IMG/VR virus record: IMGVR_UViG_3300033146_002242
Span: 32,001 to 96,000 of that record
Direction: 5' to 3' (one strand)
From: a virus
Length of the DNA: 64,000 bases
A program made the translations under genes and the position numbers. Of this stretch, positions 1 to 64,000 are shown one piece after another. The notes under the pieces are model-generated. The model was not told where the DNA came from. It saw only the letters and a program-made list of their open reading frames with translations, and made no database searches. How positions within the stretch are numbered: position 1 is the first letter of the stretch; every line of letters begins with the position of its first letter.

Positions 1-184
1 AACCAGCTTTAAAACAATTAAATATTGGTTTATCTAATGAAATATATAAATGATTGTGGTGATGATGTAATCTATTTATTTCACACCACGGACATTTACA
101 TATTATATTACTACTTGTTATTTTTACTTCACCAAGATATTCTTCAATGAAATCTATAAATTTGTCTTGGTAAATACCAATCAT
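1..184 (-). CDS. dnaG: DNA primase, N-terminal zinc-binding domain (truncated by window edge; not in ORF track)
   Basis: Manual translation MIGIYQDKFIDFIEEYLGEVKITSSNIICKCPWC...HLYISLDKPIFNCFKAG; CPWC..H..FNCF primase Zn-ribbon pattern; directly downstream of the clamp loader. Confidence 0.75.
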   Translation of the reverse strand, partial: MIGIYQDKFIDFIEEYLGEVKITSSNIICKCPWCEINRLHHHHNHLYISLDKPIFNCFKAG

Positions 185-185
185 T

Positions 186-1169
186 TTATTTTACCAATTT
201 AACATATTTTTTGACAGCTTCTATACTATCAAAAAGCATGGCCATAAAATTCATTGATGGTGATAAACAATCTTTATGTTTAATTGAATACTGATTAATT
301 TTAATTTTTATATATGGTGGTATTTTTTCTTTATTAAATAAATCTTCATATACCTTACGATAATCAATTTCATAAGCATATTTATTTAAAGTTTCAATTA
401 TTAATTGAATAATTTTAGAATTAGCTGATGAATTCTGTTGAATAATATTTTGCATAATTTCAATAAATTTAGATACTAAAATATTTTCCTGAGTAACAAT
501 TGATTGTTTATCAATATTTAATTTTCCATCAACAGAGAATTTTTGAAGTCTATCAATTATTTTACGTACATCCGGGTACATAAAAGAAACTATATAATTA
601 ACATCCTCAATATCATATTTAATATTTTCTTCTTTTAAAATATTTTCACAAAATTCAATTATAATTTCAGATGGTAATAATTGAAATTTATATTCTGTTA
701 ATCTTGATTGTAGTGCATCTGGAATATTTGCTACATAATTACAAGTTAATATAAATCTATTTGTTTCAGAATATTTTTCAATAATAGCTCTTAATGAATG
801 AAATGCGTGATCTGTTAAATAATCTGCTTCATCAATGAAAACAATTTTTAATTTATCAGGTGGCGCAACAGGAATTTTTAAGAAAGGTTCTATAACATTA
901 GATACAAAATTGATACCTCTATTTTCTTGTGCTGACCCATTCAAAGCTAATACATTAGCTTTTCTATTTTGTATAATACCATTTTTAGATGTAATAATTC
1001 TTGCAATTGATGATTTACCTGTTCCCGGTGGTCCGTGTAATAATAAAGATGGTACATCATTATTGTTGATATATTCTTTAAATTTAACACTATATTTTTC
1101 TGGTAAAACTAAATCATCTATTTTCTTCGGTCTATATTTTTCAACCCATAAAGAATTTAAAATTTCCAT
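186..1169 (-). CDS. Clamp loader AAA+ subunit (RFC small / T4 gp44-like)
   Basis: LWVEKYRP, Walker A GPPGTGKS, Walker B IVFIDEAD, LQSR sensor. Confidence 0.95.
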   Translation of the reverse strand: MEILNSLWVEKYRPKKIDDLVLPEKYSVKFKEYINNNDVPSLLLHGPPGTGKSSIARIITSKNGIIQNRKANVLALNGSAQENRGINFVSNVIEPFLKIPVAPPDKLKIVFIDEADYLTDHAFHSLRAIIEKYSETNRFILTCNYVANIPDALQSRLTEYKFQLLPSEIIIEFCENILKEENIKYDIEDVNYIVSFMYPDVRKIIDRLQKFSVDGKLNIDKQSIVTQENILVSKFIEIMQNIIQQNSSANSKIIQLIIETLNKYAYEIDYRKVYEDLFNKEKIPPYIKIKINQYSIKHKDCLSPSMNFMAMLFDSIEAVKKYVKLVK

Positions 1170-1177
1170 TACTTACC

Positions 1178-1804
1178 TCAACAAGTTGGCATATTTTCAA
1201 TTGGTATTTCTTCTAAAATTTTCCCATGCATTTCTATTTTTGCTTCCATAGTTAATTCTTTCATGCAATGATAATAATAATGAAACATAAAAGCTTTTTC
1301 AGCTTCTAAATATTGTGTTGATATACCAATTTTATCATCAGATTGTTTGACATATAAATATGATTCCTTAATAACAAAACCTATTAAATTATCAATATTT
1401 AAATTACTTAATACAATTCCAAAATTAATTAACATATTGGCACTAGTTATTTCTACAAAAGGATTAATAAGTAGAAAATATTTTTCTTTATTTTCATTTT
1501 CTTTTAAAACATCATCTGGAACTAATTCTTTTTGTGAAAATTCCTCATAAGGAATCATTGTAATATCACCAATCAAAGTTACCATGATTTCTAATTTATC
1601 GACCTTTTTAAAATCATATATATCAAATGAGATTGATTGGTATAAATGATATTTTTCAATAATTGTTTTAATAATATTTTTAAAAGTATCTGAAATATTT
1701 TCAATTTTATCTATATCTAATTTTTTATCAATTTCAGAATATAATGGTTGATATCCATTTTTAATTAAATCTAGAATTGCTGAACTATCGGCAGTATTTA
1801 TCAT
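1178..1804 (-). CDS. Hypothetical protein
   Basis: 208 aa ORF tightly packed in the minus-strand operon; no recognisable motif. Confidence 0.7.
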   Translation of the reverse strand: MINTADSSAILDLIKNGYQPLYSEIDKKLDIDKIENISDTFKNIIKTIIEKYHLYQSISFDIYDFKKVDKLEIMVTLIGDITMIPYEEFSQKELVPDDVLKENENKEKYFLLINPFVEITSANMLINFGIVLSNLNIDNLIGFVIKESYLYVKQSDDKIGISTQYLEAEKAFMFHYYYHCMKELTMEAKIEMHGKILEEIPIENMPTC

Positions 1805-1817
1805 AATACAAACTCCT

Positions 1818-2156
1818 TTAACAACTATAATCTTTTAAGTAATCAATTAAATTTTTTTCCAATAATTCACTAATATTTTTAAAAAATTTATCTTCTACAT
1901 ATTCGTTAGGAAATTTTATTGAATCATATTTTTCAGATATATGTTTATTAATCATATTTTTTATTTTCATTATTTCGATATTTTTTTTAGATGCTAAATC
2001 ATCATTTGTATGTTGTATTTTTTTTAGTTTTACATCTTGTGTTTTACCTTTATTAGCGGCAACTGGACAAATACCGTTTTCTGGTTTTGGATGTATATAT
2101 CCACACTCAGGACATAATTCACCAGATAAATTTATTAATCCATCAGTTTTATTCAT
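1818..2156 (-). CDS. Hypothetical protein with N-terminal CxxC-H-C zinc finger
   Basis: CPECGYIHPKPENGICP; AAGGAG RBS upstream on the minus strand. Confidence 0.7.
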   Translation of the reverse strand: MNKTDGLINLSGELCPECGYIHPKPENGICPVAANKGKTQDVKLKKIQHTNDDLASKKNIEIMKIKNMINKHISEKYDSIKFPNEYVEDKFFKNISELLEKNLIDYLKDYSC

Positions 2157-2192
2157 TATAATATCTCCTTTAATAACACAAATATTACTTTG

Positions 2193-2205
2193 TATTTATA
2201 TGTTC
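2193..2205 (-). promoter_or_regulatory. Candidate phage-RNAP promoter GAACA-N6-TA
   Basis: Minus strand GAACA TATAAA TA, 37 nt upstream of the 2156 start; same motif precedes several other genes. Confidence 0.55.
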
Positions 2206-2431
2206 TATTTTTGGATTTTTATATCTCTATATTTTATAAATGAAAATAAAATCTCTTATTTTTATGCATATCTACATATAAAATAATTTTATAATTATAA
2301 AAATATAAATACTCTAAAATTTTATGATTTGAGATGAAATCTCTATTAAATTTTAGAGATTTCATCGCAAAGTTAACTAAGTAATTGATATTATTCAGAT
2401 CCACATCTCATTTTATTTTCGAAAAAAAAGA

Positions 2432-2444
2432 GAACACATTAATG
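2432..2444 (+). promoter_or_regulatory. Candidate phage-RNAP promoter GAACA-N6-TG
   Basis: GAACA CATTAA TG, just upstream of the GC-rich structured element at 2471. Confidence 0.45.
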
Positions 2445-2470
2445 TATTTAAGCAAGAGGATGTTTATACT

Positions 2471-2530
2471 ACCCGGGCTCCACCGGCGCACAACGTCATC
2501 CGGTGGGTTGCTTCGCAACTACAGCTGGGT
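2471..2530. ncRNA. GC-rich three-way-junction structured element (small RNA or ssDNA signal)
   Basis: Closing stem acccgg(g)ct/agctgggt, stem ccaccgg/ccggtgg, stem gttgc/gcaac in extremely AT-rich noncoding DNA. Confidence 0.45.
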
Positions 2531-2807
2531 GATAAATTTTGATTGATTTTCATTTCTAAATTTTTATTCCAAAAATATATTTCTAGAAAAATTTTTTCGA
2601 ATGTTATTTTTATCTGATCACATATTAAATTAAATTTTTATTAAAATAATCATTTGAGATTGTCAAGATAGAAATATTAAATATAAAAACACAATTTAAA
2701 AATAAGTTTATATAAATCTTTTTTATTTTTAAATATCATTTATAAAAATTAATTTTGAACAACTTAAAATATAAATAATAAGAATAAACCTCATCTGTGT
2801 TTCCCGG

Positions 2808-2850
2808 AAAAAAAATTACACGGGTTCCCAAGACCCGTGGAATTTTTTTT
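2808..2850. terminator. Bidirectional intrinsic terminator-like hairpin
   Basis: A-run, cacgggt/acccgtg stem, T-run. Confidence 0.55.
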
Positions 2851-4016
2851 TGTATCGGTACTAACAAATTTATATAAAAAATATATTTACGGTGGATTAA
2901 ATAAAAAATTTTAAAAATAAATATTAAAAGACGATAGTCTCCAGAATAGATTTTATTCTAAAAAATATATTTCATTATATAATAAATAAAGTTATTAATT
3001 TCAAATATCAATAAATAATGTTTTTATTTTGATGTTAATTTTTAATTTTTAATTTTAATAATCTTTTTTATTTATCTTTATCTGAAATAGATGTTTTGGA
3101 ATATTGGAAATTTGATTTAAGTTATTATAATATCTGAAATAAATATTAATATTAAATATAGATATTTTAATATTGATAAGATTAGATTAACAATAATTCA
3201 AATTATTAATTTTTAGTTTAGTATATATAATTATTATTATTTCAAACTAAAAATATAATTACTAAAATATTAATCAGCTTTCAGCTTTTGTTATCATAAA
3301 TTAATTTTAAGTTGAAATTGCTATTTTGTTATAGATCATTAAATCAATAATACTATAATTTAATATTAAAATTAAAATATTGAAATAACAATTTCACTTA
3401 AAAAGCGAAATTTTACATAAAAATATATATCATATACATGATATCATGTTATAATATAAAAATATAAATACGTGTCGGATATTAGTTGATATTAATATGT
3501 ATTCAAATAGTATTCAACAAATAATAATTCAATTATATGATATACTAGTTTAAAGTTGTATGAATAATATTCAACAATATATTTAAAAGTTTATTTTTTT
3601 TATTTGATAATCTCGTGTAATCTAGTAATATTTCAATTCCACTATTCAGAATTATATGATATTCAAACATAATATTTTAATGTGATAATAACATTTTATA
3701 TAAGATCTACATTATAATTAATTTGTTGAATTTATTTATTAAGATTGTTAGTGTAAATAGAAAAAATTTTGAAATATTTTTTAAGAACATAATAAAACAG
3801 ATGAATAAATAAGATGATTAAGCTAGAAATTTTAAATTTAGCTAAAGATATTAATTTAAATATTTATTTTAAAAACTTTTCAAATTTTATTTTTTTGGCG
3901 CCGGCCCCGAGTGGAACTTAGAATTTTATTTTGGGTTTTTATCTTTGAAAATTACAACATATAATTGCTACATATTATATATAGAAAAGTTTAGCTAAGT
4001 GAGGTGACGTAGAGAA

Positions 4017-6170
4017 ATGTTAATTAAACAAGGACCAGAGTATGAAAATGCGGTAAAAATTTTAATATCTCATAAAGATGATAAATATTTTAATAATTGT
4101 AGCTTTACATTGTCAGGTACGAAAGCCAAAAAAATAAATGATGATAAGATTCATAGTTGGAGTGAATTAAAATTTAATTTTGAATTTAAAAATCATGATA
4201 TAAAATTTGGTAGTATTGGTGGTTATAAAAATATAGTATTAGATAGAAGTTCTTTTTTGAGTTGGTTATTATCTATACAAGATGCTGTTAATGACCCTAA
4301 TTGTTATGAAAATGAAGTTACAATTAAAAGAAGAATAAAAGATATAGATTTTTTTGTGAAATTTGCTATTTCGCAAAAATTTAATTGTAATGCAGTTATG
4401 ATAGGGGTATCGACTGCAAAAAGTGGTTTAATATATCTAGGCATTGATTCTAATTTATTTAATCAATATATGATGCAATTAGGTCGATTGTCTATTGATA
4501 TTTTAAATTTTGAAATGGCGTTTGACCAAAGTATTTTATTATATAAAAATAATCAGATTTTAGAATATCAAATTAATCAAAATGAACAAATTCTAAATTT
4601 ATTATCAAATGGTAATTCAATTAATACACCAGTAATTGAAGTAAATAGTGATAATATAGAAATATCAAATCCAGATAATATAATAAGTGATGAACATAAA
4701 TCAGTTGAAGAAGAAAATAATGAAAATATTATTTCAGAAAATGTTGATGAATTTTTAGAAAATTTAGAAGAAAATTTAGAAAAAACTGAATTAGAACCTT
4801 TGTTTGAACAACGTGAAAAAGAATTAACATCTCCACCTGATAGAGAATCAAAAGAAGAACCTACCTTAATTGAAAATTATATAATTGAAAACAAAATTGG
4901 TATAAAGCAATTATTTATTGATTTATATAACAAAGCTGCTAATTCAACATCTTTTACTTTCGATAGTCTATCATATTTTTTTGATTTATTAAAAACTGAA
5001 ATTTATATAGACAAATATATTATAGAAGAAGATAAAAAATCATTATTTTATTTATCTCAAATACAATATTTTAAATTATTAAGTGAATACAATACAACAA
5101 GTAATATTGATAATTTTTATCCAATTCATTTAAAATTTGATATTGCGGAAGATCAAGTAACTGATTTAGAAACAATTAAAAACATCAATGATATTTTAAG
5201 TATTTATATTTATTTATTATCTTTATCTGAAAAATTATCAAATAGAGAAACTGATATAACAAAAAATAAATTATTTTTATGTCAGATTGTTAGATTAATT
5301 TTTGAACCATATTATTTATCGTATTATTGTGCAATGGAATTGATTCCAAATAATTTTGAGACTACTATACTCAATCATTTTTATAAAATTAAAAAAACTG
5401 GATTTTTTAATGATTTTGATTCATTATTAAATGATTATGAATTGGCACCTATATCTGAAAAAGATTTAAGAAAGAATATTCTTAATATAAAAGAATTGAT
5501 TACTGAAAATAGACGACCGTTAAAAAGAATTCATCAAGACTTATTAAAAATAGGTATTATTAAATTATCTTATAAAAATGTTTTTGAATGGGAACATATA
5601 AATGATATATGTAGAATAGAAACTATTTTGAAAGATGGTTATTATACTAAAGAAGAAATTATTGAAATAGTTAGTAAAAACAATATAAAGAATAAAAATA
5701 TTGTTAAATTTTTGAAAAAAGCTTATATTAAAAAACGAAAAGAAGGAGAAGCAGTTCCGTTTTCAGATTTAACTCTAGATGAATTAGAACAAATTGTTTC
5801 TCATATATCTGGTGCAGATAACACACCATTGGTAAGATATATAAATAAATATTTAAAAGATGTATCTTATAAAAATGAATTAATAGAATTTGCTAAATTA
5901 CATAGAGACAAAGATATAAATTTATTAGAATTACCGGAATCGATTAATATACATCAGCTACCTGAAAATATATTAATAGCTTTATATAAATGGAAAAATG
6001 TTAAAAATGATAAAAATTTAAAAAGTTATTCATATTTTATCAAATTAATAGAAAATTGTATTGAATCAAAAAGTGATATTATAGCTGTTTATGTAGCTGA
6101 AAAAGAAAATATTTTAAATAACATAGAGAATAAAAATGTCGATGATTGGTCGATATTAGACGGGGATTAA
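4017..6170 (+). CDS. Large hypothetical protein
   Basis: 717 aa ORF with GAGGTG RBS; acidic central linker; no recognised family. Confidence 0.8.
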   Translation: MLIKQGPEYENAVKILISHKDDKYFNNCSFTLSGTKAKKINDDKIHSWSELKFNFEFKNHDIKFGSIGGYKNIVLDRSSFLSWLLSIQDAVNDPNCYENEVTIKRRIKDIDFFVKFAISQKFNCNAVMIGVSTAKSGLIYLGIDSNLFNQYMMQLGRLSIDILNFEMAFDQSILLYKNNQILEYQINQNEQILNLLSNGNSINTPVIEVNSDNIEISNPDNIISDEHKSVEEENNENIISENVDEFLENLEENLEKTELEPLFEQREKELTSPPDRESKEEPTLIENYIIENKIGIKQLFIDLYNKAANSTSFTFDSLSYFFDLLKTEIYIDKYIIEEDKKSLFYLSQIQYFKLLSEYNTTSNIDNFYPIHLKFDIAEDQVTDLETIKNINDILSIYIYLLSLSEKLSNRETDITKNKLFLCQIVRLIFEPYYLSYYCAMELIPNNFETTILNHFYKIKKTGFFNDFDSLLNDYELAPISEKDLRKNILNIKELITENRRPLKRIHQDLLKIGIIKLSYKNVFEWEHINDICRIETILKDGYYTKEEIIEIVSKNNIKNKNIVKFLKKAYIKKRKEGEAVPFSDLTLDELEQIVSHISGADNTPLVRYINKYLKDVSYKNELIEFAKLHRDKDINLLELPESINIHQLPENILIALYKWKNVKNDKNLKSYSYFIKLIENCIESKSDIIAVYVAEKENILNNIENKNVDDWSILDGD

Positions 6171-6172
6171 AA

Positions 6173-6754
6173 ATGAGTTTAACATTAGGAAAATCATTTA
6201 ACAGACAATATAAATTAAGATTACCATTCAGAGATTATTTTTATGATATAAGTGTTTTTTATCATACTGATATAAATTTTAATTTGTTTGATATCAATCC
6301 AATAATGAAATATAATTCAAATAAAGATTTAAAAGCCGTAAATATAAATATGTTTAAAAATATAGAATCGTCTGATTTTTGTATTAATTGTTTAGATTTG
6401 AAAACAATTAATAATAGATTGTCTAAATATGAAAATATCAAAGATGAATGGAAAAATGATATAACTTGTGTTGGTAAAGAAAGAGTAAATATTTCATCAG
6501 ATAATTATTTAAAAGTAATAACTTTTAGAATAAAAAGTTATAATAATATAAAAGATGATTTTATTTTTTTATTAGTGGAAAGAAAAAATTATTTAAAAAA
6601 ATATAAAGATGATAGAATTACAACTACTTTATCAGGTATCCAAATAGCAACTAATTCACCTATAGATTATATAAAAAGTGAAAATCAAAATCAATTTATT
6701 TCATCAACAGTAATAACAAATGATTATGATACCAATACTATCATTAAATTATAG
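6173..6754 (+). CDS. Hypothetical protein
   Basis: ORF in operon; ATG at 6173 just after the upstream stop. Confidence 0.7.
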   Translation: MSLTLGKSFNRQYKLRLPFRDYFYDISVFYHTDINFNLFDINPIMKYNSNKDLKAVNINMFKNIESSDFCINCLDLKTINNRLSKYENIKDEWKNDITCVGKERVNISSDNYLKVITFRIKSYNNIKDDFIFLLVERKNYLKKYKDDRITTTLSGIQIATNSPIDYIKSENQNQFISSTVITNDYDTNTIIKL

Positions 6755-6762
6755 GATATATA

Positions 6763-8067
6763 ATGTCTATACAATCTGAACAAAATTATTTTTTTATACA
6801 TAATGTATTTGCGCATTTTTTTGATGATTCATTAAATTATTTTGCAGATTATTTATATCCTAGATTTAAACATCAGGTGGTTGGTACATATGATAAAGCA
6901 GTTGAATATATTAATAAAAAAGCTGAATATGGTAATGAACATGATATGCCCAATTTACCTGCTATAATATTGAATCCATCGGGTGAGTTTAATATATCAG
7001 ATGCTATTACAGGGGCACACCAATTATGGCGGTTTCCAAATATTTCAAATGGTAATGAACATTTAAAATGTGTTTTATATGATCCTATTTATCAAGATGG
7101 AAATGTAACGGTCAATCCAATTTTTGTTAGATTGAAGGGTGATTTTGAATTAATAATGTTATTAAATTCTTTTTATGAATATTGTGATATGAAATTATAT
7201 ATGTTACAAATGTTTGGTGGAATGAATAGACCGATATATCCATCCACGTTTAGAACATTTTTAATAATACCAGATGAAATGTTAAATTATGAGTATATTA
7301 ATCCTGTTGATGGGAGTAGTTATTTTTTAAATTGGGAAAGTGCTGGTGCATATGAAACATTAGTTAAAACAACTAATAGAAATGAAATTGTTGTTCCTGT
7401 AAATATTACACCTCGTTATACATTAGTTGGATTATCTGATGCTAGTATGAAATATGGCGGCTCTGATAAATTAGCTGATTGGCGATTATCTGTAACTGTT
7501 GAATATGAAATAGAAATGCCGTGGTATGTTTTTATAAATACTGATTATTTAATTGAAAATGTTAATTTTAATTTTTCATTAATTTCTTATATGGGAGATA
7601 CTTCAAAGGTTTTACAAGACGCAACATCATATGATGAATTTTTAAATTATTTCAATTGGAATGATATTTATCAAACATCTGTTGATTATGATTGGGGATA
7701 TCAAGATGGTGTGCATAATCCTCCAGCTGATGTTGAACAAGTAGATGCAACAAAAACTATTGATTCATCTACATGGGAAAAAGCAGGATTTTATTTTTAT
7801 ACTTTTACAGAAGATGATATTAATAATTTAGATAATAATATACCGACTGATGGATTTATTATTCCATTTAAACCAGATGCAGATAATATTTTACATGTAA
7901 TGTCTAAATATGGACAATTGACTTTGAATTTAGATTATACAATTGAAGATTCTGGCACAGGATCAAATGATATTTTGATTAGAATTATTAAAAATACTGA
8001 GAATCAAAATATTATATGGAAGGTTGATGATATTTTAGAAATTTATACTTTTATTAAAATAGTATAG
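6763..8067 (+). CDS. Hypothetical protein, possibly virion structural
   Basis: 434 aa ORF, aromatic/acidic beta-rich composition; function not recognised. Confidence 0.7.
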   Translation: MSIQSEQNYFFIHNVFAHFFDDSLNYFADYLYPRFKHQVVGTYDKAVEYINKKAEYGNEHDMPNLPAIILNPSGEFNISDAITGAHQLWRFPNISNGNEHLKCVLYDPIYQDGNVTVNPIFVRLKGDFELIMLLNSFYEYCDMKLYMLQMFGGMNRPIYPSTFRTFLIIPDEMLNYEYINPVDGSSYFLNWESAGAYETLVKTTNRNEIVVPVNITPRYTLVGLSDASMKYGGSDKLADWRLSVTVEYEIEMPWYVFINTDYLIENVNFNFSLISYMGDTSKVLQDATSYDEFLNYFNWNDIYQTSVDYDWGYQDGVHNPPADVEQVDATKTIDSSTWEKAGFYFYTFTEDDINNLDNNIPTDGFIIPFKPDADNILHVMSKYGQLTLNLDYTIEDSGTGSNDILIRIIKNTENQNIIWKVDDILEIYTFIKIV

Positions 8068-8078
8068 GGGATGTTAAA

Positions 8079-8669
8079 ATGAAAGAAATTTTATATATAA
8101 GAGAATCAATGATTGATAATATAGATCCTGATGTTGCGAGAGTTGATGTAGCGGGAGCAATTATTTTTAAAAATTTTAAGTCAGATAAAGGAAAATTGTT
8201 GATTATACAACGAGCTAAAGATGACCATTGGCCGAATTTTTGGGAAATTCCACGGGGGAAAGTCGATGAAGGTGAAAAAATAAAACAAGGTCTGTTAAGA
8301 GAAGTCAAAGAAGAAGTTGGCTTAGATATTGAGATTTTACAATATTTTAATAAGTTTAATTATGTTGTTAAACATAATGGTATTATTGAAAGAGTTTCAA
8401 CACAATATAATTTTATCTGTCGTATGAAAAATGAGGATGATGAAGTAAAATTATCACATGAACACCAAAATTATAAATGGATTTCATATGATGCCGAAGC
8501 TGAACTTTATTTAAATGGTGAAATAAAACAAACTGTTATGATGGCATTAAATAAATTTGGTGATTTTAATATAAATACAGGATATGATTATAAACCAGAA
8601 AAAGCCGATTTGTTGGATATTACAGAATCTATTCACAGAACTTCATTTTTCAAAGGTAATAATTTTTAA
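8079..8669 (+). CDS. Nudix hydrolase
   Basis: Nudix box GKVDEGEKIKQGLLREVKEEVGL. Confidence 0.92.
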   Translation: MKEILYIRESMIDNIDPDVARVDVAGAIIFKNFKSDKGKLLIIQRAKDDHWPNFWEIPRGKVDEGEKIKQGLLREVKEEVGLDIEILQYFNKFNYVVKHNGIIERVSTQYNFICRMKNEDDEVKLSHEHQNYKWISYDAEAELYLNGEIKQTVMMALNKFGDFNINTGYDYKPEKADLLDITESIHRTSFFKGNNF

Positions 8670-9185
8670 ATGTATCTTTTAATAGAGCAGCCGGGTTTAA
8701 CTTTTGTTTATAATAATAAGGAATATACGTCTCCTATTGAATTTGAATTTGATAAACATAATTTACCAAATTTATTGATGCAATTAAGAGATGCTGATAT
8801 TGAGCAATTTACTATTTCACCTAATTCTAAAAAAAGACATAGTAGCCGTGTTGTTCAAAATATTGTTAAAAAAGAAAAACATGTAGAAAAAAATATTGAT
8901 AAAGATCAGTTATTATATCTTTTAATGAAGGTTTCTGATAAATTAAATAGCATTGAACAAAATATTCAAAATCAGAAATCTTCTGTTACATATGTTACAA
9001 ATAATGAAGTTATTCAACAATCTCAAAATAAATCTGAATCATCTGATTTATTTATACCTGAAATAGATGTACAAGGAATGGAAGTTGATTTTGCATCAAA
9101 TATAAAAAGTGAAAAAAATGAATCAAATCAAGAAGATAGTGCAGATTTTTTAAGAAAATTATTAGGAGATAAAACTAATGAGTGA
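8670..9185 (+). CDS. Hypothetical protein (paralog of 39287..39748)
   Basis: N-terminus MYLLIEQPGLTFVYNNKEYTSPI resembles MILYIRQAGCNLRYNGKNYRTPI. Confidence 0.7.
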   Translation: MYLLIEQPGLTFVYNNKEYTSPIEFEFDKHNLPNLLMQLRDADIEQFTISPNSKKRHSSRVVQNIVKKEKHVEKNIDKDQLLYLLMKVSDKLNSIEQNIQNQKSSVTYVTNNEVIQQSQNKSESSDLFIPEIDVQGMEVDFASNIKSEKNESNQEDSADFLRKLLGDKTNE

Positions 9186-10194
9186 AAATAAAAAAACATC
9201 TGTTGCAATTGGTTTAGATGTTGGAACAATGAATTTAGTTGCAACAAGATCAGATACAAAAGAATCAAAAATAATGAGAAATGTATTTCTTCCTGTCACA
9301 AAAGATGAAATTGGAATTTCCGATTTAGCAGATTTATCATATATTAAAAATGAAGATGATGATTTATTTATCATTGGTGATGATGCATTTAAATTTTCAA
9401 ATATTTTTGGGCAGGAAGTTAGACGCCCTATGAAACGTGGTGTTATATCATCTGATGAAATAGATGCTATTGATATTTTAACATTAATGATTAAATCATT
9501 GATTGGTAAATTAAAAGTTCCTGCATATTGTACTTATTCAATACCTGCTGAATCAATTGATTCAAATAAGAGTATTACATATCATGAAAAAGTATTTGGA
9601 AGAATTTTATCATCTTTAGGTATTAATGCATCACCTCTTAATGAAGCAATGGCTATTATTTTTTCTGAATGTCAAAATGAGAGATTTAGTGGAATTGGTA
9701 TTAGTTTTGGAGCGGGTATGTGTAATGTTCAAATTGCATATGCTGGTATTGAAACATTAAAATTTTCAACAGAACAATCAGGTGATTGGATAGATAAAAA
9801 TGTAGCCGATTCATTAAATATGGTAACAAATCGAGTTACTAATATAAAAGAGAAATATTTAGATCTAAGTGGTGACTTTAAGGAACATAAGAATAAGAAA
9901 ATTAGACGTGTTATCGAGGCATTGCAATATTATTATACTGCGATGATTAATAATACTGTTAAGAAAATACTTAAAGAATTTGATGATAAAGTTGATTTAG
10001 ATATTGATGAATCAATTCCAATTGTTATTGCTGGTGGTTCTTCTAAACCAAAAGGTTTTTTAGAATTGTTTAAAAGTGAGTTTGAAAAATATGATCTTCC
10101 TTTTGAAATAAGTGATATTAGATTAGCAAGTAATCAATTGACAGCTGTATCAAATGGCTTACTTATTAAAGCAATGGCAAGCATACCAAAATAA
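9178..10194 (+). CDS. Actin-like ATPase (ParM/MreB/MamK superfamily)
   Basis: Phosphate-1 IGLDVGTMN, connect NEAMA, phosphate-2 GISFGAGMCN, adenosine IVIAGGSS. Confidence 0.85.
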   Translation: MSENKKTSVAIGLDVGTMNLVATRSDTKESKIMRNVFLPVTKDEIGISDLADLSYIKNEDDDLFIIGDDAFKFSNIFGQEVRRPMKRGVISSDEIDAIDILTLMIKSLIGKLKVPAYCTYSIPAESIDSNKSITYHEKVFGRILSSLGINASPLNEAMAIIFSECQNERFSGIGISFGAGMCNVQIAYAGIETLKFSTEQSGDWIDKNVADSLNMVTNRVTNIKEKYLDLSGDFKEHKNKKIRRVIEALQYYYTAMINNTVKKILKEFDDKVDLDIDESIPIVIAGGSSKPKGFLELFKSEFEKYDLPFEISDIRLASNQLTAVSNGLLIKAMASIPK

Positions 10195-10202
10195 GGAGTA
10201 TT

Positions 10203-10364
10203 ATGATGTCAAATGAACATTTGAAAGAAAAATTATTAGAAGCTGAACAAAAAACTAAAGAAATTTTATCCAAAATAGAACAAATAGATGATAAAAAACA
10301 TATACAAGAGAATGAACAAAATGATAAAGTTGAAAAATTAATACAGTGGATGCAAGCAAAATAG
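10203..10364 (+). CDS. Small coiled-coil hypothetical protein (53 aa, not in track)
   Basis: AAGGAG RBS, MMSNEHLKEKLLEAEQK...WMQAK*. Confidence 0.55.
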   Translation: MMSNEHLKEKLLEAEQKTKEILSKIEQIDDKKHIQENEQNDKVEKLIQWMQAK

Positions 10365-10394
10365 GTTTTTATTAATTAAGGATTCGTTTATATT

Positions 10395-11738
10395 ATGAGA
10401 AAAAAACAGGTAAAAAGAAAAAAGAAAAAATTAATTGATAATACTTTAAAAACAACACCCATTGGTAATAATAAAAGACATACTTTAAATGAATTAAAAA
10501 ATTTATTTGGTTTGGATATAACTAGTACAGATATGGTAGATACCATTGATACTTTAAGAAAAAACAAACCAAATATAATTATCGGGACTTGTACTAATAA
10601 TTTTATGTTTCGGCAGAATAATGGGCCTATACAAAAATTACAAAAAAAAGAAAATTATGTAATGTCATTATCAGTATACGCAAATTTGGAATTTGATAGA
10701 TATAAAACAAATCCAAAAACAGGTTTGGGTGTTAGAAATTTAAAACCAGCAAAAATTAAATTTTATGATATTTATAGACCTTATGAAGGGCAAGATTTAT
10801 CCAATAAAACTTTATTAGTTATGCGTACTGGTGGGATAGGTGATTTATTATTTATTCAACCAAATTTAATTTATTTAAAAAATAAATATCCTACATGTAA
10901 AATAGTTTTTGCTAGTAGCGCGCCATATCATCCAATGTTAGAAAATTGGGATTGTATTGACAAAGTTATTAGTTTACCATTTGGAGCTAAAATCTTATAT
11001 CAAAGTAATTACCATTTAATTTTTGAAGGTGTAATAGAACGAACGAAAGAAGCACATCATATAAATGCGTATGAATTGTTTTCTAAATGGATGTGTTTAA
11101 ATTTATCGAAAGATTTATTACGACCGATTCAACCAGTAAGAATTGATAGATATACAGAAATTAGTCAGGTTTTAAAGAATAAATTTAATATAGATGATTC
11201 ATCTGATAAAATATGTACTGTTCAATTAAAGGCATCATCTCCTATTCGTACACCCCATCCTGAGCAATTGTGGCTTCCTATATTAAAATTTATTTTGTCT
11301 AGAGGATATAAAATTGTTATTGTAGATAATCCAGCTTTACATGAACAAATTGAAAATATTATTAATACATATTTTGGTGATATAAAAGATTCTTTGGTAA
11401 ATTTTGTGAAATATTCTAAAGATATATCATATGCAATTGCGTTAGCATCAATGTCGGAAATCGTAATAGGACCAGATTCATCAATGGTACATATAGCAGA
11501 ATCAGTTGGAACAAAAAGTTTTGGTATTTATGGGCCATTTCCTGGATCTATTAGATTATCAACATATAAGTATAATAGTTGGATAGATTGTAAAGCTGAT
11601 TGTTCACCTTGTTTTACACATGGGCATCGTCCTTGTATTTATGGTGGACAAAATGGCGGGTGTTCACCATGTTATCAAAATATTAATATGTCTGAATTTA
11701 TTAAAAAATTTAAAGAATTAGAAATAAGAAATGTATAA
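10395..11738 (+). CDS. Glycosyltransferase, GT9 (heptosyltransferase-like)
   Basis: LLVMRTGGIGDLLF...LKNKYPTCKI; VIGPDSSMVHIAESVG. Confidence 0.88.
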   Translation: MRKKQVKRKKKKLIDNTLKTTPIGNNKRHTLNELKNLFGLDITSTDMVDTIDTLRKNKPNIIIGTCTNNFMFRQNNGPIQKLQKKENYVMSLSVYANLEFDRYKTNPKTGLGVRNLKPAKIKFYDIYRPYEGQDLSNKTLLVMRTGGIGDLLFIQPNLIYLKNKYPTCKIVFASSAPYHPMLENWDCIDKVISLPFGAKILYQSNYHLIFEGVIERTKEAHHINAYELFSKWMCLNLSKDLLRPIQPVRIDRYTEISQVLKNKFNIDDSSDKICTVQLKASSPIRTPHPEQLWLPILKFILSRGYKIVIVDNPALHEQIENIINTYFGDIKDSLVNFVKYSKDISYAIALASMSEIVIGPDSSMVHIAESVGTKSFGIYGPFPGSIRLSTYKYNSWIDCKADCSPCFTHGHRPCIYGGQNGGCSPCYQNINMSEFIKKFKELEIRNV

Positions 11739-12558
11739 AATATGTATATGTGTTAGGAATAGATTAGGTATTACAAAAAAATGTATAGAATCTATTCAAC
11801 GTCATAGCAGGATTCCACATGAAATTTATATTTATGATAATTTAACAAATTATAGATTGAAAGAACATTTTGAATATTTTCACAATTTATTTAAAAATGA
11901 TATTATTCAACAATATACTGTTAATTCAGATAAATCAACTTTTAATGCATTTTCAAAAGTTGTAGCTTTAAATCAATTCGGATATCATCATATATCTGAT
12001 CCAAGAAAAAATATTTTTGAATTTTTAGTATTTCTTGACAATGATATGATTGTTATGCCGGGATGGGATAAATATATCAATGAAGCTTGGAAACATTTAA
12101 AAAAATTAGATCACACCAATATTAAAATTGTTACACAATACCCAGGTGGAATTAAATATGCGACACCTTATCAAAATAAAATAAAAAATGTAGATACATA
12201 TACAGGTAAATTAGGCGGTTCTGGATTTTGGGCTGTTAATACAGATTTTTTTTCAGATGTAGGATTTTTGGATTGTAAACATTTTATAGGACAACATAAA
12301 AAACATGATCAAATGTATTGGCATAAGTTAAATAGAGCTGCAAAAAATAAAAACTATATATTGGCGATTCATACTAATTTAGCTATTCATGCAGGTGGTA
12401 TAGCTGGAAGTGTTTGTAATAGTTTGACTAAAATTAATGATGATAAAAGTAAATTAGAAAAAATCAAGTTTAAAGAAGTTGATGCAAAAATAGAGAAATT
12501 ATCATTTGATGATTTCTTTAATGCTATAAGACAAAAAAATAAACTTTTTAAATGGTAA
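11731..12558 (+). CDS. Glycosyltransferase, GT-A fold (GT2-like)
   Basis: ICICVRNR..TKKCIESI, IYIYDN, FLVFLDNDM (DxD). Confidence 0.82.
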   Translation: MYKICICVRNRLGITKKCIESIQRHSRIPHEIYIYDNLTNYRLKEHFEYFHNLFKNDIIQQYTVNSDKSTFNAFSKVVALNQFGYHHISDPRKNIFEFLVFLDNDMIVMPGWDKYINEAWKHLKKLDHTNIKIVTQYPGGIKYATPYQNKIKNVDTYTGKLGGSGFWAVNTDFFSDVGFLDCKHFIGQHKKHDQMYWHKLNRAAKNKNYILAIHTNLAIHAGGIAGSVCNSLTKINDDKSKLEKIKFKEVDAKIEKLSFDDFFNAIRQKNKLFKW

Positions 12559-12564
12559 TTATAT

Positions 12565-13491
12565 ATGAAAAAACAAGATGTTATTTTAGTTGGGCCTTTT
12601 ACAGGTGAATTGTATTGGGAATTTTTTAGATTTGCACCATATATTTTTTTCCAACAAAAACAACATAATAATATACCATTAGTGGTTTTAACACGACCAG
12701 ATCGATATGATATATATGGAGAGAGATGTATTGAATTTGCACCTCTTACTATTAAAGGAGATTCTGAATATAGATTTGCTGAATGTTTTAGAATGATGGG
12801 ATTGGATTATATAGATTATATGAAAATTGTTAAAGTTTTTAATATTCAAATGGCAAAAAAATATAATATAATTCAACATTATTATCCACCTCATAAAAAA
12901 CCAGATTATTTATTAAAAGATTATTATCCACTATGTAATAGATTGTTTGATTACAAAGTTAGGAAAGATAATAGAAAATTAATAAAAAAATTTATTAAAA
13001 AAGTAACGAAACCAATTGTAATTTTAGCTCCTAGATATAGAAAAAATTTTAAAAGAAATTGGCCTTATTGGAATGATTTATATGATAAATTGGAAAAAAC
13101 AGGATGGAATAAAAAAATAGAATTTATAATATGTGGTAAAAAAGGTGAATATGTACCTGATAGGAAAAAGAGATATAAAGATATAAACGAAATTACTTTA
13201 ACAAATAATTCATCTTTATTTGGTTTGTTATTAGAATTAATGATATATAACAATTTGACAATTGGATCCCAATCAGCAATTCCAAATATTTCGTTATTAT
13301 ATAAAAAACCTGTAATTGAATGGGGTAATCAACGACATTTACATACAGTGACATATAATTTATATAATACACCAGTTATATTTTTTGATACAAATGATTT
13401 TAAAATACCCCTAGATAGAATGTTTAATACAATAGTTGTAAAATTAACTGATATTTGTTTAGAATATCAAAAACAAGGAGAAGTCGCATGA
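12565..13491 (+). CDS. Glycosyltransferase, GT-B fold (GT9-like)
   Basis: GPFTGELYWE, RNWPYW, TIGSQSAIPNISLLYKKPVI; position in GT cluster. Confidence 0.65.
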   Translation: MKKQDVILVGPFTGELYWEFFRFAPYIFFQQKQHNNIPLVVLTRPDRYDIYGERCIEFAPLTIKGDSEYRFAECFRMMGLDYIDYMKIVKVFNIQMAKKYNIIQHYYPPHKKPDYLLKDYYPLCNRLFDYKVRKDNRKLIKKFIKKVTKPIVILAPRYRKNFKRNWPYWNDLYDKLEKTGWNKKIEFIICGKKGEYVPDRKKRYKDINEITLTNNSSLFGLLLELMIYNNLTIGSQSAIPNISLLYKKPVIEWGNQRHLHTVTYNLYNTPVIFFDTNDFKIPLDRMFNTIVVKLTDICLEYQKQGEVA

Positions 13492-13721
13492 GTGAGAATA
13501 ATCAAGAAGGAAAATTAAATTTATGGTCTAGTAATAAAAAAGGTATGATTGATGGTATTTTTAAAAATTTAAAAGCATTACGTTATAAAGGTGAATACTA
13601 TGAAGAAATTGGGTTACCACAAATAGATTTAGTTATTCGTGGGTTATTACAAGATGTGGATACTTTAAAACGTGAAAATACATTATTAAAAAATAAATTA
13701 AAAAATGAAAATAGTATTTAA
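13488..13721 (+). CDS. Small hypothetical protein
   Basis: AGGAG RBS, ATG at 13488 overlapping the upstream stop. Confidence 0.55.
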   Translation: MSENNQEGKLNLWSSNKKGMIDGIFKNLKALRYKGEYYEEIGLPQIDLVIRGLLQDVDTLKRENTLLKNKLKNENSI

Positions 13722-14691
13722 TTCAATGAACTGTGGTTTGGGTAATAATGGGGGTACTCAAACCATAGTTCATTCAGCTAATTTATTATCTGAATTAGGG
13801 CATGATGTTGAAATAATTGATACTATGAAAAATTGTTTTACATGGCACCCTTTAAAAGTCAAACATACAATAATTAAAAATAATTATCCAAGTTGTGATA
13901 TTATTATTGGTACTGGAATAAAAACATTAGAAACAACTGCAAATTATAAAAAAGCTAAAAAAAGATTTCATTGGATACGTGGATGGGAAACATGGCAATT
14001 ATCTGAAAAAGATATGGTAAATTTATTTAAACAATATGAAGATAAAATTATATATGTGACGAATGGGATTGCTATTCAGAAAAAATTAGAAAAATTTGGA
14101 ATTAAATCATATATTCAATATGCGGGTCTTGATATTGATAATACAAATATTTTACATGTTTATAATGAAAAATTAGATAAACAATTTGTAATTGGTGGTT
14201 TAATAAATTTTAGGCATCGTACAAAAAATTCTGAATGGATTTTTCAAATATTTAATTATCTTAAACAAAAATATAATATTTTGTTATATACATATGGTAC
14301 ATCAGATATAAATTGTAATCAGAATCATTATCATTTTAAATCACCATCAAAAAAACAAAAAAATAAAATTTATAAAAAAATAGATTTCTGGCTATCAACA
14401 AGTGTTAATGAAGGTTTTCATATTCCACCAGCTGAATTTATGTTAACAAGTGGTGTTGTTGTTGGTGTGGATTCAGAGTTTAATGGTACACGAAGTTATT
14501 TATTTGATAACGAAACAGGTTTTTTATGTGATAAAAATTGGAAAGCAATAGCGAATAAAATTTTAAAGATTAAAAATGATTATGATAATTTAAATATTGT
14601 TGCTAATAATAGTAAAAATTACATATGTAATATAATCGGAAGTCGACGATATAACATGAAAAAATTTATAAAGATTATGGAAAATGTATAA
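13705..14691 (+). CDS. Glycosyltransferase, GT4-like
   Basis: NGGTQTIVHSANLLSELGHDV; STSVNEGFHIPPAEFM; LFDNETGFL. Confidence 0.88.
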   Translation: MKIVFNSMNCGLGNNGGTQTIVHSANLLSELGHDVEIIDTMKNCFTWHPLKVKHTIIKNNYPSCDIIIGTGIKTLETTANYKKAKKRFHWIRGWETWQLSEKDMVNLFKQYEDKIIYVTNGIAIQKKLEKFGIKSYIQYAGLDIDNTNILHVYNEKLDKQFVIGGLINFRHRTKNSEWIFQIFNYLKQKYNILLYTYGTSDINCNQNHYHFKSPSKKQKNKIYKKIDFWLSTSVNEGFHIPPAEFMLTSGVVVGVDSEFNGTRSYLFDNETGFLCDKNWKAIANKILKIKNDYDNLNIVANNSKNYICNIIGSRRYNMKKFIKIMENV

Positions 14692-15511
14692 TATAAAATT
14701 AAAAAGAGAAATCTTAAATCATGTGAATAATTCTATTAATTATAATAAACCATTTTCATTGATTCGATTTGGTGATGGTGGTTTAAAAATGATGTTATCA
14801 TATATAAAAAATAAAGAAGGGAATTTAAAAATTATATCAGAAAAGGAAGGTATACCTTTAGATAAATTTCAATTTGTTATTAATTTATGGGCTATATATG
14901 CTAACAAATCTGATTATATAGATACACCACATGTATATGAAAATACATATAATTTTTGGAAAAGATATAAGCTCGATTTTAAACCTATTAATGTAAAAAC
15001 AAATGAACTATTAAAAAATTGGGAGAATGTTTATAATAGTATACATATAAATACAAAAGATAGATTATATTGTAATCCTGAATTTAATTGGTTATCTATT
15101 TTAAATTATCCCCCAAATATTTTTAACGTGTTACATAAACGAAAAATATGTTTTATATCAATATTTGATGATATTCCTGTTTTATCAGATAAATTTGATG
15201 TAACATATAAAAAAATAGTAGGTCATTATGATAATCAATTTGAAAATAGCTTTCAAGAAACAATTGAATATATTGAAGAAAATATAGATAATTTTGATTT
15301 GTGGTTAAATTCATCTGGTGAATTAGGAAGAATTTATTCTGGTAGAATACGAGAATTAGGCGGCCGTGTTATTGATATGGGATTTGTAGCTCAATATTGG
15401 AAGGATGGTAAAATGCCATTGAGATTTAATAAATTTATAAGGCCTGATGAACAAAATCCATTATGTATAAAATTAACAACATTGGGTGAAAGTTATAGGA
15501 ATTTCATATGA
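14684..15511 (+). CDS. Glycosyltransferase, GT-D (DUF1792)-like
   Basis: PFSLIRFGDG motif; GELGR...GGRVIDMG. Confidence 0.65.
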   Translation: MYNIKLKREILNHVNNSINYNKPFSLIRFGDGGLKMMLSYIKNKEGNLKIISEKEGIPLDKFQFVINLWAIYANKSDYIDTPHVYENTYNFWKRYKLDFKPINVKTNELLKNWENVYNSIHINTKDRLYCNPEFNWLSILNYPPNIFNVLHKRKICFISIFDDIPVLSDKFDVTYKKIVGHYDNQFENSFQETIEYIEENIDNFDLWLNSSGELGRIYSGRIRELGGRVIDMGFVAQYWKDGKMPLRFNKFIRPDEQNPLCIKLTTLGESYRNFI

Positions 15512-16248
15512 TTGATATAACTATTACAGCAACTATCAGACCTATATTATTAAAACGAACATTAACATCTTTTTTTAAAAATTGTTTTAATGATTTTAGT
15601 ATTAGAAATAAACTTAAAAATAAAATTCATATTATAATAAATGTAGATCCAATAGGAGAAAATAGATATTCACAAAAACACATGTATGATATTTGTAAAA
15701 GATTTTCTGATAATGTAACATATAATGCTCCAAAAAAACCAAATTTTGCAAAAGCTGTTATATGGTGTTGGAAACAATGTAAAAATAAGTATGTTTTTCA
15801 TTTAGAAGATGATTGGATATTAAATGATAGAATCAATTTAGAAAATTTAATATCAATGATACAAAATAGAGATGTTGCAGCTGTTAGGTTATATAAAAGA
15901 GATTATCCTAAAAAACCACCTTATATGATGTTTGATTGTGAATATACATATGAGAATAATTTATTTATAGCAACTGATAGTTCAAATCAATTTGGTTTAA
16001 ATCCTGTTTTAATTGACAGAAAATTTATAGATACTGCTTTGATATTAATGACGGGAGATCTTAATCCAGAAAAACAATTTCGAGTTAGTAATAAAAAAAT
16101 GAAGCAATTTGTATTAGCACATAAATATGCTATTTATGGAAAACCTGGAATGAAAGCATTAGTTAGTGATATTGGATTATCTTGGAGAAAACAACGTAAT
16201 ATTGAAAAACCAAAAGGTGCAACTTTTATTAATTGGAAAGTTAAATGA
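15508..16248 (+). CDS. Glycosyltransferase, GT-A fold
   Basis: TATIRPILLKRTL, YVFHLEDDW. Confidence 0.75.
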   Translation: MIDITITATIRPILLKRTLTSFFKNCFNDFSIRNKLKNKIHIIINVDPIGENRYSQKHMYDICKRFSDNVTYNAPKKPNFAKAVIWCWKQCKNKYVFHLEDDWILNDRINLENLISMIQNRDVAAVRLYKRDYPKKPPYMMFDCEYTYENNLFIATDSSNQFGLNPVLIDRKFIDTALILMTGDLNPEKQFRVSNKKMKQFVLAHKYAIYGKPGMKALVSDIGLSWRKQRNIEKPKGATFINWKVK

Positions 16249-17162
16249 AAATATTAATTATTTCTGAAAATCAAATTAATAAATATAATTGGGGACACCA
16301 ATTATTTAGAAATGAAATAGCTAGACAGCATGATGTATTATTTTTTGGGCCTGGGTATACTACATCATCTTTAAAAAAATTTTTAATTAAAAATAAAACT
16401 GATTTTGATGATATTGATTTTGTTTTTACATATGGTTTAAAATATACAAAAAAAATAGAAGATATTTGGACAATTCCTGATAATGTAACAAAGGTGCATT
16501 ATGTTATTGATTTTTTTGTAAAAAAAGATGGATTTAAAGGACGAGAACAATCACAGTATGATTTTTTAAATAAATATAAACCTGATATAATTTTTTCTGT
16601 TTATCACAATTCAATCAGACCTATTAAAAAAAATACAGGTAATGAAAAAGTTTTTGTGTTACCATTTAGTGTGTGTACACAAACATATAAAAAAATACAT
16701 TTATTAAAAGAAAATAAAATAATGACTTGTTTTTCGACAAGACCTGATGCTTATCCAAATAGAGGTAAAGCAATACAATATTTAAATGATAATAATTTTA
16801 AAATAGTACAAAGACAAAAAAGATACGATTATATTAAAGCTATTAATAAATGTAAAATATCATTGGGAGTGTGTGATATTTTTAAAAGTTTGAATATGAG
16901 AGTTACTGAAATATTAGCATGTGGTGGTTTATTTTTAACAGATAAACCTAATTATATTGAGGAATTAGGTTTAATTGAAAATAAGCATTATGTAACATAT
17001 AAAAGTTTTAAAGATATGGCATATAAAATTAAATATTATTTTTTACATGATAAAGAAAGAACAAGAATTGAAAACGAAGGTATGCGATTTGTAAGAGAGA
17101 ATCATAGTTGTGAAAAGCGTGTAAAACAAATGATTAAAATAATTAATAAATGTAATAGGTAG
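16245..17162 (+). CDS. Glycosyltransferase, GT-B (CgeB/YkvP-like)
   Basis: LNMRVTEILACGGLFLTD...RENHSCEKRV. Confidence 0.82.
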   Translation: MKILIISENQINKYNWGHQLFRNEIARQHDVLFFGPGYTTSSLKKFLIKNKTDFDDIDFVFTYGLKYTKKIEDIWTIPDNVTKVHYVIDFFVKKDGFKGREQSQYDFLNKYKPDIIFSVYHNSIRPIKKNTGNEKVFVLPFSVCTQTYKKIHLLKENKIMTCFSTRPDAYPNRGKAIQYLNDNNFKIVQRQKRYDYIKAINKCKISLGVCDIFKSLNMRVTEILACGGLFLTDKPNYIEELGLIENKHYVTYKSFKDMAYKIKYYFLHDKERTRIENEGMRFVRENHSCEKRVKQMIKIINKCNR

Positions 17163-17166
17163 ATTA

Positions 17167-18219
17167 ATGAAAACACTTTATTTATTTCGTAGCAATTTAA
17201 AATCTTTAGAGTATTATCATAGTATTACTGATGTAGATGATTTTGAAAGAAACTGTCATGATTTTTATTTATTGATGCCTTTTTATTTTTTAAAAATGGG
17301 GATTTTTGATAAAGTTTATATTTATAGATTATCTGATAAAAAAAGAAATACAATAAAATTCAAGGTAAAAAATAGAAAAGGTACAAAGGGTATATTTTAT
17401 CAGGTATTTTCAACTGATAATTTTAAAGATGTTTTTCAAAATCCAGATAAACCAGATGTATCTATATTCAGAGGTGGATTTAAAGAGTATGATACTTTAA
17501 TAAATATGAATAGAAAATTTTTTGGAAAATCTTTTTATTTGGGAGCAAGTCGTAGATTTCATCCTAATTATGGTGGTGAATATGATTATATTTTATATGA
17601 ATCAGAACATGATTTGTTTATGAATCAAAAAAATAATTTCAAGTATAAGAGATTTTTTAAAACAGCTAATCCAAAAATATTTTATCCTAAAGAATTAAAA
17701 AAAGAATTTGATATTATTTGGCCGTGGAAATATACATCTGATTTTCGTAAAGGGGAAAAATTCTTTTTAAATGCTGTTAAAAATAATAATGGTTTAAAAC
17801 AATTAAGGATATATCATTGTGGAAATGAACCGGAAAAAGCTAAAAAACTTTTTAGACAATATGGAATTAATAATATTGTTTGTGATAGTAATAAGCATTA
17901 TCATGACATGGCTGATGTATTAAATATGGGTTTTTGTGGTTTGGTAACAAGTGACAAAGAAGATGGCTGCCCTCGTTTATCTACTGAAATAATGGCATGT
18001 GCCACACCATTGGTAATAAGAGATAAAACTCGTATATTGAATTATTATCGAGGTGGTGGAATGTTAAGATATTATGATGAACATTCAATGTATAATCAAA
18101 TTATATATGCTATTAAAAAATATGATTCTATAAGAAATTCTTTAAAAGAACGATTGCTACATGATTTATCAATTGAAACAATATGTGAAATGAATTTAAA
18201 AGAATGGGGAATTATATAA
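17167..18219 (+). CDS. Glycosyltransferase, GT-B fold (GT4-like)
   Basis: FRKGEKFFL, DKEDGCPRLSTEIMACATPLV. Confidence 0.7.
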   Translation: MKTLYLFRSNLKSLEYYHSITDVDDFERNCHDFYLLMPFYFLKMGIFDKVYIYRLSDKKRNTIKFKVKNRKGTKGIFYQVFSTDNFKDVFQNPDKPDVSIFRGGFKEYDTLINMNRKFFGKSFYLGASRRFHPNYGGEYDYILYESEHDLFMNQKNNFKYKRFFKTANPKIFYPKELKKEFDIIWPWKYTSDFRKGEKFFLNAVKNNNGLKQLRIYHCGNEPEKAKKLFRQYGINNIVCDSNKHYHDMADVLNMGFCGLVTSDKEDGCPRLSTEIMACATPLVIRDKTRILNYYRGGGMLRYYDEHSMYNQIIYAIKKYDSIRNSLKERLLHDLSIETICEMNLKEWGII

Positions 18220-18223
18220 AAAA

Positions 18224-18260
18224 AAATCTTCCTTCCCAAATGAGAGGAAGGAAGATTTTT
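18224..18260. terminator. Bidirectional terminator between convergent genes
   Basis: Perfect 14 bp IR aaaatcttccttcc/ggaaggaagatttt. Confidence 0.75.
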
Positions 18261-18265
18261 CCGGA

Positions 18266-19198
18266 TTAGTTATTCCAGTTTATCTGACCTGGAGTAACTT
18301 TTCCATAACAGTTAATGGTGATGTTGAAATTAGCCTGAGCTATTTCAACATCACCATTTTCTGTTATTTTAATTTTCACCGGGGCCGGCGAAACAACCGC
18401 CAACCCCGGCTTTCCATTGATATCAATTCCCGACCCAGGGATTACAATAGCTGGATCGGGGATATCTTCTTCATCGCCATCACTACAAATGATGGCGATG
18501 TCATCTACACCTCCCTTCTTTTTTAATACACCTCCGATTACAAGGTGTTCCATTTTGCTATCATTGGGGTCGGCTGCGAACCACGCCGCTAAATCCCGCA
18601 GCCGATCGTTTAATATTTTTTTCTCAATAGGTGAATCTGGTACCAGGCCTCGATTCACCCACACTTCAAAACCCCCAGCTTCCACCTTGTAGAAACTGGG
18701 AGTAACTAATTGCTTAGCCTTGTCCATAAAGGACTCGGCTTTTTTATTTTTTGTTGCGGTTTCTGTCTTATTATTAATCAAGTCAGTGGAGCAATTCCTG
18801 ACTTGATTAATGGCCCATGGCGCTGCTGTTGCCATGATTCCAATAGCAACAGCAGCAACTATGTGTCCTTGAAGGAGATTGGCCGACTCCTCCAAACCCT
18901 TGCCGACAATCAGGTTCTTTACGAACCAAATTCCGGCAAGGGAACCAATTCCTAGAATAATTAACCCGCCCAATGGATGGTTTCCCATCCACCAGCGGGT
19001 TATATAAAAACCAGCTGGGGCCGAGCATATTGCCCAGCACCACAGCCAGAATCCCCTATGGGATTCATCAAGACGACGAATCCCATAGAATGCCCCAATA
19101 ATGGTCAGGAAGGTCCCGACCATTAATAGATCATTTACTGTTATAGCGATGCTGTGCAGCACCGCCATTACTTGTTCATAAATAGTTTGTTCGTTCAT
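18266..19198 (-). CDS. Membrane protein (about 4 N-terminal TM helices), higher-GC island
   Basis: AGGAGG RBS; hydrophobic N-half; visibly higher GC than flanks. Confidence 0.8.
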   Translation of the reverse strand: MNEQTIYEQVMAVLHSIAITVNDLLMVGTFLTIIGAFYGIRRLDESHRGFWLWCWAICSAPAGFYITRWWMGNHPLGGLIILGIGSLAGIWFVKNLIVGKGLEESANLLQGHIVAAVAIGIMATAAPWAINQVRNCSTDLINNKTETATKNKKAESFMDKAKQLVTPSFYKVEAGGFEVWVNRGLVPDSPIEKKILNDRLRDLAAWFAADPNDSKMEHLVIGGVLKKKGGVDDIAIICSDGDEEDIPDPAIVIPGSGIDINGKPGLAVVSPAPVKIKITENGDVEIAQANFNITINCYGKVTPGQINWNN

Positions 19199-19454
19199 AC
19201 CAAACCTCCTTTGGTATTAAAATTAAAAGATTACCGTTTTATATTCCGCGCCCGGTCTGCGGTCTCCTATTTAATTTATATACCATAGTAGGATTAACTA
19301 TGGTCACAATAACAATAAGATTGTTATTAGTATTAATTAATATATATAATAAAGTTGAGTTAAATAAATTGATAATTTATTATTTTTATTATAATTAAAT
19401 AGTGTTATTATATATATTCATTCTTGATATTTGAGATTGGTTTTTATTTTTAGA

Positions 19455-19467
19455 GAACATAAAAATA
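19455..19467 (+). promoter_or_regulatory. Candidate promoter GAACA-N6-TA
   Basis: GAACA TAAAAA TA upstream of queC. Confidence 0.55.
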
Positions 19468-19503
19468 CATTCATATATTATATTGCAAGGAGGTTTAAAC
19501 GAT

Positions 19504-20094
19504 ATGAATTCTATAGAGAAACCATCATATAATTATGATTTGATTATTTTATTTTCGGGTGGTGCTGATAGTGCCATGTTACATGATTTAGCAATATCAT
19601 CAAAAAGACATCCAATTTATTTAATGATTGATTATGAACAATTGCATAAAGAAGAATTACAATATGCTAAAAGATTGTTAGAATATTGTAAATCTATTCA
19701 ACATTCACAAACTGTAAAAATTCAGAATTTAAAAATAAATTCTGGTTTGACAGGTGATGGTGAAGTAAATCAATATAATAATGTTCATCCTTTTCATGTA
19801 CCATCTAGAAATCTTATGTTTATCTCGATTGCAGCTTCTATTGCAGAAGCTAATAATATTGATACTATTTGGTATGGCGCTGATTTATCAGATAGGGAAA
19901 ATTTATTTCCTGATTGTTATCAGGAATGGATTATAAAAGTTAATGAACTTTTGAAAATAAATGGAAGTAAACCAATAAAATTGGAAGCTCCATTAATAGG
20001 AATGACAAAAGATTCTATTTTACAATATTTGAAATCTAGAGGTTATAGAGAAGAAATTATTTTTTCTGGATATGGTAATTTAGATAAAAATTAA
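19504..20094 (+). CDS. queC: 7-cyano-7-deazaguanine synthase QueC-like
   Basis: ILFSGGADS (PP-loop), YEQLHKEE, VPSRNLMFISIAA, FPDC, LEAPL; C-terminal Zn cysteines absent. Confidence 0.82.
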   Translation: MNSIEKPSYNYDLIILFSGGADSAMLHDLAISSKRHPIYLMIDYEQLHKEELQYAKRLLEYCKSIQHSQTVKIQNLKINSGLTGDGEVNQYNNVHPFHVPSRNLMFISIAASIAEANNIDTIWYGADLSDRENLFPDCYQEWIIKVNELLKINGSKPIKLEAPLIGMTKDSILQYLKSRGYREEIIFSGYGNLDKN

Positions 20095-20139
20095 GAACAT
20101 ACACCAAAACAATTATTTTGGAGGAAAAATATTTATATC

Positions 20140-20820
20140 ATGGACGATACAAGAATTTTAATTACAAATGAATATTATCCAAAAGGATTAAATGATGTGC
20201 AAGTGCAAAAACATTATAAGAAATATCAAAAAGAAATTTTATTAGAAGTACAACGAAGAAAAGTTGCTCTTGTAATCTGTCCAGATACAAATAATTTAGT
20301 TTGGTTAAGGAATATTAAAAATAAACCTATTTATTTAAAGAATAGGAGAGATTTTCAAAATATAATTCATGAAAGAGTTTTATCAATTTTTCCTGAAATT
20401 CAACAGTATGAAAAGAAATTAGTTGTTGATATTGATTGTACTAATATTAATAATGCAAAAAAAGTAGCAAAATTATTATATAATATATTTACAAAGTCTG
20501 GATATATTACTGATGTAAAAATATTTTTTACTGGACAAACATCTTTTCATTTACATTTATTTTTACCTAATAAAACAAATATTGAGAGAGGTAAAGAATT
20601 AGTTGATGGGTTAATTAGGAGAGATGCATTTGCTCCAAAATTAATGACAATCAATCAAAGAAGGCCCAAAGATGAATTCCCAAATATAGATTTTTCAACT
20701 TTTAAAGAAAGATCAATTTATATTTGTCCATATTCATTATCAAAATTTGGGTTAATTGCGGGAGAAGTAAAAATAAATGAAATAGATTCATTTAATATAC
20801 AACATTATAAAGTTAAATAG
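20140..20820 (+). CDS. Archaeo-eukaryotic primase-polymerase (LigD PolDom-like AEP)
   Basis: LVVDID (motif I), FTGQTSFHLH (motif II), IDF...CPYSL. Confidence 0.75.
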   Translation: MDDTRILITNEYYPKGLNDVQVQKHYKKYQKEILLEVQRRKVALVICPDTNNLVWLRNIKNKPIYLKNRRDFQNIIHERVLSIFPEIQQYEKKLVVDIDCTNINNAKKVAKLLYNIFTKSGYITDVKIFFTGQTSFHLHLFLPNKTNIERGKELVDGLIRRDAFAPKLMTINQRRPKDEFPNIDFSTFKERSIYICPYSLSKFGLIAGEVKINEIDSFNIQHYKVK

Positions 20821-21391
20821 TTTATTCACTAAATAAGAGTGAGGCGGGCCTCGGCTAAGCAGAATAAATATTATATATATTTGCTCACTAAATAAGTGAG
20901 ATATTGTTGTGTTGTTTGGATAAATATTATATATGTTTGCTCACTTATTTAGTGAGACTGGATTTTTCCCTATCATCAGAATATTAATTAGATAAAAACA
21001 TATTTGCTCATTAAATAAATGAGATATAACCTGGCCGTTATTTTAATTAAATATTATGTATTTGCTCACTAAATAAGTGAGAGATTATGTTCTTTTGATT
21101 TAGGTATTAAAGTATTTTGAATAATATATGTTTGCTCATTAAATAAATGAGACAGGGCGTAAGAAGGTAAAAATAAATGAAATAGATTCATTTATAATAT
21201 ACAACATTATAAAGTTAAATAGTTTGTTCACTAAATAAGTGAAATGAGATTATTTTGTTTTTTATTAGATTATTAATCAAATAAAAACATGTTTGCTTAC
21301 TAAACAAGTGAGATGGGGATAGAGAGTTTGGACGTAAATCAGGTTTTTAAAATAAAATATATGTTTGCTCATTAAATACAATAAAAATGAG
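20811..21391 (+). CRISPR. Degenerate CRISPR-like array, 9 hairpin repeats, type V (Cas12m/Cas12j-like) architecture
   Basis: Cores at 20821, 20880, 20936, 21003, 21061, 21131, 21223, 21292, 21364; consensus (TAAATATTATATATG)TTTGCTCACT-AAATA-AGTGAGA; period 56-92 nt; mostly unique spacers. Confidence 0.72.
21162..21239 (+). repeat. Direct duplication of the primase-polymerase 3' end plus first repeat (20763-20838)
   Basis: AAAAATAAATGAAATAGATTCATTT..AATATACAACATTATAAAGTTAAATAGTTT.TTCACTAAATAAG present twice with few indels. Confidence 0.9.
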
Positions 21392-21412
21392 AAAAGTAGC
21401 TAATGTAATTTG

Positions 21413-21444
21413 TTTTAAAAAATAAAAAGAGTTATATATATTTA
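21413..21444 (+). promoter_or_regulatory. Candidate early promoter (31/32 identical to 49440-49471)
   Basis: TTTTAAAAAATAAAA(A/C)GAGTTATATATATTTA. Confidence 0.5.
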
Positions 21445-21484
21445 TAAATAGTAGAAATGATTATAATTTTATATAGGTAATAAA

Positions 21485-22015
21485 ATGAAAGCTAATATTG
21501 AAAAAGAAAAACTTTTTAAAAAGTTTATAGATAATGGAGAAATTTGGGCTGATAAATATGGTAATATTTATAAGAAAAATGGAACTTGTAAATATCATTT
21601 AAATAATACTGGTTATTATAGATTATCATATAAATCAATAACTATTTTTGTGCATAGGTTGGTTTGGATTTATTTCAAAGGATTGATATATGATGATAAG
21701 CTACAAATTAATCATATTGATGGGGATAAATTAAATAATACTTTGGAAAATTTAGAAATTGTTGATAATAAAACTAATACAAAACATGCTATACTAATGG
21801 GTTTACGAACACCCATATCAGAAAAAACAAAACAATATTTTTCTGAAAAGATAAGGGGGTGCAAAAATATAAATGCAAAATTTACACAATCCGATGTTAT
21901 TTTATATAGGTATTTATATAAAATGGGCAAAATAAATATAAAAACAATTTCTGAAAAATACGATATAACACAACGAAGTGTAAAAAATATGTTGAGTGGA
22001 AAAACATATAATTAA
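21485..22015 (+). CDS. Free-standing HNH homing endonuclease
   Basis: [37 protein letters not shown]; C-terminal NAKFT..V helical DNA-binding region. Confidence 0.9.
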
Positions 22016-22022
22016 GTTATAT

Positions 22023-22385
22023 GCCCGGATGGCGGAATAGGTAGACGCAAGGGACTTGACTCGTAAATAAATTGAGCGGCATATTTGAAAAAATATGTTT
22101 GAATCGGGTGAATTCAGGGGAACCTTCTTAATTTTATTTAGAATTAAATGGCAATCCTGAGCCAAGACATCAACGCTTTGATGGAAGGTGCAGAGACTAG
22201 ATGGTGAGGAAAGATACGTTTCTCGTAAAACATCATAAGCGCCCGACACCTAAGGATTTTATTTTAATCTATGGTGATGATATAGTCCAGACCACAAACA
22301 TTGTAAAATGGCAATGAAAATTGTAGTGGTACGAAAATCCCTCGTTCGTAAGAACGTGCCGGTTCGATTCCGGCTCCGGGCATCA
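22023..22385 (+). tRNA. trnL: tRNA-Leu(UAA), split by a group I intron (exons 22023-22057 and 22334-22382)
   Basis: GCCCGGA/TCCGGGC acceptor, D arm, AGGGA-CTT|AAAA-TCCCT anticodon arm, long variable arm, TTCGATT loop. Confidence 0.92.
22058..22333 (+). mobile_element. Group I self-splicing intron (IC3-like, no internal ORF)
   Basis: Inserted after U34; P1 CTT/GAG; core GAATTCAGGGGAACC, AATCCTGAGCC, GCAGAGACTAGA, GATATAGTCC; terminal G. Confidence 0.9.
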
Positions 22386-22407
22386 ATTTAATTTAAAAGG
22401 AGGATGA

Positions 22408-22638
22408 ATGGAACAACAACATATGTCGAATAGTAAACCCTTATACATACACACATCAGATGGGTGTGTATATCGGGAAGATATATCGTTATATGCCTGT
22501 GATATATCATTTGAAGAAGTTATGGAAAAAGAAGTGAACTATTATATAAATAATGGATATAAAAATATCACTCCTAATGGAGTTGATGTCACTTTTTATC
22601 CTCCCAGTCAAATCCTAAAGTTTACTTATAAACGATAG
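22408..22638 (+). CDS. Hypothetical protein
   Basis: AGGAGG RBS, 76 aa. Confidence 0.65.
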   Translation: MEQQHMSNSKPLYIHTSDGCVYREDISLYACDISFEEVMEKEVNYYINNGYKNITPNGVDVTFYPPSQILKFTYKR

Positions 22639-22666
22639 GATTTAAAAGAATCGACAAAAACTTTTC

Positions 22667-22823
22667 GTTGTGGTAAATTGTAGTTCGCGAACACCACAAC
22701 ATAGGTGGGTAGATTGCACCTCTCCACCAAAAGTTACAAAACGATTGCCATTCTCGGCCAAGAATGGAAAAAGGTATTATTCGTTTATTGCTCGGAATGA
22801 ATAATATGCTTCGGTGAAGGCAT
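22667..22823 (+). ncRNA. Intergenic string of five hairpins, candidate ncRNA
   Basis: gttgtggt/accacaac, ggtgg/ccacc, ccattct/agaatgg, tattattc/gaataata, atgc-ttc/gaag-gcat. Confidence 0.4.
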
Positions 22824-22880
22824 CGGAGAATATAAAAAGAATTAAATAGCTTTGAAAATCAGGATTAACAAATATTGATA

Positions 22881-23051
22881 CTCTCAGATTGCGAAGCCTC
22901 AGAGCTCTTAGATGAGCAGCCGGAGGATAGGCTGAGAGTTGGAGTCGTCGATACAGGGAGTCCAGAGAATACTGTCAAGTCTTAAGGCTTCGGTAGCAGT
23001 ATTTGATGACGGACCCGGTGCAGTGTAGAAGCTAGTCTGGTAACAGAAGGC
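22881..23051 (+). ncRNA. Structured RNA-like element, copy 1
   Basis: 114 nt (22938-23051) identical to 24005-24118; 5' domain covaries between copies; followed by terminator-like gcctcg/cggggc-T5. Confidence 0.6.
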
Positions 23052-23123
23052 AAGGCCACCGAAAGGCGCATGGCCCATGCCTCGGATTTGCTTGCGGGGC
23101 TTTTTATCCTAAGGAGCGAAATT

Positions 23124-23303
23124 ATGTTATATGAGTGTAATACCGGACTTAACTGTTCTGAGTGTAGAGGGTGTGCTACGCAACTTGAAGTTTGTTCGGA
23201 CTTTATCTCCCTTGAATACCTTTCAGAAGAGTGTACGCACAGAAATCTAGAAATGGAGTTGGAAGTGCCTATAACCAGAGAAAAAACCCCGAGAATATCT
23301 TAG
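23124..23303 (+). CDS. Small Cys-rich hypothetical protein
   Basis: AAGGAG RBS; MLYECNTGLNCSECRGC. Confidence 0.55.
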   Translation: MLYECNTGLNCSECRGCATQLEVCSDFISLEYLSEECTHRNLEMELEVPITREKTPRIS

Positions 23304-23378
23304 CTACTTGTTAGTTTTGTGGGGCGTAGGGCAAGTTAACTCACGATGTTTTTGAAAAATTGAATAAGGAGTTAGACC

Positions 23379-23816
23379 ATGAAAGTATATCTTACAAGAC
23401 GAGTTGCTAATATGACAGATGGTATGGGGCCCATGCAAATCGACAAGTGCTTTCTTTACGAAGGGCATGCTAACAAGTATATAAATGCCCAACCAGGAAT
23501 TATGGGAAGGCGAGCATGTTGGAGCAAGAGAGAGGTTGGAGACTGGGATGTTATCCCTTTAGAAGTTATTGAAGAAGATATTATTGGTAACACCCGGTCT
23601 GCTAATGAGATTAAAATAGAAGACTTGGAAGACTGGACTACGCAAATTTGGAAAGAATACGCTGCCGAATTATATCAAGGGAAATGTCTGATACTATCGG
23701 TTTCTTTGGGAAGAGGGGAATACCAGGTAACTCTTGGTAAAGAAGTTCTCTACCGAGGGTCTGATAAAAGTAAGGCTAAGTATGCGTATGAGGAAGTCAC
23801 AAAACTGGACGACTAG
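23379..23816 (+). CDS. Hypothetical protein
   Basis: AAGGAG RBS; 145 aa; higher GC. Confidence 0.75.
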   Translation: MKVYLTRRVANMTDGMGPMQIDKCFLYEGHANKYINAQPGIMGRRACWSKREVGDWDVIPLEVIEEDIIGNTRSANEIKIEDLEDWTTQIWKEYAAELYQGKCLILSVSLGRGEYQVTLGKEVLYRGSDKSKAKYAYEEVTKLDD

Positions 23817-23945
23817 GGTTAAAGTTAAGGGTATCTGTGCATAATAGGGTTAAAGTTCCTCCCTGCTGGATGTGTATAAACCAGTCTACACTTGGTATAA
23901 AGACTAAAGGTGGGGTCGACTCCCATTGCCCGCACTATTTTGACA

Positions 23946-24118
23946 CCTCTGGATTGCGAAGCCTTGTACCCTTGTTTAGAGGGAGCCGAGAGGATAGGCC
24001 AGAGGTTGGAGTCGTCGATACAGGGAGTCCAGAGAATACTGTCAAGTCTTAAGGCTTCGGTAGCAGTATTTGATGACGGACCCGGTGCAGTGTAGAAGCT
24101 AGTCTGGTAACAGAAGGC
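23946..24118 (+). ncRNA. Structured RNA-like element, copy 2
   Basis: cctctgg/ccagagg stem replaces ctctcag/ctgagag of copy 1; identical 3' 114 nt. Confidence 0.6.
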
Positions 24119-24312
24119 GCGGGGCGTTTTTTAAAAAAATAATAAAATGTATAATGGATATTTATATCTAAGAAAAAATATTAAAAAATTAATAAAATTA
24201 TATAGGCAGTATAATAAAAGTTTTATGAAAAAGGATTGAAAGAAAATATAATAAACATCGGAATAAATATAATTGATTTTTTTTATTACATCAAATTAGT
24301 TGAGAGGAGATT

Positions 24313-26355
24313 ATGGAGTTTATTGATTTTGTCGGGAAAATAAAAAAGAATTTTGAATATATGAAATCAAAATCTGATATTTTATTTTATACTACAAGAG
24401 ATAGAAATAAAATATGGGAAACATATTTACAATCATTTCCAGAAGGATCAAATCCAATATATAAAGAAAGAACTGAACATGATTGTAATGCATGTAAATC
24501 ATTTATAAGACAATTTGGATCCATTGTTGTCATAGATCCATCTGATTTAAAGATGTTATCTATATGGGATATGGAAATAGGTGGTTCATATCAAGATGTT
24601 GCTGATGCAATGTCACGATATGTTAAATCACATCCTATTGAAAATATTTTTATGCATAATGAAAAAAATATGGGAATTGAATGTAATAGACAAGAAGTAG
24701 GTGGTAAAATTCTGAAATGGCATCATTTTCATTTAAAAACACCATCTAATATATTAGTCAATAAAGATGTAATAAATGAAATCAAATCAGAATCAAGAGC
24801 CAACAAAGAAGTATTATATAGAAGTTTAACTGAATTAACAATTGAATCTGCTGAAATTGTATTAGATTTAATTGAACAAAATACATTGTATCGTGGCCGT
24901 GAGCATAAAAAAGTTGTGGAACTATTTATTGAATTAAAGAAACAGTTTAATAAAGTACCAGATAATTTAAAAGATCATTGTTGTTGGCTAACATCAGTTT
25001 CATTTAAATCATTATCAAAAATTAGAAATACTGTTATAGGTACATTATTATCTGATTTATCAGAAGGAAAAGATATTGAAGATGCTGTAAAAGCATATGA
25101 ATTTAAAGTAGCTCCTTCGAATTATAAAAGACCGAAAGCTATTGTAACTAAATCAATGATTTTACAAGCTCAAAATACTCTTAAAGATTTGGGTTTATTA
25201 GAATCATTGGAAAGAAGATATGCAACAATATCAGATATATCTGTTAATAATGTATTGTTTGCAGATAGATCTGTTAAACCAGCAATGAAAGATGTGTTTG
25301 ATGAATTATTAGAACAAACACCTGAAAAAATAAAAAAATATGATAATGTTGAAAAAATTCATATTGAAAAATTTATATCTGATGTATTACCAAAAATTAA
25401 TACACTTGAATTATTTATTGATAATAAACATTTAAATAATTTAGTAAGCTTAACAACAGCTGTTAATCAGGATGCACCTTTTTTATTTAAATGGCCGAAT
25501 CATTGCGCATGGTCATATACAGGTGACGTGGCAGATTCGATCAAAGAAAAAGTAAAGCAAGCTGGTGGAAAAGTTGATGGTGTTATACGGTGTTCTTTAT
25601 CATGGTATAATACAGATGATTTAGATATACATGTAATTGAACCCAATCAAAATGAGATTTATTATTTAAATAATACTTCATTCACATCTGGAAAATTAGA
25701 TGTTGATATGAATGCCTCTGCACGAAAAGCTGTGAGAGGTGCTGTTGAAAATATTACATGGAACAACAGAAATAGAATGTTGGAAGGTAATTATGATTTG
25801 ATTATTCATAATTATAAAGTTCGTGAACGTAATATTGATGTTGGGTTTGAAGTTGAAATTGAACATAATGGACATGTATATAGTTTTAATTATCCAAAAC
25901 ATGTTAGCCATTCAAAGCCAATTAAAGTTGCAACATTTTATTATAATCCAAGAACAGATGAATTCAAATTAATATCATCCATACAATCAACTGAAAATAT
26001 AAAAGTTATAGATGAATGGAATATAAAAACAAATCATTTTCATAAAGTCCAATTATTATTGATGTCTCCCAATTTCTGGGATAATGGTAATGGATTTGGT
26101 ATTGGTAATAAACATTATTTCTTTATGTTAGAAAATTGTAAAAACCCAGATAATTGTCGGGGTTTTTATAATGAATATTTAAAAGCTGATTTAACTAAGC
26201 ATAGAAAAGTATTTGAGATTTTAGGGTCTAAAATGAAAGCTCCATATACTGACAATCAATTAAGTGGTATTGGATTTTCAGAGACACAAAAAAATAGAGT
26301 TATTGTTAAAGCGAGTGGGTCTTTCAATAGGCCATTAGAATTAATTTTCCAGTAA
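24313..26355 (+). CDS. Large hypothetical protein
   Basis: 680 aa, GAGGAG RBS; HDCNACKSF; C-terminal DLDIHVIEP..LDVD..VENITW (YfaP/DUF2135-like pattern, uncertain). Confidence 0.8.
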   Translation: MEFIDFVGKIKKNFEYMKSKSDILFYTTRDRNKIWETYLQSFPEGSNPIYKERTEHDCNACKSFIRQFGSIVVIDPSDLKMLSIWDMEIGGSYQDVADAMSRYVKSHPIENIFMHNEKNMGIECNRQEVGGKILKWHHFHLKTPSNILVNKDVINEIKSESRANKEVLYRSLTELTIESAEIVLDLIEQNTLYRGREHKKVVELFIELKKQFNKVPDNLKDHCCWLTSVSFKSLSKIRNTVIGTLLSDLSEGKDIEDAVKAYEFKVAPSNYKRPKAIVTKSMILQAQNTLKDLGLLESLERRYATISDISVNNVLFADRSVKPAMKDVFDELLEQTPEKIKKYDNVEKIHIEKFISDVLPKINTLELFIDNKHLNNLVSLTTAVNQDAPFLFKWPNHCAWSYTGDVADSIKEKVKQAGGKVDGVIRCSLSWYNTDDLDIHVIEPNQNEIYYLNNTSFTSGKLDVDMNASARKAVRGAVENITWNNRNRMLEGNYDLIIHNYKVRERNIDVGFEVEIEHNGHVYSFNYPKHVSHSKPIKVATFYYNPRTDEFKLISSIQSTENIKVIDEWNIKTNHFHKVQLLLMSPNFWDNGNGFGIGNKHYFFMLENCKNPDNCRGFYNEYLKADLTKHRKVFEILGSKMKAPYTDNQLSGIGFSETQKNRVIVKASGSFNRPLELIFQ

Positions 26356-26391
26356 ATATATTTTTGTTTAATTCCAAACAAGGAGATAAAG

Positions 26392-26775
26392 ATGAGTGAT
26401 GTGAATTTGTTTGAACTTGCAAGTCGTATGAAATTTCGTTTTGATACCACAAAAGGGCAGTTATCCGTAGAAGATTTATGGGATATTCCCATGACTGGAA
26501 AAGTGTCATTAGATGCCATTGCTATTGATTTAAATAAAAAATTGAAGGACACCAATGAAAGTTTTGTAGTCCAAAAAAGCAGTGCTAATAAAATTATTGA
26601 ATATAAATTTGATTTAGTTAAATATGTAATTCAGACCCGCTTGGCTGAAATTGAAGCGCGGCAAAAAGAGAAAGAAAATAAAGAAAAGAAACAAAAGATT
26701 CTACAAATTATCGAAGAAAAGGAAAACGAATCATTGAAAAATATGTCTATTGAAGAATTGAAAAAAATGATTTAA
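26392..26775 (+). CDS. Hypothetical coiled-coil protein
   Basis: AAGGAG RBS; FRF..KGQLSVEDLWD. Confidence 0.75.
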   Translation: MSDVNLFELASRMKFRFDTTKGQLSVEDLWDIPMTGKVSLDAIAIDLNKKLKDTNESFVVQKSSANKIIEYKFDLVKYVIQTRLAEIEARQKEKENKEKKQKILQIIEEKENESLKNMSIEELKKMI

Positions 26776-26780
26776 TTTTA

Positions 26781-26824
26781 TTTTGTCGAGAGTGGATTAA
26801 TTTAATTTCCACTCTCGACAAAAT
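26781..26824. terminator. Hairpin terminator
   Basis: Perfect 16 bp IR ttttgtcgagagtgga/tccactctcgacaaaa. Confidence 0.7.
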
Positions 26825-26929
26825 AAATAGGAGATTTTATAATGGAATCTTTGCAATATAAATATAGTAATGATGTTAATTTTCGTAAACTTGTTGATAG
26901 TTTAGATGCAGTTATAGAGAGAAAAACAA

Positions 26930-27181
26930 ATGAATAAAAAATTAATTATATGTTCGGATTTTTTAAAAAATATAGATGATTTTATATATAATTATAATTT
27001 ATCATTAAATGAATGTGTAAGAATTGTAAAATATGATTTTTATTATAAAATTCGAGGGTATAAAAATTTACCATTTATTATTATACCTCCAATAACGTTT
27101 ATATGTGAATTTTATGAAATTGCTAAAATACAACAATTTTTTGAAATACAAGAAAATCAAATAGAAGAATATTTTTTTTAA
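26930..27181 (+). CDS. Hypothetical protein
   Basis: 83 aa ORF in accessory region. Confidence 0.5.
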   Translation: MNKKLIICSDFLKNIDDFIYNYNLSLNECVRIVKYDFYYKIRGYKNLPFIIIPPITFICEFYEIAKIQQFFEIQENQIEEYFF

Positions 27182-27243
27182 AATGTATTTTGAACTATAT
27201 ATAATAAATAGTATTATGAAGAATATATTTTTATTATTTTAAA

Positions 27244-27256
27244 GAACATAGGAATA
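27244..27256 (+). promoter_or_regulatory. Candidate promoter GAACA-N6-TA
   Basis: GAACA TAGGAA TA upstream of 27264 ORF and tRNA-Thr. Confidence 0.45.
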
Positions 27257-27263
27257 TATAATA

Positions 27264-27479
27264 ATGAAAATGGAACTTCCTGTTAAAACGATTTTTAAAT
27301 GCACCTCATATTGTAATTTTACAATAGAAGTTATTGAAAATGACGATCTTACATGTTCAGATTGCTTTTTTGATGATAGAAAAATAGATTATGATTCGGA
27401 CACAATGTGGTGTCATTTATTAAAATGTGCAAAAGATGAAAGAACTGATCATAAAAATGTGATATTTAAAAGAGTGTGA
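27264..27479 (+). CDS. Small Cys-rich hypothetical protein
   Basis: CSDCFF...CHLLKC..ERTDHKNVIFK. Confidence 0.6.
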   Translation: MKMELPVKTIFKCTSYCNFTIEVIENDDLTCSDCFFDDRKIDYDSDTMWCHLLKCAKDERTDHKNVIFKRV

Positions 27480-27483
27480 TTAT

Positions 27484-27556
27484 GCCGGGTTAGCTCAATT
27501 GGCAGAGCAGTTGATTTGTAATCAACAGGTTGTGGGTTCGATTCCCATGCTCGGCT
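27484..27556 (+). tRNA. trnT: tRNA-Thr(UGU)
   Basis: Complete cloverleaf, anticodon arm GTTGA-TT TGT AA-TCAAC. Confidence 0.93.
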
Positions 27557-27579
27557 TTCAATTTAACGAGGAGTTGAAG

Positions 27580-27891
27580 ATGGATGAAACTTTAAAAAAA
27601 ATTTATGGTATGATTCCAAGATTGCCACAAAGACAAGATTCATTAGCAGCACAATTTGCTGATTTAAAAATATTTGCAAATTCAATGGGAATGTATGATG
27701 CTGCTGATGCAATATCTCAATGGATTGTTAATATGCCTAAATTAAAATTTGGGTGTTATTGTGATTTGGAAGAAGGGCATAAACCTGATGAATGTGTGAT
27801 TAATTTGGGTAAAAAATCCAATTGTATATATGCAAAAAATATTGAACGCCCCGAACAATGTGAGTATTGGAGACCTATATCTAATGAGTAA
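27580..27891 (+). CDS. Hypothetical protein with Cys-rich C-terminus
   Basis: GAGGAG RBS, ATG at 27580 (track start overlaps the tRNA). Confidence 0.7.
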   Translation: MDETLKKIYGMIPRLPQRQDSLAAQFADLKIFANSMGMYDAADAISQWIVNMPKLKFGCYCDLEEGHKPDECVINLGKKSNCIYAKNIERPEQCEYWRPISNE

Positions 27892-28192
27892 TTGGGTATT
27901 TATAATTAAAGTTTGTATTTTATGTCAATTAGTAGTATTTTTTATATGTATGCAAATAAGTAAATATGAGGGGTATCCACCATCAGTTTGGAATGTTGCG
28001 GAATTAAAAACTAATATTATTATCTCAATTATTTTTCCAATTGGGATAGTATTTATTATATATTGGTCTTTAAATATAATTGGTGATATTGTTTCAGACA
28101 AAATAGAATACATAAAATCTAAATTGCGAATACATAGCAAATGGCAATATATAATTGATAATATATGGCCAAAGTTAACAAAAAAATTATAG
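27884..28192 (+). CDS. Small membrane protein (paralog of 29492..29710)
   Basis: Two TM segments; GYP...W...IFPIG shared with 29492. Confidence 0.6.
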   Translation: MSNWVFIIKVCILCQLVVFFICMQISKYEGYPPSVWNVAELKTNIIISIIFPIGIVFIIYWSLNIIGDIVSDKIEYIKSKLRIHSKWQYIIDNIWPKLTKKL

Positions 28193-28201
28193 GAGTGATT
28201 A

Positions 28202-28525
28202 GTGGCAGATGAAATTTTGGATAATGATTATATATTAGAATTGAAATTATTATCTAGAGTGAGAAAGCGGTGTTTTTTAGATCCAGGGTTTCTCACGAAA
28301 GTAATTCAAGCGGGAGTAGCTGGTATCCAAGAATATGCGGATACACAATCTCGCCGGGCTGCTGACATGGAAACATTCGCGTCAGCTATGGCCTTTCTTC
28401 AAAAACAAGAAAGATTATCACCAAAATTAAAAAAACAAATGAATGATTTAGCTTTAGCTAAACTAGAAAAATGGATGGGCAAAACATCTCTTAGATGGGA
28501 TGATGATATAATAAAAAAGGAGTGA
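28202..28525 (+). CDS. Hypothetical protein
   Basis: AGGAG RBS, GTG start, 107 aa. Confidence 0.6.
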   Translation: MADEILDNDYILELKLLSRVRKRCFLDPGFLTKVIQAGVAGIQEYADTQSRRAADMETFASAMAFLQKQERLSPKLKKQMNDLALAKLEKWMGKTSLRWDDDIIKKE

Positions 28526-28529
28526 TATT

Positions 28530-28703
28530 ATGGATAAATCCCTTAAAAATAAAAATGCTTGGGGTAAATTTTTTGAGCAAATGAAAAAAGAAGAAAATAT
28601 AGAAATAACTGTTGATTCTAAAAAACATATGCGGCATATTGAAAAATCATATGAAAAAACTAATCAAGCATATTTACACGCTAGACATATGGTGGTTAAA
28701 TAA
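28530..28703 (+). CDS. Small hypothetical protein (57 aa, not in track)
   Basis: AAGGAG RBS; MDKSLKNKNAWGKFFEQM. Confidence 0.5.
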   Translation: MDKSLKNKNAWGKFFEQMKKEENIEITVDSKKHMRHIEKSYEKTNQAYLHARHMVVK

Positions 28704-28713
28704 AGGATGTAAA

Positions 28714-28977
28714 ATGGAATGGATTGATGTAAAATCAAAATTGCCTATGGAAGAATTAAAAGGTCAAAAAGTTATTGATCGTTATATGGTTACTGTTTAT
28801 CCAAAAGATATGGATCCTGTTGAAGGTCCAAGAGTATTGATTTTATGGTTTTCAGCAGAAAATATGGAATTTTCAACTGAACCTGGTGGGTTTAAATATG
28901 AAAAAATGCACGATCATTTTGTATCACATTGGGCAGAATTACCGTGTCCAGCTAAATTAAATAATGAAAAAAATTAG
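28714..28977 (+). CDS. DUF551-like phage protein
   Basis: MEWIDVKSKLP ... VSHWAELP. Confidence 0.7.
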   Translation: MEWIDVKSKLPMEELKGQKVIDRYMVTVYPKDMDPVEGPRVLILWFSAENMEFSTEPGGFKYEKMHDHFVSHWAELPCPAKLNNEKN

Positions 28978-29374
28978 AAGAAAAATTAAAAGATTAGATT
29001 TAGAAAATTGGCAAAAAATGGTATGTGAAATAAATGATAATGATTATGTAGGAATGAAAGAAATAACACCTATAATAAATAAAAATGGATGTTATTTAGA
29101 GGAAAATAAGTGTTGGTTTGAATATAGTGGCAGAGCATTTACATATAACAAGGAGGATTTTTTATACACATTGAAAATTCTATCGATGCCAAATTTTAGT
29201 GAATTACAAAAAAAATCATTAGAAGATTTTATAAAATATAATAAAAAAATTGCAAGTAAACATCAAAAAGAAATGTTATATATGATGAAACAAGAGGAAG
29301 ATTTGAAAAAAGCTATTAGAGATATAAAAAAAATAAAATTCAAAATAAAAAAGATAAAAAAGATGAAAAAATAA
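28964..29374 (+). CDS. Hypothetical protein
   Basis: 136 aa, basic termini. Confidence 0.6.
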   Translation: MKKIRRKIKRLDLENWQKMVCEINDNDYVGMKEITPIINKNGCYLEENKCWFEYSGRAFTYNKEDFLYTLKILSMPNFSELQKKSLEDFIKYNKKIASKHQKEMLYMMKQEEDLKKAIRDIKKIKFKIKKIKKMKK

Positions 29375-29389
29375 ATTAAATTGTAATAT

Positions 29390-29462
29390 GGGTCATTAGC
29401 TCAGTTGGTAGAGCAACTGACTTTTAATCAGTAGGTCCGGAGTTCGATTCTCCGATGACCCA
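29390..29462 (+). tRNA. trnK: tRNA-Lys(UUU)
   Basis: Complete cloverleaf ACTGA-CT TTT AA-TCAGT. Confidence 0.95.
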
Positions 29463-29491
29463 TCATTTATTTATAAAAAGAGAGGTGTTTT

Positions 29492-29710
29492 ATGAAAATA
29501 CAAATTTGGCAGATATATTTACTGGTAGTATGCATTCAATTATTAACTTTTTTAATAATAAGTCATATAGCTCGAAAATATGGTTATCCTATAAAGACGT
29601 GGACACTGAGAGAATGGTCATTCGCTATTTTAATGACTTTTATATTTCCCATAGGGTGGTTAGAAATATTCAGAGCTTCTATATGGCCATTTCTTATTAA
29701 AGAAAGATAA
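29492..29710 (+). CDS. Small membrane protein
   Basis: GAGGTG RBS; two TM segments. Confidence 0.6.
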   Translation: MKIQIWQIYLLVVCIQLLTFLIISHIARKYGYPIKTWTLREWSFAILMTFIFPIGWLEIFRASIWPFLIKER

Positions 29711-29734
29711 ATATTTAAAATATTAATTTAATAA

Positions 29735-29823
29735 GGAGAGGTGGTCGAGTTGGTTTAAGGCACCGGTCTTGAAAACCGGCGAGGGTTTATAGCCTTCCGT
29801 GGGTTCGAATCCCACCCTCTCCG
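29735..29823 (+). tRNA. trnS: tRNA-Ser(UGA)
   Basis: GGAGAGG acceptor, CCGGT-CT TGA AA-ACCGG, long variable arm, G73. Confidence 0.95.
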
Positions 29824-29856
29824 TCAAAATATTAATATTATTTAAAAAGGATTAAT

Positions 29857-30030
29857 ATGATAAATACAATTTTATTAGTAATATCTATAATTGGGTTATT
29901 GGTATTAATAGTGTTGGGTATTTTATTTATAATCGAGATAAATAAAATATTTAATCGAGGTATATCAAATGAAACAATCGAAAAAATATTAGATAGAAAA
30001 CCAATTTTTTGGATACCTCCATTTAATTAA
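29857..30030 (+). CDS. Small single-TM protein (57 aa, not in track)
   Basis: AAGGA RBS; MINTILLVISIIGLLVLIVLGILFII. Confidence 0.45.
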   Translation: MINTILLVISIIGLLVLIVLGILFIIEINKIFNRGISNETIEKILDRKPIFWIPPFN

Positions 30031-30094
30031 AAAATTTACATTTGCATATTAAGTAAATATGACGATTTATACTTTTTATTTATAAATTTAATGT

Positions 30095-30168
30095 GTGGGT
30101 GTGGCCTAGTCTGGTAAGGCACCTGATTTGGGATCAGGAAATCGGAGGTTCAAATCCTCTCACCCGCA
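30095..30168 (+). tRNA. trnP: tRNA-Pro(UGG)
   Basis: Complete cloverleaf CCTGA-TT TGG GA-TCAGG; acceptor GTGGGTG/CACCCGC. Confidence 0.9.
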
Positions 30169-30333
30169 TCAATTTTGTAATTTTTAAATTTGCACTATGA
30201 ACAATAGTGACAAATAGCAGAGGATTGTAAATGAGGAGATACAGATTGATATATATTATCATTAGTATATATTCCATAATAATTTATAAATATTACACAT
30301 TATACTAATGTGGCGGCTGGCGTTGGATTTAAT

Positions 30334-30570
30334 ATGATTATATATCGATGTGATAGATGTAATAAAAAAATGGATGAAGATGAGAATCGTAGAATTGAAG
30401 GATTTAATAAATTTTCATCTAATGATATTATGCATTTTACAATTTCAATAAAGCCAGATAATAAACATTTTTGTCATGATTGTATCAGGCTTATGGTAAT
30501 CAATGCATTAGAAGATCCCAACAATAATATATTATATGGGTGTAATACAAAATATATTAGTAATAAATAA
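30334..30570 (+). CDS. Small zinc-ribbon protein
   Basis: YRCDRC ... HFCHDC. Confidence 0.6.
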   Translation: MIIYRCDRCNKKMDEDENRRIEGFNKFSSNDIMHFTISIKPDNKHFCHDCIRLMVINALEDPNNNILYGCNTKYISNK

Positions 30571-30649
30571 ATTTATTTATGCATTACACATTTTAAATGT
30601 GACAATATAATATTGTATTATTTTTTAAAAAAAGTGAAAGGAGCTTTGT

Positions 30650-32404
30650 ATGAAGAAAGTTGTTGTGAGAAAATATAGATGTTGGGAGCCTTTGAATATG
30701 GGGCAGGATGTAATTACCCAGTTGTGGTTGCAAAATCAAATGTGGAATAAATTAGTAGAGATGGAACAAAATTTATATAAGAAGTATAGAGAAGTTATGT
30801 CTACTGATACAGCAGTAGCTGAAATTGAAGAAAAATTAACTCAAAATGATACTGCTATTAAAGCATATATGGAAGAAAGAAATGAAATAAGGAAAAAACT
30901 TAAAAAGAAGAAATGTGCTGAAACAGCATATTTTGATGAACAAATTAAAGAATTATCAGCAGAATCAAAAGAGCTTCGTAAGATAGCTCGGGAAAAAAGA
31001 AAAGAAGCAAAAGAAAAAGTTAAACCTTTACTTGATGAAATCAATCAAGAAAGAAAGGAAAGAAGAAAAAAAATATATCAAAATTCGGGGTTGTTTTGGG
31101 GTAATTATAACAGAGTCATGGCATCATTTGATATCGCTGTATCAAAATCGATGAAAACTGGCAGCACTTTACGTTTTCATCGATTTGATGGAACTGGAAT
31201 TTTTAAAAATTTCTTGTCCCCCGGCCGAACAAATGATGACATGTTAAATGGAAAGTTAAGTTACTTACATTTACAGGACATTCCTGCTGAGTCATTTAAT
31301 GATTATATCGGTAGAAATAATCCATGTAAAATGGTTCTCGGTAGTCGTAGAGAAAGATCACGAAAATATGGGCTTCTCAAATTCACGATTTATCGAGGAA
31401 AAGATGAAGAAGGAAATAGAATAAATAGAATGTTAGAAATGCCAGTGCTGCTTCACCGTCCATTGCCAGATGATGAAGATTTATTAATTAAAGAAGCCGT
31501 TGTACGGCGGGAGTGTGTATCACCCGGTGAATATAGATGGTTTTTTATATTAACATATGTTGGTGGTGAATTTCAGCCAGTTCAACATGTTAATACTGGT
31601 AGTGTTGCTGGTATTAACATGGGTTGGAAAACTGTCAATAATAATACATTGCGAATTGCTACTTTGGTGTCGGATAAAGAAACAGTACATTTCATTCTAC
31701 CAGAAAAAATTATGAAAACATATGATTATTTAAATCAATTAAAATCGGAAGTCGATAGCATGATTAACCATGCTATTGCTAGAATAAAAGAGATTATGAA
31801 AGATGATGATGAACTTCCTGAATCAATGGGAGTTTATTTAACCAGAATAACAAAGGCCAAACGGCCGCGATATGATTTATTAGAGAAAATGATGTGGGTA
31901 TGGGATAAAGAATTGTCATATAAACCAGAAGAATTTTCTGAGGCAAAGGCTCATTTTGATTATCTTAATCGTGTTTTATCTGAGATGAATAATTTGAGAG
32001 ATAAAGTCCGTGGACACCGGTTAGATTTATATCGGTGTTGGACAAAAATGATTACTCAAAAATATGAAACAATTATTGTTGATAAATTAAATTTGGCGCA
32101 ACTAAGTAAATTGGAGGCCGATGATGGCACTCCCACCAATAACTTACCAGAAGCAGCTCGTAAAAATCGAGTCATTGCATCGGTAGGTATTTTTAAAGAA
32201 TGGCTTGATAAACAGGCTTTGAAAGTGGGGTCTGTAATTATTAAGAAATCAATTAAATCATCCACAATCTGCTCAGATTGTGGCGGTAAATTGATTAGAA
32301 AAGACAGTATCATATGGGCGTGCGAAAATTGTGGTAGCGTGTTTGACCAAGATGTTAACGCGGCTACTAACTTGATACGGTCGTATCAAGAAGAAGCAGC
32401 GTGA
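30650..32404 (+). CDS. cas12m: Cas12m-like (type V-M / V-U1) effector with predicted inactive RuvC
   Basis: AAGGAG RBS; QLWLQNQMWNKLVE, long coiled coil, GLFWGNYN, LRFHRFDGTG, PVLLHRPLP, RuvC-I AGINMGW (D to N), GHRLDLYR, RuvC-II IIVD (E to D), C-terminal CSDCG..CENCGSVFDQDVNAATNL. Confidence 0.8.
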   Translation: MKKVVVRKYRCWEPLNMGQDVITQLWLQNQMWNKLVEMEQNLYKKYREVMSTDTAVAEIEEKLTQNDTAIKAYMEERNEIRKKLKKKKCAETAYFDEQIKELSAESKELRKIAREKRKEAKEKVKPLLDEINQERKERRKKIYQNSGLFWGNYNRVMASFDIAVSKSMKTGSTLRFHRFDGTGIFKNFLSPGRTNDDMLNGKLSYLHLQDIPAESFNDYIGRNNPCKMVLGSRRERSRKYGLLKFTIYRGKDEEGNRINRMLEMPVLLHRPLPDDEDLLIKEAVVRRECVSPGEYRWFFILTYVGGEFQPVQHVNTGSVAGINMGWKTVNNNTLRIATLVSDKETVHFILPEKIMKTYDYLNQLKSEVDSMINHAIARIKEIMKDDDELPESMGVYLTRITKAKRPRYDLLEKMMWVWDKELSYKPEEFSEAKAHFDYLNRVLSEMNNLRDKVRGHRLDLYRCWTKMITQKYETIIVDKLNLAQLSKLEADDGTPTNNLPEAARKNRVIASVGIFKEWLDKQALKVGSVIIKKSIKSSTICSDCGGKLIRKDSIIWACENCGSVFDQDVNAATNLIRSYQEEAA

Positions 32405-32408
32405 ATAT

Positions 32409-32453
32409 ATTCCCTGACATGAGAATATTTCAAAAATTCTCATGTCAGGGAAT
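32409..32453. terminator. Perfect 18 bp hairpin after cas12m-like gene
   Basis: attccctgacatgagaat/attctcatgtcagggaat followed by T-rich tract. Confidence 0.65.
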
Positions 32454-32554
32454 CATTTTTACACGGTAAATACATACAAATCGTGGCAACTTATCAGGTC
32501 AAATATTATTATAATATTTGAATTTTTGAATTTACACATTTAATTAAATGTGAT

Positions 32555-32890
32555 ATGTCCTGGGAAGTCAATTATATGGAAACTTGTAATAAAGAATGTG
32601 ATTTATACCCCATGACAATGGGGTGCATAGATTGTAAACATTATGATAATGATTTAGCTGCAAAAAATACTATTCAAAAATTTATAGATTCATATAAAGG
32701 TGAAATAAATGGTATTCATATGATTATTGCAGCATGTGATTATATGGAATGGAGTTTAGCAATCCCAAAAGAAGAACATATAAATGAAAATGATAATATA
32801 AAAGGTTTGATTATTGGAGAAGAAAATTACGTATCATCTATTTTAGATAAAATAGATGGTGTTAAATTTAACCCAACAAATAAAAATTAA
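32555..32890 (+). CDS. Hypothetical protein
   Basis: 111 aa; N-terminal Cys cluster. Confidence 0.6.
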   Translation: MSWEVNYMETCNKECDLYPMTMGCIDCKHYDNDLAAKNTIQKFIDSYKGEINGIHMIIAACDYMEWSLAIPKEEHINENDNIKGLIIGEENYVSSILDKIDGVKFNPTNKN

Positions 32891-33170
32891 ATCTAAAAAA
32901 TCCTATATCAGAAAAAACATTTTTAATAGGTAAAATATGTGGAATTAAAAAACCTGTTATAACAGGTGAATCATTTATTTTAATGATTGAACATAAATCA
33001 CATAAATCAGTTGTGTGGAATATTCCAGCAACTGATGTTGAATTAATATAATTATTGTCCAATATAAAATTGGGACCATACATACAGCAGCTATTATAAC
33101 AATATAATCATTTTATTATAAATTATCCAATATTATAATTGGGTCAACGATACAAATAACATTTATTAAA

Positions 33171-33244
33171 TGGGGTGTCGTTCAATGGTAGGACAACAGC
33201 CTTTGGAGCTGTTTATTGGGGTTCGAATCCCTACACCCCAGCCA
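33171..33244 (+). tRNA. trnQ: tRNA-Gln(UUG)
   Basis: U1:A72, G73, CCA encoded; ACAGC-CT TTG GA-GCTGT. Confidence 0.93.
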
Positions 33245-33387
33245 TTTGATATTTACTCTATATAATATATAATAATGGGAAATTAATATTTAAAATATTG
33301 ATTAAATAATGGAATTTACCAATTAAATTGTTTTAATAACAATTACTTTTTATATATATTGATAAATAAATAGGGTAATTTGTTTAA

Positions 33388-33463
33388 TCCTCGGTAGTTC
33401 AGTTGGCAGAACAAGTGGCTGTTAACCACTATGTCGCAGGTTCGAGTCCTGCCCGGGGAGCCA
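33388..33463 (+). tRNA. trnN: tRNA-Asn(GUU)
   Basis: TCCTCGG acceptor, AGTGG-CT GTT AA-CCACT, CCA encoded. Confidence 0.95.
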
Positions 33464-33971
33464 TTTTTTAGATGAAAGGAATATATGGATTTTATAACTT
33501 GGTGGTTTAATCATCATTATGTAGTATCTACTTTATTAACACCTTTTATGACACTAGCTTGGGTATTTTATAAAGGGCTAGTAATAAGAGGTATATTTAC
33601 AGTTATTTGGATTATAATTGAGCTTATTATTATGACAGTCGGATCGTCATAGGCGAATCACATCCGGTATTGGGGTAATTTCAAAATTAAGAAACTCTCT
33701 GATATACGATGGAAAAAGAAACGGTGTAATTCCGTACCCGACTTTTAAAATCTCATCAACGGACACATCATTAGTATTTTCAGAATAACAAATATTGATA
33801 AAAATTCGAAAACCCCGATATATGTAGAAGAATTTGAGTTTAGCAGGGATGAATGGAATAGTGAACCACCAGAATGCTTACAAAAAGCTATAGTTGCATG
33901 TAAAAGTAAAACACAGTGTTATCATTGCAGAACTGTGTATTATGCAGCTGAAAAAAAGGAGGATTGTGTTA

Positions 33972-34232
33972 ATGCATGATTCACATGAGATTTATGAATT
34001 TATATATAATGGATTTTGTGTTGAGCGATTGAATAAAAATAAAACAGTATATACAGCTAAATTTAAAAAATGGACCCGTGATCCGGGTATTGGAATTTTT
34101 GAATGTTCTGATGGAAAAAATCGGTATATTCCAACCTGTGCAATAAAAGATTTTGATACACTACATATACATCCTAAACAAGATGTAAACGTAAAAGAAA
34201 AACTTTTGATGTGCAACTCTGCTACATCATAA
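33972..34232 (+). CDS. Hypothetical protein
   Basis: AAGGAGG RBS; ATG at 33972. Confidence 0.6.
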   Translation: MHDSHEIYEFIYNGFCVERLNKNKTVYTAKFKKWTRDPGIGIFECSDGKNRYIPTCAIKDFDTLHIHPKQDVNVKEKLLMCNSATS

Positions 34233-34241
34233 GTGAAATTA

Positions 34242-34318
34242 GGGCCCTTAGCTCAGTTGGTTAGAGCTCCCGGCTCATAACCGGGCGGTCCGGGGTTCGA
34301 ATCCCTGAGGGCCCACCA
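34242..34318 (+). tRNA. trnI: tRNA with CAU anticodon, Ile2-like (lysidine) rather than Met
   Basis: GGGCCCT acceptor, GGCTCATAACC loop, C4:G69/C5:G68 pairs typical of TilS substrates, CCA encoded. Confidence 0.85.
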
Positions 34319-34444
34319 TGTAAAAAATTAGTTAAATTTACGCAATACAATGTTGCGGCATTTTATTATTGTTTTTAAATTAAAAATAAATATGGTATTT
34401 TCAGTATGGTTTTTTATGTAACTTAAATAAAAAAGGAGATCTAT

Positions 34445-34780
34445 TTGGAGACACAATATTTAGCTACACTTAATATCAAATCAGAATGGGATACTAGTTT
34501 GAGAAATAAATCAAAAGTGTATGAGTTATGTAGAGATATTTACTACAAGCTTTATGATGTGAGAATTAATGGTGAGCCCATTGGATTTGTTGAGCGGGAC
34601 ATGATTTATGAGTCTCGCCAAGAAATCTTGGATGAATTACGTGTATTAATGTATAATGAAAATGCAAATATTGAAGATCTATCCAAGATTATGACATCCC
34701 TACATAACTGGGGAAATAAATTGATTCGTATTGACGTAATTAATCATTCTAAATTAGCCGTGTGTAATATAATTATGTGA
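34445..34780 (+). CDS. Hypothetical protein
   Basis: AAGGAG RBS, TTG start. Confidence 0.6.
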   Translation: METQYLATLNIKSEWDTSLRNKSKVYELCRDIYYKLYDVRINGEPIGFVERDMIYESRQEILDELRVLMYNENANIEDLSKIMTSLHNWGNKLIRIDVINHSKLAVCNIIM

Positions 34781-34795
34781 TATATCATTGCATAT

Positions 34796-34823
34796 AAGCG
34801 AGGGCAACGCCCTCGCTTTTTTT
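34796..34823 (+). terminator. Intrinsic terminator
   Basis: aagcgagggc/gccctcgctt plus T-run. Confidence 0.85.
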
Positions 34824-34891
34824 GTCTTTTTTTTTGTGATCATATCTTATAATCAATACATATCAAACAAGTCGATATTTTAAATTACTGC

Positions 34892-34904
34892 GAACACAAA
34901 AATA
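34892..34904 (+). promoter_or_regulatory. Candidate promoter GAACA-N6-TA
   Basis: GAACA CAAAAA TA upstream of the TGT-like gene. Confidence 0.55.
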
Positions 34905-34967
34905 CACAAATCATTTCCAAAAAGAATATTCCTTTCTTTTTATTAAAATCTAGTCGAGGTAGTCGAA

Positions 34968-36380
34968 GTGAATCAGATTAAATCAGGTTATGTATGTGCA
35001 GGATTTGAATCTTTATCATCCGTATTAAATAGATTTTTAATAGGGCAATCAACCACCAAAGAAAGTAGATATGACAATCATTTTTCCCGTGAAGATATTG
35101 CAAATATGTTTTCTAAAATAATAACGGGATTTTTACATTCTTTTGGACAAGATTTTCCAGGTCGAAAAAAATATCAAAAATATGTAGATAAAGAATATAA
35201 CGTTTTTAAATTAGTTCATGATGAAATATTTCTGACAAAAAATTTATTATATGCTGATTCTGGAGGTTTCCAAGCTTCCATAGGCAAAATATCAAAAAAT
35301 GAAACTGAACTGCTAATACAATTATATCATGAATTTCTTCATAAAACACATAATTTATTGGATAGAGCGTTTGTATTAGATTTACCACCGGGTCCTGATT
35401 GTGTTATTTTTAAAAATTGGAATGATGTTTATAAATGGAATCTAAAGACATATACAATGGCAGCTGAGTTGCCAGATGAAATCAGAAAAAAAATGATTTA
35501 TATTCATCATTTTCGTACACCTAATCAATGGGATATTTTTCAAAAGATAAAAAATGATAATAATTTATTTGATAAATTTGACCATTTTGCAACTGGTGGG
35601 ATTGTAGCAAATTCAAAAGCAGATGTAACAATTCCATGTATTATTTATGTTATTCCCTTAGTTTGTTTATTAAATGATTGTATTAAATATAAAAGAAAAA
35701 AATTAGAATTTCATATTCTTGGTGGTGCAAATTTTCGAGATATGCTTTTTTATGAAATGTTTACTATTCATGTTAAGGAAAAACATGATATTGATTTAGA
35801 AATAACATTTGATAGTAGTGGATTATATAAAGCATTGATGCAAGGAAGAGTTGTACATATATTTGATGAATCATCTAAATCAATTAAAAAAACAGATATT
35901 AGAAGCAATAAAATGAAAATGAGATTTTATAATACTGATTATTTAACGGAAGAATACATTTTAAATAAATTAAATACAATGGCTGATAAATTTAATTTAA
36001 AATCTCTTTCTTATTTAACAGAATTATATACTGATGAAACTAATACTTTATGGGATGAAGTAAGAGCTTATTTGATGCTTTATATGCTTGATTTTTATTC
36101 AGAAGTTCAAACTATAATTAGAGAATATGTTCATAATGGAGGATATGAGTTATATAAAAATGGAATGATTAATGAATTTAATCATTCCAATATTGATTTT
36201 GTTCGATATTTAAATGGAAAAAATACAAAGAAACAAGTTTTAAAAACAACTATGTTAGCTAAATCATTAGATATATTAACAGATTTAGACGAAGATTATT
36301 GTCAATATTTAGTATATACATATCTAATAAAAGATGAGATAAAAAAATTACATTCAAATTATAATGAAATATTATTTTAA
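34968..36380 (+). CDS. tRNA-guanine transglycosylase-fold protein (DpdA/TGT-like)
   Basis: YADSGGFQ, FVLD, FATGGIV, FHILGG, ITFDSS match TGT active-site motifs in order. Confidence 0.75.
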   Translation: MNQIKSGYVCAGFESLSSVLNRFLIGQSTTKESRYDNHFSREDIANMFSKIITGFLHSFGQDFPGRKKYQKYVDKEYNVFKLVHDEIFLTKNLLYADSGGFQASIGKISKNETELLIQLYHEFLHKTHNLLDRAFVLDLPPGPDCVIFKNWNDVYKWNLKTYTMAAELPDEIRKKMIYIHHFRTPNQWDIFQKIKNDNNLFDKFDHFATGGIVANSKADVTIPCIIYVIPLVCLLNDCIKYKRKKLEFHILGGANFRDMLFYEMFTIHVKEKHDIDLEITFDSSGLYKALMQGRVVHIFDESSKSIKKTDIRSNKMKMRFYNTDYLTEEYILNKLNTMADKFNLKSLSYLTELYTDETNTLWDEVRAYLMLYMLDFYSEVQTIIREYVHNGGYELYKNGMINEFNHSNIDFVRYLNGKNTKKQVLKTTMLAKSLDILTDLDEDYCQYLVYTYLIKDEIKKLHSNYNEILF

Positions 36381-36391
36381 GGGAGTCATTT

Positions 36392-37963
36392 ATGATTACA
36401 AGTATTTTTATTGATACGTGTTACACTGTTTTACTTAATAAAAACTCTCAATTAAAAAAATCAAAATCTTTTTATTCAGATTTAAAAGAAATTATTGATT
36501 TTTATTTAGATAATTACGAAACACCAGTTATTTTAAAAAATAAGATAGATTGTATTAAACAAATATGTCAAATGAGTATAGATGGAAAAAATCAAGATTC
36601 TATATTTGATAGTATTTCAATGACTCCTAAATATGCTGAATTAATTGATTATATAGAATCAAAAAATGAAATTGATATGTCGATTGAAGATTTGAATAAT
36701 TGTATTAAACAAGTTAGAATTCGGAAAAAATATATTCATATGATAAAAAATTATCAACAAGTAACAGAAATTTTAACTTCTATTGATGATGGGTCATATG
36801 ATTCTATAGATGATATGATTGTAAATTATGAAAATTTAGTTAAAGAATTATATTTGAATATTGTTGCATCAAATAGAATTATAGAAATAGAATCAGCTTC
36901 GTGTATTGATATTATGCATGATGATTATGATGCATTATTAGAAACAATCAAAAGAAAATATGATAAGAAGAATAGAGTTTCAACGGGTATTGAAGTATTT
37001 GATTCTCATATTTTTTATGGTGGTTTAGAAAAATCTCGTATTTACATATTCGCTGGTGGTTCTGGTAGTGGAAAATCTACACTATTAGATAATATAATGA
37101 TTCAATCAGCTTTGTCACAAAGTAAAAAGGATATACTTGAAAATTATATAGATCCACGAGTGTATTTATTAATTACTTTAGAAAATCAAATTGATGAAAC
37201 TTTCATGAGAATTTATCAAAGTTTATTTAATAAAACAACTAGTGAATTTTTAGCAGATATAAATAATTCTGGTACAAATCAAATTCGAAAGAAAGTTATT
37301 GATAAAATATCAGCTAATAATATAAAATTTATTATAAAATATTTTCAAGCACAATCAATATCACCAATGGATATAGATTCTGTTATATCAGAATGTTCTG
37401 ATATGTATGGAAAAAGTAGTTTACAAATGGTAGGGGTTGATTATCTTGATTTAATGCGTAGTGATGTTTCTAGGGACGCATATAGACATGAATTAGGTGA
37501 TATAACATTATCATTGAAAACAATTGCTGTTACACATGAAGTACCTGTATTAACGGTTACACAGCTAAATAGAGGTGTATATAGCGTTAAAACAGCAGAA
37601 GAATTGAAATTAGATATGATGGGTGAATCAATGCAAAAGGTTCATCATGCTGATTATATTTCATTACAAGCCAAAGATATTCAGGATGATAATATTGTTC
37701 ATTTTGCAGTTGGTAAAAATAGATCAGGTATATCAGATATAGGACTTGATTTTAAAGTTGATTTTTCAAAATATAAATTTATTAAACCTATTTTTAATGC
37801 AAATAATAATAACAATAATTCAAATGGTAATTCTAAGTCACCAACATTTCATCCTCAACAACACAAATTTTCTGCAAAAAAACCACCATCAGAAACCAAT
37901 CCATTAGATTTTTCAAAAACTAAAATTATTACAAATGATATGTTCAAACCATTGAGTATCTAA
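36392..37963 (+). CDS. dnaB: Replicative helicase (DnaB/T4 gp41-like)
   Basis: AGGSGSGKST, ITLEN, VGVDYLDLM, PVLTVTQLNR, KNRSG. Confidence 0.92.
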   Translation: MITSIFIDTCYTVLLNKNSQLKKSKSFYSDLKEIIDFYLDNYETPVILKNKIDCIKQICQMSIDGKNQDSIFDSISMTPKYAELIDYIESKNEIDMSIEDLNNCIKQVRIRKKYIHMIKNYQQVTEILTSIDDGSYDSIDDMIVNYENLVKELYLNIVASNRIIEIESASCIDIMHDDYDALLETIKRKYDKKNRVSTGIEVFDSHIFYGGLEKSRIYIFAGGSGSGKSTLLDNIMIQSALSQSKKDILENYIDPRVYLLITLENQIDETFMRIYQSLFNKTTSEFLADINNSGTNQIRKKVIDKISANNIKFIIKYFQAQSISPMDIDSVISECSDMYGKSSLQMVGVDYLDLMRSDVSRDAYRHELGDITLSLKTIAVTHEVPVLTVTQLNRGVYSVKTAEELKLDMMGESMQKVHHADYISLQAKDIQDDNIVHFAVGKNRSGISDIGLDFKVDFSKYKFIKPIFNANNNNNNSNGNSKSPTFHPQQHKFSAKKPPSETNPLDFSKTKIITNDMFKPLSI

Positions 37964-37987
37964 AAGTCATTTTTTTGAAATTTAGGA

Positions 37988-38000
37988 GAACACAAAAATG
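37988..38000 (+). promoter_or_regulatory. Candidate promoter GAACA-N6-TG
   Basis: GAACA CAAAAA TG upstream of the head gene cluster. Confidence 0.55.
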
Positions 38001-38088
38001 AATACAAATACAACTTACTTTTATATTAGATATATAAAAGAAAATACAAAATTTCCGTGACGATGGAAATAAATTTAGGAGAATTATC

Positions 38089-39204
38089 ATGAAATATATT
38101 GATGTCTTAAAAGAAAGTTTGCAGGAAGCTGATGTTACAAAAACATCTGATATTTTAGGTCCTATGGTTGAACCAATTCTTGGTTATGATGGTGATGGTG
38201 ATTTAGTTACACATAAAAATGCATCTGACATTCTTAAAAAATATTATTTTGAAAATGATAGTGATGGAATTGTCACTTTAGATGATAATACAAAAACTGT
38301 TACAGATGGTGAACCTGACCAATCTAAAATTGATAAAGTTAAAAAAACAGTTGAAGATATAATTAAATCGGATGATGAAACTAATCAACCAACTGAAAAA
38401 ACTTTAAAAGAAATGGTTTCTAATTTAGAAGATATTTTAATTGGTGATGAAGATTCTTTATCTGAGAGTGACTCTGTTGTTATAAATGTTGAAAATTTAT
38501 TAGCTGAAGATTCATCCGTTATTAATCAATTAGAATCTTTATTAGAAGAAGAATTAGATGCTGGTTCTAATGGAACAAAAGAAAATGATGACAAATCAGT
38601 TGAAGATGAAACTAATGAAGCAAGTAAAGATGTTATTATTGATAAAGATACAAAAGTAAAAAGAGAAGCAGATGAATCAGAATCTTCTGATGAAGAAAAT
38701 GATGAAGCCGATGAAAAAGAAACAACTGAAGATGGTGAAGAAAAAACACCTTTAGATGTTGATGAAAATTTAAAAGAAATGGATATCATCGAATCAATGC
38801 TTCAAAATGAATCTGTTGAAACAGCTGATTTTATTTTGAATGATATTGAAACTATTCTTGGTGAACAAAATGAACTAGTTTCATATGAATCACCTATGAC
38901 TAGTGCAATTGAAGATGAAAATGATATAGATACAAATAATCCTATGCATGGTAAGGTAACAACTGAAAGTTTGGAAGATTCTATTCTTGAATGGTTAATT
39001 ATGGAAATTGAAGATAAAGCTGATAGTAATGACGAGGTTGTAACTGAATCGAATCTTGAAGAAGGTGAAATTGCTATAGAAGAAGATATTTTATCAGAAG
39101 CTTTATCAATTTTTGATAATGATGAAGAAATATCTTCTGATATGCCAGATGAATTAAATGATTTTAAAGTTTCAAAAATTGATAGTTCCAAAATTCGTGT
39201 TTAA
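38089..39204 (+). CDS. Highly acidic protein, probable prohead scaffold/core
   Basis: Extreme D/E content, repeated LxE motifs, upstream of portal. Confidence 0.55.
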   Translation: MKYIDVLKESLQEADVTKTSDILGPMVEPILGYDGDGDLVTHKNASDILKKYYFENDSDGIVTLDDNTKTVTDGEPDQSKIDKVKKTVEDIIKSDDETNQPTEKTLKEMVSNLEDILIGDEDSLSESDSVVINVENLLAEDSSVINQLESLLEEELDAGSNGTKENDDKSVEDETNEASKDVIIDKDTKVKREADESESSDEENDEADEKETTEDGEEKTPLDVDENLKEMDIIESMLQNESVETADFILNDIETILGEQNELVSYESPMTSAIEDENDIDTNNPMHGKVTTESLEDSILEWLIMEIEDKADSNDEVVTESNLEEGEIAIEEDILSEALSIFDNDEEISSDMPDELNDFKVSKIDSSKIRV

Positions 39205-39221
39205 GTAAATTTTTAATAAAG

Positions 39222-39262
39222 ATGGGGGGTAATTATTGTGATAGATAATTACCCCCATTTTT
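39222..39262 (+). terminator. Intrinsic terminator
   Basis: atggggggtaattat/ataattacccccat hairpin plus T-run. Confidence 0.7.
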
Positions 39263-39286
39263 TTATTTAAGGGTGGCTATATAAAG

Positions 39287-39748
39287 ATGATTTTATATAT
39301 TAGACAAGCTGGTTGTAATCTAAGATATAACGGGAAAAATTATCGAACACCTATTAAATTAGTTGTGTCAGCTGGTGAAAGATCTACTTTAATAAATATT
39401 TTAAAATATAAATCAATTGTTGATTATGAATTTATTGAAAAGGATAAATCAATTGATAAAATTCCTAGAGATGAAAAGAATATCGCAAATGTAACACAGA
39501 GAATGAAAAAATTTTTACAAGTTACAGATGTTAAAGATAAGAAATTATTTGACACACAATCTATTAATAAAAGAAATGTTTTAACCAGTAGAGTGGTTGA
39601 TAAAATCGAGGTTTTTAATGGGAAAAATATAAAAAAAGAAACACAATCACATAATAATGAATATCATAGTACAATTGAAGATGAAGTTGATATTGATATT
39701 GATTTATCAACAGATGATATTTTAAAACAACTATTAGATAATATCTAA
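39287..39748 (+). CDS. Hypothetical protein (paralog of 8670..9185)
   Basis: Shared N-terminal ~50 aa and acidic-LL C-terminal tail. Confidence 0.7.
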   Translation: MILYIRQAGCNLRYNGKNYRTPIKLVVSAGERSTLINILKYKSIVDYEFIEKDKSIDKIPRDEKNIANVTQRMKKFLQVTDVKDKKLFDTQSINKRNVLTSRVVDKIEVFNGKNIKKETQSHNNEYHSTIEDEVDIDIDLSTDDILKQLLDNI

Positions 39749-39766
39749 ATAAGGGAGTTAATTAAG

Positions 39767-40168
39767 ATGAGCAAAGATGAAAAGTTATGTCAAATAAATA
39801 TTTATAGAAAAGATAGTGATACACCAATTATTTTATATGACAAAACTGAATTAACAGATGAAGAAATATTATCACATTTAGAAACAGTTTTTTCATCACC
39901 AAAAATATCAGTTATTTCTACAAGTAGTGAAACTTTGATTATAAAACCTAGTCAAATTGATGCAATTGGTGTTATTAATAATATTGATTTGAAAAGACGA
40001 AAAAAATTAATTAAAAAAGATTCCAAAGCAGATTCATTAAAAAAAGTAACTGAACCAGTCACTGATTTAGTAACAATAGAAGTAGCAGATAATACTGATA
40101 TAAAAGATGATAATGAAATAGAACAAATAGATATTGGAACAATCAATGGTGAAATAAATGATGATTGA
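39767..40168 (+). CDS. Hypothetical protein
   Basis: GGGAG RBS, 133 aa. Confidence 0.7.
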   Translation: MSKDEKLCQINIYRKDSDTPIILYDKTELTDEEILSHLETVFSSPKISVISTSSETLIIKPSQIDAIGVINNIDLKRRKKLIKKDSKADSLKKVTEPVTDLVTIEVADNTDIKDDNEIEQIDIGTINGEINDD

Positions 40169-40589
40169 TAATTATTGGTTATATATTTGTATTGTTATTA
40201 TTTTGGAAATAAACGTATATACAATTATATCTATTTTTAATAAAAAAAATAATTTAAATTATTCTATTGAAAGACTAAAAATTTTTGAAAAATATGAAAC
40301 TTTATTGGCTTTATATACTGAGAAAGCATACCAAGTAATATACAAAGATCATATTATGGTATATTCTGTAGAAGGAATGTCACCAAAAGAAGAAGATATT
40401 GTTGAAATTCAAAAATTATATTTATCATTATTATTAGAAATAATGGGACCTAAATTAGTAAATGAAATGTTGAATTATTATGGCAATGATGATGCATTGT
40501 ATAAAAATGCATTGATTTATTTTGATTCAGAATATGAAAATGATGCTATAAAAAAATCTGCTATTGATAGACAATTATCTCAAGATTAA
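40158..40589 (+). CDS. Hypothetical protein with N-terminal TM helix
   Basis: YWLYICIVIILEINVYTIISIF. Confidence 0.7.
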   Translation: MMIDNYWLYICIVIILEINVYTIISIFNKKNNLNYSIERLKIFEKYETLLALYTEKAYQVIYKDHIMVYSVEGMSPKEEDIVEIQKLYLSLLLEIMGPKLVNEMLNYYGNDDALYKNALIYFDSEYENDAIKKSAIDRQLSQD

Positions 40590-40591
40590 AA

Positions 40592-40834
40592 ATGAACATA
40601 CAAGAATTTTTAGATATTATACAAGAATCAAAAAAAACATCGAGGCGAGTTGTTACTTATTCAAGAAAAACAAAAATTAAACGTGCAACAGGCCAGATGT
40701 CAACAGCATTAGCAAGAAAGAAAAATGATCCAATGTATAAACGAATGATTTATCATAAAAAGCAATATCTAAAATTACGAGATGCATTACATAGAAGATA
40801 TGCATCGAAAGTCCGACAACGGGCCAGAAGATAA
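40592..40834 (+). CDS. Small basic protein (possible head/DNA-binding)
   Basis: R/K-rich 80 aa immediately upstream of portal. Confidence 0.65.
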   Translation: MNIQEFLDIIQESKKTSRRVVTYSRKTKIKRATGQMSTALARKKNDPMYKRMIYHKKQYLKLRDALHRRYASKVRQRARR

Positions 40835-40848
40835 GGAATTTATATAAT

Positions 40849-42756
40849 ATGGTTGATTTTAATAAAACATTTAATGATATAAAATCTTTATTAATTGGGG
40901 TAAAAACCACTAATATAGATAATAAACTGGATACATCTATAAAAGATATTTTATCATATAGAAGTAATTCAGGTAGAGTTGGATATATAGATTATTTACA
41001 AACTCTTATATCTAAATCTGCTACTGGAATTGAGTCATTTAAAAATTTAAATGAGTTAAATTTTGGTGGCACAGGTATGATGGGGCGTGAACATGGTCAA
41101 CGAATTGCTCGATATCAAGCATATGAATCTATAACCCAGTATATAAATTATTGCACCAGAGCGTTGGCGGTGTTAGTTGATAATATATTATCACCAGATG
41201 ATATAGATAAAATTGCTTTGAATGTAAAAGAAAAAGATGTTAGTGGTAGTGATGCAGAATCAGATGCAAAAAATAAAGAAATAAAACAATTAATAAAAAC
41301 ATTAAATATAGAAAAAAATATTGAGATGCTTGTAAAAACAACATTGCATCATGGTGATTTTTTTGCAGAAATAACTGATACAAAACATGTTTTCACGTCC
41401 AAAACTATGCTAACAGAAAGTGAAGATATAACTAATTCAAATACTGAAGTTTTTCAGGAATCGATTCAGTATGTTACTGATACTGCTATTGATAAAAAAA
41501 TATTAAATAAAGATTTAAAAGTTATTTTAGATTTTCAATCGATTGATGATATTACAATAGATGATGAAAAGAAATCAAAAGATCATAAACATATTGCTAG
41601 TCAAAATGTAAAAATAGTATACCACAGAGCTAGTCAAGTAGTAAAATTACAAAGTGAATTGTATCCAATTTGTTTTGGTTATTTAGTATTTCCAAGATAT
41701 ACTCTTAGACAATCATTATCAGTAGAGGAACAATATATAAATAATATTTGTAAAAAAATATTAGAAGGTATTAAAAAAAGGGGAATTGAATTAAAAAATT
41801 TAGATGCTCAAACAAATGAAGATTTAAAAGATATTATTTCTAAATTTATTAAAAGTTCAAATCTTCATGAGAATATGACCATTCGTTATGTGGAACCTGA
41901 TAAAATGCAACATTTTATGGTTCCAAGTTTAAAATATTACCCATATGGTGAATCAATATTTGATGCATGTCAATTTACTGCAAAACTTGTTATTTCTTTA
42001 GAAACAGCTTTAACAATTCAAAGAATTAGTCGATCTACTGAAAAAAGAAAAATTGCTGTTGAAATTGGGTTGCCACGTGATGCTGCTAATCTTATTCAAA
42101 AAATGAAAGAAGCATTTAAGAAAAGAAAAATTTCAATTGATGATTTTGGAACTGTTGATACTATTCCATCAAATATATCTACATTTGAAGATGTTTATAT
42201 ACCACAGAAAGATGGTAAACCATTTGTTGAAATTGATTCATTTGATGGAACTGGTCGTGCTGATATATCTGGTAAAACTGATGAAATAATGGTGTTGATT
42301 TCTCAATTAGTTGCTTCATTAGGTGTGCCTAGACAATTTATTGGAATAGAAGAAAATACAACTTGGAAAAATACATTGTCAGAAGAAAATATTTTATTTG
42401 CTAGAACTATAATTAAACATCAAAAATATTTAAATGAGCAAATAACAGAATTAATTTATAAAGTATATAAAGTAATCGATCCTGATTTTGCATTAGATTT
42501 TAAAGATAGATATGTTATAAGTTTTTCACCACCACAAAGTTTACAATTTGAAAGACAGAGTAAATATATAAGTGATTTAAGTAGTATGGTTAGATCACTT
42601 GAAGAAATAGGTGTACCAATAGAATATTCAAGAGAAAAATTTATTAATCAGATTGATTGGGTTGAAGTAGCAAATTATAAAACTAAATCAAAAATTAATA
42701 AATTGACTGGTGAAGAAAATGATGAAGAACAAGGTGGTATGGGAGGAAGTTTTTAA
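40849..42756 (+). CDS. Portal protein (T4 gp20-like)
   Basis: TTLHHGDFF, YPYGESIF, RISRSTEKRKIAVEIG, EDVYIPQKDG, SLGVP. Confidence 0.88.
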   Translation: MVDFNKTFNDIKSLLIGVKTTNIDNKLDTSIKDILSYRSNSGRVGYIDYLQTLISKSATGIESFKNLNELNFGGTGMMGREHGQRIARYQAYESITQYINYCTRALAVLVDNILSPDDIDKIALNVKEKDVSGSDAESDAKNKEIKQLIKTLNIEKNIEMLVKTTLHHGDFFAEITDTKHVFTSKTMLTESEDITNSNTEVFQESIQYVTDTAIDKKILNKDLKVILDFQSIDDITIDDEKKSKDHKHIASQNVKIVYHRASQVVKLQSELYPICFGYLVFPRYTLRQSLSVEEQYINNICKKILEGIKKRGIELKNLDAQTNEDLKDIISKFIKSSNLHENMTIRYVEPDKMQHFMVPSLKYYPYGESIFDACQFTAKLVISLETALTIQRISRSTEKRKIAVEIGLPRDAANLIQKMKEAFKKRKISIDDFGTVDTIPSNISTFEDVYIPQKDGKPFVEIDSFDGTGRADISGKTDEIMVLISQLVASLGVPRQFIGIEENTTWKNTLSEENILFARTIIKHQKYLNEQITELIYKVYKVIDPDFALDFKDRYVISFSPPQSLQFERQSKYISDLSSMVRSLEEIGVPIEYSREKFINQIDWVEVANYKTKSKINKLTGEENDEEQGGMGGSF

Positions 42757-43368
42757 ATGATTGATTTAGCAGCTAAAATTAAATATATTTTAGAACAACA
42801 AAAACCAAAAGAAGATGAAGAAATACCAGATGATCAAATGGATGCACCGCCTAGTGAAGATGAAACTATGCAACCCACTGATAATACTGATAATACTGAA
42901 CCTGTAGAAAATCAAGAACCAATTGAACAGCCACAGCCAGATGAACAACAAATGGGTGATCCAAATCAACAATATGGTGGTGGTATGGGTGGTGAACAAC
43001 CAATGTCACCAGATATGGGTGATATGAATGATCCTATGGAAGGACCATCCTTAGAACAAATAGGCAGAAGTTTTGAATTAAAAAGAATATATGATAGATT
43101 ATTATCTATTAGAACACATTTATCTATTTTTGTTGAAGATGAATTCGATGAATTAAAAAAAACAATATCAAAAGCTATTGATTTATTTGATTTAATGATA
43201 AGTAATTATAAACAATATGAAGATAAAATTGATGATATTATTTTATTATATTATAATTTTATTAATGAAATATATGAAATAGCTAAGAAGAAATATAGAA
43301 AATATACTAGAGATAAAAAAAGTCAAAAATCGCCTTTTGAATCAAATATAGATAACGAATTTAAATAA
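42757..43368 (+). CDS. Hypothetical protein with acidic Q/P/G low-complexity N-half
   Basis: 203 aa directly after portal. Confidence 0.7.
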   Translation: MIDLAAKIKYILEQQKPKEDEEIPDDQMDAPPSEDETMQPTDNTDNTEPVENQEPIEQPQPDEQQMGDPNQQYGGGMGGEQPMSPDMGDMNDPMEGPSLEQIGRSFELKRIYDRLLSIRTHLSIFVEDEFDELKKTISKAIDLFDLMISNYKQYEDKIDDIILLYYNFINEIYEIAKKKYRKYTRDKKSQKSPFESNIDNEFK

Positions 43369-43371
43369 AAA

Positions 43372-44004
43372 ATGATAGAATTTTCTGATGCAAAGCAGTA
43401 TTTGCGGTATCCTGGTTTTCGATTTATGAATACTAAAGGGCCGTATTATATTGTATATATGAGTGAAAGTTCTGATTTTATGAAAGATAAACCACGATTG
43501 AATTTATATTTTTTAGATTTTAAAGATATTATTATTAGAAATACTGTTTTTCCTAGGACTTATTTAACAGGAAGAATGATACAGGAATACCGTGAATCAA
43601 ATTTAATTGCACATAAAAAAAAGAAACAAATTAATAAACAAAAAAATATTATATATGAACCTAATATTTTTTTTGATAAAATTGACAAAGAATATGAAGA
43701 ATACCATACATATCGAAATCATAAAAATGGAAAGTTGGTATATAATGAAATTAGGAAAGCCTTTAGTAATATAAGAGGATATCGAAAAATATTTTTATAT
43801 GCAGTTGATGTTGATAAATGTAAAAAAGTATATCAAAATAGAAAAATATTTTTGTTTTTTGATGATTTAAAAAATAAAAATATTTATTTTGATGATATGA
43901 TAATGGTTTTATTTAAAAATAATAAAACTATATATAAAATTCTTATTAAAAATAAAGAATATAATTATAATAGAATTTATGAATATATTCGATATTTAAA
44001 ATAA
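43372..44004 (+). CDS. Stand-alone paralog of the RNAP beta N-terminal extension
   Basis: Aligns by eye over its whole length to the first ~205 aa of 58422..62549. Confidence 0.8.
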   Translation: MIEFSDAKQYLRYPGFRFMNTKGPYYIVYMSESSDFMKDKPRLNLYFLDFKDIIIRNTVFPRTYLTGRMIQEYRESNLIAHKKKKQINKQKNIIYEPNIFFDKIDKEYEEYHTYRNHKNGKLVYNEIRKAFSNIRGYRKIFLYAVDVDKCKKVYQNRKIFLFFDDLKNKNIYFDDMIMVLFKNNKTIYKILIKNKEYNYNRIYEYIRYLK

Positions 44005-44018
44005 TTGGAGTATTAATT

Positions 44019-44705
44019 ATGTCAAAATTTATTATAGAACAAGCAATTATACAAGAAGCAGAAATTGTTAAAACTGATGATAAAAAAAATAAAGCTATAT
44101 TTAGGTGTATTATTCAAACAGCAGATGAACCTAATAAAAATAGGCGGGTATACCCAAGATCTGTATTAGAACAAGGTATGAATGATTGTAAAGAAAGAAT
44201 GAAAGCAAGAGCTTTTTTAAGTGAATTAGACCATCCAATTCCATCTGGTAATAGACAATTTGATGCTATTAGACAAACATCAGTAATGTTAGATGAAGTA
44301 TGTCATATGATTACTGATTATCAATTTGAAGGGAATTTATTAAAAGCTGAAATGGAAACAACCTTAACACCCAAAGGATATATTTTATATGGTCTTTTAA
44401 AAGATAGATCTGGTATAGGATTTTCTATGAGAGGTATGGGTGATTTGCAAATGGTGGCTGGTTATAAAAGTGTAAAATCACCTTTGACTATTATATGTTA
44501 TGATGCAGTTTCAAGACCATCTCATAAAGCAGCTGTGGTTGATTTTAATAATATGAAATTTGAATCTGAACAATTGTGTAATTTAAATACTTTAACTGAA
44601 TCAGATAATGGTTTAATTTGTTGTGGTAATCAATGTTATTTACCAAATTATTTTGATAAATTAGTCGAATCAAGATTAATTAAATTTTTTGATAAATGGG
44701 TGTAA
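44019..44705 (+). CDS. Prohead protease (T4 gp21-like)
   Basis: NKNRRVYP, FLSELDHP, GIGFSMRGMG, YDAVSRPSH. Confidence 0.92.
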   Translation: MSKFIIEQAIIQEAEIVKTDDKKNKAIFRCIIQTADEPNKNRRVYPRSVLEQGMNDCKERMKARAFLSELDHPIPSGNRQFDAIRQTSVMLDEVCHMITDYQFEGNLLKAEMETTLTPKGYILYGLLKDRSGIGFSMRGMGDLQMVAGYKSVKSPLTIICYDAVSRPSHKAAVVDFNNMKFESEQLCNLNTLTESDNGLICCGNQCYLPNYFDKLVESRLIKFFDKWV

Positions 44706-44730
44706 AATAAATTAGTCAAGGAGAATTGAA

Positions 44731-45030
44731 ATGGAAGTAAGAATAGCTAGTCAAGTGGCTGAATTTAATAAAAGTTTAGATGATAAATACAGATTAAAAG
44801 AAATAATCAGAGAAATACATGATGTGTGCATATCTGATATTCATTTTCAAAATGATCAACTTCAAAAAATTATTGATGATTTAGAAAAATCAAAAGAAGC
44901 TATCAAATCAAAAAAGATTGTTTTAAATGAATCAATTAAAGCTGTTGATGAAATAAAAAAACGAAATACACAATTAGAAATTTTTATAGATGAAACAAGG
45001 GAAAAATTATTAGAAGATTTAATGGGATAA
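44731..45030 (+). CDS. Coiled-coil hypothetical protein
   Basis: AAGGAG RBS, heptad pattern. Confidence 0.65.
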   Translation: MEVRIASQVAEFNKSLDDKYRLKEIIREIHDVCISDIHFQNDQLQKIIDDLEKSKEAIKSKKIVLNESIKAVDEIKKRNTQLEIFIDETREKLLEDLMG

Positions 45031-45044
45031 ACGAGGATTAGATT

Positions 45045-45464
45045 ATGATAACCAAAATAACGAATATTAGTGATGTTAATTTATATGTTGTCGACCCAAT
45101 AAAAGCAAAAGAGAATCTTGCAACAAATATTATTTCTTTAATGGGACCAATGGTAGATGAAACTATTAGAGAAAGAAAAGAAAATTTAAAAAAGAATAAT
45201 CGTCAATTAAAAATGATAGTAAATAATATTGATGAAATGAAAGAGCAATTACAGAATTTAGTTAATAAGTACAAAAGATTAAAATTAAAAAAATCTTTAT
45301 TAGAAATTATTGATAAATTAATTTCATCTGGTCTTATTTATCAGAGTACATTAACAGTCGAAGTTAAACAAATTTTGATGAATATTGATAAATTGAAAGA
45401 AAAAGAATTAACAATATATTATAAAAAATTATCTCTTGTGTTAGATAAGGAGTCTAACACTTAA
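45045..45464 (+). CDS. Coiled-coil hypothetical protein
   Basis: 139 aa, heptad pattern. Confidence 0.65.
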   Translation: MITKITNISDVNLYVVDPIKAKENLATNIISLMGPMVDETIRERKENLKKNNRQLKMIVNNIDEMKEQLQNLVNKYKRLKLKKSLLEIIDKLISSGLIYQSTLTVEVKQILMNIDKLKEKELTIYYKKLSLVLDKESNT

Positions 45465-45510
45465 AGATGGTATGCTTTAATATCATCTCCATTTTCTCTC
45501 CTTTCTCCTT

Positions 45511-45550
45511 ATCTCCCCCTTTTGATAGGTGTCAGTCAAAAGGGGGAGAT
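45511..45550. terminator. Hairpin terminator
   Basis: 15 bp IR atctccccct-tttga/tcaaa-agggggagat. Confidence 0.65.
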
Positions 45551-45645
45551 ATCTTTGTTATTGTAAAATCATATCTTTGCTATATATATCAATAATTGTT
45601 ATGAGTATTTTATATATTATTTTATAAACAAAAAAGGGGGTTATA

Positions 45646-45966
45646 ATGGATGATAGTGAAAGATGGTATTATATAAAAAAAGGTAGAAGATATGAACGAG
45701 TTGAGATGTGGTGTGGATTTCCAACTGATGGAGTCTGGATTGTAAAAAATGCACCGGGTGTAAAATCATCTAGACTTATGTTGCAATTAACATCTGATCC
45801 ATATCATATACATGACATAATTAATAAAGCAATTACAAAAGATAAAATTGCTGAATTAGTTATAGATGTTTTTTCAAGAAAAGTAGAAAAAGCAAGATCC
45901 GTGGCAGATATAGCTGATGAAGTAGGGGAGAAAATATGGGATGCTTTGCAAGAGGAGAATAATTGA
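45646..45966 (+). CDS. Hypothetical protein
   Basis: 106 aa, AAGGGGG RBS. Confidence 0.65.
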   Translation: MDDSERWYYIKKGRRYERVEMWCGFPTDGVWIVKNAPGVKSSRLMLQLTSDPYHIHDIINKAITKDKIAELVIDVFSRKVEKARSVADIADEVGEKIWDALQEENN

Positions 45967-46700
45967 TGACAAGTTTGGGAGATAGAATGAAAGGGTATGA
46001 GAAAACTTTTTCTCATAAATTAATGAAACGAAACCCAATTATTATTAGATTAGATGGTAAAGCGTTTCATACTTTTACAAATTATTTAAAAAAGCCATTT
46101 GATTATCGTTTTATTATCAGAATGATAATGGCTGCAAAAAACACATGTAATCAAATACAAGGGTTTAAATGTGCTTATGTACAAAGTGATGAAATTTCTA
46201 TATTGTGTACTGATTATGATAAATTAGAAACAGAAGGATGGTTTGATTACAAAATTCAAAAAATAGCTTCTATTTCAGCTGCATTTATGTCGGTTGAATT
46301 TATAAATAATGATTTTATAAGAAATGTTATACAAAAATACCATATTAATAATTTACCTGTTTTTGATTCAAGAGTATTTTCAATCCCAAAAGATGAAGTT
46401 GTTAATTATTTTTTATGGAGATCTAGAGATTGGAAAAGAAATAGTATTCAAATGTATGCAAGAAAATTTTTTTCACATAAGGAATTGCAAAAAAAGAAAC
46501 AGGAGGATATACATGAGATGTTACATAAAATAGGAAAAAATTGGACAACTGATTTATCAAATACTATTAAAAATGGAACATTTTTTAAAAAATATGATAA
46601 CATAGAAGAAAATCAAACATATCGTTCTAAATATTATACTTCTAATATAGTTATGCCAACATATGAGTCAATATCTATTTTTATGGAAGGTTTGTTTTAA
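45963..46700 (+). CDS. thg1: tRNA-His guanylyltransferase Thg1-like 3'-5' polymerase
   Basis: IIRLDGKAFHTFT, YVQSDEISIL, FDSRV, YFLWRSRDWKRNSI. Confidence 0.92.
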   Translation: MMTSLGDRMKGYEKTFSHKLMKRNPIIIRLDGKAFHTFTNYLKKPFDYRFIIRMIMAAKNTCNQIQGFKCAYVQSDEISILCTDYDKLETEGWFDYKIQKIASISAAFMSVEFINNDFIRNVIQKYHINNLPVFDSRVFSIPKDEVVNYFLWRSRDWKRNSIQMYARKFFSHKELQKKKQEDIHEMLHKIGKNWTTDLSNTIKNGTFFKKYDNIEENQTYRSKYYTSNIVMPTYESISIFMEGLF

Positions 46701-46721
46701 ATAAAAAGAAGAAAATATAAA

Positions 46722-46910
46722 ATGGATAAAAATTTTGATACATCAAAATTGGGGTTTATTAAATGTTTATTTAAACCTGATTATACTACATGTGATAAAT
46801 GTAATAAATCTCATAAACAATTATATTATAGAAGAATATCATTTGAAGATGGTGAATATTACTGTTATGATTGTATATTAAAAGAAAAAGAATTATGTGA
46901 ATTTGAATGA
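46722..46910 (+). CDS. Small zinc-finger protein
   Basis: CDKC ... YCYDC. Confidence 0.55.
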   Translation: MDKNFDTSKLGFIKCLFKPDYTTCDKCNKSHKQLYYRRISFEDGEYYCYDCILKEKELCEFE

Positions 46911-46929
46911 AAAGTAGGTAAATAGGTAT

Positions 46930-47006
<77 letters not shown>

Positions 47007-47102
47007 TAAATAAAAAGGTATTTGTTATATATAAAAATGAAGAAATTGTACATAAAAAATTGTATTATTTTAATAACCGAAAAATATATAGGAGATTCCT
47101 AA

Positions 47103-47312
47103 ATGTTTAACTCAACACCATATATATTTTCAAGTTTGAAAGCAACTGATTTTATTTGTAAAGGATATTCAATTGAAACGGGAAAAAAATGGGTCCCTGT
47201 TGTAAAAACATTGACTGATGATAATGGTATGAAAAAAATATATCGCCCTTGTTGTGTAGATGATCTGGACGAAGCTTCAAAAGATTTTCAATACCATCAA
47301 GTAAATTTATAA
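47103..47312 (+). CDS. Hypothetical protein
   Basis: AGGAG RBS, 69 aa. Confidence 0.55.
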   Translation: MFNSTPYIFSSLKATDFICKGYSIETGKKWVPVVKTLTDDNGMKKIYRPCCVDDLDEASKDFQYHQVNL

Positions 47313-47320
47313 TAACAAAA

Positions 47321-47367
47321 ACATGCCAAAACACCTTATATATATTATATAAGGTGTTTTGGCATGT
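47321..47367. repeat. Perfect 22 bp inverted repeat with 3 nt loop
   Basis: acatgccaaaacaccttatata-tat-tatataaggtgttttggcatgt. Confidence 0.9.
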
Positions 47368-47476
47368 AGATGAACTATATTATTTTTTTTATTTATTATT
47401 TAAGATCACATCTTAAATAATAAATGTACTTTGTATATAATAATTTTTATATAACTTCATTTTTTATTTTTTCTGG

Positions 47477-47489
47477 GAACATAAAATTG
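47477..47489 (+). promoter_or_regulatory. Candidate late promoter GAACA-N6-TG of major capsid gene
   Basis: GAACA TAAAAT TG, 68 nt upstream of the ATG. Confidence 0.6.
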
Positions 47490-47556
47490 AATAGAAATAT
47501 TGAGTGTAGAAAAGTTCTACTTTTATTTAATTTTATATGTTTTTGGAGGAAATAAA

Positions 47557-49011
47557 ATGATGAAACATATCTTAACAGAAGCATATAAGACCACTCGTAA
47601 GTTAACGGGTATCGATCCATCGAAGCCTGGTAACATCAAGCAGGTCTTATATAATGATGATGCCTTCAATATTTTCGTTGAAGGTTTATCAGAAAGTATT
47701 GAAAACGTGAATCAGAAGGAAGGTTTTAAAACTCTGTGTGAAAACACTCGTATTAACCTTCTGGAAAATTCAATGTTCCAAATTAACCCTTATGAATCAC
47801 TGACTCTTCCAGTTCTTCGTGTTTTTTATCCGAAACTCGTAGCCAAAGAAGCTGTTACTGTTTCACCTATTGATAAGCCAGAGTGCATTAAGCCATATCT
47901 GACTGCTACATTTGAAAAACACGGTTCTGCTACTAAATATGCTGCTCCGTCTATCACCGAAGATATTTCAAATGGTCCCGGTCTTTCAACACCTACTTCT
48001 GCTAATATTCCTGTTCCGCAGCAAAGTTTTGATTTACTGGCTCTTCTGTCATTAACTTCTGATGAAGTTCATGTCGAAAGAGATTTTACTATTGTTGCTG
48101 TGCATGATGGTAGTGGTAATGTTGTTAATGTTAATGTTGAACCCGCTGTTGAAGGTCACTTTTCATTTTCAGTTACCGTTAATGGTGCTGATGATGTTAT
48201 TTCTGGTCATGTGGACTATCTGAATGGTACTGTCACCGTTGCTTCTGCTACTGGTGTTGTTACTGCTGTCGATGCTGATTTTACATGTTCACTGGAAGAA
48301 AATATGGTCAATCCAAAAGTCAACTTAAAAGTTGATAAGGTTCGTCTGTATGCCAAAGACCGTGAAATCTCGGCCAATTGGTCAATCCATATGGAACAGG
48401 ATATGAAAGCTTTATTCGATCTTTCGATGCAAGCTGAGATTGTTTCTGTTCTTGGTCAGCAGATTGCCCTTGATATTGACCGTGAAATTATCACATCTCT
48501 GATTACTGCTAACTCAAGTCTGAACCCTGCTTCCCATACCCGGACATTCAATAGAACTGCACCGGCTTCTTTCACATGGGGTCAGAAAGCTTGGCATGAA
48601 AACATTCTTGTTGATATGAACTTACTGTCAGCTCAGGTTTACACTGATACCAACATTGACCAAGCTAATACTGTTTTAGCTAATCCGGTTGATGTTGCCA
48701 TTCTTGAAGATATCAATACTTTCCGCTATTCTGGTACTTCGAGTGAAAATGGTGAACTTGGTTTCCGTGAAGCTACTGTCAATGGTGGAAAATGGAAAGT
48801 TCTGACTAGTTCAGTTGTTCCTGCTGGTGAAATGGTTATGGTTTATAAGCCTGTCGAAGAGATTAAATGTATTTATCTCTACTGTCCATATGTGCCAGTT
48901 GTTCTTAGCCCCTATCCTCTGGGTGCAACTCCTTCACTGACCATTCTTAGCCGTAATGCTAATGCAATGGTTAGAAGTGCTGGTATTGCCTCACTCAAGA
49001 TTGGACCCTAG
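47557..49011 (+). CDS. Major capsid protein (T4 gp23-like, HK97 fold)
   Basis: GGAGG RBS, ATG at 47557; K.R.ISANWS.. EI.S.L.QQI...IDREII; YCPYVP; distinct optimised codon usage; strong terminator after. Confidence 0.88.
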   Translation: MMKHILTEAYKTTRKLTGIDPSKPGNIKQVLYNDDAFNIFVEGLSESIENVNQKEGFKTLCENTRINLLENSMFQINPYESLTLPVLRVFYPKLVAKEAVTVSPIDKPECIKPYLTATFEKHGSATKYAAPSITEDISNGPGLSTPTSANIPVPQQSFDLLALLSLTSDEVHVERDFTIVAVHDGSGNVVNVNVEPAVEGHFSFSVTVNGADDVISGHVDYLNGTVTVASATGVVTAVDADFTCSLEENMVNPKVNLKVDKVRLYAKDREISANWSIHMEQDMKALFDLSMQAEIVSVLGQQIALDIDREIITSLITANSSLNPASHTRTFNRTAPASFTWGQKAWHENILVDMNLLSAQVYTDTNIDQANTVLANPVDVAILEDINTFRYSGTSSENGELGFREATVNGGKWKVLTSSVVPAGEMVMVYKPVEEIKCIYLYCPYVPVVLSPYPLGATPSLTILSRNANAMVRSAGIASLKIGP

Positions 49012-49059
49012 TATTTAATTAAGCCTCCCCACAATCCTCCTTGTTTGGTTGGTGGTTGA

Positions 49060-49102
49060 GCCCCTCATTCCCTATTAGCCGGGGAATGAGGGGCGCTTTT
49101 TT
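49060..49102 (+). terminator. Intrinsic terminator after MCP
   Basis: 13 bp IR gcccctcattccc/gggaatgaggggc plus T-run. Confidence 0.85.
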
Positions 49103-49120
49103 CGTCCAAAAAAAAAGAAA

Positions 49121-49150
49121 AATGATAGCGGTTTTATTATCCGCTATCAT
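49121..49150 (-). terminator. Terminator for minus-strand gene
   Basis: atgatagcgg/ccgctatcat with A-run on the left. Confidence 0.65.
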
Positions 49151-49158
49151 GTTTAATT

Positions 49159-49371
49159 TTAGTAGATGATATAGGGAGTAGCTCCCAATACCTTAACACA
49201 ATAGAAGTTGATTAATTTCACTGCCCAAATGGCAATGTCCCATGACCATATTGGAAGATCTGGGATATGATTGTACAATACCCCCACACTTTTGATTAAC
49301 ATTACATCCCATACCATCGATGCAATGATAATCAAAAGACCACTTTTCCACCCTAAGTTATGTCCTTTCAT
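49159..49371 (-). CDS. Small membrane protein
   Basis: AAGGAGGT RBS on minus strand; hydrophobic. Confidence 0.65.
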   Translation of the reverse strand: MKGHNLGWKSGLLIIIASMVWDVMLIKSVGVLYNHIPDLPIWSWDIAIWAVKLINFYCVKVLGATPYIIY

Positions 49372-49439
49372 GACACCTCCTTTTAAGGGTTTAAAATGTA
49401 GTCTTCTCTATAAATCAATATATATAGTTTTATGTGATA

Positions 49440-49471
49440 TTTTAAAAAATAAAACGAGTTATATATATTTA
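49440..49471 (+). promoter_or_regulatory. Candidate early promoter (31/32 identical to 21413-21444)
   Basis: Same 32-mer upstream of a higher-GC gene block. Confidence 0.5.
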
Positions 49472-49511
49472 TTTGCAGTAAACAAGTTTAATTTTTAGTT
49501 AAGGAGGATAT

Positions 49512-49808
49512 ATGGAAACCAGAATAAAAAGAAGAAGCAGGTTTGAATATAGGCGGTGGTCGGGAGGGAAGAATCCTGAAATTCTTTCCGATGATTTGTT
49601 AGCTTGTCCACATTTGGCAGCTCAAAAAGGGTGGCTGGATAATGAAAAAGTTGATCGGAGGAATCATCTTTTTCTGGATGTTTATCAATTGATTGTTAAG
49701 GCTGGTATGCTGGATCATGAAAATGGTCCGTGTAGTGGCAACATCCAGTCGTTGGATCTTATTTGGACTCTGTTCACCAATATGAGGTTTAACCCGAATA
49801 GTAAGTAA
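49512..49808 (+). CDS. Hypothetical protein
   Basis: AAGGAGG RBS; higher GC. Confidence 0.7.
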   Translation: METRIKRRSRFEYRRWSGGKNPEILSDDLLACPHLAAQKGWLDNEKVDRRNHLFLDVYQLIVKAGMLDHENGPCSGNIQSLDLIWTLFTNMRFNPNSK

Positions 49809-49941
49809 TAACCGCACACCAACGCGGTATAAAAGAGGTCGCAGAACTAAAACTGCGAAAACAAATTTAGATTTCCGAAAAAGGGTTAGGAAATAAAAGA
49901 AATACCCTATATAACTCTTTCTTAATAGAAGGAGCATTATT

Positions 49942-50625
49942 ATGGCCGATATAATTAATGAAAAGAACCAAAAACAAGAGTACAACAAAGAAGATTTCCC
50001 TGTTTTCTTTAAAGGGGCATCTTCCTACGTATTTCCTGCTATTGGTGGTGGTATTGAAGAAATTGCCACCATCACAGAAGTATGGAGAGGGGCTGATTAT
50101 GAGGCCAAGAAAGCGATGGCCGAAACATGGGAAAATGTATTTAAATGGGCTGCAGAAATTGCAGCCAAACATAATCTGGTATTTGGGCGGTTGTTTGGAA
50201 AACCGTCTGAAGATGATTTTGTATGTGAAACCTGTCACGGGACAGGGTTTTATCTCAGGTGGGAAATTGCACCACCTGCTGAAAGGGAATGCCCCGAATG
50301 CCGAGGCACCGGGTATCAAATTTCTCGGTGCAATAGATGTGGTGGCACGGGGGACAATGGCGAATGTCCCACCTGCCGTGGTACTGGTTTTTTCATTTAT
50401 TGGAAGAGGCCATGTAAAGTGTGTGGCATTGTATCCCCGTCTGGTAACAGAATTCGAGGAATTGGTAAAATTTATATCCCTCAACGAAGGGTGAAATTTA
50501 TTACAACCTGTTCAAAGTGTGGGGGATGGGGGTCCCGCCACATCACTAAAAATCCGTTTATGTCAGAGGGTGTGTTGACAGCACGCCCCCGCATTAAAAC
50601 GGAAATGGAAACGGAAACGGATTAA
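49942..50625 (+). CDS. DnaJ-type CxxCxGxG zinc-finger repeat protein (no J domain)
   Basis: CETCHGTG, CPECRGTG, CNRCGGTG, CPTCRGTG, CKVCG, CSKCGGWG. Confidence 0.8.
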   Translation: MADIINEKNQKQEYNKEDFPVFFKGASSYVFPAIGGGIEEIATITEVWRGADYEAKKAMAETWENVFKWAAEIAAKHNLVFGRLFGKPSEDDFVCETCHGTGFYLRWEIAPPAERECPECRGTGYQISRCNRCGGTGDNGECPTCRGTGFFIYWKRPCKVCGIVSPSGNRIRGIGKIYIPQRRVKFITTCSKCGGWGSRHITKNPFMSEGVLTARPRIKTEMETETD

Positions 50626-50632
50626 AACTTTA

Positions 50633-50673
50633 AAATGAAGGGAGAATATATTTATTATATTCTCCCTTCATTT
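50633..50673. terminator. Hairpin terminator
   Basis: Perfect 18 bp IR aaatgaagggagaatata/tatattctcccttcattt. Confidence 0.65.
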
Positions 50674-50693
50674 ATTTTTCATGGAGGGTACAT

Positions 50694-51122
50694 ATGAAAA
50701 GTACCATTGAGTATATTCACCATACAGGATCGAGGGATGATATGTTGTATATCAAGAAATATATCGCCAATTATATTGATGATATTGATGAGGCGCTATA
50801 TTTCGCGGTATATAAATGGTATCAGATATCGAACAAATTAACGTTGAAAAAAATCCAATGGTTAGTGGGAAATAAAAATATAGATCTGAAATATGTCAAA
50901 AATAGATTTAAAATGTTTGGCATATTTGAGCATTTTGATGGGGAGGTTCTTTTCCTTAAATCTTGGAAAAAAAACGGGAAGCCGATCATCCCTAGGAATT
51001 TTATCAGGGATATTAACCATATTCGATCCATGTACAATCATGGGTTCGAAAAATTTAAATTAACCAATGCCATTACTCTAGTGGATAAACTGAAAAATGC
51101 TCCTATGCTATTTGTGGCATAA
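50694..51122 (+). CDS. Hypothetical protein
   Basis: GGAGG RBS, 142 aa. Confidence 0.7.
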   Translation: MKSTIEYIHHTGSRDDMLYIKKYIANYIDDIDEALYFAVYKWYQISNKLTLKKIQWLVGNKNIDLKYVKNRFKMFGIFEHFDGEVLFLKSWKKNGKPIIPRNFIRDINHIRSMYNHGFEKFKLTNAITLVDKLKNAPMLFVA

Positions 51123-51135
51123 GGGCATTTAAATT

Positions 51136-51170
51136 AGTGGGGTTGGAATCAAATCAACCCCACTTTTTTT
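51136..51170 (+). terminator. Intrinsic terminator
   Basis: agtggggttg/caaccccact plus T-run. Confidence 0.8.
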
Positions 51171-51237
51171 TAAAGATGAATTTCTTTTTTTTTCCAACAT
51201 AGAAATACCATAAATATATTAATCATAGGAGGGTTGT

Positions 51238-54200
51238 ATGAATATTAAGAAATCTCAAGGTAATTGTACTGAATGTGTGTTAACTAAATACGAATCTTTA
51301 TTTCCAAATACAAATTCTAAAAAGAATATTACAAAAGTTGATATTTTATTTGTAATAGATTCGTTTTCAAAAAAAGATTTAAAAAATAATAAAATTTTAT
51401 CAGAACAAGATAATAAAGAATTTTATGAAATTTTTGAAAAATATGGATTGAAGAAATTAAAATATATGATAACTTCATTATCATATTGTGATTGTAATCA
51501 TATTGAAGATGAAGAACAATTGGATAAAGTATTTGAATGTTGTAAAGAAAATTTATATCACATGATTGATATTGTCAAACCTAAATTAATTGTTGCAATG
51601 GGTTATAATGTTTGTAAATATTTAAAAATAACAAAACCATCTTTAAATAATATTAATTTATTAAGAGGTAAATTTTTTGAATATAATAAATCTAATGTTT
51701 TAGCTACAATATCTCATAAAAGTTTGAAAGAAAATAAAAACTATGTTAAATTATTAGATAATGATTTTTATAAAATTGCTGAATATTTTAATTTAACAAA
51801 TAATATTCATAAGAAAAATAATACTGGTGCTGATATTAAATTTGTAGGAAAAGGTTTACAGTTTTATAATATTCCTGAAAAATATTATACTGAACAATAT
51901 AGATTAGTTGATATTCAATTTTTATATAAAACATCTGAGGTATTATATATTTTTAGAGATAAAAATAATAATAAAGAATACTATAAACATAATGATGATT
52001 ACTATTTTTATAAATCTTCTAATTCAATTGATAAAAAGATAATCGAACAAGATAACGCTTCTGCTTTTATTACTTCTTGGAAGAATAGATATGATATTGA
52101 ACCAGACACAACATATGAAGCTGATGTTCGATTACCTATCAAACACGCGATTGATTATGGTATTAAAAATAAAGAAGATTGTTTTGTTGATTATTTAAAT
52201 AATTGGTTTTTTGATATTGAATTAGATATGAAAAATACAGAAGCTTTTCCTTCTATTGAGGATGCTAAATTTCCAATCAATATGATTTCAGTATCTTTTA
52301 ATGGAAATAATATTATTTACATATTAGATAATAAAACCAAGCCAATAGAAAAAGATGATAAAAATTATGAATATAAAATTTTTGATAAAGAAATTCCCTT
52401 ATTAAAAGAATTTATTAATGACTTCAAAAATGCAGATCCTGATACAATTTCAGGTTGGAATACAAATACATTTGACTTACCATATTTGTATTTTAGATTA
52501 AAAAGATTAAATATTGAACCAAGTACATTATCAAAATTTGGTGTATTTGATGTGGATATGCAATGGGGGAGGGTGACTATTGCAGGGGTAGCTTGTGTTG
52601 ACCAATTAGAAATTTATAAATTATTTGAATTTGGTAAAAAACCAAGTTATAAATTAGATAGTATTGCGAATTATGAATTGGGAGTTAAAAAAATTGAATT
52701 AGGAGAATCTATTAGTACAATCTATAATACAGATATTAATAAACTTATTCGATACAATATTCGTGATACAGATTTATTGGTTCAATTAGAAGATAAAATT
52801 GGACAAATTAATTTAGTTCACGAAATTAGAAAAGTTTGTTCATCAACAATTTCTGCTATCATGTCAACTTTTGGGCAAGTTGATCCTTTGATGATTTCTT
52901 TTATGAAGAAAAAAGGTTTTGTTGTTAAAAATGCAATTAGAACTGGAAAAGAAAAATTAGTAGGTGCGTTTGTCAAGGAACCAAATCCGGGTATATATAA
53001 ATGGTTTGTTGATTTTGATTTCACTTCACTTTATCCAAGTATAATTCGGACATATAATATTGGGGTTAATACATTTGTTTTTAGATTTATAGATCCACAT
53101 TTAGGATATGATATAACTTATAATCCAGATAATTTACCAGATGAAATTCCTATTATTTTTGATCCTAACTATAAAGCAAAAGAAACAATTGTAAAGAAAG
53201 AAAAATTATTAGAACGCATTAAAGAAATGAATTTGGTGTGGACAATTAATGGTTGTTTTTATTTAAATCACAAAGATGAGATATCTGAACTAAGTGAAAT
53301 TTTGGATTATTTAATGTCATCAAGAAAAGTATATAAAGATAAGAAATTTGAGGCAAAGGTAAATAAAGATGATTTAATGACTCGTGTATATGATACACGG
53401 CAATTAGTATATAAAGTTTTAGCTAATAGTTTTTATGGTGTTATTGCAAATGAAAATTTTAGATTTTTTAATATTCATTCTGCTGGCGCTATTACTGCAT
53501 CTGGTCAAGAAGCGATTAAAACTTGTGTTATAAATGCACATAATAAAATAGAATCAATGTATGAAGAATCTGATTTTATTCAACCGAATATTTTATCTAA
53601 AAAAGAAATGTATAGTGATACTTTAGATAAATCAAGAAATACTGATAATGTTATTACAAGTGACACAGATTCTATTTTTTGTTGTTTTGAAAAATTTGAA
53701 AAAACTTCAATGGAAGATATTAGAAAATATTGTGATGAAATACAAACTTTTTTAAATACAGAAGTGATTATAGAATTGTTAAAAAAACATAATCATTTTA
53801 ATAATGAATTCAATTTTCTTAATATGAAAAATGAATTGATTTGTAAAAAAGGTTTATTTGTTTCAAAGAAACATTATGTTATTCATGTTATTGAACAAGA
53901 AGGTAAAAAAGTTGATGATATTGTACATGTGGGAATTGACACCAAACGGTCTGATATTTCTGAAAAAACAAAAGAATTTTTAAATGAGTTGATTAATATT
54001 ATTTTTGATGATGATAATATCACAATTAAAAAATTAGTTAATCATATTAAAATGAAAGAAATCGAATTTATTGAATTGTTGAAAAAAGGTGATAAAACAT
54101 TAGCTAAGTCAGTTTCATTTACTAAAGATATATCTAAATATAAACGTACAATTCCACAACATATAAATGCTATGTTAAATTGGAATACCCTTGTTTATGA

Positions 54201-54483
54201 ATCTTTTCAAGTTGGTGATAGGGGCAATTTATTTAATATTACGGGTATTGATGAAACAATTGCACCACCAGAAATTGTTCAAAAATATCATACACATTTT
54301 TTGAAAAAAGGTAGAAAATTAGAAGTAATTGCTGTACCTGAAACAGAACCGTGTTTACCAAAATATTTTATAGTAAATATTAAAGAAATGATGCGGGTTG
54401 GATTTCATGATAGATATGATATTTTATTAAAACCGATTTTAAAAGTTCAACAACAAACTAAAAATAAAGTTTTAACATTTTAA
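51238..54483 (+). CDS. polB: Family B DNA polymerase with N-terminal family-4 UDG-like domain
   Basis: Exo I FFDIELD, Exo II GWN..FDLPY, Exo III YNIRD, DFTSLYPSII, K..ANSFYG, SDTDS; N-terminal CTEC..KPKLIVAMG..LRG..ATISH. Confidence 0.95.
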   Translation: MNIKKSQGNCTECVLTKYESLFPNTNSKKNITKVDILFVIDSFSKKDLKNNKILSEQDNKEFYEIFEKYGLKKLKYMITSLSYCDCNHIEDEEQLDKVFECCKENLYHMIDIVKPKLIVAMGYNVCKYLKITKPSLNNINLLRGKFFEYNKSNVLATISHKSLKENKNYVKLLDNDFYKIAEYFNLTNNIHKKNNTGADIKFVGKGLQFYNIPEKYYTEQYRLVDIQFLYKTSEVLYIFRDKNNNKEYYKHNDDYYFYKSSNSIDKKIIEQDNASAFITSWKNRYDIEPDTTYEADVRLPIKHAIDYGIKNKEDCFVDYLNNWFFDIELDMKNTEAFPSIEDAKFPINMISVSFNGNNIIYILDNKTKPIEKDDKNYEYKIFDKEIPLLKEFINDFKNADPDTISGWNTNTFDLPYLYFRLKRLNIEPSTLSKFGVFDVDMQWGRVTIAGVACVDQLEIYKLFEFGKKPSYKLDSIANYELGVKKIELGESISTIYNTDINKLIRYNIRDTDLLVQLEDKIGQINLVHEIRKVCSSTISAIMSTFGQVDPLMISFMKKKGFVVKNAIRTGKEKLVGAFVKEPNPGIYKWFVDFDFTSLYPSIIRTYNIGVNTFVFRFIDPHLGYDITYNPDNLPDEIPIIFDPNYKAKETIVKKEKLLERIKEMNLVWTINGCFYLNHKDEISELSEILDYLMSSRKVYKDKKFEAKVNKDDLMTRVYDTRQLVYKVLANSFYGVIANENFRFFNIHSAGAITASGQEAIKTCVINAHNKIESMYEESDFIQPNILSKKEMYSDTLDKSRNTDNVITSDTDSIFCCFEKFEKTSMEDIRKYCDEIQTFLNTEVIIELLKKHNHFNNEFNFLNMKNELICKKGLFVSKKHYVIHVIEQEGKKVDDIVHVGIDTKRSDISEKTKEFLNELINIIFDDDNITIKKLVNHIKMKEIEFIELLKKGDKTLAKSVSFTKDISKYKRTIPQHINAMLNWNTLVYESFQVGDRGNLFNITGIDETIAPPEIVQKYHTHFLKKGRKLEVIAVPETEPCLPKYFIVNIKEMMRVGFHDRYDILLKPILKVQQQTKNKVLTF

Positions 54484-54493
54484 GGAGATTAAA

Positions 54494-55141
54494 ATGGTTG
54501 TAGATGTCGAAATTTTAGATTTCAACGAAACTGATATGATTAATAAAGTGGCATTAGCCTGTTATACATGCACACATTCTGATTTATCAAAATTTGTTGA
54601 TTTAACACTTGATGAAAAAAAGCAATTAATTAAACGAGTTGTATCAAGAGGGCATTTATCTGTTTTAAGACATGCTAATTTTACTATTGCTATAATTGGT
54701 GGATCCAGAGCTATGACCCATCAACTTGTTCGACACCAAGCTGGATTTAATTTTTCACAACAATCATTGAGATACACTAAAATAAATGAAGAAAATGATG
54801 ATTTTTATAATTTACCAGAAATATTGAAAAAAAGTAGATACAGTAAAAATATTGAAAATGTATTACATGAAATTAAATCATTGTATATTGAATTAATTAA
54901 TGATGGTATAAAAGCTGAGGATGCTAGATATATATTACCAATAGGCACAAAATCAAATATTATTGTAACTGCTAATGGAGAATCATTATATAATTTATTT
55001 AAATCAAGATGTTGTTCTAGGGCACAATTAGAAATTAGAAAAATAACTCAAACTATTCAAAAATATATGGAAGAAAATTTTCCTTATATGTTTTTTAACA
55101 CAGGGCCAGATTGTAAAAATTGTAAGGAAAAATGTAAATAA
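54494..55141 (+). CDS. thyX: Flavin-dependent thymidylate synthase
   Basis: GHLSVLRH, SRAMTHQLVRH..FSQQSLRY, EDARYILP, RAQLEIR. Confidence 0.93.
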   Translation: MVVDVEILDFNETDMINKVALACYTCTHSDLSKFVDLTLDEKKQLIKRVVSRGHLSVLRHANFTIAIIGGSRAMTHQLVRHQAGFNFSQQSLRYTKINEENDDFYNLPEILKKSRYSKNIENVLHEIKSLYIELINDGIKAEDARYILPIGTKSNIIVTANGESLYNLFKSRCCSRAQLEIRKITQTIQKYMEENFPYMFFNTGPDCKNCKEKCK

Positions 55142-55146
55142 ACAAG

Positions 55147-55159
55147 GAACATATAATTG
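55147..55159 (+). promoter_or_regulatory. Candidate promoter GAACA-N6-TG
   Basis: GAACA TATAAT TG upstream of queE. Confidence 0.5.
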
Positions 55160-55191
55160 ATACATATTTTATTAGAAGGAGATTATATTAA

Positions 55192-55842
55192 ATGAAGTCG
55201 ATTAGATTAATTGAGTGTATGTCTACTTGGCAAGGAGAAGGGCCGGATACAGGCAGATATATGGTATTATGCCGATTTAAAAAATGTCAATTAAATTGTT
55301 CGTTTTGTGATACAATGGTATTAATGAAAAATGCTGTTGAAGGTGAATATACGTTTGATAGTATTCAGTCAAAAATAAATTCTGTTAATGGTGGGTTATT
55401 GATTACAGGTGGTGAACCAACTTTATATTTAGATGAAACTGCTAGCTTATTAACAGAATTAGAATATTCAGTGGCTAATGTAGAAACCAATGGTCATAAA
55501 TTAAAAGAATTAATTTTACAAACACCTAAACATTTAAATGTTAAATTCATTTATTCCCCAAAAATATCATTAAATGATGATGAAGTTAAATCTTTTATTA
55601 ATAATGAGAAAATTTATTTTAAATTTGTTATTGATAAATACGATGGTGCTGGCCCAACTATTACAACTAGATCATTAAATAAATTACAAATTATGGGTTT
55701 TGATATGAGTCATGTTTATTTAATGCCAAAAGGTATTAATTATGGTGAATTAAAACAAAATTCAAAAACAGTTTGTGATTTAGCAGAATATTATAATTGT
55801 AATATTTCAACTAGGATGCATTTAATTTATAATTTTTATTAG
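55192..55842 (+). CDS. queE: 7-carboxy-7-deazaguanine synthase (radical SAM) QueE-like
   Basis: STWQGEG..GR..RF..CQLNCSFCDT, ITGGEP, VETNG, SPK. Confidence 0.88.
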   Translation: MKSIRLIECMSTWQGEGPDTGRYMVLCRFKKCQLNCSFCDTMVLMKNAVEGEYTFDSIQSKINSVNGGLLITGGEPTLYLDETASLLTELEYSVANVETNGHKLKELILQTPKHLNVKFIYSPKISLNDDEVKSFINNEKIYFKFVIDKYDGAGPTITTRSLNKLQIMGFDMSHVYLMPKGINYGELKQNSKTVCDLAEYYNCNISTRMHLIYNFY

Positions 55843-55857
55843 AAAAGGAGAGTCGAA

Positions 55858-56169
55858 ATGGAAAAACCTGTTGTAGAGGCATTAGAAACAAGAGTTGCCG
55901 GAATTCCATTTGAAATTGCTGTACAAACTGCAAGTGGCATTATATGTGATCCACAACAATTGCCACAAGCATATGTAAAAGTTTTATCAGTTGGCCCCGA
56001 GGTTAAAGGTATTAAGGTAGGAGATATTATTATGGGTCCGAAACATGGTGGACAAACAGTTGTGCATCAAGGAACCATATATAGAATATATGATAAAAAT
56101 GAAATTTTTGGTATTTTAAATGATGACAATATCAAAATTGATGAAAAACCAATTCTCCATACAGTTTAA
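55858..56169 (+). CDS. groES: GroES-like cochaperonin (T4 gp31 analogue)
   Basis: TASGII mobile loop, VLSVGPEVKGIKVGD, EIFGIL. Confidence 0.8.
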   Translation: MEKPVVEALETRVAGIPFEIAVQTASGIICDPQQLPQAYVKVLSVGPEVKGIKVGDIIMGPKHGGQTVVHQGTIYRIYDKNEIFGILNDDNIKIDEKPILHTV

Positions 56170-56174
56170 TTTTA

Positions 56175-56221
56175 AAAAATGGATGTGGCATATATTTTAT
56201 TAATGTGGCACATCCATTTTT
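56175..56221 (+). terminator. Hairpin terminator
   Basis: 13 bp IR aaaaatggatgtg/cacatccattttt. Confidence 0.6.
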
Positions 56222-56391
56222 TCACATATTTATTATGAAAAAAATATTAGCACCTTTTATTATTTTTGGTTATTGTATAGGATTGATAGTAACAATTTTA
56301 TTTTGTTTAATATTATCCATATTTACAATTCCTTTTAAATATTTATCTAAATTATATTTTCAATATAAATTTAAAATGAATAAGGTAAAAA

Positions 56392-56526
56392 ATGAATAAA
56401 AATATTGAATTGATTCCAGTATCAGAAATAAAAATAGAATATGACCCATCTATGACAACTGCATATGATTTTACTGTAGAAGATTATTTTACTTTTTGTA
56501 CAGATGATGGTATTTTTGTACAGGAT
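56392..56526 (+). mobile_element. Putative split-intein C-terminal half (45 aa) fused to beta' fragment
   Basis: Blocks F/G: AYDFTVEDYFTFCTDDGIFVQD followed by Ser+1. Confidence 0.7.
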
Positions 56527-58425
56527 TCAATGTCAATTATACATCCTCTTTCTGATGAATCACAAGAAGAAATCAGAGAGAAAATGAACTCTCCAAAATC
56601 TTTAAAATCATTAGATGGTTCAACTACATCATTATCAAAGGATATGTATGTTGGATTATATATTTTAACAAAACCAAAAAAGAAAAAATCATCTCCAATT
56701 ATTATCACAAGTCCAGAGCAATTAAATGATATAACAGACCCATATATTTTAGTTAAATTTAGAGGGCATGTTTGTACCGCAGGATTTGCAATATATAATT
56801 CATGTTTTCCAAGAGATTTTGAATTTCAAACAAAACAAGCAACAAAATCAGAATTAAATCGAGTCACAACAATTTGTTTAGAAAAATATGATAAAAATAT
56901 TTTTAATGAAATTTTAGATAGATTATGTAAAATAGGATTTAAATGGGCTACAATAGCTGGATCCAGTTTTACTTTAAAAAATTTAGATGTTCCACCAGAA
57001 ATTGAAAAACTAAAAAAAGAAATGGTTGGGAAGGATCCTGAAACTGTATCAGCTTTATTAAATAAAGCTCAAAAAATAATTGAAAAATATTTACACGATA
57101 CTGGGTTAGGTGATATTATTGAAAGTGGATGTGCAAAAGGATATGGGCAATCCATGCAAATTTTGGTGGCAAAGGGATTGATTTCATCTATGGAAGGTGG
57201 AATTTTACCCGGTATAGGTACATCATTTATCGATGGATTGCCTCCAGATATATTTTTTACAGCCGGTAGTGGTGCTAGACATGGAATGGTTGGTAGAGCA
57301 ATTAATACTGCTGACACAGGTTATTTGGCGAGAAAATTAGTTTATTTTTTAAACAGTGTGGAACTTCATCCTTCATTAGCTGATTGTAAAACAAATCGTA
57401 CTTTAAAATTATCTATTATAGATAATAAACAAATCCAAAAATTAAAATTTAGATTTATTGAAAAAAACGGTAAAATAATTCCAATTGAACAAGCGGGTGT
57501 TAAAATTGGGGATGTTATTAATTTGAGATCACCAATTTTTTGTAAATCGCAAAAAATTTGTCATACTTGTCATGGAAAATCTTTTTTACGTAAAGCTACA
57601 CCATATATAGGTGTGACATATGGGCTGATATTAGGTGAGTCAGCAACACAAGCATCAATGGAAAAATTTCATACTGGCGGTGCTATTAAAATTAAAAAGA
57701 AAAACTTGGTTAATGATTTAATATCAAATGTACCTGTTTTGAATAAATCTATAATAAATCAATTTTTTACAACATCAGAAAATTCATTAATTACCAAACA
57801 AGATTGTAAATTAGAAATTGATGTTGTTGATCTAAAAATGTCTGATGATGGTGATTATTATTATAATGAAGATAGTAAAAAATTGGTATTTAAAAATTTA
57901 ATTTCTACATATACATCTGGAACAACAACATTTCCTGTATTATTTGATTATGTTACTGAATTTGATATTGTTCATGTTATAAATCAAAATAAAGAAAAAA
58001 TTGTATTAGAATTTATTAAAGGTGATGTTTTATTAATATCCCCATTAGAAGATACTGAGATGACAGAACTATCACGTTATTTAGATAGACTGATTGGTGG
58101 TAGAATTAAATTTTTTGATGTAGAACATTTGTTTTCAAAAATATATCAACAATATAAAGATTTATCACCTTTACCAATGGTATCGTATGAAGTATTATTA
58201 TCGCAAATTTTAAGATATAAAAAGGATCCTCAATATCCAGCTAGATTAGCTAAAGAATGGGATCCTATTTTATTAAATATGCGTAAAACTATTTTTAATG
58301 AAGGTTTTATTCAGGGACTTGCTTTTGAAAATATAAATGAAGCAATTAGATCTGGATTAACTAAGAATACAGATGATAATTTGAATATTCTGGAAAAAGT
58401 ATTTACCGGAGAACAATTAAAATGA
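56392..58425 (+). CDS. rpoC: RNA polymerase beta' subunit, C-terminal fragment (starts just after the DFDGD motif)
   Basis: SMSIIHPLSDESQEE, bridge helix GARHGMV..INTADTGYLARKL, Zn SPIFC..CHTCHG, trigger loop GESATQASMEKFHTGG. Confidence 0.92.
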   Translation: MNKNIELIPVSEIKIEYDPSMTTAYDFTVEDYFTFCTDDGIFVQDSMSIIHPLSDESQEEIREKMNSPKSLKSLDGSTTSLSKDMYVGLYILTKPKKKKSSPIIITSPEQLNDITDPYILVKFRGHVCTAGFAIYNSCFPRDFEFQTKQATKSELNRVTTICLEKYDKNIFNEILDRLCKIGFKWATIAGSSFTLKNLDVPPEIEKLKKEMVGKDPETVSALLNKAQKIIEKYLHDTGLGDIIESGCAKGYGQSMQILVAKGLISSMEGGILPGIGTSFIDGLPPDIFFTAGSGARHGMVGRAINTADTGYLARKLVYFLNSVELHPSLADCKTNRTLKLSIIDNKQIQKLKFRFIEKNGKIIPIEQAGVKIGDVINLRSPIFCKSQKICHTCHGKSFLRKATPYIGVTYGLILGESATQASMEKFHTGGAIKIKKKNLVNDLISNVPVLNKSIINQFFTTSENSLITKQDCKLEIDVVDLKMSDDGDYYYNEDSKKLVFKNLISTYTSGTTTFPVLFDYVTEFDIVHVINQNKEKIVLEFIKGDVLLISPLEDTEMTELSRYLDRLIGGRIKFFDVEHLFSKIYQQYKDLSPLPMVSYEVLLSQILRYKKDPQYPARLAKEWDPILLNMRKTIFNEGFIQGLAFENINEAIRSGLTKNTDDNLNILEKVFTGEQLK

Positions 58426-61400
58426 TATCTTTTGATAACGCAAAAATATATAAAATATATAATGGGTTTAGATTTTATCAGCATCCTAAAAATCCATATT
58501 TTATTACATATTTATCTGAAAATTCATCTTTTTTAAAAGATTATCATAATTTAAATATTTCCAGAATTGATGTAAAAAATATAGTCATGCCTATAACAAA
58601 AATACCAAGATCATATCCTTCTTCACAAGATAGGCAATTATATAAAAAATATAAATTATATTTATCATCCCCTAGAAAATTACCAACTGGAAAAAATGTT
58701 ATTTTTGATATATCTAAATATTTGTATTTGATTGATAGTACATATAAACCAATGACATATCGGCAAAAAGCTGGTAAAATGATTCAAAATATTGTTAGAG
58801 ATGCATTTTATCAAGTACCTTCTAATTATGAAAAAATTCTGATGTATTCAGTTAGAGTTGATAAAGATTTTAATCCTAGTTATATTAATAGAAAGATTTT
58901 TTTATTTTTAGAAGAAATACATGATAATAATTTTCCATATGATCATTTTATTTTATGTTTAATTTCTGAAAACAATGTATATTATCGTATTCTGATTAAA
59001 AACAGAGAATATTTTTTTAATAGATTGAAACAATATATTAAAAATATTAGAGAAATTGATGTTGAAAAAGAAAGTGAAGAAAATGAAGAACGTGAAAAAT
59101 TATCACAAGATATTATAAAGAAAATTACTAACAATATTGAACCTAAAAATAAAGACGTTATAAAAAATGTATTAGCTGATTTTATTGAACAACATCCAGA
59201 AGAAGTAGAAAAAATTGTTAAAGATGATGTAGAAAATAATAAATCAGTGTCAGCATCAACAGCATATGATTTGGTATCAATAGCCATTTTAGTTCAGAAT
59301 AATAGAAATATAGAGAAATCGAAAAAAATAGTTCAAAACACTAATAAAAATCCTCTTGAAAAATTCAAAAAAATTGAAAAACAATTTGTTGATGAAATAA
59401 TACCTATTCAAAAACCAACTGTTGATAATGATAGTGTTTTATATGAAAAAGTTAAAATAGCTGATTCAGTAGATAATATAGGACCAGATCATATTTTTGA
59501 AAAACGTAAAAAAGATTTTACACAAAATCTTAAAAAAGATATTGCTTTAACTTTTAAAAGTTTAGATAATAGAGATGTGCCATTAAAAATACAATCTGTT
59601 AAATTTGAAAATTCACCTGACCAGTCACATAATTTAAATAAATCAGATATAACTGTAGCAGTAATTACACTTTTTGATAAAAAAGGAAAAAATCATACTG
59701 TTAGAATACAAATACCAAAAATTAATAAAGATGGTACATTTTTTATTAATGGTAAACGGAAGTGTTTAATTAATCAAATTTATCAATTACCTATTCAATT
59801 TCCAAAACCATTTGAAGCTAAATTTGAAAGTTCATATTCAATGTTTTATATTTATAGTAAACATTTGGCAAAGGTAAATTATTTACAAATTTTTATGGGT
59901 ACTTATAAATTACCACTGTCTATTGTTATGTTTTATGGTTTTGGATTTGATATTGTTCTAAAAAAGTTTGATATTAAGTATATGGTACAAGATGAAGCAC
60001 CACCTAAAGATACCAAATATGTTTTAAAAATTGATGGGAAATATTATATTTTTCATAATATTCATAAAGAAGTACAGATTCAATTTATTAATTCATTGTT
60101 ACGTGAAGATTTGAATGGAATAGCGAATGATTCTATTGAATTATTTTCTAAAGCATTTTTTAGTAAATTTATAATTAAAGATACTGGCCGTGTTAATTCA
60201 GTATATTTAATTCAAAATAACTTTGATAATATTGTTGATAATATTTCTAAAAGTATTTTGGCTTCTAAAGGTTATCCAACTAAACTAGCAGATATTATGT
60301 ATTATATGTCTGTTGGGGCGGTAGAAGGATATACTATAAAAAGAAATGATTTAGATAATCAAAGAATTAGAAGTTCTGAAATTATTTCCCATTTATTACA
60401 GAAAGAAGTTTTGACAGCATATACTATTTATAAAGAAAAATATTTAGCAGGAAATGAAGATGCTAAATTTGAAATGGCTGAAACAAAATTGTTATCTGAA
60501 TTTAGTATGGCTGAAATTGTTGCTAATATGGAATATGCTAATCCAATTGAAGAATTATCTGTTATGACAAGGGTCAGCCCAATTGGTAAAAATATTGGTG
60601 GTGTTCCAAATAAAGATACTATTACTTTAGAAGGTAGAAGTTTACATAAAACATATTTTGGTAATATAGATCCTGTTGATACACCAGAAGGGCCAGGTGT
60701 TGGTGTGACACAACATTTAGCTATCGGTGCGGCTATTTCTACTTCTAGAGGATTATTTTCTGAGCAAAAAGATGCTATGAAAAAACCAACTACTACAATT
60801 TCAACAACAACTGCAATGATACCATTTATGCAAAATAATGATGGTAATAGAGTCATGTTTGGTTCTGGTCAAATGAAACAAGCAGTTCCGTTAAAAAATC
60901 CAGAACCACCTATTGTTCAAACTGGTTATGAATCTATTTTAACTCATAATTTATCTGATAATTTTATTAAAAGATCTGAATGTAGTGGAAAAGTTTTAAA
61001 GATAACAGATTCACAAATTTTCATTCAATGTAAAGATAGTAAAAAAATTGAAAAAATTGATTTAACACCTGTTCATTTATCATCTGGTTCTGGTAGAGAT
61101 ACTTTAAGTGAATTTAATGTAGTTGTTAAAGAAGGGCAAACAGTAAAACAAAATCAAAGAATAGCCGAAGGTGCATCTATAAAAGATGGTTTTCTTTCAT
61201 TAGGAAGAAATTTATGTGCAGCTTTTATGTCATGGAAAGGGTATAATTTTGAAGATGGGATTGTTGTAAACGAATCAGTTATTAAAAATGAAAAATTAAA
61301 ATCTTTGCATGGTATGGTGGAAGAAGTTCAATTATCAAAAAAAGATAAAATTTTAGATATAATTAAGATTGGTACACATACTAAGCATGGAGATGTTTTA

Positions 61401-62549
61401 TTAAAAAAATCTATTGGTGATTTAGATGAATTATTGGGAATTGATGATAGTGATGATGAAGATTTATTAACTGATTTTGCTGATGGTAAAATGATAAAAA
61501 AATCACCCGGTGGTGTTATAGCAAATATAGAAATTTTTTCAAATGATAAACCAGATAAATTTCCTGAATATGTACAAGAAATAATTAAAAAAACAAATAA
61601 AAGATATGGTAATCCAAAATTATCATATCGAAATAAAAAAGGACCTATTCAAGGAACTTTGATTAAATTTTATATTAATCAAGAAATGAATCTGATGCAC
61701 GGCGATAAAATGACAAATCGACATGGTGCAAAAGGTGTTATATCATTAATTGAAAAAGAAGAAAATATGCCTTTAACACCGTGGGGCGATAAAGTTGAAA
61801 TTATTCTAAATCCGGTTGGTGTTATCAATAGAATGAATGTTGGTCAATTATTAGAAATGAATATGGGACTTGTTTCTAAAGTTTTAGCTTTACAAATTTT
61901 AAAAAATAAAAACAGTAAATCAACGGTAATTAAAATTATTAAAAATGTATTAAAATTAATTGATAAAACTAATAAACAAGTAATTGTATCATCAATAATA
62001 TCAACCTTAAATGCAATGAGTAGTACTAAATATAAACAATTTATTGAAGAATTAGAATCATATACATTTTTTCCTATTATTATTCCACCTTATAAATCTC
62101 CTAAAATTGAAGATATTTATAAAGTTTATTCATATTTAAAATTACCAAAAACTTATCATTTATATTTACCAGAATATAAATCAAAAACAATTGAGGATGT
62201 TGCAGTTGGTTATATTTATTATGAAAAATTAGAACACATAGGTAATTTAAAATTACATAGTAGAAGTACAGGTCCTGTTATAGCTAAAACAGGTCAACCA
62301 ACAGCTGGGAAAAGGAAAGGTGGCGGTGTACGTGTTGGTGAATCAGATGTTTATGCATTATTAGCCCATAATAGTACAACTGTTGTTAATGAATTGTTTG
62401 GGGCAATGTCTGATGGGGCACAGTCTAAAAACGAAGAAATTTCCAACATATTAATGAATGGGCATACTAAATATGTTCATCAAAAATCATCACCAACTGG
62501 TAATTTATTAAGAGCTTATTTAGTTGCTATGATGATTGAAAAGGGATAA
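58422..62549 (+). CDS. rpoB: RNA polymerase beta subunit with long N-terminal extension
   Basis: DPVDTPEG, GNRVMFGSGQMKQAVPL, GYNFEDGIV, GDKMTNRHGAKGVIS, NPVGVINRMNVGQ, GGVRVGESD. Confidence 0.95.
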   Translation: MISFDNAKIYKIYNGFRFYQHPKNPYFITYLSENSSFLKDYHNLNISRIDVKNIVMPITKIPRSYPSSQDRQLYKKYKLYLSSPRKLPTGKNVIFDISKYLYLIDSTYKPMTYRQKAGKMIQNIVRDAFYQVPSNYEKILMYSVRVDKDFNPSYINRKIFLFLEEIHDNNFPYDHFILCLISENNVYYRILIKNREYFFNRLKQYIKNIREIDVEKESEENEEREKLSQDIIKKITNNIEPKNKDVIKNVLADFIEQHPEEVEKIVKDDVENNKSVSASTAYDLVSIAILVQNNRNIEKSKKIVQNTNKNPLEKFKKIEKQFVDEIIPIQKPTVDNDSVLYEKVKIADSVDNIGPDHIFEKRKKDFTQNLKKDIALTFKSLDNRDVPLKIQSVKFENSPDQSHNLNKSDITVAVITLFDKKGKNHTVRIQIPKINKDGTFFINGKRKCLINQIYQLPIQFPKPFEAKFESSYSMFYIYSKHLAKVNYLQIFMGTYKLPLSIVMFYGFGFDIVLKKFDIKYMVQDEAPPKDTKYVLKIDGKYYIFHNIHKEVQIQFINSLLREDLNGIANDSIELFSKAFFSKFIIKDTGRVNSVYLIQNNFDNIVDNISKSILASKGYPTKLADIMYYMSVGAVEGYTIKRNDLDNQRIRSSEIISHLLQKEVLTAYTIYKEKYLAGNEDAKFEMAETKLLSEFSMAEIVANMEYANPIEELSVMTRVSPIGKNIGGVPNKDTITLEGRSLHKTYFGNIDPVDTPEGPGVGVTQHLAIGAAISTSRGLFSEQKDAMKKPTTTISTTTAMIPFMQNNDGNRVMFGSGQMKQAVPLKNPEPPIVQTGYESILTHNLSDNFIKRSECSGKVLKITDSQIFIQCKDSKKIEKIDLTPVHLSSGSGRDTLSEFNVVVKEGQTVKQNQRIAEGASIKDGFLSLGRNLCAAFMSWKGYNFEDGIVVNESVIKNEKLKSLHGMVEEVQLSKKDKILDIIKIGTHTKHGDVLLKKSIGDLDELLGIDDSDDEDLLTDFADGKMIKKSPGGVIANIEIFSNDKPDKFPEYVQEIIKKTNKRYGNPKLSYRNKKGPIQGTLIKFYINQEMNLMHGDKMTNRHGAKGVISLIEKEENMPLTPWGDKVEIILNPVGVINRMNVGQLLEMNMGLVSKVLALQILKNKNSKSTVIKIIKNVLKLIDKTNKQVIVSSIISTLNAMSSTKYKQFIEELESYTFFPIIIPPYKSPKIEDIYKVYSYLKLPKTYHLYLPEYKSKTIEDVAVGYIYYEKLEHIGNLKLHSRSTGPVIAKTGQPTAGKRKGGGVRVGESDVYALLAHNSTTVVNELFGAMSDGAQSKNEEISNILMNGHTKYVHQKSSPTGNLLRAYLVAMMIEKG

Positions 62550-62551
62550 AA

Positions 62552-63151
62552 ATGGATACTAATAAAGAAATAGAAAATAATTTTTTTATAAGTGGATATA
62601 CACTAGGAGATGTTTCAGAAATAGATGAAGAAGATATTGAATTAAAAAGAGAAGCTGGTGTATATGCTTATGATGGTTATAATTTTATAGATGCATTTGA
62701 TGATCCAAATTTTGAATCTATTTTTTATTTAACATATGAATTAATAAAAGAATTTTCTCTTAATGATTTAAGAATTATTTGTCGGGATTTAATAGATTTA
62801 GTTTTTAAAAAATTTGAATATCAAATAGTACCAACACCTGTATTTGGTACATTTGGTGATGTGGATGAATTTTTAGATTTTATTAAATTTTTAAAATTTG
62901 ATAATGTTAGTTTTTTATTTGATTTAATAACTGATATGAATTTAGATATAAAAAAAGTTGTTGAATTAAAAGATTTGAATTCTTTAGGACATTTACGAAT
63001 TATTAATCATATTGAACATATTTCATTTAAATATAAGTATAATAAATATATTTATAATTATATAATTTCACATGCAAAAAAACCATTTATTAAATGGATA
63101 AATCAAATATTCATCGATAATAAATCAGATGTTTTATTAGAACTAATTTAA
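62552..63151 (+). CDS. Hypothetical protein
   Basis: 199 aa in RNAP operon. Confidence 0.7.
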   Translation: MDTNKEIENNFFISGYTLGDVSEIDEEDIELKREAGVYAYDGYNFIDAFDDPNFESIFYLTYELIKEFSLNDLRIICRDLIDLVFKKFEYQIVPTPVFGTFGDVDEFLDFIKFLKFDNVSFLFDLITDMNLDIKKVVELKDLNSLGHLRIINHIEHISFKYKYNKYIYNYIISHAKKPFIKWINQIFIDNKSDVLLELI

Positions 63152-63164
63152 GTCAAGGAGAATT

Positions 63165-63446
63165 ATGATGGCTGATGTTAAAGAAGTAAATAAAGAACAA
63201 GTAATTGAAATTAATGATGCTGGATCTAGTTTTACAATTGATCGAGCTTGTATGAAAAATTGTACTGAAACACCAGATGGTTTTTCTATTCAGTTATTAA
63301 ATGGTCTAATGATTTTATATGAAAATACTAATATGCCAGCTACTTCTAGAAAAGCTGTTGTGCATGCATTGTTGCAATATGTAACTGTTAAAAAAATTAC
63401 AATTAATTTGAGAGATTATATTAAACCAGTTAAAATTGTAGCTTAA
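63165..63446 (+). CDS. Hypothetical protein
   Basis: AAGGAG RBS, 93 aa. Confidence 0.7.
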   Translation: MMADVKEVNKEQVIEINDAGSSFTIDRACMKNCTETPDGFSIQLLNGLMILYENTNMPATSRKAVVHALLQYVTVKKITINLRDYIKPVKIVA

Positions 63447-63512
63447 TTTTAAAATTTACCCGTTGCTATATATATTTAATTTTAAATAAACATCTTATTT
63501 AAAAATTATATC

Positions 63513-63557
63513 GTTTTATTTTCTATTCTGTAATATTTGCAGAATAGAAAATAAAAC
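63513..63557. repeat. 18 bp perfect inverted repeat
   Basis: gttttattttctattctg/cagaatagaaaataaaac. Confidence 0.8.
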
Positions 63558-63628
63558 AAAAACATTATTTAAAATATATTTGTAACAGGGTATTATTTTT
63601 TTCTTTTTAATTTTTTAAAGGAGTTGAA

Positions 63629-64000
63629 ATGAGTAAAGTTGATTTAGGTAAATATTTAAACATGGGTGATGTAAATCCAAACACAGAATTACGAGAAAAT
63701 GAACCTAAAAATGATGTTCCACCAGAAGAAGAATTATTTCATGCTATTTATATTAGTGGGAAAACACGTACAGAACCAACTTTAAATAATAAGAAAATTT
63801 ATGGTGGTTTTTTACAAGTACGTGGTGTGGAATATAATTTAGAAGAAGTTTATATGATGCCATATTATAAAAGAAGTTTATTGGTTAAAAATGAAAAAAT
63901 TGGAAAATATGATTCCACAGTTTGTTTTTCATTTTTTGATTTTGATGAAAAAGGAAATCAAATTTCGACTAGTGGATTTCCATGTCCACCAACTTCACCT
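63629..64000 (+). CDS. Hypothetical protein (runs off window end)
   Basis: AAGGAG RBS; open frame MSKVDLGKYLNMGDVNP...SGFPCPPTSP. Confidence 0.7.
   Translation, partial: MSKVDLGKYLNMGDVNPNTELRENEPKNDVPPEEELFHAIYISGKTRTEPTLNNKKIYGGFLQVRGVEYNLEEVYMMPYYKRSLLVKNEKIGKYDSTVCFSFFDFDEKGNQISTSGFPCPPTSP

What the first reader, a model, noticed from the sequence alone, without database searches (positions are those of the whole stretch)
20811..21391. Orphan degenerate type V-like array 9 kb from its probable effector
Seen: nine units with an AT-rich 5' part and a 3' hairpin TTG-CTCACT-AAATA-AGTGAG-A(C/T/G), separated by mostly unique spacers. Several spacers are GC-rich for this genome (GCGGGCCTCGGCTAAGC, ACAGGGCGTAAGAAGG, GGGGATAGAGAGTTTGGACG). 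Established: a ~36 nt repeat whose 6 bp stem starts CT and ends AG-AC is the architecture I recall for Cas12m and Cas12j repeats. The repeats are too divergent for standard CRISPR finders, and some spacers are only about 20 nt. Inference: an old, non-acquiring guide set kept for regulation rather than immunity, working in trans with the 30650 gene.
Basis: partly seen in the sequence, partly recalled or inferred. Interest (0 to 1): 0.85.

Follow-up and report, generated by a model that had tools for sequence, protein, structure and literature searches.

The report
Phage Cas12m guide array, structure-conserved repeats
A giant phage that encodes its own cutting-dead CRISPR protein (Cas12m) also carries, 9 kb away, nine diverged copies of that protein's RNA handle, each followed by a different short sequence. 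This is most likely a fixed set of guide RNAs kept without any spacer-acquisition machinery.

Summary
Nine co-oriented hairpin units (TTTG, 6-bp stem, loop, stem, A-N) lie at 20821-21393 and occur nowhere else in the 118-kb record. All 54 stem pairs are intact, through three compensated changes and two plus-strand G-U pairs.

The ORF at 30650-32404 is a true Cas12m (PDB 23vw, E 2.6e-49). It has an N-D-D RuvC and the conserved His-Arg pair that reads the crRNA handle.

The closest homologues (45-52% identity) sit beside regular mini-arrays. Their repeats share one layout: G, stem C-N-C-N-N-T, loop, stem, AC. One of those stems differs from ours by a single base pair.

A descriptor of that layout hits 12 plus-strand sites in this genome: six in the array and six around cas12m and the tRNAs. 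Shuffles give 1.4.

Spacer lengths are 17-37 nt, and the shortest equal the published Cas12m guide length.

Best reading (about 0.7): a non-acquiring, drifted type V-M guide array acting in trans.

No targets, no RNA evidence and no profile-level repeat homology were found, so 'regulation rather than immunity' is untested.

This scan has noted similar phage Cas12m arrays on other DNA. The only published phage Cas12m I found (a 2026 preprint) has a regular, adjacent array.

The parts
20821..20845 (+). Unit u1: TTTA-TTCACT-AAATAAG-AGTGAG-GC, starting 1 nt after the stop codon of the PrimPol-like gene. One G-U pair; A...G flanks instead of G...A.
   Evidence: CM R1 E 0.07
20880..20902 (+). Unit u2: TTTG-CTCACT-AAATA-AGTGAG-AT, followed by a 17-nt spacer.
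   Evidence: E 1e-8
20936..20958 (+). Unit u3: same stem with an inverted loop (TATTT), ending AC. The hairpin is the exact reverse complement of u2.
   Evidence: (I8)
21003..21025 (+). Unit u4: stem CTCATT/AATGAG (compensated change), ending AT.
21061..21083 (+). Unit u5: stem CTCACT/AGTGAG, ending AG, followed by a spacer of about 37 nt.
21131..21153 (+). Unit u6: stem CTCATT/AATGAG, ending AC. Its spacer AGGGCGTAAGAAGG runs into the duplicated gene end.
21167..21239 (+). Near-identical, about 71-bp duplicate of the PrimPol-like gene's 3' end plus the first half of a hairpin (copy of 20767-20837). It forms the 5' part of u7.
   Evidence: (D4 98%, D5 94%)
21223..21245 (+). Unit u7: stem TTCACT/AGTGAA (compensated change), ending AT.
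21292..21314 (+). Unit u8: stem CTTACT/AGTGAG (G-U on the + strand), loop AAACA, ending AT, followed by a spacer of about 37 nt.
21364..21393 (+). Unit u9: stem CTCATT/AATGAG with a 12-nt loop, ending AA.
   Evidence: CM R1 E 3e-4
30650..32404 (+). cas12m gene (584 aa), the probable effector. RuvC residues are N323/D478/D568. The H269-R270 pair and the zinc ribbon are conserved.
   Evidence: PDB 23vw E 2.6e-49, 23vu 1.7e-27, 8hio 4e-19; PF07282
30041..30063 (+). Solitary handle s0: TTTG-CATATT-AAGTA-AATATG-AC, 30 nt before tRNA-Pro.
   Evidence: CM R1 E 0.013
30189..30211 (+). Solitary handle s1: TTTG-CACTAT-GAACA-ATAGTG-AC, about 20 nt after tRNA-Pro.
30292..30314 (+). Solitary handle s2: ATTA-CACATT-ATACT-AATGTG-GC, just upstream of a small ORF.
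30583..30603 (+). Solitary handle s3: ATTA-CACATT-TTA-AATGTG-AC, 46 nt before the cas12m start codon. The terminal repeat occupies the same position in L017 and L018.
32458..32487 (+). Solitary handle s4a downstream of cas12m: TTTA-CACGGT-12 nt-ATCGTG-GC.
32531..32554 (+). Solitary handle s4: TTTA-CACATT-TAATTA-AATGTG-AT, ending directly at the ATG of ORF 32555-32890.
33054..33145 (+). Two further handle-like hairpins, s5 (TCCAAT/ATTGGG-AC) and s6 (TCCAAT/ATTGGG-TC). s6 ends 25 nt before tRNA-Gln.
34337..34359 (+). Solitary handle s7: TTTA-CGCAAT-ACAAT-GTTGCG-GC, 20 nt after tRNA-Met. Its 5' stem arm (CGCAAT) is the same as in the L019 repeat; the 3' arm gives one G-U pair.

Best explanation
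The nine units are a drifted type V-M (Cas12m) CRISPR-like guide array with no adaptation module. The likely mechanism has four steps, all inferred. (1) The + strand is transcribed, most likely by read-through from the queC/PrimPol-like operon; no promoter motif of its own was found in the array. (2) The phage Cas12m, encoded 9.26 kb downstream, recognises each handle: a G, a 6-bp stem C-N-C-A-Y-T, an A-rich loop, the return stem, then A and one more base. (3) Cas12m cuts the precursor upstream of the handle. (4) It uses the next ~17 nt as a guide for PAM-dependent DNA binding without cleavage, because the RuvC triad is N-D-D. With no acquisition machinery to renew and homogenise the repeats, they have diverged by point mutation and segmental duplication. 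Selection has acted only on what the protein reads, which would explain the intact stems with compensated changes, the irregular period and the shortest spacers of 17-18 nt. Shown here: the anatomy, the covariation, the identity of the effector, the handle layout in relatives, and the genomic association of this hairpin class with cas12m. Inferred: transcription, processing, binding and target silencing. The targets are unknown.
For: 1. Effector. The 584-aa ORF matches solved Cas12m structures over its full length (23vw E 2.6e-49). The clade alignment keeps H269/R270; in Cas12m2 the conserved His269/Arg270 pair reads C(-1) and stacks on G(-23) (PMC10442227). The RuvC N-D-D triad is a known nuclease-dead Cas12m configuration (PMC11013384; preprint 10.64898/2026.03.26.714355).
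2. Handle layout. Cas12m2 crRNA has a G(-23):A(-2) pair, a 6-bp helix at -22..-17 with -8..-3, and C(-1) abutting the guide (PMC10442227). Ms, Tf and Un crRNAs end GCUCAG...CUGAGAC. Our units read G-CUCACU-AAAUA-AGUGAG-A-N.
3. Relatives. Homologues at 45-52% identity lie beside mini-arrays with repeat stems CGCGAT (L017, 7 copies on both sides of the gene), CGCTCT (L018), CGCAAT (L019) and CGCACT (L022), all as G...AC. CGCACT differs from our CTCACT by one base pair.
4. Association. The descriptor [G/A]-CNCNNT-loop-paired-[A/G] gives 12 + strand hits in 118 kb: 6 in the array and 6 at 30193-34341, of which 5 lie within about 460 nt of the cas12m gene ends. There is 1 hit on the - strand. Shuffles give 1.44 +/- 1.2 for both strands.
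5. Selection on an RNA-level hairpin. All stem cells pair, with compensated changes, and G-U pairs occur only on the + strand.
6. Spacer lengths of 17-37 nt have a floor equal to the 17-nt Cas12m heteroduplex or guide (PMC10442227; preprint above). The guides are GC-enriched.
7. No Cas1 in the record. A relative with the same gene order (L016) lacks the array, so it is an accessory insertion.
Against: - A covariance model built from the L017/L018 repeats does not detect the array units (best hit E 6, on s1), so there is no statistical sequence homology of the repeats.
- The period is irregular (56-92 nt).
- The 5' half of the 'repeat' is low-complexity AT.
- Position -1 is C in only 3 of 9 units.
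- The 5-nt loop is shorter than the 7-11 nt loops of known Cas12m repeats, so the pseudoknot is doubtful. It has one covarying pair and 89% of cells paired.
- u3 has an inverted loop.
- No protospacer was found. There was nothing within 3 mismatches in the 118 kb. IMG/VR exact scans gave 0, 0 and 1 hit, the last within chance.
- The array is not adjacent to the effector.
- Several solitary handles sit right before genes or tRNAs, which also fits a 5'-UTR or processing role.
Confidence: 0.7

Rival explanations
1. The hairpins are Cas12m handles that act as protein-binding or processing sites in phage transcripts, not as DNA-targeting guides. They would sit in mRNA and tRNA precursor 5' regions, or the array would act as a sponge or titration site for Cas12m. 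The sequence after each handle would then not be selected as a guide.
For: The solitary handles lie directly before gene starts: s4 ends at an ATG, s3 is 46 nt before cas12m, and s0 and s6 are 25-30 nt before tRNAs. No targets were found for any guide. Position -1 is degenerate in the array. Some spacers are AT-rich and resemble each other. Unchecked notes of this scan report the same pattern in other Cas12m phages.
Against: The array units are followed by non-coding, GC-enriched, mostly unique segments of at least 17 nt, as expected for guides. Relatives carry ordinary repeat-spacer arrays. No RNA-only role of Cas12m has been published.
Confidence: 0.15
2. The units are tandem phage promoters or 5'-hairpin transcription units, or hairpin-type polymerase recognition sites, unrelated to Cas12m.
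For: Each hairpin is preceded by an AT-rich TATAT-type leader. The AR9 virion-polymerase promoter is AAATATATATTAT-N6-G (PMC5312081), and u5 reads AAATATTAT-N6-G. Solitary hairpins precede genes.
Against: The leader motif is not dispersed upstream of other operons. Sigma-70-like sites are not enriched (6 against 8.5 expected). No AACA-N6-TR motif lies on the + strand inside the array. The hairpin class is confined to the array and the cas12m/tRNA region and carries the stem signature of Cas12m repeats.
Confidence: 0.07
3. The units are DNA-level elements: iterons or single-strand initiation hairpins of a replication origin next to the PrimPol-like gene, or debris from homing-endonuclease-driven rearrangement that is decaying without function.
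For: The units are adjacent to a weakly PrimPol-like gene. The region is AT-rich. It holds a 71-bp duplication and an exact hairpin inversion, both suggesting DNA-level hairpin or recombination events. An HNH gene lies next to it.
Against: Compensated stem changes with G-U only on the + strand, and no broken pair in 54, argue for selection on a + strand hairpin. The relative L016 keeps the PrimPol-like gene without any such units. The stem signature and flanks match Cas12m handles.
Confidence: 0.08

Closest known systems
Type V-M CRISPR-Cas12m (MmCas12m2, GoCas12m, MsCas12m, PmCas12m; PMC10442227, PMC11013384, preprint 10.64898/2026.03.26.714355)
   Same: The effector is homologous over its full length and has a nuclease-dead N-D-D RuvC. 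The handle has a G, a 6-bp stem and A-C abutting a ~17-nt guide. There is no tracrRNA-like requirement and no cas1/cas2 nearby.
   Different: The repeats are not near-identical and the period is irregular (56-92 nt). The loop is 5 nt, against 7-11 nt. Position -1 is often U. The array is 9.26 kb from the gene, in a 26% GC jumbo-phage genome. No profile-level repeat homology was found.
Mini-arrays beside the closest Cas12m homologues (L017, L018, L019, L022; metagenomic contigs fetched here)
   Same: Same protein clade (45-52% identity, all N at RuvC-I). Same handle signature G-CNCNNT...-AC. A terminal repeat sits 26-52 nt before the cas12m start, as s3 does here. L017 has repeats on both sides of the gene.
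   Different: Those repeats are nearly identical within each array, 32 nt long with 34-36-nt spacers, and GC-rich. Their terminal repeats decay without compensation.
MV-1 myxophage type V-M locus (preprint 10.64898/2026.09.14.751636, which claims the first phage Cas12m)
   Same: A phage-encoded Cas12m with no adaptation genes and no identified protospacers.
   Different: MV-1 has a D-E-D RuvC and one consensus repeat in a regular adjacent array with eight spacers. Here the RuvC is N-D-D, the repeats conserve structure only, the array is distant and solitary handles are present.
Virus-borne mini-CRISPR arrays, solitary repeat units and RNA anti-CRISPRs (Faure 2019; Medvedeva 2019; Camara-Wilpert 2023; cited from my own knowledge) and crRNA-like regulatory repeats (bioRxiv 10.1101/2023.03.03.530964)
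   Same: Repeat-like units without adaptation genes on a mobile element, with single repeat-like elements near cas genes.
   Different: Those elements usually mimic a host system's repeats and rely on host Cas proteins. Here the cognate effector is encoded by the phage itself, and no host array with this repeat was found.

Membership tests
Type V-M CRISPR-Cas12m array | A Cas12m effector encoded in the same genome | tested here: met
   PDB 23vw E 2.6e-49, full length; one copy in 118 kb
Type V-M CRISPR-Cas12m array | Repeat 3' end forms G + 6-bp helix + A-C directly abutting the spacer | tested here: met
   G and A flank the stem in 8 of 9 units, and A...G in u1. C at -1 in only 3 of 9 units, U in 4. 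Layout taken from PMC10442227.
Type V-M CRISPR-Cas12m array | Pseudoknot between the repeat 5' segment and the hairpin loop | tested here: inconclusive
   U(A/G)UUU can pair with AAA(U/C)A: 89% of cells paired and one A-U/G-U/G-C covarying pair. The loop is only 5 nt and the sequence is AT-rich. u3 cannot form it.
Type V-M CRISPR-Cas12m array | Near-identical direct repeats at a regular period | tested here: not met
   Spacing 56-92 nt; 82% mean column identity over 39 nt. TRF sees only a fragment.
Type V-M CRISPR-Cas12m array | Sequence homology of the repeat to repeats of related Cas12m systems | tested here: not met
   Covariance model R2 from L017/L018 repeats gives no significant hit in the window. 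Only the stem signature C1-C3-T6 and the flanks are shared.
Type V-M CRISPR-Cas12m array | Array adjacent to the effector gene | tested here: not met
   The array is 9.26 kb upstream. Six solitary handles of the same class do flank cas12m and nearby tRNAs.
Type V-M CRISPR-Cas12m array | Spacers matching foreign or host DNA next to a 5' TTN/YTN PAM | tested here: inconclusive
   No match in the 118 kb. IMG/VR exact scans gave 0, 0 and 1 hit; the one hit has TTG upstream but is within chance. The host is unknown and the genome is about 38% complete.
Type V-M CRISPR-Cas12m array | Transcription and Cas12m-dependent processing into ~50-nt crRNAs | not testable with these tools
   No sequencing run was listed for this DNA.
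Tandem phage promoters (AR9/phiKZ-type virion-polymerase promoters) | An extended AT-rich consensus at fixed distance from a G start, recurring upstream of early genes across the genome | tested here: not met
   The leader motifs are essentially confined to the array. The distance to G varies between 6 and 8 nt.

The most novel reading that the evidence does not exclude
The phage runs Cas12m as a hard-wired regulator. A fixed set of guides is maintained only by selection on RNA structure. Single handles are also built into its own tRNA and mRNA precursors, including the cas12m 5' leader. Host tRNA processing and Cas12m together would then release the guides, and Cas12m would control phage or host gene expression rather than provide adaptive immunity.
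Probability: 0.3. Interest if true: 0.8.

Novelty: new variant of a known kind. Interest (0 to 1): 0.62.

Why it matters
Published Cas12m systems are bacterial, with uniform repeats next to the gene. The only phage case I found in the literature (a 2026 preprint) has a regular array. This locus differs in two ways that matter.

First, every stem is kept by compensated change while the sequence drifts. That gives a natural mutational map of what Cas12m needs from its handle: the G...A closure, C1, C3 and T6 of the stem, and a guide of at least 17 nt. It also explains why CRISPR finders miss such arrays.

Second, it points to CRISPR effectors being kept by large phages as fixed RNA-guided DNA binders, possibly for gene control. 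This could be tested directly with a small protein of interest for CRISPRi and base-editing tools.

Tried and rejected
- Repeat searches in public collections. IMG/VR gave 0 hits. JGI metagenomes gave 2 hits, both antisense inside one ORF and therefore chance. The species genomes gave 6 single, non-arrayed hits.
- Relatives of the upstream PrimPol-like gene. None in IMG/VR. One ENA contig (L016) has no array.
- Cas12m relatives in IMG/VR. Only one weak hit.
- Sequencing runs. None was listed and no RNA holder was listed.
- Spacer targets. Nothing in the 118-kb record with up to 3 mismatches in 18 nt or with 12-nt seeds. blastn of the array against phages and plasmids gave only AT-rich noise. 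Exact IMG/VR scans for u8, u1 and u4 gave 0, 0 and 1; the u4 hit in L023 matches exactly 17 nt, has TTG upstream, lies between convergent genes, and is within chance expectation.
- Host inference.
- Covariance model from relatives' repeats. No significant hit on the array.
- Promoter and terminator scans. Sigma-70-like sites are not enriched. Three hairpins were flagged as terminator-like only because of T-rich spacers. AACA-N6-TR is too degenerate to be enriched (158 against 141) and is absent on the + strand inside the array.
- Rfam. No family hit in the array.

Full report
THE OBSERVATION

Between the stop codon of a weakly PrimPol-like gene (20140-20820) and a free-standing HNH endonuclease gene (21485-22015) lie nine co-oriented units. 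Each has an AT-rich leader, then TTTG, a 6-bp stem, an A-rich loop, the return stem, an A and one more base.

The degenerate pattern for the hairpin occurs 7 times against 0.11 expected. All matches are on the + strand and all are here, in the window and in the whole 118-kb virus record. A covariance model built from seven units recovers the two irregular ones (u9 with a 12-nt loop, E 3e-4; u1, E 0.07). It also finds one further unit at 30025-30063 (E 0.013) and nothing else in the genome.

All stem positions pair. The stems are CTCACT/AGTGAG, CTCATT/AATGAG, TTCACT/AGTGAA and CTTACT/AGTGAG. That makes two positions with changes on both sides, plus G-U pairs that exist only if the + strand is read. 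The u3 hairpin is the exact reverse complement of u2. In an RNA fold most hairpins survive (z = -3.6), and u2 and u3 can also pair with each other.

Spacing is irregular at 56-92 nt. The quoted GC-rich spacers are present. The 17 nt after the handles average 0.38 GC against a 0.26 background (P about 0.01).

THE PROPOSED EFFECTOR

The 584-aa ORF at 30650-32404 matches solved Cas12m structures over its full length: 23vw E 2.6e-49, UnCas12m4a 1.7e-27, Cas12m2 4e-19. Pfam sees only the TnpB-type zinc-ribbon domain.

In an alignment with its relatives the RuvC positions read N323, D478 and D568. This is one of the natural nuclease-dead triads described for Cas12m (PMC11013384; PmCas12m in preprint 10.64898/2026.03.26.714355). 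The His-Arg pair in the LHRPLP motif is invariant. In Cas12m2 the conserved His269/Arg270 read C(-1) and stack on G(-23) of the crRNA (PMC10442227).

The record holds one cas12m copy and no Cas1. It is only about 38% complete.

DOES THE HAIRPIN LOOK LIKE A CAS12M HANDLE?

The published Cas12m2 crRNA has a G(-23):A(-2) pair closing a 6-bp helix (-22..-17 with -8..-3), then C(-1) and the guide, of which 17 nt pair with DNA (PMC10442227). The crRNAs used for Ms, Tf and Un Cas12m end GCUCAG...CUGAGAC (PMC11013384 Table S5). Our units read G-CUCACU-AAAUA-AGUGAG-A-N.

More telling are the nearest homologues, at 45-52% identity, which lie beside ordinary mini-arrays:
- L017 has seven repeats (GTTACACCCTG-CGCGAT-GGTGCGA-ATCGCG-AC), four upstream and three downstream of the gene.
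- L018 has three upstream repeats (stem CGCTCT).
- L019 and L022 break off inside a downstream repeat (stems CGCAAT and CGCACT).

All share G, a stem C-N-C-N-N-T, a loop, the return stem and AC. CGCACT differs from our CTCACT by one base pair.

A descriptor of that layout finds 12 sites on the + strand of this genome. Six are in the array and six lie at 30193-34341; five of those are within about 460 nt of the cas12m gene ends. There is one hit on the - strand, in a tRNA. Shuffles give 1.44 +/- 1.2 on both strands.

One of these, s3, sits 46 nt before the cas12m start. This is the same place as the terminal repeat in L017 (26 nt) and L018 (52 nt). The hairpin class is therefore tied to cas12m by position as well as by shape.

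WHAT DOES NOT FIT AN ORDINARY CRISPR ARRAY

- The repeats are not uniform and the period is irregular.
- The 5' half of the repeat is low-complexity AT.
- Position -1 is C in only three units.
- The loop is 5 nt against 7-11 nt in known repeats. This makes the Cas12m-type pseudoknot uncertain: the pairing U(A/G)UUU with AAA(U/C)A is possible and shows one covarying pair, but that is weak evidence in AT-rich sequence.
- A covariance model built from the L017/L018 repeats does not detect the units. I therefore claim shared layout and stem signature, not statistical homology.

HISTORY OF THE ARRAY

A related contig with the same gene order (queC, a small gene, the PrimPol-like gene at 68% identity, tRNA-Leu) has no array, no HNH gene and an intronless tRNA-Leu. 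The array is therefore an accessory insertion in a variable region.

Inside the array, the gene's last 71 bp plus the first half of a hairpin is duplicated almost exactly (20767-20837 = 21167-21239). Some leader and spacer tails are also related, such as the u3 spacer with u4 against the u7 spacer with u8. This points to growth by recombination between units rather than by Cas1-type acquisition.

Spacer lengths run from 17-18 nt (u2, u1) to about 37 nt. The floor equals the published Cas12m guide length, as expected if deletions were tolerated only down to the functional guide.

TARGETS AND EXPRESSION

No guide matches the available 118 kb. Scans of IMG/VR and of the phage and plasmid collections gave nothing above chance. 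No sequencing run was listed. The host is unknown; the polymerase is only 24-28% identical to cultured phages.

No AACA-N6-TR motif lies on the + strand within the array. One lies at 19456, before queC, so read-through transcription is the simplest guess. It remains an inference.

VERDICT

The most likely reading (about 0.7) is a non-acquiring, drifted type V-M guide array serving the phage's own nuclease-dead Cas12m in trans.

The solitary handles right before gene starts and tRNAs, including the cas12m leader, make this credible. Promoter and DNA-level readings are less likely, for the reasons listed under the rivals.

Whether the system serves regulation or inter-element conflict is open.

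Unchecked notes of this scan report similar phage Cas12m arrays with all-different repeats, and solitary handles, on other genomes. I did not test those, and they do not count as evidence here. In the published literature I found only one phage Cas12m, with a regular array (preprint 10.64898/2026.09.14.751636). I therefore rate this a new variant of a known kind.

Noticed in passing
window 22023-22385: tRNA-Leu(UAA) is interrupted after U34 by a 252-nt group I intron (Rfam RF00028, 76.9 bits, 22055-22306). ARAGORN misses the tRNA. The free-standing HNH gene (21485-22015) ends 8 nt before it. The relative L016 has the same tRNA without an intron and without the HNH gene.
   Followed up: partly
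window 22885-23065 and 23955-24125: Two copies of a GC-rich element of about 170 nt, probably structured, lie between the tRNA-Leu and the 680-aa gene. They share a long identical core. No Rfam family matches at E up to 1.
   Followed up: no
window 30041-30211 and 33054-33244, 34242-34359: Cas12m-type handles are interleaved with tRNA genes. s0 ends 30 nt before tRNA-Pro and s1 starts about 20 nt after it. s6 ends 25 nt before tRNA-Gln and s7 starts 20 nt after tRNA-Met. RNase P or 3' tRNA processing could release guide-like RNAs.
   Followed up: partly
window 32405-32450: An 18-bp perfect hairpin lies directly after the cas12m stop codon, followed by two handle-like hairpins (s4a, s4). s4 ends at the ATG of ORF 32555-32890, which has no visible ribosome-binding site.
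   Followed up: no
window 24313-26355: This 680-aa protein matches PHROG 1735 end to end (E 2.7e-254). It is about 47% identical to a protein of Ackermannviridae-type phages that some records annotate as a DNA-directed RNA polymerase. Pfam finds nothing.
   Followed up: no
L017:1-2500: In a 45%-identical Cas12m locus on a phage-like contig, arrays flank the gene on both sides. The last upstream repeat-spacer unit is a 97% duplicate of the one before it, and the terminal repeats carry uncompensated stem mismatches.
   Followed up: partly

Follow-up and report, generated by a model that had tools for sequence, protein, structure and literature searches.

A duplicated element with covarying hairpin stems, a candidate structured RNA, flanks a two-gene cassette in a phage contig

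In an AT-rich virus contig, two similar stretches of about 175 nt stand on either side of a pair of small genes. The question raised by this arrangement is whether the repeated element is an RNA and, if so, whether it acts on the genes beside it. The DNA analysed (the window, 64,000 nt, 27% GC) comes from a 118-kb virus record of IMG/VR with a completeness estimate of ~38%. When the window was scanned with Rfam 15 at gathering thresholds, eight tRNAs and one group I intron were detected, none of them on the two copies of the element, which are called E1 and E2 here. Two genes lie upstream of E1 as follows.

21485-22015, + strand: free-standing HNH endonuclease gene, ending just upstream of tRNA-Leu
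~22021-22384, + strand: tRNA-Leu(UAA) gene split by a group I intron

The intron (RF00028, 76.9 bits, 22055-22306 in the Rfam scan) is placed after the first anticodon base, and the tRNA that it splits was missed by ARAGORN. The tRNA-Leu lies ~500 nt and its intron ~600 nt upstream of E1, with further tRNAs from 27484. Between tRNA-Leu and E1 come a 76-aa ORF and then a hairpin-rich stretch of 240 nt. This stretch (22640-22880, + strand, 35% GC) is predicted to form a branched structure and three strong hairpins, with z = -2.5 and -2.1 against shuffled sequences, and it gave no match in Rfam. On these predictions, it may belong to the E1 leader or be a separate RNA.

The two copies of the element have the following limits.

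22878-23053, + strand: E1, copy 1 of the element, ~176 nt, 50% GC, detected as a direct repeat and scoring 221.6 bits with covariance model R1
23943-24120, + strand: E2, copy 2 of the element, 178 nt, 52% GC, detected as a direct repeat and scoring 223.9 bits with covariance model R1

Covariance model R1 was built from E1 and E2 themselves. An earlier reading of this DNA from its letters (the sequence-only reading) had described two copies at this place, 1067 nt apart and with 114 identical nt, and this description was borne out. Repeat family D1 (129 nt, 96% identity) has a spacing of 1067, repeat family D6 covers the 5′ part of the element with a spacing of 1065, and the longest identical run in the alignment is 114 nt (columns 63-176, at the 3′ side). 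The duplication is beyond chance. Homology between E1 and E2 begins ~10 nt before the first stem, S1, and after a 42-nt indel it picks up again at GCGGGGC and a T-run in both copies. From these limits, the repeat unit extends from just before the first hairpin through the U-run. Delimited in this manner, it is by all appearances a complete leader or terminator-ended unit. The spacer after E2 has 16% GC and the cassette ORFs between the copies have 41%, against 27% for the window, which agrees with the flanked two-ORF cassette of higher GC in the sequence-only reading. In intergenic DNA that is AT-rich, GC-rich islands are known to predict structured RNA (PMC6429828). The perfect identity over 114 nt adjoining a diverged 5′ part would imply gene conversion or crossover, and the foreign GC of the cassette suggests its entry by recombination at a resident copy of the element. 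Such a recombination history at the DNA level is compatible with an RNA function of the element.

The two copies differ in the 5′ domain, and the pattern of the differences bears on the question of an RNA fold.

22881-22938, + strand: 5′ hairpin domain of E1, from E1/E2 pair counts, with the differences concentrated on paired columns
22881-22887 with 22932-22938, + strand: stem S1 of E1
23946-23952 with 23999-24005, + strand: stem S1 of E2

Stem S1 reads CUCUCAG/CUGAGAG in E1 and CCUCUGG/CCAGAGG in E2; both sides are changed in five of the seven pairs, and pairing is kept in all seven. Helix S1b is CCUC/GAGG in E1 and CCUU/GAGG in E2 (C-G to U.G), and the apical hairpin S2 is GCUC/GAGC in E1 and CCCU/AGGG in E2. 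The S1 and S2 strands proposed earlier are thus in register and paired as claimed. The internal loops GAUUGCGAAG and AUAGG are identical in E1 and E2. With the S2 block left out, the 5′ domain has 12 differences; 11 of them are on paired columns and one is on the 18 unpaired columns (Fisher P=0.004). Judged from the two copies, the covariation of the 5′ hairpin is beyond chance, and there is good evidence of selection for an RNA hairpin in this domain. S1b and S2 both carry C-G to U.G changes, which on the opposite strand would give A.C. Since these one-sided changes yield G.U on the + strand and A.C on the other, the folded strand is the + strand, on which all neighbouring genes and the U-runs also lie. 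The element is very probably a structured RNA of the + strand, as its 5′ hairpin carries compensatory as well as one-sided (C-G to U.G) changes and it forms a GC island in AT-rich DNA.

The remainder of the element is the same in both copies.

22939-23022, + strand: 3′ domain of E1, identical in E2, invariant, with two alternative predicted folds
23031-23051, + strand: hairpin of E1 with a GUAA (GNRA) tetraloop, from folding

For the 3′ domain, either a long irregular hairpin or a pseudoknot of helices S3 and S4 around the AAUACUG/CAGUAUU hairpin is predicted, and the two folds are indistinguishable because the domain is invariant between the copies. S3 (GUCGUCG/UGAUGAC, -7.9 kcal/mol) and S4 (GUCC/GGAC, -4.8 kcal/mol) cross each other if drawn together. 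RNAalifold predicts one long, fully nested hairpin, with GUC/GAC, GGG/CCC and UAC/GUG in place of the S3/S4 pseudoknot, and a third arrangement is predicted once downstream sequence is included. The strands GTCGTCG/TGATGAC and GTCC/GGAC, the CTG-GTAA-CAG hairpin and the ends with GCGGGGC and a T-run, all named in the sequence-only reading, were located in the sequence. Its description of the element as “doubly pseudoknotted” and “kissing” was not supported, the complementarity being inside the invariant part only and an equally good nested fold being available. The long-range complementarity CGAAGCCT / AGGCTTCG amounts to 8 bp in E1 and to 9-10 bp in E2, and the pair CGAAGCCU/AGGCUUCG as a duplex has an energy of -14 to -15.5 kcal/mol. 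A perfect helix of at least 8 bp was seen in 13% of E1 shuffles; the 8-bp long-range pair, taken alone, is within chance. Part of its 5′ strand is taken up by the covarying helix CCUC/GAGG, and the 3′ strand (the would-be kissing loop) can fold into a small hairpin of its own. Of perfect helices with at least 7 bp there are 3 and 4 against ~0.6 in shuffles (P=0.03 and 0.01), which is a modest excess over chance. The overall folding energy of the element is no better than that of shuffles (z = +0.41 and -0.08). On these predictions, a double pseudoknot in the element is a possibility.

Both copies end in terminator-like sequence.

23054-23075, + strand: extra GC-rich hairpin GGCCA...UGGCC with a GAAA loop, from alignment and folding
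23079-23105, + strand: intrinsic-terminator-like hairpin GCCUCG...CGGGGC of E1 with U5, from folding and sequence
24116-24132, + strand: end of E2, GGCGCGGGGCG then U6, homologous to the 3′ strand of the E1 terminator

The extra hairpin lies within the 42-nt stretch of E1 that is missing from E2. The terminator-like hairpin of E1 (23079-23100, -11 to -12 kcal/mol) is followed by U5 at 23101-23105, and 5 nt further on by AAGGAG (23111-23116); the ATG of ORF59 (23124) is 18 nt past the U-run. These 18 nt leave no room for a promoter, so ORF59 would need read-through. A simple terminator scan left out the E1 hairpin, which has a loop of 10 nt, and a consensus terminator scan listed no + strand terminator at E1 or E2. 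The end of E2 reads GCGGGGCG followed by U6. Its sole good 5′ partner, GACGGACCCGGUGC, is inside the element, and the terminator predicted for E2 is branched and non-canonical. An AT-rich spacer of ~190 nt with a promoter-like site (10/12 matches) separates E2 from a 680-aa gene, and E2 may only end the cassette transcript. At E1 the layout is that of a leader, with a + strand leader, a terminator hairpin and U-run, an ORF on the same strand and no promoter between; at E2 this layout is found in part only. Columns 129-146 re-pair between the folds predicted with and without the terminator 3′ strand, the bases being invariant and the energies no better than those of shuffles.

The genes of the cassette give few clues to what would be controlled.

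23124-23303, + strand: ORF59, Cys-rich, 59 aa, with AAGGAG 7 nt upstream
23379-23816, + strand: ORF145, 145 aa

Six Cys are present in the 59 aa of ORF59. No relatives of this protein were detected in 5.8 billion protein clusters, and its sole family signal is a weak sub-threshold match to the sporulation inhibitor Sda (E = 0.0023). The N-terminal ~65 aa of ORF145 (23379-23575) belong to a widespread, unnamed family of small phage proteins. The family motif is MKVY..DMTEGRGPM..GDW, and its members occur on phage-like metagenome contigs of 30-56% GC. Neither ORF145 nor its N-domain family matched a Pfam or PHROG family, and ORF145 has a single homolog (62%), on a 941-nt contig. The AlphaFold model of ORF145 (pLDDT 45) was too poor for use, and the ESM Atlas search made alongside it gave unnamed phage clusters only. 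No toxin family in Pfam or PHROGs was matched by ORF59 or ORF145. The 680-aa gene behind E2 matches phrog_1735, for which no function is assigned in PHROG. Between ORF145 and E2 lies a 13-nt direct repeat, TAGGGTTAAAGTT (23814-23826 and 23845-23857, + strand, 31 nt apart), and its first copy overlaps the ORF145 stop codon.

In the data sets searched, the element appears to be without relatives. No homolog was obtained by blastn against GenBank phages and plasmids or by a six-frame ‘pseudo-protein’ search of IMG/VR. When IMG/VR was searched for DNA patterns, exact and gapped, five gapped matches were obtained, all of which failed the covariance model. An 18-mer was matched 7 times in 185,579 species genomes against a chance estimate of ~17, and these matches scored <11 bits and fell in no Rfam family. 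The sequence-only reading had looked to a covariance model of both copies for further members in phage metagenomes, and none came to light. Model R1 gave no match at 80 loci with relatives of the 680-aa gene, in 50 whole related phage records or beside relatives of the ORF145 N-domain (20 metagenome loci), and no further copy in the rest of this record with filters off. In 151 Bacillota genomes R1 gave a single match of 23.8 bits (E = 0.001 per genome), which from its sequence is most likely due to chance. It lies at 165-309 (- strand) of locus L121, as a full-length alignment inside a 324-aa ORF beside an FtsA-like gene. It has CUGUCAAG.CU.AAG.CUU.GG.AGCAG in common with the element, with a blastn identity of 34/45, and was the sole match above noise. 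An exhaustive HMMER search with the minus-strand frame against 1.84 billion proteins returned low-complexity repetitive matches only, and a full-text literature search for sequence fragments of the element found none.

The view that the element belongs to no known family was upheld, as none of the 4227 models of Rfam 15 reached its gathering threshold on the element in an Infernal-type scan. Relaxing the cut-off to E<=10, with 1751 nt or 247 nt as query, brought up only eukaryotic snoRNA/lncRNA noise and a weak DicF match that lies outside the element and on the other strand. The element is below the threshold of the Rfam models for both GOLLD and ROOL. Group I introns have a P3-P7 pseudoknot order with P8 between P3′ and P7′. 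In the element the hairpin does not occupy the P8 place: the 5′ strand of helix 2 precedes it, and the 3′ strand of helix 1 follows it. The model RF00028, which scores the true intron at 76.9 bits, has no match on the element, and as to exons, no ORF or RNA gene is continuous across E1 or E2. HDV-like ribozymes form a nested double pseudoknot, P1-P2-P3-P1.1-P4, with J4/2 and its catalytic C between P1 3′ and P2 3′. When S3 and S4 are drawn together, GGAC follows directly after UGAUGAC, leaving no P4 or J4/2; the ‘P3’ would have 7 bp and a loop of 22 nt, and no HDV-type model scores. The HDV-like or theta assignment was thus rejected. The term ‘ribozyme-like’ in the sequence-only reading is without support, the strand order fitting neither HDV-like RNAs nor group I introns and no ribozyme model scoring.

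Other classes were also set aside. Type III toxin-antitoxin loci have tandem RNA repeats of ~34-45 nt, a terminator and an endoribonuclease toxin gene; the element is a single 175-nt unit with no tandem short repeats and no toxin family downstream, and ToxIN/CptIN was dropped. A DGR template/variable pair was rejected on changes in both directions (T-C, C-T, A-G and G-A) and on the lack of an RT among the neighbouring ORFs. The core sites of attC are RYYYAAC...GTTRRRY, and the ends of IS200/IS605 are short subterminal hairpins with TnpA. No core sites of an integron attC are in register here (GTTGGAG fails the last position of GTTRRRY), and no integrase or transposase is found among the neighbouring ORFs (20140-26775). 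The loops vary in IS110 bridge RNA, not the stems. For a CsrA sponge, GGA motifs are not enriched in a rough count. Hammerhead, RNase P-like RNA, tmRNA, omega or tracr-type guide RNA and leader peptide were considered and dropped. A VVDTGS motif, as in a decayed aspartic-protease fragment, was seen without a Pfam match; the frames over the elements gave no Pfam match at E<=1, and of the candidate ORFs over the elements that were looked up, none is in the public protein set or called by the gene caller.

The explanation favoured here, and held tentatively, is that E1 and E2 are cis-acting RNA modules controlling read-through, that is, terminator-coupled leaders of a riboswitch-like or put-like kind. 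The succession of structured RNA, terminator, RBS and ORF, with a strand that is predicted to pair either in the element or in the terminator helix, matches the design of terminator-coupled leaders, and the position of the E1 terminator directly before the RBS, which the sequence-only reading had not remarked on, favours a cis-regulatory leader or read-through over a scaffold or ribozyme. Each module would comprise the covarying 5′ hairpin with its conserved loops, the invariant 3′ domain, the GUAA hairpin and a terminator-like hairpin with a U-run. It would act in cis on the transcript carrying it and set the read-through of the terminator by the polymerase, into ORF59 and ORF145 behind E1 and into the 680-aa gene behind E2. 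In a riboswitch or attenuator design, GAUGACGGACCCGGUGC would pair either at the base of the 3′ domain or in the terminator helix, and the two structures would be mutually exclusive. In a put-type design, as in HK022, the folded RNA would make the polymerase terminator-resistant. Transcription, the fold of the 3′ domain, switching and the contact with a ligand or polymerase are what we infer in this proposal.

Known systems resemble the element to different degrees. Like the terminator-coupled leaders of Gram-positive bacteria and phages, at E1 it places a structured leader, a U-run hairpin, an RBS and an ORF in succession on the coding strand; a strand predicted to be common to the structured domain and the terminator helix, and high GC in AT-rich DNA, are further likenesses. 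Unlike riboswitch leaders, it has no Rfam 15 riboswitch match and no homologs, its downstream ORFs are orphans, and E2 is far from a gene. Giant phages run their own RNA polymerases. In HK022, putL and putR are two similar cis-acting RNAs of one phage that bring about read-through of terminators preceding early genes; they are ~70 nt long, have two stem-loops and act on the zinc-binding domain of the β′ subunit of E. coli RNA polymerase (PMC9378689). As with put, two cis RNA copies stand before terminators in one phage, helices are parted by conserved bulges or loops, and no dedicated protein partner is evident nearby. Unlike put, the element is ~175 nt long and has no sequence likeness, and the analogy is one of design only. 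The candidate structured RNAs of viruses and phages (PMC10690425), GOLLD and ROOL are similarly phage-borne, GC-rich, ornate and near tRNAs, and many of these viral and phage candidates contain or adjoin terminators (PMC10690425). Whereas those candidates have several homologous regions across genomes, the element has two copies in one record. With HDV-like (theta) ribozymes and group I introns it has in common crossing helices that can be drawn, a GNRA-capped 3′ hairpin and a true intron ~600 nt upstream, but its strand order misfits both cores, and it has neither a covariance-model score nor exon continuity.

Several findings weigh against the leader. No homologs were found, so the 3′ domain, the switch and a pocket have no comparative support; the minimum free energies equal those of shuffles; E2 is ~190 nt from the 680-aa gene, with the promoter-like site between; the predicted E2 terminator is branched and non-canonical, and neither copy had a + strand terminator in the consensus scan; and the downstream ORFs are orphans that give no hint of a ligand. 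Close behind the leader in likelihood, and likewise tentative, is a stable trans-acting small RNA of ~190-235 nt with its own terminator, the cassette being served by leaky read-through. Such an RNA would bind a protein or pair with targets, for example via the conserved loop GCGAAGCCU. Consistent with it, the repeat unit stops at the U-run in both copies, and behind E2 come 190 nt of AT-rich spacer with a promoter-like site, as for a stand-alone RNA gene. The neighbourhood is one of RNA genes (tRNA-Leu with its intron ~500 nt upstream, tRNAs from 27484), and conserved single-stranded loops lie within variable stems. However, the sequences preceding the two copies have no promoter motif in common. 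For the 10 nt conserved ahead of S1, the window shows no enrichment (64 matches observed, 55 expected), and the other exact + strand matches inspected are in coding DNA. The 5 nt between the E1 terminator and the RBS, and the lack of homologs, also count against a small RNA.

It is improbable that the repeats matter mainly as DNA, either as recombination joints for gain or loss of the cassette or as a hairpin that is a DNA feature or passenger. The GC of the cassette (41% against 27%), ORFs without relatives in this phage group, the 114 nt of perfect identity beside a strongly diverged 5′ part and the clean 42-nt indel between E1 and E2 would all suit such a history. It leaves unexplained the pairing-preserving double changes in separated 7-nt strands, the conserved loops and the G.U polarity, and no integrase, transposase, attC core sites or A-specific (DGR-type) differences were seen; it is, moreover, compatible with an RNA function and not opposed to it. 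Very unlikely are self-cleaving or processing ribozymes that would cut the transcript on either side of the cassette. Two like elements do bracket a two-gene unit, small ribozymes (theta) beside phage tRNAs are known (PMC10879173), and the crossing helices S3 (-7.9 kcal/mol) and S4 (-4.8 kcal/mol) can be drawn. Nevertheless, a scan of 247 nt at E<=10 matched no ribozyme family, the P4 and J4/2 segments that would house an HDV-type catalytic C are lacking, the hairpin is not where P8 of group I lies, and the same bases are explained by the nested fold. Hardly tenable is a peptide-coding or decayed gene fragment. A 29-codon frame extends from UUG 22939 through the invariant part, and on the minus strand one frame stays open across the whole of E2, but Pfam was not matched at E<=1 in any frame, and the candidate ORFs looked up over the elements were not called by the gene caller. 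The minus frame found only repetitive low-complexity proteins in HMMER and has its start codon in the 42 nt absent from E2, and the changes in the 5′ domain track base pairs, not codons. A larger proposal, which we regard as rather doubtful, is that E1 and E2 would be the first seen members of an undescribed ~175-nt RNA class of giant phages, ligand-sensing, polymerase-modifying or catalytic, which gates an imported cassette and in which the 8-10-bp loop-loop pairing of the two domains is a genuine tertiary contact.

The element, with two copies on one uncultured contig and no relatives in the data searched, is a well-founded candidate for the bench and not yet a class. It is an unusual case, in which one genome supplies its own covariation test through two copies with matched stem changes. 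Termination and the control of gene cassettes in giant phages are little known, and a new class of structured RNA from these phages would be gained if the element works as an RNA.

Follow-up and report, generated by a model that had tools for sequence, protein, structure and literature searches.

A phage-encoded N-D-D Cas12m with a detached, degenerate hairpin array and scaffold-like units beside tRNA genes

Cas12m is the natural "CRISPRi" effector, and compact tools for base and epigenome editing are being developed from it. The characterised Cas12m proteins are nearly all bacterial and are encoded beside regular arrays. Among them, PmCas12m carries an N-D-D RuvC triad and binds DNA, which it leaves uncut (bioRxiv 10.64898/2026.03.26.714355), and DNA binding without cutting has been described for two further N-D-D orthologues (Bigelyte et al. 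2024, PMC11013384). Residues H269/R270, in the WED domain of Cas12m2, read two features of its crRNA scaffold, namely C(-1) and the pair G(-23).A(-2) (PMC10442227). MvCas12m of myxophage MV-1 was reported as the first phage Cas12m (bioRxiv 10.64898/2026.09.14.751636). Here we describe a phage locus located in a window of 64,000 nt (the whole stretch of DNA analysed, positions 32,001 to 96,000 of IMG/VR record IMGVR_UViG_3300033146_002242; all coordinates are those of the window), which represents a new architecture of this known system.

The locus shares with the N-D-D type V-M systems (PmCas12m, the two N-D-D orthologues and the proteins of structures 23vw, 23vu, 8hhl and 8pm4) the full-length protein sequence and fold, the N-D-D triad, the His-Arg pair, the zinc-ribbon TNB domain, a size of about 580–600 aa, the lack of adaptation genes (for this phage, in the sequenced part) and, in its candidate scaffold, a G.A-closed 6-bp stem. 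It differs from them in being encoded by a phage with a 26% GC genome, in having no adjacent regular array of 36-nt repeats, in the candidate scaffold loop (5 nt versus 7–9 nt), in the degenerate 5′ halves of its repeats, and in the dispersal of the units, some at a distance of 9 kb and others within a tRNA cluster. As in MV-1, a phage-encoded Cas12m is accompanied by spacers without identified targets, and adaptation genes are lacking (cas1/cas2/cas4 in MV-1; cas1 and cas2, by profile search, in the present case). However, MV-1 has a D-E-D triad and an adjacent regular array with one consensus repeat and eight spacers, whereas the present phage combines an N-D-D triad with a degenerate array that is detached from the gene.

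Three other groups of elements resemble this locus in part. TldR proteins are mobile-element-borne, nuclease-dead RNA-guided DNA binders with fixed guides and an expected repressor role (bioRxiv 10.1101/2023.11.30.569447; PMC13418256), features in which the phage protein would be similar. They are, however, smaller TnpB-like proteins that use a long omega-type guide RNA overlapping the 3′ end of the gene, whereas the phage protein (584 aa) includes the REC coiled-coil insertion of Cas12m and is accompanied by candidate scaffolds of the crRNA type; by this comparison it would be a functional analogue of TldR and is not a member of that group. Cas-phi/Cas12j of huge phages (PMC7162821) is likewise a compact type V effector of a large phage, with small arrays and no adaptation module, but it is an active nuclease of another Cas12 lineage and its arrays adjoin the gene. 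Finally, RNA anti-CRISPRs and viral crRNA-like RNAs (PMC10651486; bioRxiv 10.1101/2024.10.29.618823) occur in phages as solitary units and mini-arrays with conserved hairpins, but these act on host Cas proteins, while the present phage supplies a cognate effector from its own genome.

The cas12m-bearing record is a linear sequence of 118,287 bp, AT-rich (GC content 26%), with a CheckV completeness of 38%. Extrapolation from this value gives a full genome of approximately 310 kb, i.e. of jumbo size. The description of the virus as a jumbo phage in an earlier, sequence-only reading is therefore plausible, although a linear, 38%-complete record of 118 kb does not prove it. Neither the phage nor a neighbouring gene has a close relative in IMG/VR, so synteny comparison was impossible.

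The cas12m gene (30650–32404, plus strand) is an intact reading frame of 584 aa with an ATG start, exactly as had been noted previously. It is preceded, 8 nt upstream of the start, by the ribosome-binding site AAAGGAG, the heptamer with the highest enrichment upstream of genes in this genome, and is followed directly 3′ of the stop codon by an intrinsic terminator composed of a 22-bp perfect hairpin and a T-run (32409–32460, plus strand). Its GC3 (26%) equals the genome value, and the gene is therefore likely to be a long-term resident. The gene was correctly placed among phage tRNA genes, since it lies between tRNA-Pro(tgg) (30094–30170) and tRNA-Gln(ttg) (33171–33244), both on the plus strand.

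A phmmer search against the PDB revealed the highest similarity to the Cas12m chain 23vw (E 2.6e-49, query residues 6–579), followed by further Cas12m chains: 23vu (1.7e-27), 8hhl/8hio (Cas12m2; 4e-19) and 8pm4 (GoCas12m; 6e-17). TnpB proteins matched only the C-terminal 80–120 residues, with E values of 1e-5 to 1e-4 (e.g. 4.5e-5 over residues 499–577). The AlphaFold (AF2) model of the protein (mean pLDDT 82) displays the bilobed Cas12m fold, with WED, a REC1/REC2 coiled coil (long helices, residues 18–170) and RuvC with an inserted zinc-ribbon TNB. The best four Foldseek matches of this model were all Cas12m (TMq 0.66–0.75, including 0.71 for Cas12m2 8hhl and 0.75 for GoCas12m 8pm4), compared with about 0.40–0.45 for Cas12f and TnpB and about 0.3 for Cas12j. 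As judged from sequence and predicted structure, the protein is thus a full-length Cas12m (type V-M) and not an IS605 TnpB. This agrees with its earlier designation as Cas12m-like; in the comparison with Cas12m, Cas12f, Cas12j and TnpB suggested at that time, the fold search favoured Cas12m, as did the sequence search with regard to TnpB. The previously listed motifs (QLWL at residue 24, LRFHRFDG 174, LLHRPLP 267, AGINMGW 320, GHRLDLYR 455, IIVDKLN 475 and FDQDVNAA 565) were all found, and these segments align to the matching segments of Cas12m2. The TNB domain was also recognised by Pfam (PF07282, residues 515–575); its zinc ligands (C541, C544, C558 and C561, in a CxxC...CxxC arrangement) are invariant.

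Alignment with the solved Cas12m chains and 23 relatives defined the RuvC triad as N323-D478-D568, and the seven proteins of the closest clade all share this N-D-D combination. Non-canonical triads of this kind (HDD, NDD and similar) are of types for which lack of DNA cleavage has been demonstrated. The nuclease had been predicted to be dead, and the same triad is present in the cleavage-deficient orthologues mentioned above; by analogy, the phage Cas12m should bind DNA without cleaving it. Residues H269/R270 align to H269/R270 of Cas12m2 and are invariant in all aligned relatives.

Profile searches of the whole 118-kb record (about 38% of the genome) with Cas1 and Cas2 gave no match, in line with the reported lack of cas1/cas2. 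No regular array of approximately 36-nt repeats was detected in the 9 kb around cas12m or elsewhere in the record, which bears out the statement that a canonical array does not adjoin the gene. As the record is 38% complete, both absences are valid for its sequenced part only.

The degenerate array indicated previously at 20.8–21.4 kb does exist and is unique in the record; no other multi-copy element there has CRISPR-like spacing. It occupies positions 20805–21415 (plus strand), 9.3 kb from cas12m, with a primase-polymerase-like ORF on one side and an HNH endonuclease gene on the other, and comprises nine units spaced by 56–92 nt. Each unit consists of an AT-rich 5′ part, TTTG followed by a 6-bp stem, a 5-nt loop and A, and a variable segment of 18–50 nt; unit 2 has an inverted loop. 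The stem is CTCACT/AGTGAG or a compensated variant thereof; the hairpin is 100% paired across the units, with compensatory changes at four of the six pairs. Folding of single units was only marginally better than that of shuffled sequences, and Rfam contained no family for the array. Part of the array was built by block duplication (20767–20837 resembles 21167–21239), and the spacers of units 2 and 6 are diverged paralogues of each other, not independent acquisitions. A search for k-mers common to the 5′ parts of the units and to gene-upstream regions found none, and the idea of one promoter per unit was rejected as unsupported.

The array was compared with the loci of 25 relatives. In 23 of these, Cas12m-type repeats or an array were identified, at most 300 nt from the gene wherever they could be placed, while no repeats were seen in the remaining two (L012 and L020). 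The repeats of the relatives have the form ...[C/T]G, 6-bp stem, 7–9-nt loop, AC, and the core composed of G, a 6-bp stem and A is common to Cas12m repeats and to the array. In the two closest homologues (50–52% identity) the repeat stems are CGCAAT/ATTGCG and CGCACT/AGTGCG; the array stem is one compensated base pair away from the closest homologues' repeat stem. Among 731 six-bp hairpins in the genome, only five outside the array are as near to the homologue stem, and none of these five has the G...A flanks. One relative (L001) likewise has an array with irregular spacing and duplicated spacer-repeat blocks.

Two covariance models were built without the window sequence, R1 from 13 repeats of a distant marine clade and R2 from seven repeats of the closest clade, and the window was searched with the filters off. 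Neither model matched the distal array at E < 10 in the 64-kb window. The proposal that the guides come from this array is therefore backed by the common core and the near-identical stem, but not by R1 and R2, and because the models fail to detect it, we only infer that the array is the guide source. The G, 6-bp stem and A were seen in seven array units and in two units flanking cas12m (see below). C(-1) is present in four of these nine, and this nucleotide, read by H269/R270, was found in only two of the seven intact array units. With a loop of 5 nt, as opposed to 7–9 nt in the relatives, the second helix of the known scaffold, which pairs upstream nucleotides with the loop, is doubtful and may be missing.

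The top match of R2 in the window was a solitary unit (TTTG-CACTAT-GAACA-ATAGTG-AC plus a candidate guide; 30176–30231, plus strand) situated 440 nt 5′ of cas12m on the same strand, 6 nt after tRNA-Pro (10.2 bits, E 0.61 taken alone). It is also indicated by the descriptor given below and by its fold, although it may alternatively fold as a longer plain stem-loop. A mini-array (33041–33170, plus strand) was identified 650 nt 3′ of the gene: it contains the unit ATTG-TCCAAT-ATAAA-ATTGGG-AC, a spacer of approximately 30 nt and, 66 nt on, the same stem again (33126–33143), and about 27 nt separate its end from tRNA-Gln. A descriptor made up of G, 6 bp, a loop of 5 nt and AC, whose statistics are partly post hoc, occurs at only four places in both strands of the 118 kb, namely in two units of the distal array and at the two sites flanking cas12m. 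The earlier statement that no canonical array adjoins the gene thus holds for the 118 kb available, but the gene is not bare: the flanking scaffold-like units had been missed.

The locus is probably best explained as a phage-borne type V-M effector of an N-D-D clade with hard-wired guides, supplied by the distal array and/or the flanking units, that silences by binding only. Cas12m would load short crRNA-like transcripts in which a 5′ scaffold, here the G.A-closed 6-bp stem with its loop reduced to 5 nt, is followed by a 3′ guide of about 17–20 nt. Having recognised a short T/C-rich PAM, it would open an R-loop on matching double-stranded DNA and remain there without cleavage, as an obstacle to the transcription or replication of its target. 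The guides would be hard-wired because adaptation genes are absent, and would most likely originate from the nine-unit array and/or the single units in the tRNA cluster. The targets would lie beyond the sequenced 118 kb, presumably in host genes or competing mobile elements.

If this is true, it would show that viruses may use CRISPR effectors that only bind DNA as offensive tools, that an array can be maintained and continue to evolve when adaptation genes are lacking, and that the scaffold may tolerate shortening, which would be of use in engineering. The tRNA-adjacent units, if real, would be the equivalent in nature of the tRNA-gRNA arrays made by engineering. A more specific version is possible but rather doubtful: a jumbo-type phage would operate hard-wired CRISPR interference, with a nuclease-dead Cas12m that receives its guides from an adaptation-free array evolved by duplication and from single crRNA units in the phage tRNA operon, where RNase Z after tRNA-Pro and RNase P before tRNA-Gln would set the crRNA ends, the 5-nt-loop scaffold would replace the canonical pseudoknot, and conserved genes of the host or of rival phages would be silenced during infection.

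It is unlikely that the effector, though real, draws its guides from the adjacent solitary units alone and that the distal array has nothing to do with it, being a structured-RNA or regulatory repeat. Such an arrangement would recall the single-spacer mini-arrays of N-D-D relatives and the fixed-guide TldR repressors, and five relatives at 31–36% identity (L006, L008, L010, L011 and L013) do have one or two repeats directly 3′ of the gene. The full G...AC signature of the flanking units, one of which gave the best R2 match, and the position of the array, 9.3 kb away between the two genes named above, point the same way. The statistics of the flanking units are, however, weak, and a plain stem-loop may be all that one of them represents, while the near-match of the array stem to the repeats of the closest homologues, its CRISPR-like spacing and the compensatory changes that preserve its hairpin argue for the participation of the array.

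Searches for guide targets gave the following results. No convincing self-target of the array or flanking-unit guides was present elsewhere in the 118-kb record, an exact search of IMG/VR with four guides and the repeat core returned nothing, and a blastn comparison of the array with known phages and plasmids produced AT-rich noise only (E ≥ 0.6). A GTDB-wide scan with one GC-rich guide yielded a single 18-mer match, in a Gemmatimonadales MAG, at or below chance expectation; this bacterium is also an implausible host for a phage of 26% GC.

The lack of targets, of a canonical array and of covariance-model support for the distal array would be compatible with a decaying, guide-less remnant, or with a gene exapted to a non-guided role which none of the hairpins serves. 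This is improbable, since the frame is intact, the ribosome-binding site is strong, the gene has its own terminator and genome-like codon composition, and all family-invariant residues are kept, including H269/R270, the zinc ligands and D478/D568. Quite improbable, too, is that the hairpins act as RNA anti-CRISPRs or as decoys resembling crRNA (of the Racr or viral crlRNA type), which would imitate the repeats of a type V system of the host and sequester or redirect its Cas12 independently of the phage Cas12m. The reports cited above describe phage-encoded imitations of host repeats, in the form of solitary units and mini-arrays, and degenerate 5′ halves, conserved hairpins and missing targets would fit such a role; against this, the phage itself encodes a matching effector in which the scaffold-reading residues are intact, and the stem resembles the repeats of the closest relatives of that effector. 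That the gene is an IS200/IS605-type TnpB with an omega-RNA, carried as a transposon passenger, is hardly credible: PHROGs labels the ORF "transposase" and Pfam and NCBIfam give nothing beyond the TNB domain and TnpB models below threshold, but the C-terminal TnpB similarity and low TnpB fold score noted above contrast with full-length Cas12m matches, a Y1-transposase profile found no match in the whole 118-kb record, the stop codon is followed by a terminator instead of an omega-RNA scaffold, and the homologues adjoin CRISPR arrays. Moreover, cas12m is the sole TNB-domain gene in the record.

With regard to the immediate surroundings of cas12m, the small ORFs adjoining it belong to no Pfam or PHROG family and are not similar to the ORF that adjoins the homologue in L001, and sigma-70 promoter scans revealed no excess over shuffled expectation. 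A palindrome, CACATT..AATGTG (no strand assigned), is present in three copies: just 5′ of an 86-aa zinc-ribbon ORF (30296–30312), 49 nt 5′ of the cas12m start (30587–30601) and just 5′ of a 111-aa ORF downstream of cas12m (32535–32552).

The 584-aa ORF at 30650..32404 (+ strand) contains, each in its place, all the protein motifs quoted in the sequence-only reading, which took it for a Cas12m-like effector. Pfam analysis of the protein detected a Cas12f1-like TNB zinc ribbon and nothing else, NCBIfam TnpB models scored under their cut-offs, and its PHROGs label was transposase. In a sequence search of solved structures, the top match was a Cas12m chain (23vw; E 2.6e-49; residues 6-579), followed by other Cas12m entries: 23vu (1.7e-27), Cas12m2 8hhl/8hio (4e-19) and 8pm4 (6e-17). 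Identification as TnpB was rejected, as the TnpB structure match was confined to residues 499-577 (E 4.5e-5), compared to residues 6-579 for Cas12m. An AlphaFold2 model (input alignment of 8 sequences; mean pLDDT 82), in which residues 18-170 form the long helical hairpins of the REC coiled coil, was compared with known folds using Foldseek. This gave TMq values of 0.71 for Cas12m2 and 0.75 for GoCas12m, and no higher than 0.3-0.45 for Cas12f, TnpB and Cas12j. These sequence and fold matches bear out the initial assignment, and the protein almost certainly belongs to the Cas12m family. The family is of moderate size, with 193 cluster representatives matching the phage protein at E <= 1e-30; just one of these clusters is >50% identical to it.

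Alignment placed the RuvC positions of the phage Cas12m at N323, D478 and D568. The closest clade (seven proteins, 45-52% identity) is uniformly N-D-D, as is most of the 31-36% identity set (K-D-D in one); D-E-D is found in the relatives at loci L012 and L020 and in a marine clade (24-27% identity), and H-D-D in one relative. Cas12m orthologues bind PAM-flanked DNA and leave it uncut whether their triad is D-E-D, H-D-D or N-D-D (PMC11013384). The active site of PmCas12m is likewise N-D-D (bioRxiv 10.64898/2026.03.26.714355), and non-cleavage by Cas12m2 has been explained by loss of the second metal ion (PMC10442227). By analogy with these orthologues, the phage Cas12m likely binds DNA without cutting it, in agreement with the dead nuclease predicted earlier.

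The ATG of cas12m is preceded, 8 nt off, by the ribosome-binding site AAAGGAG, the heptamer with the highest enrichment upstream of genes in the phage genome. An intrinsic terminator, made up of a perfect 22-bp hairpin and a T-run, lies directly 3′ of the stop codon. ARAGORN detected eight tRNA genes in the record, and cas12m lies inside a tRNA cluster, between the end of tRNA-Pro at 30170 and the start of tRNA-Gln at 33171. Its GC3 (26%) equals the genome average, so the gene is not a recent import. Between an upstream hairpin unit and cas12m there is an 86-aa ORF (30310-30570) with two CxxC pairs, zinc-ribbon-like but without a family in Pfam or PHROG. This ORF, cas12m and a 111-aa ORF are consecutive, each with its own palindrome, (T)TA-CACATT..AATGTG, just upstream (30296-30312, 30587-30601 and 32535-32552, respectively). 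The 64-kb window holds these 3 copies, compared to 0.07 expected, and the rest of the 118-kb record has no further copy in that form. Possibly, the three genes form a module with the palindrome as their common operator or promoter element.

The record is a linear viral contig (118,287 bp; 26% GC) with no terminal overlap and a CheckV completeness of 38%, which extrapolates to a genome of ~310 kb. Encoded on it are a portal protein, the major head protein, a DnaB-type helicase, a DNA polymerase and pieces of a multisubunit RNA polymerase; the nearest named relative of the major head protein is that of jumbo phage phiR1-37 (27% identity). This size and relationship make the designation "jumbo" phage plausible, although it is not demonstrated. 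Profile searches of the record for Cas1, Cas2 and Y1 transposase gave no match, and cas12m is its sole TNB-domain gene; these negatives, and with them the reported absence of an adaptation module, hold only for the sequenced part, an estimated 38% of the genome. The absence of a canonical CRISPR array, noted for the vicinity of the gene, extends to the whole 118-kb record.

For comparison, four loci with close homologues, L053 (a 1.8-kb duplicate contig of homologue P0004) and 45 metagenome loci were fetched. The marine clade has regular arrays directly 3′ of the gene, in which 36-nt repeats recur every 66 nt and read ...CCCTG + 6-bp stem + GGGGTGTA-type loop + 6-bp stem + AC. The 31-36% clade has just a single repeat or a pair of them, 140-260 nt past the gene. 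Where the closest relatives have sufficient flanking sequence, arrays are present on one side or on both (L001, 4 + 3 repeats; L002, 3). For P0002 and P0003, the two closest homologues, the contig breaks off within a repeat, 90-170 nt 3′ of the stop codon. All these repeats have the Cas12m2 crRNA architecture, in which G and A form a non-canonical pair around a 6-bp helix and C(-1) comes next (PMC10442227). The residues that read C(-1) and the G(-23).A(-2) pair in Cas12m2 are His269/Arg270 (PMC10442227); H269/R270 of the phage protein align with them and are invariant across all relatives examined.

Several features of individual loci were also observed. L013 is an N-D-D relative whose mini-array has two repeats. 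Eighteen nucleotides of the segment 3′ of repeat 2 (2141-2172) are perfectly matched 550 nt downstream on the same contig (2693-2710), which points to a self-target or else to a repeat element of local extent. The single guides of L006 (7881-7886), L010 and L011 share an ACCCTG start and differ in the remainder; the repeat may reach further 3′ than assumed, or this may be a conserved seed. In L003 and L052 (closest homologues P0002 and P0004), cas12m adjoins genes for a Sel1-repeat protein and a coupling protein of the TraG/VirD4 type. This setting looks like a conjugative element, and the N-D-D clade therefore travels on more than one kind of mobile element.

One candidate guide source of the phage is a degenerate array at 20.8-21.4 kb, with 9 units on the same strand as cas12m. 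In each unit, an AT-rich 5′ stretch precedes the core TTTG-CTCACT-AAATA-AGTGAG-A, and a variable segment comes last; the GC content of several variable segments is far above that of the genome. Where the stem varies, the changes compensate each other (CTCATT/AATGAG in two units, TTCACT/AGTGAA in one), with one further G.U pair. The helix over the array and two units flanking cas12m is 100% paired with double-sided changes at 4/6 pairs, of which only the within-array changes are independent evidence, because the flanking units were selected for pairing. The stem is one compensated base pair from the P0003 repeat (CGCACT/AGTGCG). Among the genome's 731 six-bp hairpins, just 5 outside the array are within one mismatch of a near-clade stem, and 0/5 have the G...A flanks. 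The units are unevenly spaced (56-92 nt), and block duplication produced part of the array, so that some "spacers" are diverged paralogues of one another. L001 likewise has irregular spacing and a duplicated spacer-repeat block, which fits arrays evolving without an adaptation module.

Against these similarities, neither covariance model built from the relatives' repeats (R1, marine clade; R2, closest clade) detected the array in the window. Its 5-nt loop is probably below the length needed for the second helix of known scaffolds, C(-1) is present in 2/7 intact units, and one unit has an inverted loop. No guide had a convincing match in the record (array and flanking units), in IMG/VR (exact searches, four guides) or, for the array, in known phages or plasmids, and one guide searched against GTDB genomes gave nothing beyond one chance-level match. 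The array is a source of guides, as proposed, with an even or slightly better than even probability. Directly 3′ of the array lies an HNH_3 homing-endonuclease gene (21485-22015), and 5′ of it an ORF (20140-20820) with a weak, sub-threshold LigD primase-polymerase match, the final 54 nt of which are duplicated within the array (20767-20837 resembles 21167-21239).

The top match in the 64-kb window of R2, which had no input other than the closest relatives' repeats, was at 30179-30211 (+), TTTG-CACTAT-GAACA-ATAGTG-AC (E 0.61, non-significant alone), starting ~9 nt after tRNA-Pro and 440 nt 5′ of cas12m. The chance of this match landing <=700 nt from the gene on the correct strand is ~1%; the unit has an alternative fold, a longer plain stem-loop. 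The descriptor G + 6-bp stem + 5-nt loop + AC found 4 sites on both strands of the record: two distal-array units, the upstream unit and 33057 (+). This count is suggestive and not a formal test, because the descriptor was shaped after the array was seen. The downstream unit (ATTG-TCCAAT-ATAAA-ATTGGG-AC) is 650 nt 3′ of cas12m, and a second copy of its stem, 66 nt on, ends ~27 nt short of tRNA-Gln, resembling the one-spacer mini-arrays of cas12m relatives. Given these positions, it may be speculated that tRNA processing trims the flanking units.

A much less likely reading of the hairpin units is that they are RNA anti-CRISPRs or viral crRNA-like RNAs (PMC10651486; bioRxiv 10.1101/2024.10.29.618823). 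We consider it reasonably likely that the phage produces a binding-only Cas12m guided by the array and/or flanking units. Such a Cas12m would load crRNA-like transcripts from one or both sources and, once bound to complementary PAM-flanked DNA, would block its transcription or replication. Since adaptation genes are absent, guides would be inherited and change through duplication and mutation; conserved host genes or competing elements would be the most likely targets. The closest functional analogue is the prophage-encoded repressor TldR, although the 584-aa protein itself is not a TldR.

Cas12m and its N-D-D variants are already known. Cas12m-like sequences also occur in landfill viromes (PMC12607003), and September 2026 saw the report of a Cas12m encoded by a phage, myxophage MV-1 (bioRxiv 10.64898/2026.09.14.751636). 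Its triad is D-E-D and its array is regular and next to the gene, in contrast to the N-D-D triad and detached degenerate array found here. What is new is the locus architecture in a large AT-rich phage, i.e. a detached, degenerate, duplication-built array with a shortened scaffold, of which tRNA-embedded single units are possibly a further part.

Elsewhere in the window, 56392-62549 and 24313-26355 encode the RNA polymerase pieces, which have PHROG beta-subunit matches, and a 680-aa phrog_1735 protein, which is annotated as DNA-directed RNA polymerase in some phage records. A QueC homologue is encoded at 19483-20094 (PF06508, E 2.4e-30). 7-Deazaguanine modification of DNA by the phage is probable and could also influence how DNA-binding effectors tell self from non-self.
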